IMG/VR virus record: IMGVR_UViG_2778261667_000003
Source of the DNA: a virus
Taxonomy: Duplodnaviria; Heunggongvirae; Uroviricota; Caudoviricetes
Strand: one strand, 5' to 3'
Length of the DNA: 4,132 nucleotides
Positions 1 to 4,132 of this stretch are shown piece by piece (positions within the stretch are counted from its first letter, which is position 1; every line of letters begins with the position of its first letter). The notes below the pieces were generated by a model that worked only from the letters and a program-made list of their open reading frames with translations, ran no database searches and was not told the origin of the DNA. Made by a program: the position numbers and the translations under genes.

Positions 1-124
1 AATTCATTGATTGTACATTTTGATTAGATTGGTTCACCGCTCGACGTAACGAGACAAATCCTCAAGGATTTCGTATGATTGCCATGTCATAGTTATGGCT
101 GCGCAATACAGGTGGCTAAAAGCC

Positions 125-149
125 CCCGTTGACTCACGGTGTTCCAACC
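125..149 (+). repeat. Copy 1 of a 25-nt module CCC-N-TTGAC-N7-GTTCCAACC
   Basis: Same module recurs at 685-709 with identical spacing; 19 of 25 positions identical, including the 9-mer GTTCCAACC and the 5-mer TTGAC. Confidence 0.6.
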
Positions 150-157
150 TGTATTGC
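129..157 (+). promoter_or_regulatory. Candidate sigma70-like promoter: TTGACT (129-134), 17-nt spacer, TATTGC (152-157). The spacer contains the GTTCCAACC box (141-149).
   Basis: Read directly: good -35, weak -10, correct spacing, about 55 nt upstream of an RBS-bearing small ORF. No transcription data. Confidence 0.3.
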
Positions 158-211
158 GCCGCCACCAGACCGTGGAACAGTCGATGGCGGCTTCGAAAGC
201 AAGGAGTCACT

Positions 212-307
212 ATGAACAGTTACAAACTTTTCCCATCACTCACCGTCTACTCACGCAATAACCTGCGTTCTTTGCTCCCATCACAACTGGAGGGAGTATC
301 AAAATGA
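212..307 (+). CDS. Small ORF, 31 aa (MNSYKLFPSLTVYSRNNLRSLLPSQLEGVSK), hypothetical. Its stop TGA (305-307) overlaps the next ORF's ATG (304-306) in an ATGA arrangement.
   Basis: AAGGAG (201-206) sits 5 nt upstream of ATG 212. The track's longer version (95-307) starts at an ATG with no Shine-Dalgarno and would span the promoter-like module, so the shorter start is preferred. No recognisable domain. Confidence 0.35.
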   Translation: MNSYKLFPSLTVYSRNNLRSLLPSQLEGVSK

Positions 308-471
308 CCGTTCGCTACCTCAACTTTCAAATCCAGAACATTACTGGCGGTTGCTATGACTGGTTTGTCACTCTCGGAAAAGAAGTGATCACCGGGAAGC
401 TGGATGAAGTGAAAGCTAAAGCAATGGCCTACGCCTGCAAGCAAGCCCGGAAGAAATCTGCCAAAGCATAA
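304..471 (+). CDS. Small hypothetical protein, 55 aa (MTVRYLNFQIQNITGGCYDWFVTLGKEVITGKLDEVKAKAMAYACKQARKKSAKA), lysine-rich basic C-terminus
   Basis: GGAGGGAG (289-296) sits 7 nt upstream of ATG 304; stop TAA 469-471. Below the 60-aa cutoff of the ORF track, so I translated it by hand. Family not recognised. Confidence 0.55.
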   Translation: MTVRYLNFQIQNITGGCYDWFVTLGKEVITGKLDEVKAKAMAYACKQARKKSAKA

Positions 472-482
472 AATACTGACTG

Positions 483-512
483 TTGCGCCCTGGCATTATC
501 GTGGGGTATATT
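483..512 (+). promoter_or_regulatory. Weak candidate promoter: TTGCGC (483-488), 18-nt spacer, TATATT (507-512), which could drive a short transcript ending at the 576-598 terminator
   Basis: Read directly: good -10, poor -35. Speculative. Confidence 0.2.
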
Positions 513-518
513 TCTACG

Positions 519-598
519 GCACCTTAGAAAAACGGGTGCCGGGATTGGAACCCCGGATAATGTCAAAGGCGACACAGACGCCGAAAGCGTCTTTTTTT
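519..598 (+). ncRNA. Candidate small RNA or processed 3' UTR (about 80 nt) carrying hairpin B with loop AUUGGAAC and ending at an intrinsic terminator
   Basis: Non-coding interval bounded by a possible promoter (483-512) and a strong terminator (576-598). Contains a GC-clamped hairpin whose loop has a YUNR-like UUGG motif. No homolog identified; ends are guesses. Confidence 0.25.
539..556 (+). other. Hairpin B: stem CCGGG/CCCGG (539-543 with 552-556), 8-nt loop ATTGGAAC (544-551)
   Basis: Perfect 5-bp all-GC stem. The loop's 7-nt core TTGGAAC is the reverse complement of the core of the GTTCCAACC boxes at 141-149 and 701-709. Confidence 0.5.
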
Positions 599-603
599 GT
601 GTC
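571..603 (+). terminator. Rho-independent terminator: stem AGACGC/GCGTCT (576-581 with 587-592), loop CGAAA, then T-run 593-598; flanked by an outer inverted repeat GACAC/GTGTC (571-575 with 599-603)
   Basis: Canonical GC-rich hairpin followed by a run of T on the + strand. It lies after the small-ORF operon and hairpin B. Confidence 0.7.
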
Positions 604-684
604 ATGCCATCGCACAGCCATACGTAGCGTTTAGCTCAGAGATCAATGGTAGTGCTGGCTGGGCTGCCGAAAGGCAGGCCGGTT

Positions 685-709
685 CCCTTTGACGCCGGTA
701 GTTCCAACC
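685..709 (+). repeat. Copy 2 of the module CCC-N-TTGAC-N7-GTTCCAACC
   Basis: Direct repeat of 125-149, lying about 75 bp upstream of the Icd-like gene start. Confidence 0.6.
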
Positions 710-724
710 CAGTCAGTGCTACCG
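696..724 (+). other. Hairpin C: stem CGGTAG/CTACCG (696-701 with 719-724), 17-nt loop containing TTCCAACC
   Basis: Perfect 6-bp stem. Its loop is complementary to the loops of hairpins B and B'. Confidence 0.4.
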
Positions 725-728
725 CCAT

Positions 729-744
729 TGAGATTGGAACCTCA
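729..744 (+). other. Hairpin B': stem TGAG/CTCA (729-732 with 741-744), 8-nt loop ATTGGAAC (733-740), identical to the loop of hairpin B
   Basis: Same loop on a different stem sequence, which is covariation-like support for a conserved stem-loop. The stem is only 4 bp, so it is weak alone. Confidence 0.4.
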
Positions 745-763
745 CGCGGTAGCTCCTTAACTT
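734..763 (+). promoter_or_regulatory. Possible promoter for the Icd-like/Rha operon: TTGGAA (734-739), 18-nt spacer, TAACTT (758-763)
   Basis: Weak match to both hexamers. The -35 candidate coincides with the loop of hairpin B'. A transcript starting here would have a very short leader before the RBS at 771-775. Low confidence. Confidence 0.2.
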
Positions 764-783
764 AGTCAAAGGAGGCTGCCAAT

Positions 784-999
784 ATGGCTACTATCCCTAC
801 CCCAACTCATTCTGAATTTATCTGGCGTTTCTATTCCTGCCAAAAACACCTCTATATCTGCGTAATGGCTGCTACCGAAGCAGAGGCGCGCTCATACCTT
901 CCCGAAGAACCCTGCATTTTTGCTGCTCGCTTCACCCTTGATGCGATGGAGATCCTCAATTACTGGAATCTGCCGATGAACTGCGTGGAGGTGCACTGA
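784..999 (+). CDS. Small protein, 71 aa, resembling phage P4-type 'host cell division inhibitor Icd-like' proteins
   Basis: Strong RBS AAAGGAGG (768-775) 8 nt upstream of ATG 784. The sequence has FIWRF, ATEAEAR and FAARF motifs that I recall from Icd-like proteins of P4-like prophages; this is recollection, not an alignment. Stop TGA 997-999 overlaps the next ATG (TGATG). Confidence 0.6.
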   Translation: MATIPTPTHSEFIWRFYSCQKHLYICVMAATEAEARSYLPEEPCIFAARFTLDAMEILNYWNLPMNCVEVH

Positions 1000-1622
1000 T
1001 GAATCTGTCCATCTCTCAAAAAGCGACAATGACCAGCATTGAGATCGCGGAACTGGTAGGTAAGCGCCCTGATAACGTTAAACGCACCATTGAACACCTA
1101 GCGGAACGGGGCGTAATATCTTTTCCTCAAATTGAGGAAAAGCCCACCGCAGGCCGCCCGGCGAGCTATTACGTCTTCGAAGGCGAGCAAGGCAAGCGCG
1201 ATAGCATTATTGTCGTCGCGCAGCTCTCTCCGGAATTCACCGCCCGGCTGGTGGACCGCTGGCGCGAACTGGAGAATGCCAGGGGACCGTTAAAATCAAA
1301 AGCCGAAATCCTGGCCGAAATGGCGCAAATGCATCTTGAGCATGAACGCCGGATCAACGCCGTTAATGCCCAGGTAGCCGAAGTATCGGCACAAGTGTCC
1401 AAAGTCGCTGAAACCGTCGAGCAGATCAAGAAAGGCAATATTCCGGAAGGCTACATTGGCTATCGCCAGTTAGCGGCGAAATGCGGCCTGACCGAAGCCA
1501 AATGTCGCAACCTGGTCAACGCTTACCGGATCCCCACCGATACGCATGAGTTTTTAACTCCCGATGGTTTGCTTGCGAGACGCTCCATTGTGGCCCTAGC
1601 CCCCCTTCCGGAAAGCCTTTAA
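999..1622 (+). CDS. Rha-family phage regulatory protein, 207 aa: N-terminal Rha-like domain, central predicted coiled coil, short C-terminal segment with a possible helix-turn-helix
   Basis: GGAGG (987-991) 7 nt upstream of ATG 999. N-terminal SIEIAELVGKRPDNVKRTIEHL matches the conserved core of the phage Rha regulatory domain from memory. Residues around 120-150 (VNAQVAEVSAQVSKVAETVEQIKKG) look like a heptad-type helix, and GYRQLAAKCGLTEAKCRNLVNAY is HTH-like. Stop TAA 1620-1622. Confidence 0.8.
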   Translation: MNLSISQKATMTSIEIAELVGKRPDNVKRTIEHLAERGVISFPQIEEKPTAGRPASYYVFEGEQGKRDSIIVVAQLSPEFTARLVDRWRELENARGPLKSKAEILAEMAQMHLEHERRINAVNAQVAEVSAQVSKVAETVEQIKKGNIPEGYIGYRQLAAKCGLTEAKCRNLVNAYRIPTDTHEFLTPDGLLARRSIVALAPLPESL

Positions 1623-1629
1623 GCAGGTT

Positions 1630-1926
1630 ATGTCGGAGGCCGAACCACGTAATAAACGCTGGTATCATCCAAAAATGGGCCTCTTTCAGGCAATCAACCA
1701 TCCTTTACCGGAACTCCCAAAAGATAATCTGTCACTGCATACAGCCAGAGAGAAGATCAGAAGTGGATATGCAACGGTATGCCGTCGCGCATCATGGTCT
1801 GAAGGTGTATGGGTATGGCCCGAAGGTGGATCAAGAAAGCACTGGCGCACTATCCGGGATGGGAAAATCCATGCTATTGATTTAGCGCCAGAGGATATGG
1901 CTGCTATGGACTGGATTGTTAGTTAA
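1630..1926 (+). CDS. Small hypothetical protein, 98 aa, with a CRRASW ... EDMAAMDW pattern typical of a small phage/bacterial domain of unknown function
   Basis: ATG 1630 lies 8 nt after the Rha stop, suggesting coupling, but the upstream AGCAGG is too close to be a good Shine-Dalgarno. The R-R-x-S-W and DxxAxDW-I/V motifs resemble a DUF family (possibly DUF2829; the number is from memory and uncertain). Stop TAA 1924-1926. Confidence 0.5.
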   Translation: MSEAEPRNKRWYHPKMGLFQAINHPLPELPKDNLSLHTAREKIRSGYATVCRRASWSEGVWVWPEGGSRKHWRTIRDGKIHAIDLAPEDMAAMDWIVS

Positions 1927-1935
1927 TTACTGTTG

Positions 1936-1958
1936 CCCCGGTGCCGCCGGGGATTTAA
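1936..1958 (+). terminator. Candidate terminator: GC-only stem CCCCGG/CCGGGG (1936-1941 with 1947-1952), loop TGCCG, followed by ATTTAA
   Basis: Perfect 6-bp GC stem 10 nt after the stop of the 98-aa ORF. The downstream U-tract is short and interrupted, so this is moderate at best. Convergent with the - strand operon. Confidence 0.4.
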
Positions 1959-2061
1959 CTGCTAAATAAATCTGACTCTCCGTGCAATGAAAAGATAGGC
2001 TTGAGCAAGCAATTCCCCGCAGCTATCGTGCAGGGAATGCAGCATCCCTGATTAAAGGGAT

Positions 2062-2454
2062 TTAAAACTCGCCTGCGCGCTGTTTTTCAAGCACAGATTT
2101 AACATTTGGCGCTTTACCTTCAAAAGAATGGAAAGTGCCACATTTTTCTGTCTTCACCTCGCGCAGAGCTTCGCCATCGGCGTTCTGCCATTGATGGGAT
2201 AATGTCATATCACCGCGAGAAGGAACATCAAGCGAGTACTGCGTGTAGGTTCCCCCCATCTCCGCATACTCCTGGAACACATAGCTCATTACGTCAGATT
2301 CAGTTTTCTGATGCGCGTTATCGACCTTATTCCCATTCAGAAATATGGCATCCGGATAGATTTTTATATCAAACTGACCGCACTTAACTTGTAAATTTCC
2401 AGCACTCGCGATCAAAGGGAAAGACGCCAGTAAAGCAATAGCCAATCTTTTCAA
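2062..2454 (-). CDS. Secreted periplasmic protein, 130 aa, with a PliC/MliC-like fold pattern (lysozyme-inhibitor family), two Cys
   Basis: TTG start at 2452-2454 with GGAGG 5 nt upstream on the - strand. N-terminal signal peptide MKRLAIALLASFPLIASA with an ASA cleavage motif. Mature part has one Cys near the N-terminus (KCGQF) and one near the C-terminus (EKCGTF), with a W-x-x-x-D-G-E-A segment reminiscent of the MliC/PliC W-x-K-G-D-E-A motif. The SGSGA inhibitory motif is not evident, so function is uncertain. Stop TAA at 2062-2064. Confidence 0.65.
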   Translation of the reverse strand: MKRLAIALLASFPLIASAGNLQVKCGQFDIKIYPDAIFLNGNKVDNAHQKTESDVMSYVFQEYAEMGGTYTQYSLDVPSRGDMTLSHQWQNADGEALREVKTEKCGTFHSFEGKAPNVKSVLEKQRAGEF

Positions 2455-2474
2455 TTCTGCCTCCGTTGCGTAAC

Positions 2475-3098
2475 TTATTGACCGTGCTTTTTACACCATT
2501 GCTCTGCCATTTGTTTGGCCAAAGGTCCAGCCACTGCACTGTATTCTGCTGTTTTGCTTTGCACACATGATGCAGATGGTTTTTTATTGCGCTGCTCGGT
2601 TAGTTGGCGCTCATAAGCCATCATGCTATCGAACCCGGCAACATCACTCTGGCGAAGCATTCCCTTTTTAACCAAAAATTGCTGCCCCTCGGGCACCAAA
2701 GCAAGCATAAAAAGCGGTTGCAATAACTCACCTAACCCTTGCTGGCGATACACTTCGAATTGCTGCCATCCCTGACTTAATCTGGCAAGAGTATCTTTTG
2801 TTGAATAACCTGTTTTTGTTATAGCTTTGTCCGTCAGATACGCTGTATATGCAAAAACGCAAAAGTCAGATTTACCAATAAACTGAGTTCCAACTGGCCG
2901 TAATGGAATGCCCTCCCTCTTGCAAAAGTCCATAATTGCCGCTTGTGAATGATCCCCACCAGCGTTATTCATAACCTGCTGCCCTGCCCTGAATTGTGCG
3001 GGTAACGCAGTTGCATTGGCCATATTAACAGATACGCATCCCAACATAGCCGCGAGCGCGGTCCCTAAAACCCTTAACTTCACTACACCGTCCTTCAT
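2475..3098 (-). CDS. Predicted lipoprotein/exported protein, 207 aa, function unknown; first gene of a two-gene - strand operon
   Basis: N-terminus MKDGVVKLRVLGTALAAMLGC has a positively charged n-region, a hydrophobic core and a lipobox-like MLGC (Cys 21). ATG 3096-3098 has no clear Shine-Dalgarno; an in-frame GTG at 3081-3083 is preceded by AAGGA at 7 nt, so the true start may be 15 nt downstream. Stop TAA 2475-2477, 20 nt before the next gene's RBS. Confidence 0.7.
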   Translation of the reverse strand: MKDGVVKLRVLGTALAAMLGCVSVNMANATALPAQFRAGQQVMNNAGGDHSQAAIMDFCKREGIPLRPVGTQFIGKSDFCVFAYTAYLTDKAITKTGYSTKDTLARLSQGWQQFEVYRQQGLGELLQPLFMLALVPEGQQFLVKKGMLRQSDVAGFDSMMAYERQLTEQRNKKPSASCVQSKTAEYSAVAGPLAKQMAEQWCKKHGQ

Positions 3099-3311
3099 GT
3101 AAACAAAATGAGGTTTTATGTTATAAAAACTATCAACTACATCAACATGATTTAGGCCAAGTTTCGGTCAAATAATAAAATCCTCAAAAAGTGGTTGACA
3201 CTATTCTGGAAATCACAAACTGCACATAATCCATCGCGCTAACGGCTCCCGTTGAAGGTTCTTTTGACGATTAACTTTCAGCCGAAGCGCGGTAGGGAGT
3301 CACGCCAAAGC

Positions 3312-3336
3312 AGGCCGCCATGTGCGGCCTTTTTTT
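3312..3336 (+). terminator. Strong rho-independent terminator: stem AGGCCGC/GCGGCCT (3312-3318 with 3324-3330), loop CATGT, T-run 3330-3336
   Basis: Perfect 7-bp GC-rich stem followed by 7 T on the + strand. It lies only 27 nt upstream of the ATG of the next gene, with the RBS in between. Confidence 0.75.
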
Positions 3337-3363
3337 GTATCCGTCATCCGTGGAGGAAGGACA

Positions 3364-4017
3364 ATGGAGAAGATAGCAATATTCAGCCTGACCACCAGCA
3401 AACCGCAAATGCTCACTGCAATACTGAAAGACGGCGCTCTCGTGATTAACGAAGTAAAACCCCTTCCCGCGTCAGCATTGGAACAAAAGCAAAAAATTCC
3501 TCCAGCTATAGCAGCCCTGCGGAAAAGCAAATTTAAGGTACTGGTAGACGAAATTACACCAACGATCTCCGCTGGCACCGGAGCAAGCCAGGTGACTCTC
3601 AAGACCCGTCATGCCGATGGTAGAGCAGCAATCATCGTCGGGATGGAAAGATACAGAGAGTTAAAACTCCAGAAACTATTATCCCTGCCGCAAAATAACA
3701 AAGGTGCTTTCGAAATCCCCGACTCTATCGTTGATACCGAATACAACGGTAACGGAGAAGAAGTCTACAGGGTGAACTGGCAGGATATCAGGCCGGAACA
3801 TATTCTGATGATCCTGTGTTGCTACGCGACCGTATACCACAACGTTGCCAGTGCGGATTACGTAGAGCAGATGACCGGTACAGTCGAGAAAGAGCAAAAA
3901 ACAGGCATACTCGCTTCGTTCCTTTCCATTATTGGGCATGAAAAGGTTAAAGCAGGCAGTTCCCAGCCAAAGTCACTGGCTGGGAAAGAAGTTGATGAAG
4001 ATACCGTGATACTTTGA
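3364..4017 (+). CDS. Hypothetical protein, 217 aa, acidic C-terminus, no signal peptide, no recognisable domain
   Basis: Strong RBS GGAGGAAGG (3352-3360) just upstream of ATG 3364. The track's longer version starts at GTG 3322, inside the terminator hairpin, which is implausible. Long open frame with stop TGA 4015-4017. Confidence 0.7.
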   Translation: MEKIAIFSLTTSKPQMLTAILKDGALVINEVKPLPASALEQKQKIPPAIAALRKSKFKVLVDEITPTISAGTGASQVTLKTRHADGRAAIIVGMERYRELKLQKLLSLPQNNKGAFEIPDSIVDTEYNGNGEEVYRVNWQDIRPEHILMILCCYATVYHNVASADYVEQMTGTVEKEQKTGILASFLSIIGHEKVKAGSSQPKSLAGKEVDEDTVIL

Positions 4018-4132
4018 TCACATCAGTAGCTTTGTTAACTCCTTCAATACCAGGTAGAAGAGTAACAAAAACACTGACGTTGACACCTGCTTAGTTAAAG
4101 AAGCACTAATGAATTTATTCAATAAATCAATC

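Follow-up and report, generated by a model that had tools for sequence, protein, structure and literature searches.

Two related C4-type antisense RNAs, one of them divergent, as the probable basis of a duplicated module in a D6-like phage-plasmid

The window, i.e. the whole stretch of 4,132 nucleotides analysed here, contains two copies of a 25-nt module, at positions 125-149 (copy 1, CCCGTTGACTCACGGTGTTCCAACC) and 685-709 (copy 2, CCCTTTGACGCCGGTAGTTCCAACC), which raises the question of what the repeated sequence does. The original prediction had drawn attention to the similarity of the two copies (19/25 identical positions), to the same spacing between TTGAC and the 9-mer GTTCCAACC in both, and to the small probability of such reuse by chance. 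All of this holds: a degenerate 25-mer finds 2 sites against 0.01 expected (200 shuffles), and no site in the window other than copies 1 and 2. When one mismatch is allowed, GTTCCAACC has 5 matches in the window against 0.75 expected, including both exact copies and two reverse-complement TTGGAAC sites (exact TTGGAAC at 545-551 and 734-740). The 9-mer is also over-represented in a related element, with 3 occurrences against 0.65 expected in E. coli RL465 plasmid II (89.7 kb, the closest complete relative), two of which lie in the same two RNA genes described below. Exact identity of the 9-mer is not general: phage D6 has GTTCCAGCC in copy 1 and GTCTCAACC in copy 2, and other relatives have AGACCAACT in copy 2. 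A simple calculation puts the expected number of any 9-mer in an E. coli chromosome at about 35, so that the frequency of this 9-mer in the host genome, suggested as grounds for refutation, is a weak test.

Our analysis indicates with high confidence that the module is the recognition core of two related C4 antisense RNAs, encoded one after the other in a D6-like phage-plasmid. It is made up of the hairpin-2 loop (a' box) with the 3' arm of this hairpin, the b' box, which is single-stranded, and the initial bases of the long closing helix (CCAACC throughout the family). Both copies occupy identical columns of the Rfam C4 model (RF01695, gathering score 45 bits), and both RNAs align over all 87 model positions. 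The window as a whole very probably represents an immI-like secondary immunity region of a D6-like phage-plasmid, with two C4-type cassettes in series and the following features.

51-79, + strand: promoter-like sequence GAGACA-17-TATGAT (9/12 matches), the only such + strand site in 1-1000
91-169, + strand: C4-like antisense RNA #1, divergent paralogue (RF01695 38.6 bits, E 5.5e-5, full-length alignment, below gathering)
125-149, + strand: module copy 1, with hairpin 2, b' box TGTTCCA (140-146, single-stranded) and the initial 3 nt of the closing-helix 3' arm
173-179, + strand: candidate target b0, TGGAACA, 7-nt Watson-Crick complement of the RNA #1 b' box (p 0.004, leader shuffles)
201-211, + strand: Shine-Dalgarno sequence AAGGAG (201-206) and candidate target a0, GAGTCA (204-209), complement of the 6-nt loop of RNA #1 hairpin 2 (p 0.003 alone)
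212-307, + strand: 31-codon leader ORF, an icd-like remnant, whose stop codon overlaps the next start codon (ATGA)
304-471, + strand: 55-aa ORF (orf55), member of the function-unassigned family phrog_7786
519-597, + strand: isrK-like RNA with target set 1 (RF01394 62.7 bits, gathering 50)
642-729, + strand: canonical C4 antisense RNA #2 (RF01695 77.1 bits, E 1.6e-14, model 1-87 of 87)
685-709, + strand: module copy 2, with a' box CCTTTGAC (686-693) in the hairpin-2 loop, the 3' arm of the same hairpin, the b' box at 701-707 (GTTCCAA) and the beginning of the closing helix
734-740, + strand: target b2, TTGGAAC, in the icd leader
765-772, + strand: target a2, GTCAAAGG
784-999, + strand: icd-like gene, 71 aa (phrog_1426, E 3.7e-41), the ORF proposed to be regulated by RNA #2
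999-1926, + strand: antirepressor gene with Rha N-terminal domain and Ant (Pfam Phage_pRha; phrog_63 at positions 124-307 and 378-431)

The clearest case is RNA #2, which has the score of a C4 RNA, its architecture supported by compensatory changes, paired target sets, and the characteristic position upstream of icd and antirepressor genes. Its predicted fold (MFE -46.5 kcal/mol, z -5.0) consists of a long closing helix that encloses two hairpins and a single-stranded 3' junction. In nine distinct sequences the three helices reach 98.6%, 100% and 100% pairing, and 8, 4 and 1 of their pairs, respectively, have changed on both sides. The boxes covary with their targets in the same manner: target b2 is 100% paired with b' in nine distinct sequences (5/7 pairs changed on both sides) and a2 is 100% paired with a' (4/8 pairs), i.e. 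135/135 cells are paired and 9/15 pairs have changed on both sides over nine distinct relatives. None of 500 shuffles reached this score, and slid controls gave 22-53% pairing. Target a2 overlaps the icd Shine-Dalgarno sequence AAGGAGG (768-774). In one natural variant RNA #2 is deleted exactly between the two TTGGAAC boxes, and the icd start codon has also changed from ATG to ATC.

A first target set lies upstream of RNA #2, within the isrK-like RNA. This RNA scores above the gathering threshold of its family, is complementary to the downstream C4 region, and carries an intrinsic terminator (576-592 followed by a T run). Target b1 (TTGGAAC, 545-551) is located in a hairpin loop and target a1 (GTCAAAGG) at 562-569. 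The boxes of the isrK-like RNA covary with RNA #2, and pairing of a'/b' with a1/b1 gave the same outcome as with a2/b2 (135/135 cells paired, 9/15 compensatory). The c4-a1b1 model (RF03163) matches weakly at 506-559 (22.4 bits), and the isrK model fits better in the window. Seven box combinations were found in D6-like, P1-like and Stx-phage loci, always with complementary or G·U-compatible targets; four of these types occur among the D6-likes (CCTTTGAC/GTTCCAA, CCTTTTGC/GTTCCAA, CCTTTTGC/GTCTCAA and CCTTTGAC/AGACCAA).

Homologues of the ORF at 784-999 carry the annotation host cell division inhibitor Icd-like protein. A comparison with the Ant protein of D6 (313 aa) places a 1-nt insertion near 1598 that splits the antirepressor into ORFs of 207 and 98 aa; because of this frameshift, the output of the second cassette may here be reduced to icd.

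RNA #1 has the C4 architecture but falls below the gathering score, and is therefore classified as a C4-like divergent paralogue rather than a curated family member. It is predicted to fold (MFE -36.2 kcal/mol, z -5.7) into a closing helix (96-99/161-164 and 101-113/147-159), hairpin 1 (114-124), hairpin 2 (126-139) and a 3' tail, with hairpin 2 formed by the stem 126-129/136-139 and the loop TGACTC (130-135), which is the a' box. The closing helix is 94.1% paired with 7/17 pairs changed on both sides (slid controls 33-53%); this compensatory rebuilding of seven pairs is seen in Enterobacter elements. The inner hairpins are conserved, without compensatory change, and the closing helix of D6-type copies contains a U·U mismatch. 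The core of RNA #1 (113-146) is invariant in 36 loci, as are b0 and the Shine-Dalgarno sequence with a0, and the flanking promoter, leader, ORF remnant and orf55 have 26-50% variable columns. Transcription from the promoter-like site at 51-79 would start about 10 nt before RNA #1, judging from its sequence; the -10 element and spacing of this site are retained in relatives (TATTAT, TATCAT, TAATAT).

RF01695 scores of RNA #1 in relatives are 39.5-40.2 bits, and the Enterobacter homologue gives no match to this model at E<0.1. A tblastn search with the Enterobacter homologue of orf55 as query identified 119 plasmids, all from Escherichia, Salmonella, Shigella or Enterobacter, and those inspected among them are D6-like. 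A scan of genome contigs for the 55-aa protein and a tblastn search of phages with a 61-aa Icd-like protein found no wider relatives of the first cassette. Protein and pattern scans of viral contigs yielded D6-like contigs with nearly identical RNA #1, one of which differs by a single change in the hairpin-2 stem, as well as three unrelated pattern matches. In these searches, further sequence diversity for the first cassette came from the Enterobacter plasmids only.

The leader downstream of RNA #1 contains two short sequences complementary to its boxes, and the combined complementarity of b0 and a0 was reached in none of 20,000 leader shuffles. In Enterobacter elements b0 reads CTGGAAC(A) and is present in two copies, complementary over 7-8 nt to the corresponding b' box, TGTTCCAG. 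Pairing of a' with the Shine-Dalgarno sequence amounts there to 6 bp, only in a slipped register, with a probability of about 0.15 of occurring by accident (a rough estimate made without a tool). As the RNA #1 boxes and targets never vary in elements from Escherichia, Salmonella and Shigella, these give no covariation signal; overall, box and target columns are invariant or changed on one side only. Moreover, since the hairpin-2 loop has only 6 nt, an a' interaction would be short (6 bp). A hairpin that would display b0 in its loop (158-164/186-192) is ambiguous in register, with 44% pairing as assigned and 76% when slid by -1. The sequence GTCGATGG at 182-189, considered as another a-target of RNA #1, has the best duplex energy (-18.6 kcal/mol), a type of value that discriminates weakly from shuffles for short duplexes and is used descriptively only. 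It was rejected because these positions differ in elements of the RL465 type and of E. fergusonii without any change in the a' box, and because pairing would require opening of hairpin 2.

The leader ORF is probably coupled translationally to orf55. At the position of the leader ORF, the relatives from E. fergusonii, Shigella and Enterobacter have a complete Icd-like gene (61 aa), so that RNA #1 is in these elements located upstream of icd; no antirepressor gene belongs to this first cassette.

The original prediction offered a different explanation for the module, namely that TTGAC is a -35 hexamer and that GTTCCAACC and TTGGAAC form a palindromic operator for the Rha-family protein or a small ORF product. 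In favour of this, each box does have its reverse complement nearby, covariation as reverse complements would also be expected of the half-sites of a protein operator, and TTGACT-17-TATTGC can be read by eye at 129-157. However, the promoter scan produced no site that uses either TTGAC, and the only promoter-like + strand site lies upstream of copy 1. In Enterobacter relatives other sequences stand in place of both TTGAC and the would-be -10 of copy 1, but the base-pairing of the RNA helix is kept. All elements share one strand and are embedded in RNA helices with strong covariation, which match a curated family, and partner sites are separated by 30-160 nt, a distance unlike that of operator half-sites. 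All imperfect targets are transitions that give G·U pairs: TTGGTCT for TTGGCCT, GTCTAAGG for GTCCAAGG, AATCGAGG for AATCAAGG and GATTAAGG for GATCAAGG. As every target mismatch is a G·U wobble on the transcribed strand, the pairing is RNA-RNA. In addition, the Rha/Ant family is known as antirepressor, not as operator-binding repressor (PMC8198154). A DNA element of this kind is extremely improbable. A separate search for the P1 C1 operator consensus ATTGCTCTAATAAATTT gave no match at up to three mismatches. The other option raised, that the module consists of RNA boxes, was at the right level, with the roles reversed: the 25-mers belong to the antisense regulator, and TTGGAAC and GTCAAAGG are the targets. 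The functional link between the module and its reverse complements in the TTGGAAC loops was also correctly seen. The observation is confirmed, and its interpretation is partly supported, although mostly wrong.

For the two antisense RNAs we propose the following mode of action, in which RNase P processing, translational repression, immunity and the decoy role of the isrK-like RNA are inferred from the literature. Cassette 2 (519-999 onward) would work like c4 of P1/P7, with the RNA released from the operon transcript by cleavage. In the icd leader, UUGGAAC would be bound by the b' box of RNA #2 (GUUCCAA) and GUCAAAGG by the a' box (CCUUUGAC). Such pairing would cover the icd ribosome-binding site and block translation of icd, and thereby of the antirepressor, via polarity or coupling. 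The isrK-like RNA, with its identical target pair, could compete for or titrate the C4 RNA, and the box sequences would set the immunity type. Cassette 1 (51-471) is probably an older, diverged copy of the same device, composed of a promoter, RNA #1, a leader with UGGAACA and with GAGUCA overlapping the Shine-Dalgarno sequence, a decayed icd, and the coupled 55-aa ORF. By analogy, RNA #1 would repress translation of the leader ORF and the 55-aa ORF in the same way.

Copy 1 could instead be a decayed C4 gene without antisense action, its conservation reflecting recent common ancestry or a role in cis, e.g. in stabilising or processing the orf55 mRNA through a 5' structure or an RNase P site. 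A score under the gathering threshold, an icd of only 31 codons downstream in the window, the U·U mismatch in many copies, and the absence of covariation between boxes and candidate targets would all fit such a relic. We nevertheless consider it unlikely, as the 34-nt core and both candidate targets have no variable columns, against 26-50% in the adjacent parts, and the Enterobacter helix has been fully rebuilt through compensatory changes. Also, the complementarity to the leader is above chance, the b' pairing in Enterobacter has been extended to 8 bp and duplicated, and cassette 1 persists in elements without cassette 2. A related question is whether copy 1 acts mainly on cassette 2, since in the window the UUGGAAC targets of cassette 2 fit the b' box of RNA #1 (GUUCCA). 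RNA #1 would then add to the repression of, or be titrated by, the targets in isrK and the icd leader, making one circuit. Both copies share the 9-mer in the window and in RL465-type elements, and the duplex of the RNA #1 b' box on isrK and leader 2 is predicted at -8.6 to -10.2 kcal/mol (a descriptive value only). However, copy 1 stays GTTCCA(A/G)CC in other D6-likes where cassette 2 becomes GTCTCAA or AGACCAA, and GTTCCAA-type versions of cassette 2 are also found in P1-like IncY plasmids without copy 1. The a' box of RNA #1 misfits GTCAAAGG and GCAAAAGG (z about 0.2-0.3), and copy 1 remains where cassette 2 is absent, which makes such cross-talk highly unlikely as its main role.

The C4-type mechanism has been known since the work on P1/P7 and P4 in the 1990s, and the understanding of how such RNAs act is therefore unchanged by our analysis. 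The regulator is of a known kind, of which only the first, divergent copy (RNA #1) is unannotated; what is new is this divergent member and the tandem arrangement. Copy 2 shares with c4 of the P1/P7 immI region (RF01695) its architecture and the gene order target pair, c4, target pair, icd, ant, with one target covering the icd ribosome-binding site. As in P1/P7 heteroimmunity, a change of boxes from one element to another goes along with a change of their targets. The window differs from P1/P7 in belonging to a D6-like element with ref upstream and mat downstream, in having a second, diverged C4 cassette ahead of the canonical one, and in its frameshifted, Rha-domain antirepressor. The c4-a1b1 element (RF03163) is the upstream target element of C4 RNAs, and cassette 1 is without any such element.

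Similarity extends to the CI RNA of P4 (seqB with seqA/seqC), whose immunity region can be aligned with 578-741 at 72.7%. P4 CI acts by premature transcription termination rather than primarily by blocking a ribosome-binding site, and is not known to be followed by icd or ant. It belongs to the same RNA family, has target copies flanking the RNA gene on both sides, and is, like C4, among the substrates of RNase P (PMC5499578). The 3' tails GCCACCA (159-165, RNA #1) and CCGCCA (719-724) are similar to the RCCA end that this enzyme recognises (PMC5499578). In the c4-icd-ant operon, C4 RNA is needed for full repression of ant (PMC8198154). In the IsrK/orf45 (STnc1160)/anrP system of Gifsy-1 in Salmonella, a short terminated RNA is likewise complementary to a conserved downstream region, followed by an antirepressor gene (PMC4825925). 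There, IsrK binds the nucleotide-conserved 'orf45' region downstream and activates translation, and this region is processed to an RNA of approximately 80 nt (PMC4825925). Whereas the downstream region of Gifsy-1 is described as orf45 and IsrK as an activator, the partner in the window is a clear C4 RNA with an intervening icd gene, and the role of the isrK-like RNA would be that of a decoy or an activator.

These results bear on annotation in several ways. An apparent duplicated promoter/operator box turns out to be the recognition core of two antisense RNAs, and the short "ash family protein" CDS of RefSeq at this place probably overlies an RNA gene. A diverged subfamily at the head of a small operon conserved among D6-like phage-plasmids escapes the C4 model of Rfam. 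The box sequences may serve as a direct read-out of immunity type, with the four combinations in D6-likes and seven overall including types common to P1-like plasmids, and could bear on superinfection exclusion among phage-plasmids. Phage-plasmids have been reported to carry resistance genes (bioRxiv 10.1101/2024.02.02.574330).

Comparison with other elements suggests how the two copies came to be neighbours. P1-like phages and plasmids have an identity of about 90-94% to the segment 417-741 (about 91.5% in the P1-like phage RCS47), and 60-416 is found in D6-likes only. We propose that a P1-like isrK-c4-icd-ant cassette recombined in behind a resident cassette 1; the adjacency of copies 1 and 2 would then be due to this recombination and not to local tandem duplication. 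Cassette 1 with its ORFs is present in seven elements without cassette 2. It is a speculative idea, to which we would give only a small chance, that D6-likes run several orthogonal C4-type channels (three in the closest complete relative), in which RNA #1 represents a distinct subfamily controlling the 55-aa protein rather than an antirepressor; where the b-box is shared, an isrK-like decoy could titrate both RNAs and so couple the channels. The third C4 locus of the closest relative plasmid is a further c4-icd-Rha locus located beside the lytic replication gene, and has a full c4-a1b1 match (55.9 bits).

As originally described, the two copies of the 25-nt module are identical at 19 of 25 positions and have equal internal spacing. 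Within the window, a degenerate 25-mer pattern matches at these two copies only (0.01 matches expected), and the 9-mer, allowing at most one mismatch, is found five times (0.75 expected), two of the five being reverse-complement TTGGAAC sites at exactly 545-551 and 734-740. An Rfam scan of the window gave four matches in total, of which the two C4 antisense RNAs contain the modules.

125-149, + strand: module copy 1, CCCGTTGACTCACGGTGTTCCAACC
685-709, + strand: module copy 2, CCCTTTGACGCCGGTAGTTCCAACC
642-729: C4 antisense RNA (RF01695), 77.1 bits, gathering score 45
91-169: weaker second match to C4 antisense RNA (RF01695), 38.6 bits, E 5.5e-5
519-597: isrK (RF01394), 62.7 bits, gathering score 50
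506-559: weak match to c4-a1b1

Both C4 matches cover 87/87 model positions, and the C4 shape is reached when each stretch is folded alone (-46.5 kcal/mol, z -5.0 for 642-729; -36.2 kcal/mol, z -5.7 for 91-169). The two modules sit on identical model columns, namely the loop and 3' arm of hairpin 2, the following single-stranded stretch and the start of the 3' arm of the closing helix, where the family consensus contains ...CCGGUuUgCcAACCC... We borrow the P1 names, a' for the loop element and b' for the single-stranded one; the lettering in the P1 papers may differ.

Judged by its sequence, copy 2 is an ordinary c4 of the working type, with two sets of targets.

686-693: a' box of the C4 RNA at 642-729 (C4 #2), CCTTTGAC
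701-707: b' box of C4 #2, GTTCCAA
545-551 and 562-569: upstream target set in the isrK-like RNA, TTGGAAC and GTCAAAGG, exact complements of b' and a'
734-740 and 765-772: downstream target set in the icd leader, TTGGAAC and GTCAAAGG, exact complements of b' and a'

The target at 765-772 overlaps the icd Shine-Dalgarno sequence AAGGAGG (icd ATG at 784). Four box combinations occur among D6-like loci, each time with matching complements in both target sets, and three further combinations come from P1-like, Stx-phage and other plasmid loci. When 10 sequences (9 distinct) are aligned, the boxes and downstream targets are paired in 135/135 cells, with 9/15 pairs changed on both sides; this covariation score was reached by 0/500 shuffles, and slid controls drop to 22–53%. 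The upstream targets gave an equal outcome, and the internal helices of C4 #2 covary as well. A 39-aa ORF (646-765), the counterpart of a 120-nt CDS annotated by RefSeq in relatives as 'ash family protein', overlies this RNA gene and probably does not encode a protein.

The original prediction read TTGAC as a -35 element; the sole promoter-like site on the + strand in 1-1000 is instead GAGACA-17-TATGAT at 51-79, which speaks against that role. A DNA operator is likewise disfavoured: where a target of C4 is inexact, the change is always a transition and a G·U wobble remains, and this fits RNA-RNA pairing rather than a repressor site. The alternative offered in the same prediction, RNA boxes linked to the TTGGAAC loops, was on the right track with the roles reversed, the module being the antisense element and TTGGAAC the target.

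For the downstream cassette (519-999 onward: isrK-like RNA, C4 #2, icd, ant) we adopt the P1/P7 model from the literature. C4 #2 RNA would be excised from the operon transcript (RNase P acts on both C4 and P4 CI; PMC5499578) and would pair with the icd leader, masking the ribosome-binding site so that icd and the antirepressor are not expressed; full repression of ant requires C4 (PMC8198154). In Gifsy-1, the homologous IsrK binds a conserved downstream region, whereupon the antirepressor operon is translated (PMC4825925). Since the isrK-like RNA here holds a second target copy as well as a terminator, we infer that it acts as a decoy or anti-antisense. By eye, TTGCGC-18-TATATT at 483-512, which fails the consensus promoter scan, would give transcripts beginning at about 519, where the isrK model match also begins; it may correspond to the promoter driving isrK/c4 in Gifsy-1 and P1. 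In one related virus record (IMGVR_UViG_2579778873_000001, 2690-2830), a precise deletion between two TTGGAAC target boxes takes out the isrK terminator and the entire C4 #2 gene, and the icd start codon is ATC, as expected if unrepressed icd were harmful, in what is a single case. Compared with the 313-aa Ant of phage D6, the antirepressor gene (999-1926) carries 1 extra nt near 1598, which splits it into ORFs of 207 and 98 aa; among the E. coli plasmids about 93% identical to window 1-2000, at least one has the corresponding gene marked as a pseudogene by RefSeq.

The upstream cassette (51-471) has a comparable layout, in which RNA #1 (91-169) starts about 10 nt 3' of the promoter-like site.

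51-79, + strand: promoter-like site
173-179: candidate target b0, TGGAACA, complement of the copy 1 b' box TGTTCCA (140-146)
204-209: candidate target a0, GAGTCA, overlapping the Shine-Dalgarno sequence AAGGAG, complement of the 6-nt loop TGACTC (130-135)

The b0-a0 spacing is 31 nt, compared with 31 nt in the downstream cassette (734 to 765) and 30 nt in a third C4 locus of the closest relative plasmid. In shuffled leaders the complements b0 and a0 arose with p 0.004 and 0.003, respectively, and both together in 0/20,000. A 31-codon ORF (212-307) follows, its stop overlapping the start of the 55-aa ORF (ATGA). As relatives in E. fergusonii, Shigella and Enterobacter carry a full 61-aa Icd-like gene at this position, we take the cassette to be a c4-icd unit of old standing, its icd decayed in the window. 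The same block of translation would repress the leader ORF and, coupled to it, the 55-aa ORF.

Over 36 D6-like loci, the core (113-146), b0 and the Shine-Dalgarno sequence with a0 have 0 variable columns, against 34% in the promoter region, 50% in the transcript leader, 28% in the ORF remnant and 26% in the 55-aa ORF. The closing helix differs wholly in sequence in two Enterobacter phage-plasmids with pairing kept (7/17 pairs changed on both sides, 94% paired overall). These plasmids, pJBIWA008_2 and p60214CZ_1, carry the most distant upstream cassette (1340-1910), in the order ref, promoter-like AAGACA-17-TATCAT, C4-like RNA, two CTGGAAC(A) sites in the leader, full 61-aa Icd-like gene, homologue of the 55-aa ORF and mat; the downstream cassette is absent from this locus. 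Their RNA differs in its closing helix (15 bp) and has 11 nt in the loop of hairpin 2; its b' box is TGTTCCAG, and it gave no Rfam C4 match at E<0.1. Because copy 1 itself scores under the Rfam threshold, no two-sided changes were found in its boxes and candidate targets, and the Enterobacter a'-Shine-Dalgarno pairing is present in a slipped register only, we regard copy 1 as C4-like, probably a functional, diverged paralogue that stands outside the curated family.

Identity between the cassettes overall is only about 51% (74/146 aligned columns), the module being the best-conserved part. CCAACC within the 9-mer is family-wide (RF01695 consensus); the preceding GTT is a specificity position that happens to coincide in the window and is not the same in D6 and other relatives. 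Copy 1 is kept in elements without the downstream cassette, and the GTTCCAA type is also found in P1-like IncY plasmids without copy 1. That the two copies are neighbours is most readily accounted for by a P1-like isrK-c4-icd-ant cassette having recombined in behind a resident one, rather than by local duplication or a common operator.

E. coli RL465 plasmid II, the closest relative plasmid, carries a third C4 RNA (69.6 bits), so that D6-like elements appear to hold three C4-type modules. This locus (3890-5074, minus strand) adjoins the lytic replication gene and has a complete c4-a1b1 element (55.9 bits) as well as second icd-like and Rha genes; its boxes, CGTAAG and CTGTCAA, are unlike the others and have matching targets on both sides. 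It agrees with the second antisense-RNA/icd region remarked on in a D6-like plasmid (PMC6799933). The system is of a known kind; what is new is copy 1, a divergent member lacking annotation, and, to a modest degree, the tandem arrangement.

Window 1-2000 is about 93% identical to E. coli plasmids of about 90 kb and 87% to phage D6, and the best match of 60-800 is RL465 plasmid II (97.6%). Only 417-741 is common to P1-like phages and plasmids (e.g. RCS47, about 90–94%); 60-416 is found in D6-likes only. Gene order in related records is ref, two small ORFs, icd-like, Rha/Ant antirepressor and mat, which makes this the immI-like region of a phage-plasmid of the D6 type. Where D6 has pmgF/orf80/simB, the window has minus-strand ORFs of 130 and 207 aa (2062-3098; phrog_13864 and phrog_12786, both of unknown function), a pair also seen in pTB423 and E. 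fergusonii elements. At 3311-3336, a hairpin rich in G+C (GGCCGC...GCGGCC) with a T run after it looks like a terminator; it lies about 30 nt 5' of the mat start codon (3364).

Follow-up and report, generated by a model that had tools for sequence, protein, structure and literature searches.

The leader region analyzed here very probably acts as a secondary-immunity switch of the immI type in a D6/P1-like plasmid prophage, and the module which it belongs to is the immI-type c4-icd-ant module of a D6-like plasmid prophage. The window, by which we mean the whole stretch of 4,132 nucleotides taken from the IMG/VR record IMGVR_UViG_2778261667_000003, contains a C4/CI-type antisense RNA gene in the leader of its own operon, preceded by an IsrK-type leader RNA and accompanied by four target sites. 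The immI region with c4, icd, and an anti-repressor is known from D6-like plasmids (PMC6799933), and the C4/CI-type antisense-RNA immunity switch found here is an ordinary element which was catalogued before. Direct support comes from the family membership, the structure, the site geometry, and the coordinated change of all six sites. The features are listed in Table 1.

Table 1. Features of the immI-type leader and operon in the window
Feature	Position	Strand	Description
Candidate second C4-like RNA, upstream	91-169	+	RF01695, 38.6 bits (under the gathering threshold of 45); MFE -36.2 kcal/mol, z -5.7
Predicted sigma-70 leader promoter	483-512	+	-35 TTGCGC at 483-488, 18-nt spacer, -10 TATATT at 507-512
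IsrK-type/a1b1 leader RNA	519-598	+	RF01394; two hairpins, sites a1 and b1, end at the intrinsic terminator
a1 (ATTGGAAC)	544-551	+	Loop of hairpin 539/540-555/556 (hairpin B of the sequence-only reading)
b1 (GTCAAAGG)	562-569	+	Putative decoy copy of the ribosome-binding-site target
Intrinsic terminator	576-598	+	AGACGC-CGAAA-GCGTCT; 6-bp stem, 5-nt loop, T7
C4/CI antisense RNA gene	642-729	+	RF01695; predicted mature RNA about 648-726 (79 nt)
b' (CCTTTGAC)	686-693	+	In the 12-nt P3 loop, 683-694
a' (GTTCCAA)	701-707	+	Unpaired multiloop junction of C4, 700-707
Alternative helix 718-725/746-753	718-753	+	C4 P1 3' strand and downstream arm, enclosing the a2 hairpin
a2 hairpin	729-744	+	a2 (ATTGGAAC) in the loop 733-740 (hairpin B' of the sequence-only reading)
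b2 and Shine-Dalgarno of icd	765-775	+	b2 (GTCAAAGG) at 765-772 overlaps AAGGAGG at 769-775; ATG at 784
icd-like gene, 71 aa	784-999	+	63% identity to P1 Icd; NCBIfam NF033153, 49.4 bits (cutoff 25)
Rha-type anti-repressor gene (ant)	999-1926	+	Pfam PF09669; frameshifted, the two parts being 999-1622 and 1630-1926

RNA families and host element

The Rfam C4 model (RF01695) matches positions 642 to 729 with 77.1 bits against a gathering threshold of 45 (E = 1.6e-14) and is covered in full length (model positions 1 to 87). The isrK model (RF01394) matches positions 519 to 597 with 62.7 bits (gathering threshold 50), the end of the RNA being the intrinsic terminator. Scoring phage P4 with the same two models gives 74.9 bits on the CI RNA gene and 60.8 bits on the seqA region. 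Because the two models which match the window also match these P4 regions, P1 C4 and P4 CI are one RNA family. A reading of the sequence made before any database search had proposed a P4 CI-like antisense RNA in the leader of its own operon and a short RNA ending near position 598; the C4 match bears out the former, and the latter corresponds to the predicted IsrK/a1b1 leader RNA.

The c4-a1b1 model (RF03163) reaches only 22.4 bits in the window, at positions 506 to 559, with a gathering threshold of 46.7. P4 is also under this threshold with 44.1 bits, and the leader sequence is nearer to the isrK model than to the c4-a1b1 model. Despite the low score, the function of a1 and b1 is probably kept, because both sites exist and follow the changes of a' and b'.

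The window shares 87.8% identity with phage D6 and about 94% with E. coli plasmids of about 90 kb, which encode icd-like and Ant/Rha genes. Its flanking genes ref, icd, ant, and mat are the set of a D6/P1-like plasmid prophage. The window contains none of the P4 satellite genes alpha, sid, delta, and psu and is not a P4-like satellite. The closest functional model is P1 immI, with translational repression of icd-ant, and not the P4 element as such.

Fold of the C4 RNA

The minimum free energy fold of the C4 RNA (-46.5 kcal/mol, z = -5.0) is the structure of the Rfam model, where the closing stem P1 (647-663/708-724) encloses the hairpins P2 (664-668/673-677, with the tetraloop GAAA) and P3 (678-682/695-699, with a large loop), as the C4 family requires. 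Among 13 homologues, P1 and P2 are 99% paired, with compensatory changes in 8 of the 17 pairs of P1 and in 4 of the 5 pairs of P2. For the structure overall, 93.8% of the cells are paired and 18 pairs show compensatory changes, which is matched by none of 500 shuffles. The predicted mature ends in the window are derived from the annotated 77-nt P1 c4 RNA, and the 5' AUGG context and the 3' GCC(A) tail past the C4 stem are P1-like.

This fold changes part of the sequence-only reading, in which GTTCCAA was placed in the loop of a hairpin C (696-724). Hairpin C alone reaches -8.4 kcal/mol, and its arms belong to the C4 helices P3 and P1. Its pairing (696-701/719-724) is 73% paired and shows no covariation among the 13 homologues, and 283 of 500 shuffles are equally good, so hairpin C is rejected as a structure and replaced by the C4 junction. 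GTTCCAA is indeed exposed as a single strand, albeit in the multiloop junction of C4. The idea of antisense pairing likewise stands with the roles redistributed: the effector is the C4 RNA of about 79 nt, which holds the hairpin C sequence, and the hairpins B and B' are its targets.

Target sites

Hairpin B, CCGGG (539-543)/ATTGGAAC (544-551)/CCCGG (552-556), and hairpin B', TGAG (729-732)/ATTGGAAC (733-740)/CTCA (741-744), have exactly the sequences described earlier. Their different stems had been taken for compensatory change around one conserved loop; however, as targets B and B' are paralogues of each other, and these differences are therefore not compensatory changes of a single hairpin. 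When the three proposed stems are followed through the homologues, the stem of B is 98% paired and invariant, B' keeps its three inner pairs with one compensatory change from G-C to A-U and an unconserved outer pair, and C shows no covariation.

The exact repeat around the a sites comprises 10 nt (GATTGGAACC at 543-552 and 732-741), and GTTCCAACC is present at 701-709. The repeated and complementary motifs are real and not random: TTGGAAC occurs in six copies on both strands of the window, whereas 0.66 copies are expected, and none of 200 shuffles reaches six. The leader region contains four of these copies, of which the one at 141-147 was absent from the earlier description. The a1 site is complementary to a' over 7 nt and lies where a1 is annotated in P1. 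The 7-nt loop complementarity proposed earlier is thus real, but it is not the only one, since a second site of 8 nt covers the ribosome-binding site. This second complementary triplet consists of GTCAAAGG at 562-569 and 765-772 and CCTTTGAC at 686-693, with three matches against 0.17 expected. Here, the complementarity of b1 to b' extends over 8 nt, or 9 nt counting one G·U pair, and b1 changes with b'; the position of b2 is that of the annotated P1 b2 site. The partners downstream of C4 are thus a2 (734-740) for a' (701-707) and b2 (765-772) for b' (686-693).

The TTGGAAC copies at 2887-2893 (minus strand) and 3478-3484 (plus strand) were considered as additional C4 targets and rejected, as they show no coordinated change. 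The copy in the mat gene reads GGAG in D6 and also in an E. coli plasmid with a GGAA-type a'; it does not follow the a' allele, so the extra copies are due to chance.

Coordinated change of alleles

We compared 37 unique D6-type leaders together with P1, P4, and three lambdoid phages. From one element to another, a' and b' vary, and the target sites vary alongside, partly by G·U pairs. Between the window and D6, the differences over positions 500 to 800 lie almost solely at the six sites and are coordinated: a1 and a2 change from GGAA to GAGA and a' from TTCC to TCTC, while b1 and b2 change from GTCAAAGG to GCAAAAGG and b' from CCTTTGAC to CCTTTTGC. Full pairing of a2 with a', b1 with b', and b2 with b' is found in all 37 D6-type leaders, and full pairing of a1 with a' in 36 of them. 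In one leader (L048), a1 reads TTGGCCT and a2 reads TTGGTCT, which pairs with AGGCCAA by G·U only; in the same leader, b (GTCTAAGG) pairs with b' (CCTTGGAC) by G·U only.

Nine modules, including those of P4 and the three lambdoid phages, have nine different a'/b' combinations, in which a' and b' each take 8 different sequences. In all nine, full complementarity is seen both for a2, at +5 after the C4 match, and for b2, which lies over GGAGG at +34 to +36. Among the D6-type leaders, two a alleles and two b alleles occur in each of their four possible combinations, sitting on two different icd backbones, with one recombinant having a mismatched decoy. According to RNAduplex, discrimination at a2 is modest (-8.8 kcal/mol for the cognate a' versus -8.5 kcal/mol for the D6-type a'), so that specificity would rest mainly on a1 and the b sites.

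Leader RNA and alternative helix

The predicted promoter aligns column for column with the annotated P1 promoter P1c4/P51b (-35 TTGACC, -10 TATAGT), and its bases T507, A508, and T512 are invariant among 13 homologues. The transcription start is predicted near G519. A consensus promoter scan made no call at 483-512, because the -35 element agrees at only 3 of 6 positions. In the leader RNA, hairpin 1 (519-524/534-539) shows compensatory changes in 3 of 6 pairs. The strong terminator which had been noted just 3' of hairpin B is present, and its T-run is invariant across the 13 homologues. Hallmarks of isrK are an own promoter, Hfq binding, and the in-trans activation of the translation of a read-through mRNA.

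The alternative helix listed in Table 1 cannot form together with the outer part of the C4 fold. This helix is 95% paired, with compensatory changes in 6 of 8 pairs and none of 500 shuffles being as good, and it is contained in the minimum free energy structure of the full leader. For the full leader, folding predicts two conformers of almost equal energy (-111.4 and -109.4 kcal/mol).

The icd and ant genes

The icd stop and the ant start overlap in TGATG at 997-1001. Both halves of the split ant gene match the phrog_63 Ant, and PHROGs identifies the 98-aa ORF as the C-terminal portion of Ant. The C-run at 1600-1605 has six C here versus five in D6 and in 21 of 23 relatives, and the frameshift may be a homopolymer sequencing error. 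With ant frameshifted in the window, the switch in this copy may control only icd or have a defective output. In Pfam and NCBIfam, the ORF at 646-765, the 31-aa and 55-aa upstream ORFs, and the 98-aa ORF have no significant domain, the DUF3319 match of the 55-aa ORF being sub-threshold (16.7 bits, cutoff 25).

Proposed mechanism

The RNA ends, processing, repression, and decoy action described in the following would be those of P1, P4, and IsrK, from which they are taken over by homology. The transcript would begin near position 519 at the promoter homologous to P1 P51b, and the terminator would stop most transcripts, giving an IsrK-like RNA of about 80 nt with the decoys a1 and b1. In P1, RNase P and 3' trimming excise a stable C4 RNA of about 77 to 79 nt from the leader transcript. 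The read-through RNA in the window would contain C4/CI, which is predicted to be excised in the same way. C4 would expose a' (GUUCCAA) at the multiloop junction and b' (CCUUUGAC) within the P3 loop, and could then bind in trans to a2 in its hairpin loop and to b2 over the icd Shine-Dalgarno sequence. As this pairing would involve b2, which overlaps the Shine-Dalgarno sequence, translation of icd would be blocked, and likewise that of Ant via the overlapping stop and start. The untranslated immI message of P1 also ends prematurely, by Rho-dependent termination.

The upstream sites a1 and b1 would compete for C4, either in cis or as a short RNA in trans, and thereby relieve the repression, and the specificity of immunity would be set by the a and b sequences. 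The supplement of Weinberg 2010 summarizes the C4 structure and the proposal that a1b1 is a decoy. The proposed relief would parallel the activating effect reported for Salmonella IsrK, which in trans raises anrP translation more than 100-fold (PMC4825925). The authors of that study see the activation as acting via orf45, which overlaps the C4-equivalent RNA, and not as C4 titration (PMC4825925); by analogy, their results might be re-read as decoy action.

Alternative explanations

Hairpins and repeats without any function have virtually no probability as an explanation. Taken singly, the small hairpins are unremarkable in thermodynamic folding (z of -1.06 for B and -1.09 for B'), but chance is refuted by motif counts above all or nearly all shuffles, by two Rfam models scoring over their gathering thresholds, and by extensive covariation within and between the RNAs. 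The sequence-only reading had left undecided whether the motifs pair as RNA or form a protein operator, i.e., DNA sites of 7 to 8 nt in both orientations for a repressor of icd-ant. In double-stranded DNA, a site and its reverse complement differ only in orientation, and three coordinated copies could in principle be an operator set. However, a1 differs from a2 and b from b' in the DNA of L048, so that they are not one operator, and at least 8 alleles per site would each require a matching change of the protein. The antisense copies are, moreover, always unpaired in an RNA fold with strong covariation and Rfam support, and in P1 the annotation gives these sites as targets of the C4 RNA. Because all copies change together and some pairing is kept only by G·U, the comparative data favor RNA-RNA pairing and make an operator very improbable.

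The region from 646 to 765 could also be a real 39-aa gene ("ash family protein" or orf45-like), whose translation would be regulatory, with no stable antisense RNA. RefSeq places an "ash family protein" CDS here in near-identical plasmids, the ORF is open over 37 to 47 codons in all D6-type leaders, and the translation of orf45 in Gifsy-1 contributes to anrP activation (PMC4825925). Yet the ORF has just 14 codons in P1 and in one further leader (L081), where the RNA structure is nonetheless kept, its ATG is the conserved AUGG at the C4 5' end, and the allele differences are non-synonymous but paired at the RNA level. With no Pfam or NCBIfam match and no good Shine-Dalgarno sequence 5' of 646 either, we consider such a gene improbable. 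Somewhat unlikely, but clearly less so, is a P4-type action, where the pairing of C4/CI with the flanking sites would chiefly terminate operon transcription early without a primary translation block. P4 CI is of the same RNA family, the P4 module has an equal geometry with b2 over GGAGG and an Icd-like start (ATGGCTAC), and P4 immunity is premature termination by CI pairing with seqA and seqC (PMC4825925). On the other hand, b2 lies over the Shine-Dalgarno sequence in all modules, as P1-type translational repression predicts, and a terminator scan finds no intrinsic terminator 3' of a2 and b2 within the window. Biere, Citron, and Schuster are said to have described the P1 termination in 1992 as a consequence of the translational block, in which case the P1-type and P4-type readings may be one mechanism. 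Translational repression by a C4 RNA as in P1 immI is the reading that we prefer.

An upstream C4-like unit

The C4-like unit upstream has a2/b2-like sites, TGGAAC at 173-178 and GAGTCA at 205-210 inside the Shine-Dalgarno sequence of an ORF at 212. It is conserved in D6-like plasmids, and its counterpart in a Shigella plasmid is followed by an Icd-like ORF. Its stem shows no compensatory changes, with one mismatch per lineage. The evidence for this unit consists of the way it folds, the geometry of its sites, and homology to the Shigella plasmid c4-icd unit. It appears to be a degenerate c4-icd module with the a' sequence of the main C4, and since this sequence is shared, cross-talk between the two could occur. 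We tentatively consider that D6-like phage-plasmids use a combinatorial immunity code, with recombination shuffling the a determinants independently of the b determinants, and that the element in the window runs two tandem C4-type units, of which the upstream one cross-talks with the main C4, although we regard this as rather doubtful. If it were true, the leader with its alternative helix would be a bistable multi-input RNA switch.

Significance for annotation

The main value of the analysis is the annotation of a C4/CI antisense RNA gene, an IsrK-type leader, and four target sites, and the "ash family protein" CDS label over the C4 region of the near-identical RefSeq plasmids should be removed. 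D6/P1-like phage-plasmids are common in E. coli, Shigella, and Salmonella, and the a/b alleles predict which of them share immI-level immunity. The allele series also is a natural set of compensatory mutants for studies of the C4 switch.

Comparison with known systems

The window matches P1/P7 immI, of which the P1 region is annotated from experiments, in the order and spacing of the promoter, a1, b1, a terminator-like hairpin, C4, a2, b2, icd, and the overlapping ant start. In both, a2 lies 4 to 5 nt past C4, b2 lies over the Shine-Dalgarno sequence, and the RNA folds into three helices; the specificity resides in a' and b' with their matched targets, as in the heteroimmunity of P1 and P7 (PMC6906374). 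The a' and b' sequences themselves differ, being CTGTCAA and CACTAAC in P1 versus GTTCCAA and CCTTTGAC in the window. The anti-repressor of the window is of the Rha/phrog_63 type and frameshifted, whereas P1 has Ant1/2, and no C1 operator was identified in the window. Unlike P1, the window has a leader which fits isrK over c4-a1b1, and an extra degenerate C4-like unit upstream.

The IsrK-orf45-anrP system of Gifsy-1 (RF01394; STnc1160) shares the succession of a short terminated a1/b1-type leader RNA and, upon read-through, a processed C4-equivalent RNA and an anti-repressor. In both systems the long transcript has two conformers of almost equal energy, and in one of them the leader pairs in cis with the C4 region; the two predicted conformers of the window leader mirror the structures A and B of IsrK. 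In contrast to the Gifsy-1 model, which uses an orf45 overlapping the RNA, the window has a separate icd-like gene between the RNA and ant. Gifsy-1 is an integrated lambdoid prophage and the element here a plasmid prophage, and in-trans activation in the window would be by analogy.

P4 CI with seqA and seqC is alike in RNA family, site geometry, b2 over GGAGG, and the start of an Icd-like ORF. It differs in the spacing between seqA and CI, which is 160 nt versus 97 nt in the window, and in its reported outcome, the premature termination of a replication operon.

Identification and anatomy of the leader module

The Rfam scan of the window identified a C4 antisense RNA (RF01695) at 642-729, with 77.1 bits against a gathering threshold of 45, and an isrK RNA (RF01394) at 519-597, with 62.7 bits against 50; the c4-a1b1 model (RF03163) gave 22.4 bits at 506-559, under its gathering threshold of 46.7. 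The elements of the switch were assigned by aligning P1, D6, and the window, where the P1 record annotates a1, b1, a 77-nt c4 RNA, a2, b2, icd, and ant1. The antisense segments of the C4 RNA are named a' and b', with a2 and b2 as their targets near icd and a1 and b1 as upstream copies of these targets. The inferred promoter, whose bases T507, A508, and T512 do not vary among 13 homologues, would place the transcription start near G519, the base at position 1 of the isrK model.

Elements of the C4-icd module in the window
Element	Position	Description
Promoter, inferred	483-512	-35 TTGCGC and -10 TATATT, aligning with the annotated P1 promoter P51b
a1	544-551	ATTGGAAC, in the loop of hairpin B
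b1	562-569	GTCAAAGG
Terminator	576-598	Intrinsic
C4 RNA	about 648-726	Mature ends predicted
b'	686-693	Within the 12-nt P3 loop
a'	701-707	Within the multiloop junction
a2	733-740	In the loop of hairpin B'
b2	765-772	Overlaps the Shine-Dalgarno sequence AAGGAGG at 769-775
icd	ATG at 784	
ant	TGATG at 997-1001	Start overlaps the icd stop

The sequence-only reading had described two hairpins with the same loop, B (CCGGG/ATTGGAAC/CCCGG, 539-556) and B' (TGAG/ATTGGAAC/CTCA, 729-744), and both are present as it described them, as is a clean terminator after hairpin B. The two hairpins share GATTGGAACC, repeated exactly over 10 nt at 543-552 and 732-741. TTGGAAC occurs in 6 copies on both strands of the window, compared to 0.66 expected, a number reached in 0 of 200 shuffles. 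A second motif set, which that reading did not list, consists of GTCAAAGG at b1 and b2 and its complement CCTTTGAC at b' (3 matches in the window, 0.17 expected).

Coordinated variation of the pairing sites

We fetched 80 IMG/VR loci encoding Icd relatives and aligned 39 unique 300-nt leaders. Across 500-800, the window and D6 are nearly identical except for six sites, which change together: a1 and a2 from ATTGGAAC in the window to ATTGAGAC in D6 with a' from GTTCCAAC to GTCTCAAC, and b1 and b2 from GTCAAAGG to GCAAAAGG with b' from CCTTTGAC to CCTTTTGC. The 37 D6-type leaders comprise five a alleles and three b alleles, and a fourth b allele, seen by eye in locus L081, was confirmed in the comparison of nine modules described below. 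In each of the 37 D6-type leaders, a2:a', b1:b', and b2:b' are completely paired, as is a1:a' in 36. In locus L048, the sites differ in DNA sequence yet pair through G·U, with a2 TTGGTCT facing AGGCCAA and GTCTAAGG facing CCTTGGAC.

The comparison was widened to P4 and the lambdoid phages Stx1_14040, phiP27, and ASU11, whose C4 and isrK genes are also found by Rfam. All a'/b' combinations differ among the nine modules, which have 8 different sequences each for a' and b'. The geometry is constant in 9/9: a2 lies +5 downstream of the C4 match, and b2, at +34 to +36, overlaps the GGAGG ahead of the Icd-like ATGGCTAC start.

The two common a alleles and the two common b alleles occur in all four combinations, a modular reassortment of specificity among D6-like phage-plasmids that we report as a new side observation. 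The sole mismatched site among the D6-type leaders belongs to a natural recombinant (L036), which has a D6-type decoy a1, ATTGAGAC, next to a window-type a' and a2 (GTTCCAAC and ATTGGAAC). Directly 5' of a2, the motif TTGAGAT at 727-733, which is the 5' arm of the a2 hairpin, is similar to the D6 a allele TTGAGAC, so that D6 has a tandem TTGAGA-TTGAGAC; this likeness hints at how alleles may arise. Through 727-733, the D6-type a' is also predicted to have some affinity for the a2 region of the window (RNAduplex, -8.5 kcal/mol).

Structure of the C4 RNA and the leader

For the C4 segment, the predicted fold is that of the Rfam model (-46.5 kcal/mol, z = -5.0), in which a' is unpaired. On a 13-sequence alignment of homologues, the Rfam-type structure is 93.8% paired with 18 pairs changed on both sides, and 0 of 500 shuffles were as good. 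Compensatory pairs make up 8/17 of the C4 P1 helix, 4/5 of P2, and 3/6 of IsrK hairpin 1; the stem of hairpin B is invariant, and hairpin B' has one compensatory pair and an outer pair that is not conserved. A third hairpin proposed earlier, C (696-724), is right in its sequence, GTTCCAACC at 701-709, and wrong as a structure, since its strands belong to C4 P3 and P1, it reaches only -8.4 kcal/mol alone, and its pairing is not conserved in homologues.

An additional helix, 718-725/746-753, which the sequence-only reading did not list, is a new side observation. It forms between the 3' strand of C4 P1 and an arm farther downstream, with the a2 hairpin inside it, and is incompatible with the outer portion of the C4 structure; in the 13 homologues, it is 95% paired with 6/8 pairs compensatory. 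This helix is part of the predicted MFE fold for the whole leader, 519-800 (-111.4 kcal/mol, z -4.2), in which a1/b1 are also paired in cis with b'/a' (541-543/708-710, 545-551/701-707, 553-556/695-698, and 561-569/686-694). Enforcing the C4 fold yields a conformer only 2 kcal/mol higher, and these two near-equal predicted conformers mirror the pair that experiments showed for the Salmonella isrK-orf45-anrP transcript (PMC4825925). The full-length fold also contains a local hairpin, 754-758/769-773, in which UCCUU is paired to the AAGGA within the icd Shine-Dalgarno sequence; this hairpin is present in D6-type leaders (window, D6, L032, and L080) and absent in L048, L081, P4, and P1.

Alternative interpretations

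The coordinated three-way change, including the G·U pairs, argues for RNA pairing rather than a DNA operator. A protein binding the repeated motifs is disfavoured, since some sites are compensated by G·U and the antisense copies lie where a covarying RNA fold is unpaired. The same strand carries an ORF of 39 aa over the C4 gene (646-765, plus strand), and RefSeq annotates it as an "ash family protein" in near-identical plasmids. However, the ORF has only 14 codons in P1 and L081, both of which retain the RNA fold, alleles differ non-synonymously, and the ATG of the ORF is the conserved AUGG at the C4 5' end, so a real gene is unlikely and the CDS is probably spurious.

A P4-style outcome by termination, which sequence alone does not tell from a P1-style translational block, seems less likely to us.

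An upstream C4-like unit and lambdoid modules

A second C4-like RNA at 91-169 (plus strand) scores 38.6 bits, under the gathering threshold of 45, and folds with an MFE of -36.2 kcal/mol (z -5.7). It has its own complementary downstream sites, TGGAAC at 173-178 and GAGTCA at 205-210, with the same 32-nt spacing as in the main module, the latter lying inside the Shine-Dalgarno sequence of a 31-aa ORF (ATG at 212) that is followed by a 55-aa ORF (304-471, phrog_7786). The unit is conserved in D6-like plasmids only, and no compensatory stem changes were found in the compared lineages. In a Shigella dysenteriae plasmid, the corresponding unit precedes an Icd-like ORF, and 91-169 thus looks like a degenerate second c4-icd module. 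Its a' (GTTCCAAC) equals that of the main C4 in the window, making cross-talk possible, whereas the two differ in D6.

The three lambdoid phages (L085 to L087) have a Roi/Rha-type gene upstream of isrK and C4. These RNA genes partly fall within CDSs that bear the annotation "antirepressor" or "DNA-binding protein", suggesting CDS starts mis-set over RNA genes.

Gene content and relation to known systems

The window shares 87.8% identity with phage D6, a plasmid prophage related to P1, and about 94% with many plasmids of roughly 90 kb from E. coli, Shigella, and Salmonella. An Icd-like gene and a Rha/Ant anti-repressor are annotated at matching places in D6 and these plasmids. An ImmI-related region with c4, icd, and anti-repressor has already been noted in D6-like plasmids (PMC6799933). 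The 71-aa downstream ORF is 63% identical to P1 Icd and matches NCBIfam NF033153, and the ORF after it has a Rha domain and matches phrog_63, "anti-repressor Ant".

This ant gene (999-1926) is split by a frameshift at 1600-1605, where the window has six C and D6 and 21/23 relatives have five; both halves (999-1622 and 1630-1926) match phrog_63 Ant. The frameshift may reflect a real pseudogene or a homopolymer sequencing error, and ant genes are truncated in several relatives too. Between ant and a mat-like gene (3364-4017), the minus strand has two ORFs whose N termini resemble signal peptides, one of 130 aa (phrog_13864) and one of 207 aa (phrog_12786), at 2062-3098, where D6 has pmgF, orf80, and a simB-like gene, marking a variable cargo or superimmunity spot.

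The antisense-RNA interpretation of the sequence-only reading was essentially right, given the two Rfam families above gathering, the P1 immI layout, and the coordinated sites. Its P4 analogy holds at family level, where the C4 model scores 74.9 bits on the P4 CI gene and isrK 60.8 bits on the seqA region, and the site geometry is identical; however, the gene content is that expected of a D6/P1-like plasmid prophage, so the window does not represent a P4-type element.

Both layout and homology indicate the mechanism of P1 immI, of which the Weinberg 2010 supplement and PMC8546580 give summaries. By analogy, C4 RNA from the operon's own leader would pair with a2 and b2, blocking translation of icd and, via translational coupling, of ant, and a1 and b1 would compete for C4. 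As in P1 and P4, the C4 RNA would be processed by RNase P, and the untranslated message would be subject to Rho-dependent termination. Salmonella IsrK, a short terminated a1/b1-type RNA, raises anti-repressor translation >100-fold in trans, and mutations in the a1-type hairpin abolish this activation (PMC4825925), from which we infer a decoy action on the C4-equivalent RNA STnc1160. Novelty is restricted to side observations, namely, the allele reassortment, the alternative helix, the upstream 91-169 unit, and the frameshifted ant; the system itself is already known and catalogued as Rfam C4 and isrK, P1 immI, P4 CI, and Gifsy-1 IsrK.

Follow-up and report, generated by a model that had tools for sequence, protein, structure and literature searches.

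Phage P1 carries the genes simA, simB and simC next to c4-icd-ant, with the superimmunity annotation placed on simC and SimB described merely as a "putative accessory" protein. P1 Sim reportedly acts, according to work dating from 1989 and 1990, by exclusion at the periplasmic DNA-entry step. To our knowledge, the mechanism by which it blocks the entry of DNA from the periplasm has not been resolved since about 1990, and we know of few periplasmic exclusion systems. One example is the superinfection-exclusion protein Spackle (Sp) of phage T4, a periplasmic inhibitor of the tail lysozyme gp5.

Among P1-like phage-plasmids, the sim region is known to vary (PMC9603915), and in a Salmonella D6-like plasmid simB has been described as "substituted by uncharacterized hypothetical proteins", with sit differing as well (PMC6799933). 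The sit product is a tape measure/injection protein, and the same description hints that the type of gene in the slot may covary with this tail component. Here we describe two neighboring genes, A and B, that occupy the sim slot in a D6-like phage-plasmid. The kind of locus is already known, and the A and B families are uncharacterized; in the literature on P1 sim and Tldi1 we did not meet the A-B fusion or the linkage of A and B to SimB that we report below.

The sim slot of a D6-like phage-plasmid holds a replacement cassette

The window, by which we mean the whole 4,132-nucleotide stretch of viral DNA that was analyzed (IMG/VR record IMGVR_UViG_2778261667_000003), was identified by nucleotide comparison as part of a D6-like, P1-related phage-plasmid, which specifies the mobile-element surroundings recognized in the initial annotation. 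E. coli plasmids of ~90 kb are 92–94% identical to the window at the nucleotide level, and phage D6, a P1-related plasmid prophage, is 92–94% identical to it outside the A/B pair. We found that the pair lies on the minus strand between mat and the immI region (c4-icd-ant), in an accessory slot whose content varies. To the left of the pair are a C4 antisense RNA (642-729, plus strand; Rfam, 77 bits), an isrK-like sRNA (519-597, plus strand; Rfam, 62.7 bits), icd (784..999) and a split ant, and to the right is mat (3364..4017, plus strand), from which A and B diverge while converging on an ant remnant ORF (1630..1926, plus strand). A second, weaker C4-like element is present at 91-169 on the plus strand (Rfam, 38.6 bits, under the gathering score), and the three RNA elements constitute the immI regulatory region upstream of icd-ant, which is apparently duplicated in part.

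Of the two plus-strand ORFs of ant, 999..1622 is collinear with D6 Ant residues 1-212 at 80% identity and 1630..1926 with residues 216-313 at 87%, indicating that ant is frameshifted or interrupted in the window; in the closest plasmid, ant is likewise flagged as partial by RefSeq. Upstream of mat there is a structured element at 3233-3336 on the plus strand (fold z-score –2.9) that has no Rfam match and ends in a GGCCGC...GCGGCC hairpin followed by a U7 terminator (3312-3336). It is kept even in an Enterobacter plasmid with diverged flanks and may be an sRNA or a leader.

When we compared the window with D6 by blastn, homology was limited to 27-1998 and 3041-4079, which defines 1999..3040 as a cassette standing in place of the pmgF, orf80 and simB-like genes of D6. 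The right breakpoint of the cassette falls within the codons of the A signal peptide in the alignment. A pmgF-like gene of ~250 bp is kept between ant and B in the closest plasmid (L001, 9923-10176) and is missing at ~1993-2013 of the window, so the left edge of the cassette is itself variable.

A and B were confirmed as two minus-strand ORFs separated by a spacer of exactly 20 nt (2455-2474; gttacgcaacGGAGGcagaa). The spacer contains the Shine-Dalgarno sequence of B (GGAGG at 2460..2464, minus strand, by sequence reading), 5 nt before the TTG start, in agreement with the TTG start and good Shine-Dalgarno first assigned to this gene. A and B form a bicistronic operon. A candidate sigma-70-like promoter for the operon lies at 3172..3201 on the minus strand (GTGTCA, an 18-nt spacer and TATTAT); a consensus scan gave one site where 2.4 are expected, which is weak alone, and the DNA around the site is conserved with D6-like plasmids that hold different cargo in the slot. 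Downstream of B, a hairpin at 2012..2038 on the minus strand (AUUCCCUGCA...UGCGGGGAAU, followed by UUGCUUGCUC) is a candidate weak terminator; the fold of 1925-2064 on this strand has a z-score of –2.7, and the hairpin was not called in a terminator scan of the window. A search of the window for P1-type C1 operators found no site.

A and B are small families of exported proteins

Gene A (2475..3098, minus strand) is an ORF of 207 aa from its ATG, or of 202 aa from a GTG at 3083. The GTG (3081-3083) follows AAGGA (3091-3095) at a spacing of 7 nt, giving a probable true start region at 3081..3095 on the minus strand, and no Shine-Dalgarno sequence was seen before the ATG at 3098 when we read the sequence. 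GTG is also the start in most database clusters, P0001, P0004 and P0006 among them, and in the D6 annotation. For these reasons the GTG at 3083 is more likely than the ATG at 3098 to be the true start of A, and the choice alters only five residues of the signal peptide. Gene B (2062..2454, minus strand) starts at TTG and encodes 130 aa, of which ~112 aa remain in the mature protein.

Both products match protein families of phage origin whose function is listed as unknown: PHROG 12786 matches A over its full length (E = 1.5e-130) and PHROG 13864 matches B over its full length (E = 3e-87). Comparison with diverged copies gives dN/dS values of 0.08 (A) and 0.11–0.17 (B); this purifying selection, together with the full-length PHROG matches, indicates that both genes are real. 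The A family has 22 representatives at E ≤ 0.001 among 1.84 billion proteins, one of which (P0038, a repetitive 572-aa sequence) is probably spurious, and the B family amounts to 20 clusters in 5.8 billion, all of them without Pfam domains or informative names. Scans with Pfam, NCBIfam and PADLOC gave nothing above noise for A, B, the fusions and the distant homologs described below, nor for P1 SimB, P1 SimC and the D6 proteins. Searches of PDB sequences with the A and B profiles gave zero matches each at E ≤ 10, and tblastn of A against a phage collection gave no match. These searches bear out the initial view that A contains no recognizable domain and show A and B to be two very small families with no relative of known function detectable at the sequence level.

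A had been annotated as a lipoprotein, and its features point both ways. The signal peptide is present (residues 1-29; 3012..3098, minus strand), and this allele does carry the sequence MLGC; the "lipobox" Cys21, however, sits inside the signal peptide, passes only a permissive PROSITE-style lipobox rule and is variable among homologs: P0002, P0003 and P0007 have Gly in its place, and the homologs from Enterobacter, IncF, Vibrio and metagenomic sources lack it. What is kept across the A family is the AxA signal-peptidase I site (ANA in the window, with cleavage before T) and the (A/P)LP(A/P) sequence that follows it (ALPA in the window). Lipidation therefore does not appear to be a feature of the A family, and the window allele may be lipid-anchored. 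Four Cys residues are conserved in the family (C59, C80, C178 and C202). The family-invariant residues are C59, C80, G97, Y98, S99, T103, P128, G138 and D152, which include no Glu and no His; the sequence S99-x-x-D102 lies at the start of a predicted helix. AF2 on a shallow alignment predicts an all-alpha protein (pLDDT ~85 from residue 50, confident in one of five runs), and for A we could identify neither a matching fold nor catalytic residues conserved in the family.

By sequence reading, the signal peptide of B spans 2401..2454 on the minus strand and is cleaved between MKRLAIALLASFPLIASA and GN. C25 and C105 are invariant, and the conserved motifs are YAEMGG(T/S)YT and W-x-(N/D)-A-D. The W-x-x-x-D-G-E-A segment of the initial annotation is present as W89-Q-N-A-D-G-E-A96, as are the two Cys residues, and the SGSGA motif is missing, as it had noted. 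AF2 (shallow alignment) predicts a small beta-barrel with nine strands and a C-terminal helix (pLDDT 84). The Sec signal peptides and the conserved Cys pairs in both products indicate that A and B act in the periplasm.

A and B form a single functional unit

To define how A and B are arranged, we compared the loci that carry them. A lies directly upstream of B in the window and in other loci (L001, L014-L022 and L026-L039), where A is 57–97% and B 86–97% identical to the window proteins, the identity of A falling to 57% where B is still 86% identical. Across the window, L001, L014-L022 and L026-L040, every B of the window type (at least 86% identity) and every B domain of the fusion type (68%) has A either directly upstream or fused to it. 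A Vibrio parahaemolyticus conjugative plasmid shows this order too, with an A of 31% identity ahead of a frameshifted B. Enterobacter phage-plasmids have in the slot a single ORF of 277 aa (P0024; L004, 4937-5770), in which residues 3-169 resemble A (38% identity) and residues 164-276 resemble mature B (68% identity). L040 also carries an A-B fusion, and a further, distantly related lineage of fusions comprises P0026, L041 and P0041, the last of them truncated. The fusions omit the B signal peptide exactly at the predicted cleavage site, together with the last ~45 residues of A, and their B domain begins at ANLAVEC. Each gene also occurs alone: A without B is present on an IncF plasmid beside an IS and in L013, and B without A is present in Citrobacter phage-plasmids.

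Since A precedes B in diverged elements as well and the two genes are fused in two lineages, A and B are a single functional unit, a coupling stronger than first proposed.

Many of the copies that we found are damaged, with frameshifted or truncated A or B genes in P0008, P0009, P0014-P0020, P0043 and P0048, in L014, L016 and L020, and at 4008-4426 of L024. The cassette is dispensable and decays often, as accessory cargo would. Across phage-plasmid lineages, A diverges much faster than B (57–66% identity for A where B is 86–93% identical), and A has two alternative C-terminal tails, which points to mosaic recombination, or to A being under diversifying pressure. We asked whether the tail type of A matches its partner, B or a SimB-like protein, and rejected this, as the same tail type pairs with both.

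The A-B cassette is linked to SimB-like genes

In D6 and many of its relatives, the slot holds a SimB-like gene encoding an exported protein of ~275 aa, the N-domain of which is 49–52% identical to P1 SimB. The annotated N-terminus of this D6 protein (MKDGAVKLRVLGTALAAK) equals the first 17 codons of A and lies behind identical upstream DNA. This relic of A (L002, phage D6, 8590-8649, minus strand), with its breakpoint after GCGGCTA, is found also in L006 and L007 and is a deletion scar in front of the SimB-like gene, the real start of the D6 protein probably being an internal signal peptide that begins MFFIKNGK. The two kinds of cargo also occur side by side. In pS143-4 and in a metagenomic phage-plasmid, A is followed by a SimB-like gene; in two independent contigs, a 106-aa SimB homolog directly precedes an A-B fusion. 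In all, SimB homologs flank A or the A-B fusion in four elements other than D6.

In an all-against-all BLASTP comparison, A and B had no match to SimA, SimB, SimC or the D6 SimB-like protein. Comparison of A or B with SimC by hhalign gave probabilities of 0.4–0.6%, and hhalign of A and B against the D6 SimB-like protein showed no remote homology.

A-B as a candidate exclusion module

From this context, we propose that A-B serves the sim locus as a binding module without catalytic activity and protects the lysogen envelope, most likely through superinfection exclusion at periplasmic DNA entry, a reading to which we give a probability of about 0.45. We favor binding instead of catalysis because no catalytic signature is conserved. 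A-B would be another cargo that the P1/D6 sim (superimmunity) locus can carry, and the prophage would produce it to guard the lysogen's envelope. Its most likely mode of action would be to intercept a component that a related incoming phage exposes to the periplasm, and the effect would be superinfection exclusion at the DNA-entry step, as with P1 Sim. The B barrel would serve as the binding module and A as its partner or scaffold, possibly tethered by a lipid in the window allele. The setting, the export signals, the coupling of A and B, the linkage to SimB and the purifying selection on both genes all argue for this proposal. Against it, neither A nor B can be connected to exclusion by homology, PADLOC gave no match, and the Sim protein found beside them is SimB and not SimC, the one annotated for superimmunity; the promoter call is weak and the window has no P1-type C1 operator, such that expression in the lysogen is only predicted; and a subfamily of B found beside T6SS modules (described below) points to another kind of target.

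A broader form of this proposal, which we regard as doubtful, is that A-B is a two-component (sometimes single-chain) periplasmic exclusion/immunity system with two new folds, and that phage-plasmids would shuffle A and B, along with SimB, SimC and the C-terminal domain of the D6 protein, in a combinatorial "Sim network". The B barrel would then trap a protein that arrives from outside and acts in the periplasm, for example the injection transglycosylase or the tape-measure protein (Sit) of a superinfecting P1/D6-type phage, and the target of the Hcp-linked B subfamily would be a T6SS peptidoglycan effector. If this were true, one protein family would serve both anti-phage and anti-competitor defense.

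Alternative readings of the A-B pair

A-B could instead be a lysogenic-conversion ("moron") module unrelated to defense, either a periplasmic ligand-binding or sensing heterodimer or an envelope-fitness factor, which we consider unlikely. In a sensing module of this kind, the barrel and its operon partner would bind a small hydrophobic molecule, like the periplasmic domains of VtrA/VtrC and ToxR/ToxS. VtrC and ToxS are lipocalin-like periplasmic barrels whose partner is encoded by the gene upstream, which recalls the arrangement of A and B; however, they superpose only weakly on B, at 2–9% identity, and their partner is a membrane-bound transcription factor, whereas A is a soluble or lipidated helical protein.

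Immunity to a competitor's peptidoglycan effector, of the T6SS Tlde1 type or similar, is a reading suggested by the surroundings of a divergent B subfamily, with B as a Tldi-like orphan immunity barrel and A as a second immunity or accessory subunit. The subfamily (P0044, P0046 and P0048) has a signal peptide and is related to B at 30% identity (profile E = 1.5e-10). On a P1-like contig, a divergent B gene lies 3 nt upstream of a gene with a Tlde1_dom, followed by a gene for a ~90-aa membrane protein and then by Hcp. The order of B, with or without the transmembrane protein gene, and Hcp recurs on a second plasmid, and a truncated B copy lies beside Hcp in an Enterobacter fur-ybfN chromosomal island (the coordinates of divergent B beside these modules are L047, 3501-5211; L057, 3435-4731; and L054-L056, 3501-4393). 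Salmonella Tldi1 is a 138-aa, Sec-exported, strand-rich periplasmic protein (PMC13478106), and Tldi1, which gives immunity to the L,D-transpeptidase-like T6SS effector Tlde1, is by this description similar to B in size, Sec export and strand content. In contrast, the closest Tlde1-TM-Hcp module, from Pantoea (70–73% identity), has no B gene, indicating that the conserved companion of Tlde1 is the small membrane protein and not B; the idea of B as the fixed immunity partner of Tlde1 is weakened by the same observation. T6SS immunity proteins adjoin their cognate effector, which is true of the divergent B subfamily but not of the window-type pair, as no T6SS gene was found near the pair in any D6-like element. 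T6SS immunity would also leave A and the association with SimB unexplained, and we consider it distinctly unlikely as the function of the pair. Nevertheless, the recurrence of the subfamily beside T6SS Hcp and Tlde1 leaves some probability with an immunity role and hints at a shared way to neutralize foreign periplasmic proteins.

The initial annotation had suggested an enzyme/inhibitor or toxin/immunity module, with A as a periplasmic enzyme or toxin (e.g., a peptidoglycan hydrolase) and B as its cognate inhibitor or immunity protein. A tight two-gene operon of two exported proteins and the conserved co-occurrence of A and B would fit such a module, but A has no recognizable catalytic fold or catalytic residues. 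The survival of A in the absence of B and the joining of A and B in a single polypeptide in two lineages are not the pattern expected of a toxin and its antidote, and we judge this reading very improbable.

The weakest reading, with hardly any probability left to it, is the proposed PliC/MliC resemblance, by which B would be a divergent MliC/PliC lysozyme inhibitor protecting the lysogen from c-type lysozyme: B and MliC/PliC (PF09864) are both small exported disulfide-containing antiparallel beta-barrels of ~100 residues, with Cys near the first and last strands, and the W-x-x-x-D-G-E-A of B superficially recalls the W-x-K-G-D/E-E-A of MliC, but only this architecture class is common to them, given that B had no PF09864 match in a Pfam hmmscan at E ≤ 1, that hhalign of the B alignment against E. 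coli MliC, P. aeruginosa MliC and the PliC of 4mir (sequences from PDB entries 2f09, 3f6z and 4mir) gave a probability of 0.3%, that the S(G/A)SGA(K/R)Y inhibitory loop, which enters the active site of lysozyme, is absent from B and all B homologs, and that B had no specific structural match to MliC/PliC, the closest structure to B not being their eight-stranded barrel.

Significance and comparison with known systems

Taken together, these data show that different cassettes of exported proteins can take one another's place in the sim slot of P1/D6-type phage-plasmids. A and B are two tiny uncharacterized families, and their natural fusions mark them as one unit, making the pair a defined, cloneable candidate for exclusion. 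Clinical and livestock E. coli and Salmonella commonly harbor such phage-plasmids, which carry resistance genes, so the rules that govern their co-infection bear on their spread.

For the proposed role of A-B in superinfection exclusion, T4 Spackle is a conceptual analog only, as a small exported phage-encoded protein that neutralizes a periplasm-exposed component of an incoming phage. Among the closest described systems is the P1 sim locus with its D6 SimB-like counterpart. A and B differ from it in that sequence and profile comparisons link them neither to SimA, SimB or SimC nor to the C-terminal domain of the D6 protein. In contrast, the feature by which a protein would be grouped with P1 Sim, export of a product encoded in the sim slot, was found for both A and B. 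The loci share the kind of element that carries them, their neighborhood beside c4-icd-ant and near the tail genes 26/25, the Sec-dependent export of their products, and a slot that is variable and non-essential.

Follow-up and report, generated by a model that had tools for sequence, protein, structure and literature searches.

The stretch of DNA analysed here as a whole, referred to below as the window (4.1 kb; 4,132 nucleotides), is ~93% identical to phage D6 and to ~90-kb D6-type E. coli plasmids. Judged by its sequence, the source of the window is a D6-like phage-plasmid of the P1 family. The window begins with an immI region, after which come two genes for secreted proteins on the minus strand, a terminated leader and a gene for a 217-aa protein. 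Besides a small ORF, icd and a frameshifted ant, the immI region contains the following RNA features:

91-169: weak C4-like RNA (38.6 bits with the C4 covariance model of Rfam)
519-597: isrK-like RNA (Rfam scan of the window)
642-729: C4 RNA (77 bits, RF01695)

The leader and the gene behind it, which are the subject of this analysis, comprise these elements:

3208-3222, plus strand: -22 element of a D6-type late promoter, GGAAATCACAAACTG, identical to a 15-mer upstream of D6 gene R
3225-3230, plus strand: -10 hexamer CATAAT, spaced from the -22 box as in other D6 late promoters
3236-3337, plus strand: mat-leader RNA of ~100 nt, extending from the predicted start through the terminator U-tract (covariance model match 3231-3338, 128 bits)
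3236-3250, plus strand: 5' strand of the closing stalk (core GGCTCCC at 3244-3250, outer GCG at 3236-3238), pairing with 3295-3305
3253-3269, plus strand: recognition segment A', TGAAGGTTCTTTTGACG, the 5' arm and loop of hairpin H1 (H1 being 3254-3279)
3281-3293, plus strand: hairpin H2, with the invariant GCGCGG box (3287-3292) that forms recognition segment B'
3295-3305, plus strand: 3' strand of the closing stalk (GGGAGTC at 3295-3301, CGC at 3303-3305)
3312-3337, plus strand: intrinsic terminator and predicted RNA 3' end (stem 3312-3318/3324-3330, loop 3319-3323, T7 at 3331-3337)
3352-3360, plus strand: Shine-Dalgarno (SD) sequence of mat, GGAGGAAGG, read directly from the sequence
3364-4017, plus strand: mat, encoding a maturation control protein homolog of 217 aa (98.6% identity to D6 Mat, 33% to P1 Mat)

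An earlier note on this DNA had described the last of these as an orphan gene; the identities to D6 and P1 Mat show instead that it is a homolog of P1 mat. An AlphaFold model of the protein (pLDDT 80) has its closest folds among large-terminase nuclease domains and RuvC (TM about 0.45), and the protein has invariant acidic residues, D62, E63, D85, E145 and D165 being among those conserved. Mat is plausibly nuclease-like on the basis of this model, and a low dose would be plausible for a nuclease. In the P1 record mat is annotated to start at 2716, reading through the terminator, and it is the ATG at 2827 that aligns with the window ATG at 3364. The annotated P1 start is probably wrong, since a 1-nt indel places the N-terminal extension out of frame in most P1-type genomes and other annotators have chosen the short start. 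A corrected start codon would change the P1 reference annotation, where the leader region is now listed as coding sequence.

We gathered mat loci from GTDB genomes, IMG/VR, metagenomes, PLSDB and GenBank phages, covering D6-like, Pantoea/Enterobacter-type, Citrobacter-type and several metagenomic lineages as well as P1, P7, SJ46 and Cronobacter phage JK004. Every enterobacterial mat locus has the same layout of a late promoter, a ~100-nt leader, a GC hairpin with a T-run, an RBS and mat. The terminator in the window has a stem of 7 bp, 6 of them G-C (AGGCCGC/GCGGCCT), closed by the 5-nt loop CATGT, with an energy of -12.5 kcal/mol, and is the strongest terminator-like site of the window. Its T-run ends 26 nt before the mat ATG. 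The earlier note was therefore right to see a strong intrinsic terminator just upstream of the start codon, and right that no promoter can fit into the 26 nt in between, which include the RBS at 3352-3360. A terminator occupies the same place, just 5' of the mat start, in all enterobacterial mat loci examined, including that of P1 despite only 33% protein identity; there the hairpin AGCCGCC-GCT-GGTGGCT followed by TTTCTTTTTTGT lies immediately 5' of the ATG at 2827. This constancy of position across the sequences indicates that the terminator is no chance hairpin. The U-tract is interrupted in some clades, so read-through probably varies among lineages. Since mat has no promoter of its own it would have to be expressed from transcripts that read through the terminator, the only option left. 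The mat homologs of Vibrio and Photobacterium are without the leader, and the terminator, where present, is followed there by a promoter-like stretch.

The sequence at 3208-3230 reads GGAAATCACAAACTG-CA-CATAAT. The exact 15-mer, with a TAnnnT hexamer after it, also precedes gene R and with it the tail-fibre operon of D6, and close variants, each with a TAnnnT -10, are found upstream of lydA, prt (portal), pmgB/sit, upfC, gene 23, gene 7 and orf16. The promoter sequence thus recurs at 8 or more late operons, and the D6 motif AAAT(C/A)ACA(A/T/C)A(C/G)T(G/C)-N3-4-TAnnnT precedes 9. The P1 late promoter is composed of a -10 and a -22 element with no -35, and the D6 motif at mat is built likewise. 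The locus thus has what characterizes the P1-type late class, namely a -10, an element near -22, no -35, recurrence at late operons and a phage-encoded Lpa homolog, D6 carrying an lpa homolog. The P1 record annotates LPmat at the equivalent place, in addition to Pmat and a C1 operator upstream of mat, and also annotates LP23. By these sequence features 3208-3230 is a P1/D6 late-type (Lpa-type) promoter, the counterpart of the P1 late promoter, and transcription is predicted to start at about 3236-3238. The P1 counterpart of the RNA would span record positions of about 2703-2815. The TTGACA at 3195-3200 noticed earlier is present, but the accompanying statement that no well-spaced -10 exists does not hold, because CATAAT at 3225-3230 is the -10 of a late-type promoter that has no -35.

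Single-sequence folds of the leaders from 8 divergent lineages, including P1 and JK004, converge on one three-way-junction architecture. The first ~20 nt pair with ~20 nt before the terminator to form a long stalk that encloses H1 and H2 and is followed by a short linker and the terminator. The loop of H1 is large and conserved (in the window it reads UUCUUUUGACGAUUAA); H2 is small, with a GCGCGG box that is invariant in the D6 superclade. The stalk duplexes are stronger than shuffled controls in every clade. The core of the stalk covaries, appearing as GGCUCCC/GGGAGUC, GUUCCC/GGGAAC, CGAACC/GGUUCG and UCUGG/CCAGA, and in the P1 superclade as GCCCGGUAC/GUACCGGGC (P1), GCCCGGUGC/GCGCCGGGC and ACCCGGCGC/GCGCCGGGU. 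A covariance model built from the D6 clade (R1) finds all D6-superclade mat leaders with E values of 1e-6 to 1e-36, at one copy per phage genome; it finds no second copy in D6, for example before other late operons, and nothing in P1-type genomes. Since the D6-type model misses the P1-type leaders, their homology is deduced from position, architecture and target.

Alignment of the leaders by sequence only, followed by RNAalifold, recovered the terminator alone and misaligned the stalk strands, and was replaced by per-clade duplexes, single-sequence folds and an alignment made with the covariance model. In the latter, 90.5% of cells are paired, compared with 35-50% for slid partners, and 17 pairs are changed on both sides, compared with 3-6 for slid partners, values that 0 of 500 shuffles reach, although these counts are biased because the structural alignment was fitted to the model.

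For the clade to which the window belongs, energy minimisation favours another fold (-41.8 kcal/mol) over the junction (-31.4 kcal/mol). In this alternative fold the 5' end of the leader, CGCGCU, pairs with the AGCGCG box and masks site B', and one compensatory change (in lineage L031) backs the pairing. A conformational switch that masks the GCGCGG box is thus possible for this clade according to the folding models. We also considered an H-type pseudoknot that would combine the CGCGCU/AGCGCG pairing with the stalk, and rejected it; the 5' tail is variable, and is unpaired in the Pantoea-type clade, making this pairing a clade-specific alternative only.

The C4-like architecture of the leader prompted a scan of whole genomes for complements to H1. 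Within the 91-kb D6 genome the best non-self complement, by a wide margin, is CGUCAAAAGAACCUUCA, which forms 17 contiguous bp (-28.9 kcal/mol) with its partner UGAAGGUUCUUUUGACG at window positions 3253-3269. This site directly follows the -10 of the gene 23 late promoter; gene 23 encodes the major capsid protein and is ~18 kb from mat. The SD sequence of icd, a candidate target suggested by the likeness between the loops of H1 and C4, pairs only weakly (-17.7 kcal/mol against -28.9 kcal/mol for the gene 23 leader) and was discarded, not being the best match. In a P1-type genome H1 has a quite different sequence, UGGAUCCCUUUUC, and this complements GAAAAGGGAUUCA over 13 bp at the equivalent place, 44 nt 5' of the gene 23 start and immediately past the annotated -10 of LP23; taken alone, the P1 genome ranks this gene 23 match only eighth by duplex energy.

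The comparison was extended to the contigs that had supplied the mat loci: their gene 23 upstream regions were retrieved, and the 150-nt mat leader was matched to the ~100 nt upstream of gene 23. In each of at least 12 lineages the two partners of the longest complement are H1 and a site, which we call site A, located between -42 and -57 relative to the start of gene 23. Further pairs of H1 and site A are:

Pantoea-type: H1 GGAAUUUUUGAC, gene 23 site A GUCAAAAAUUCC
L040-type: H1 GAGGGUACUUUUGAC, gene 23 site A GUCAAAAGUAACCUC
L057-type: H1 GAGGUUUUUUGGCG, gene 23 site A CGCCAAAAAACCUC
L066: H1 GGUACUUUUGGCG, gene 23 site A UGCCAAAAGUAUU
L068, with a matched 1-nt insertion: H1 ...UUUUUCGACG, gene 23 site A CGUCGAAAA...
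JK004: H1 UGGGACUCUUUUCA, gene 23 site A UGAAAAGAGUUCCA

The mean duplex energy is -22.6 kcal/mol for cognate and -14.6 kcal/mol for non-cognate combinations (permutation p < 1e-5). The compensatory changes between H1 and site A include GAC/GUC to GGC/GCC and the matched 1-nt insertion. Where partners aligned in register deviate from Watson-Crick pairing, they nearly always do so as G·U (at least 8 independent cases) and never as A·C, and the two non-wobble mismatches left are a G·A (lineages L039, L040 and L042) and a U·C (Pantoea type). Site A begins at, or at most 1 nt from, the predicted first base of the capsid mRNA in each lineage; this mRNA is expected to start with the G of GUCAAAA in D6 and at GAAAAGG in P1. 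A resemblance of the leader to a boxA-like antitermination signal (CUUUUGAC vs CUCUUUAACAA) was set aside, the motif being explained by pairing with GUCAAAA at the 5' end of the capsid mRNA.

The complementarity extends to a second site, site B. The GCGCGG box at 3287-3292 complements a CCGCGC that is conserved a few nt 3' of site A in all D6-superclade gene 23 leaders. Both partners have changed at this second site in L068 (GCGAA/UUCGC), and in P1 and JK004 it is the H2 loop sequence GGCAC that pairs with a conserved GUGCC of the capsid leader.

Paired sequences of this kind could in principle exist at the level of DNA, either as binding sites for one late regulator at both loci or as an inverted repeat or duplication. 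Both copies do lie just 3' of late promoters, and sites for a single protein would likewise co-vary within a genome. However, the differences between the copies are nearly all of the kind that preserves pairing through G·U and never A·C, the mat copy belongs to an RNA hairpin that covaries and occupies its arm and loop, and sites A and B have the same 5'-to-3' order in both RNAs, an order that an inverted DNA duplication would reverse. We regard a DNA-level origin of the complementarity as highly improbable. The shared order of the sites, together with the G·U pattern, argues at the sequence level that what selection has maintained is RNA-RNA pairing and not a site in the DNA.

The earlier note had left open whether the terminator belongs to a leader attenuator or ends a separate transcript of about 100 nt (3230-3336), and had considered the downstream gene to be conditionally controlled in either case. 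The second of these alternatives is strongly supported by the sequence comparisons, in the form of a conserved, structured RNA with a covarying target in the capsid leader, and the first is not. Folds of RNAs ending after the 5' half of the terminator gave no partner that recurs across clades, and so no conserved antiterminator of the type that the note had suggested might compete with it. The search for a riboswitch or leader family, also suggested there, gave no Rfam 15 match with E up to 1 at 3230-3337, in the P1 leader or in the gene 23 leaders. With neither a conserved antiterminator nor a known leader family, conditional attenuation is without support. P1/D6 phages are not known to have an antiterminator.

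These results also bear on the wider idea that the leader acts purely in cis, as an attenuator, a riboswitch-like element or a leaky terminator that keeps Mat low, and that the capsid complementarity has no function. The succession of a stalk-closed junction, a terminator and an RBS has the look of a riboswitch leader, and a nuclease-like Mat would plausibly need low expression. Nevertheless, in addition to lacking a family in Rfam even at E = 1 and a conserved antiterminator, such a leader would leave unexplained why H1 and GCGCGG track the capsid leader by compensatory changes in at least 12 lineages, and we find the idea rather improbable.

The likely consequence of the pairing can be read from the fold of its target. 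The RNAalifold consensus of 13 gene 23 leaders is a bipartite hairpin, with 2 compensatory pairs, that hides an SD-like AGGG and the GUG start. The GUG is held in the outer stem (e.g. UUCACG/CGUGAA) and the AGGG in the inner stem, GCCC/GGGC. The outer stem shares part of its 5' strand with site A, and the inner stem shares part of its own with site B. Cofolding of the mat leader with the gene 23 leader is predicted to bring a net gain of -11.4 kcal/mol and to abolish the outer stem. In these models pairing is predicted to open the gene 23 hairpin and thereby activate translation, and it might also protect the 5' end of the mRNA. Activation is favoured because both sites overlap the strands that sequester the SD and start, which is the geometry of anti-antisense activators. 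In systems of this type (DsrA, RprA and ArcZ on rpoS, RNAIII on hla, GlmZ on glmS) the small RNA pairs with the upstream strand of a hairpin that hides the SD and start. The gene 23 leader is predicted to resemble their targets both in hiding its SD and start and in being paired on the upstream strand of the hairpin. The mat-leader RNA differs from DsrA-type activators in having two recognition modules on a three-way-junction scaffold and in that site A lies at the predicted first nucleotide of the mRNA.

Identical pairing evidence would be left by an RNA that acts in trans but represses, destabilises or titrates the capsid mRNA, and duplexes at an mRNA 5' end are able to recruit RNase III. 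Since, however, neither site covers the SD or the start, and both overlap the sequestering strands as the sites of known activators do, we judge a repressing RNA to be very unlikely.

The direction of regulation could alternatively be reversed, with the abundant capsid mRNA leader acting on the nascent mat leader to alter termination at 3312-3337 or translation of mat, and so coupling Mat to capsid in the manner of the antisense-controlled attenuation of pT181/pIP501-type plasmids. The same covarying complementarity between H1 and gene 23 fits this arrangement, as do the position of mat behind a strong terminator with no promoter of its own and the two competing folds of the window's leader. 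It is difficult to reconcile with the location of the pairing segments at least 45 nt upstream of the terminator and with the truncated folds, which across clades contain no conserved pairing to the 5' half of the terminator. Moreover, it is the capsid leader, with a conserved SD/start-sequestering hairpin that overlaps both sites, that has the look of a regulated target. We consider this reversal unlikely.

What we regard as probable from the sequence comparisons and folding models is that the terminated late leader RNA of ~100 nt acts in trans to unlock capsid translation, and that mat is expressed by read-through. The elements with computational support are the terminator, the late-promoter motif, the covarying structure, the covarying two-site complementarity and the inhibitory fold of the target. 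The Lpa-type late promoter at 3208-3230 would start the transcript at about 3236, and most transcripts would stop at 3312-3337, releasing the ~100-nt RNA, with the minority that read through serving as mat mRNA. The released RNA is expected to fold into the stalk-closed three-way junction, presenting H1 (3253-3269) and the H2 box (3287-3292), and H1 and GCGCGG would then pair with two neighbouring sites right at the 5' end of the gene 23 mRNA, itself driven by a late promoter. Opening of the hairpin that hides the SD and GUG would allow capsid translation by anti-antisense activation, and the mRNA 5' end may be protected at the same time. In this scheme we infer the start site, the termination efficiency, the pairing in vivo, the direction of activation and the use of read-through as the source of Mat. 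The more general proposal, of a late riboregulator common to the P1 family that is hidden in P1 under a mis-started mat ORF, serves as a two-pronged key to the capsid gene and in the same unit doses Mat by read-through, we hold with about evenly balanced confidence.

The regulatory benefit of such an arrangement is not obvious, because both RNAs come from late promoters. In P1, gene 23 is directly downstream of the par operon, and a locked leader would possibly keep par read-through transcripts silent in lysogens up to the time at which the late RNA is made. In a delta-hfq host P1vir has smaller heads and a lower burst (preprint 10.64898/2025.12.28.696737), a phenotype that is compatible with an Hfq-assisted capsid riboregulator and is no evidence for one.

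The mat-leader RNA can be compared with several phage RNAs. It is closest in family and architecture to the C4 RNA of the P1/P7 immI region (RF01695), which likewise has a long stalk, two hairpins and two elements (a', b') that address two sites in a leader, and the H1 loop GGUUCUUUUGACG resembles the loop of the window's C4, GGUUCCCUUUGACG. With E allowed up to 1, the C4 model nonetheless gives no match at 3230-3337. C4, a repressor of icd/ant, arises by processing of an early/immunity transcript, whereas the mat-leader RNA is predicted to start at a late promoter, to end at a terminator of its own and to activate its target, gene 23. The short form of IsrK of the Salmonella prophage Gifsy-1 (RF01394) is reported to base-pair in trans and activate a translationally inactive mRNA (PMC4825925). 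IsrK shares with the mat leader a phage-borne location and, as predicted for the mat leader, the production from one promoter of a short terminated RNA and a read-through mRNA; it differs in activating its own read-through transcript rather than a separate capsid mRNA ~18 kb away. The mat leader has no sequence or covariance-model similarity to IsrK, and the isrK-like RNA of the window is the one at 519-597.

The direct succession of late promoter and terminator is also a feature of StxS of Stx phages and of lambda 6S RNA. StxS is a short by-product RNA of PR'-tR' with a role in trans regulation (PMC7547250). The genes downstream of StxS need the Q antiterminator and its targets are host genes, in contrast to the phage structural gene that is the proposed target of the mat-leader RNA. 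The mat-leader RNA differs in target and logic from IsrK, C4 and StxS alike, and we found no description of it in Rfam, in the P1, P7 and D6 annotations or in the searchable literature.

None of these P1/D6-type genomes carries an annotation for an RNA that regulates the major capsid gene. If the proposed role is correct, it would add a post-transcriptional layer to late gene control and give a rationale for the designation of mat as a 'maturation control' locus. Genetics has relied on P1 for 70 years, and one of the most studied phages would then prove to have an RNA checkpoint in the making of its capsid. The two RNAs would also constitute a compact lock and key, with orthogonal variants occurring naturally in at least 12 lineages, which could be of use in synthetic biology. 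P1/D6-type phage-plasmids are frequent carriers of resistance genes in Enterobacterales. Among 5,426 complete E. coli genomes the mat leader is present in 101 and the gene 23 leader in 102, and both are plasmid-borne every time.

The start of mat in the P1 and P7 reference annotations has probably been set 111 nt too early, as judged from sequence comparison. In P1 (our locus L003) the stretch concerned is:

1317-1430 of L003, equivalent to 2716-2829 of the P1 record AF234172: region of the annotated early mat start

The extension that this start adds to the P1 and P7 genes runs across the leader RNA and its terminator, and in most P1-type genomes it is out of frame, with GTAGGGGCGCTATG in place of GTAGGGGGCGCTATG. 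The N-terminal alignment of the Mat proteins begins at the internal ATG.

No Pfam family was found for Mat (encoded at 3364-4017). Its AlphaFold model (pLDDT 80) resembles the nuclease domains of large terminases and also RuvC-type resolvases (Foldseek E-value ~5e-4, TM-score ~0.45), and the protein has invariant acidic residues at D62, E63, D85, E95, E145 and D165. Mat may be a nuclease of the RNase H fold.

Natural rearrangements are seen upstream of mat in two metagenome contigs. In L102 unrelated sequence is joined exactly at the terminator, such that the leader and promoter are gone and the terminator and mat are retained; in L104 the leader is cut inside the 3′ strand of the stalk that closes its three-way junction. 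Variants of this kind would be without the leader RNA yet retain mat.

In the regions upstream of the capsid gene 23 from other, more distant P1-like lineages (L272, L274, L276, L277 and L287) the capsid leader differs and sits behind a late-type promoter. An AGCC...GGCU pairing again appears to bury the Shine-Dalgarno motif (AGAGG) in these leaders.

Two minus-strand genes, each encoding a small protein with a signal-peptide-like N-terminus, point away from the mat promoter region and occupy the position at which D6 has a simB-like gene:

2062-2454, minus strand: small-protein gene, PHROG family of unknown function
2475-3098, minus strand: small-protein gene, PHROG family of unknown function

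A sigma-70-like promoter on the minus strand (3201-3172) overlaps the TTGACA at 3195-3200 that the earlier note had pointed out.

The immI region of the window contains three small RNAs in series:

91-169: second C4-like RNA (38.6 bits, a weak score below the gathering threshold)
519-597: RNA of the isrK family (62.7 bits) that has a terminator of its own
642-729: full C4 RNA (77 bits)

The upstream C4 target (GGGAUUGGAACCCC) seems to lie inside the isrK-like RNA, which also scores weakly against the model of the C4 a1/b1 target. The antirepressor gene ant (999-1926) is split by a frameshift: the match to D6 Ant covers residues 1-208 over 999-1607 and then, in a different frame, residues 207-313 over 1603-1923, which places the junction at ~1603-1607; the equivalent gene in a close relative is a pseudogene according to RefSeq.
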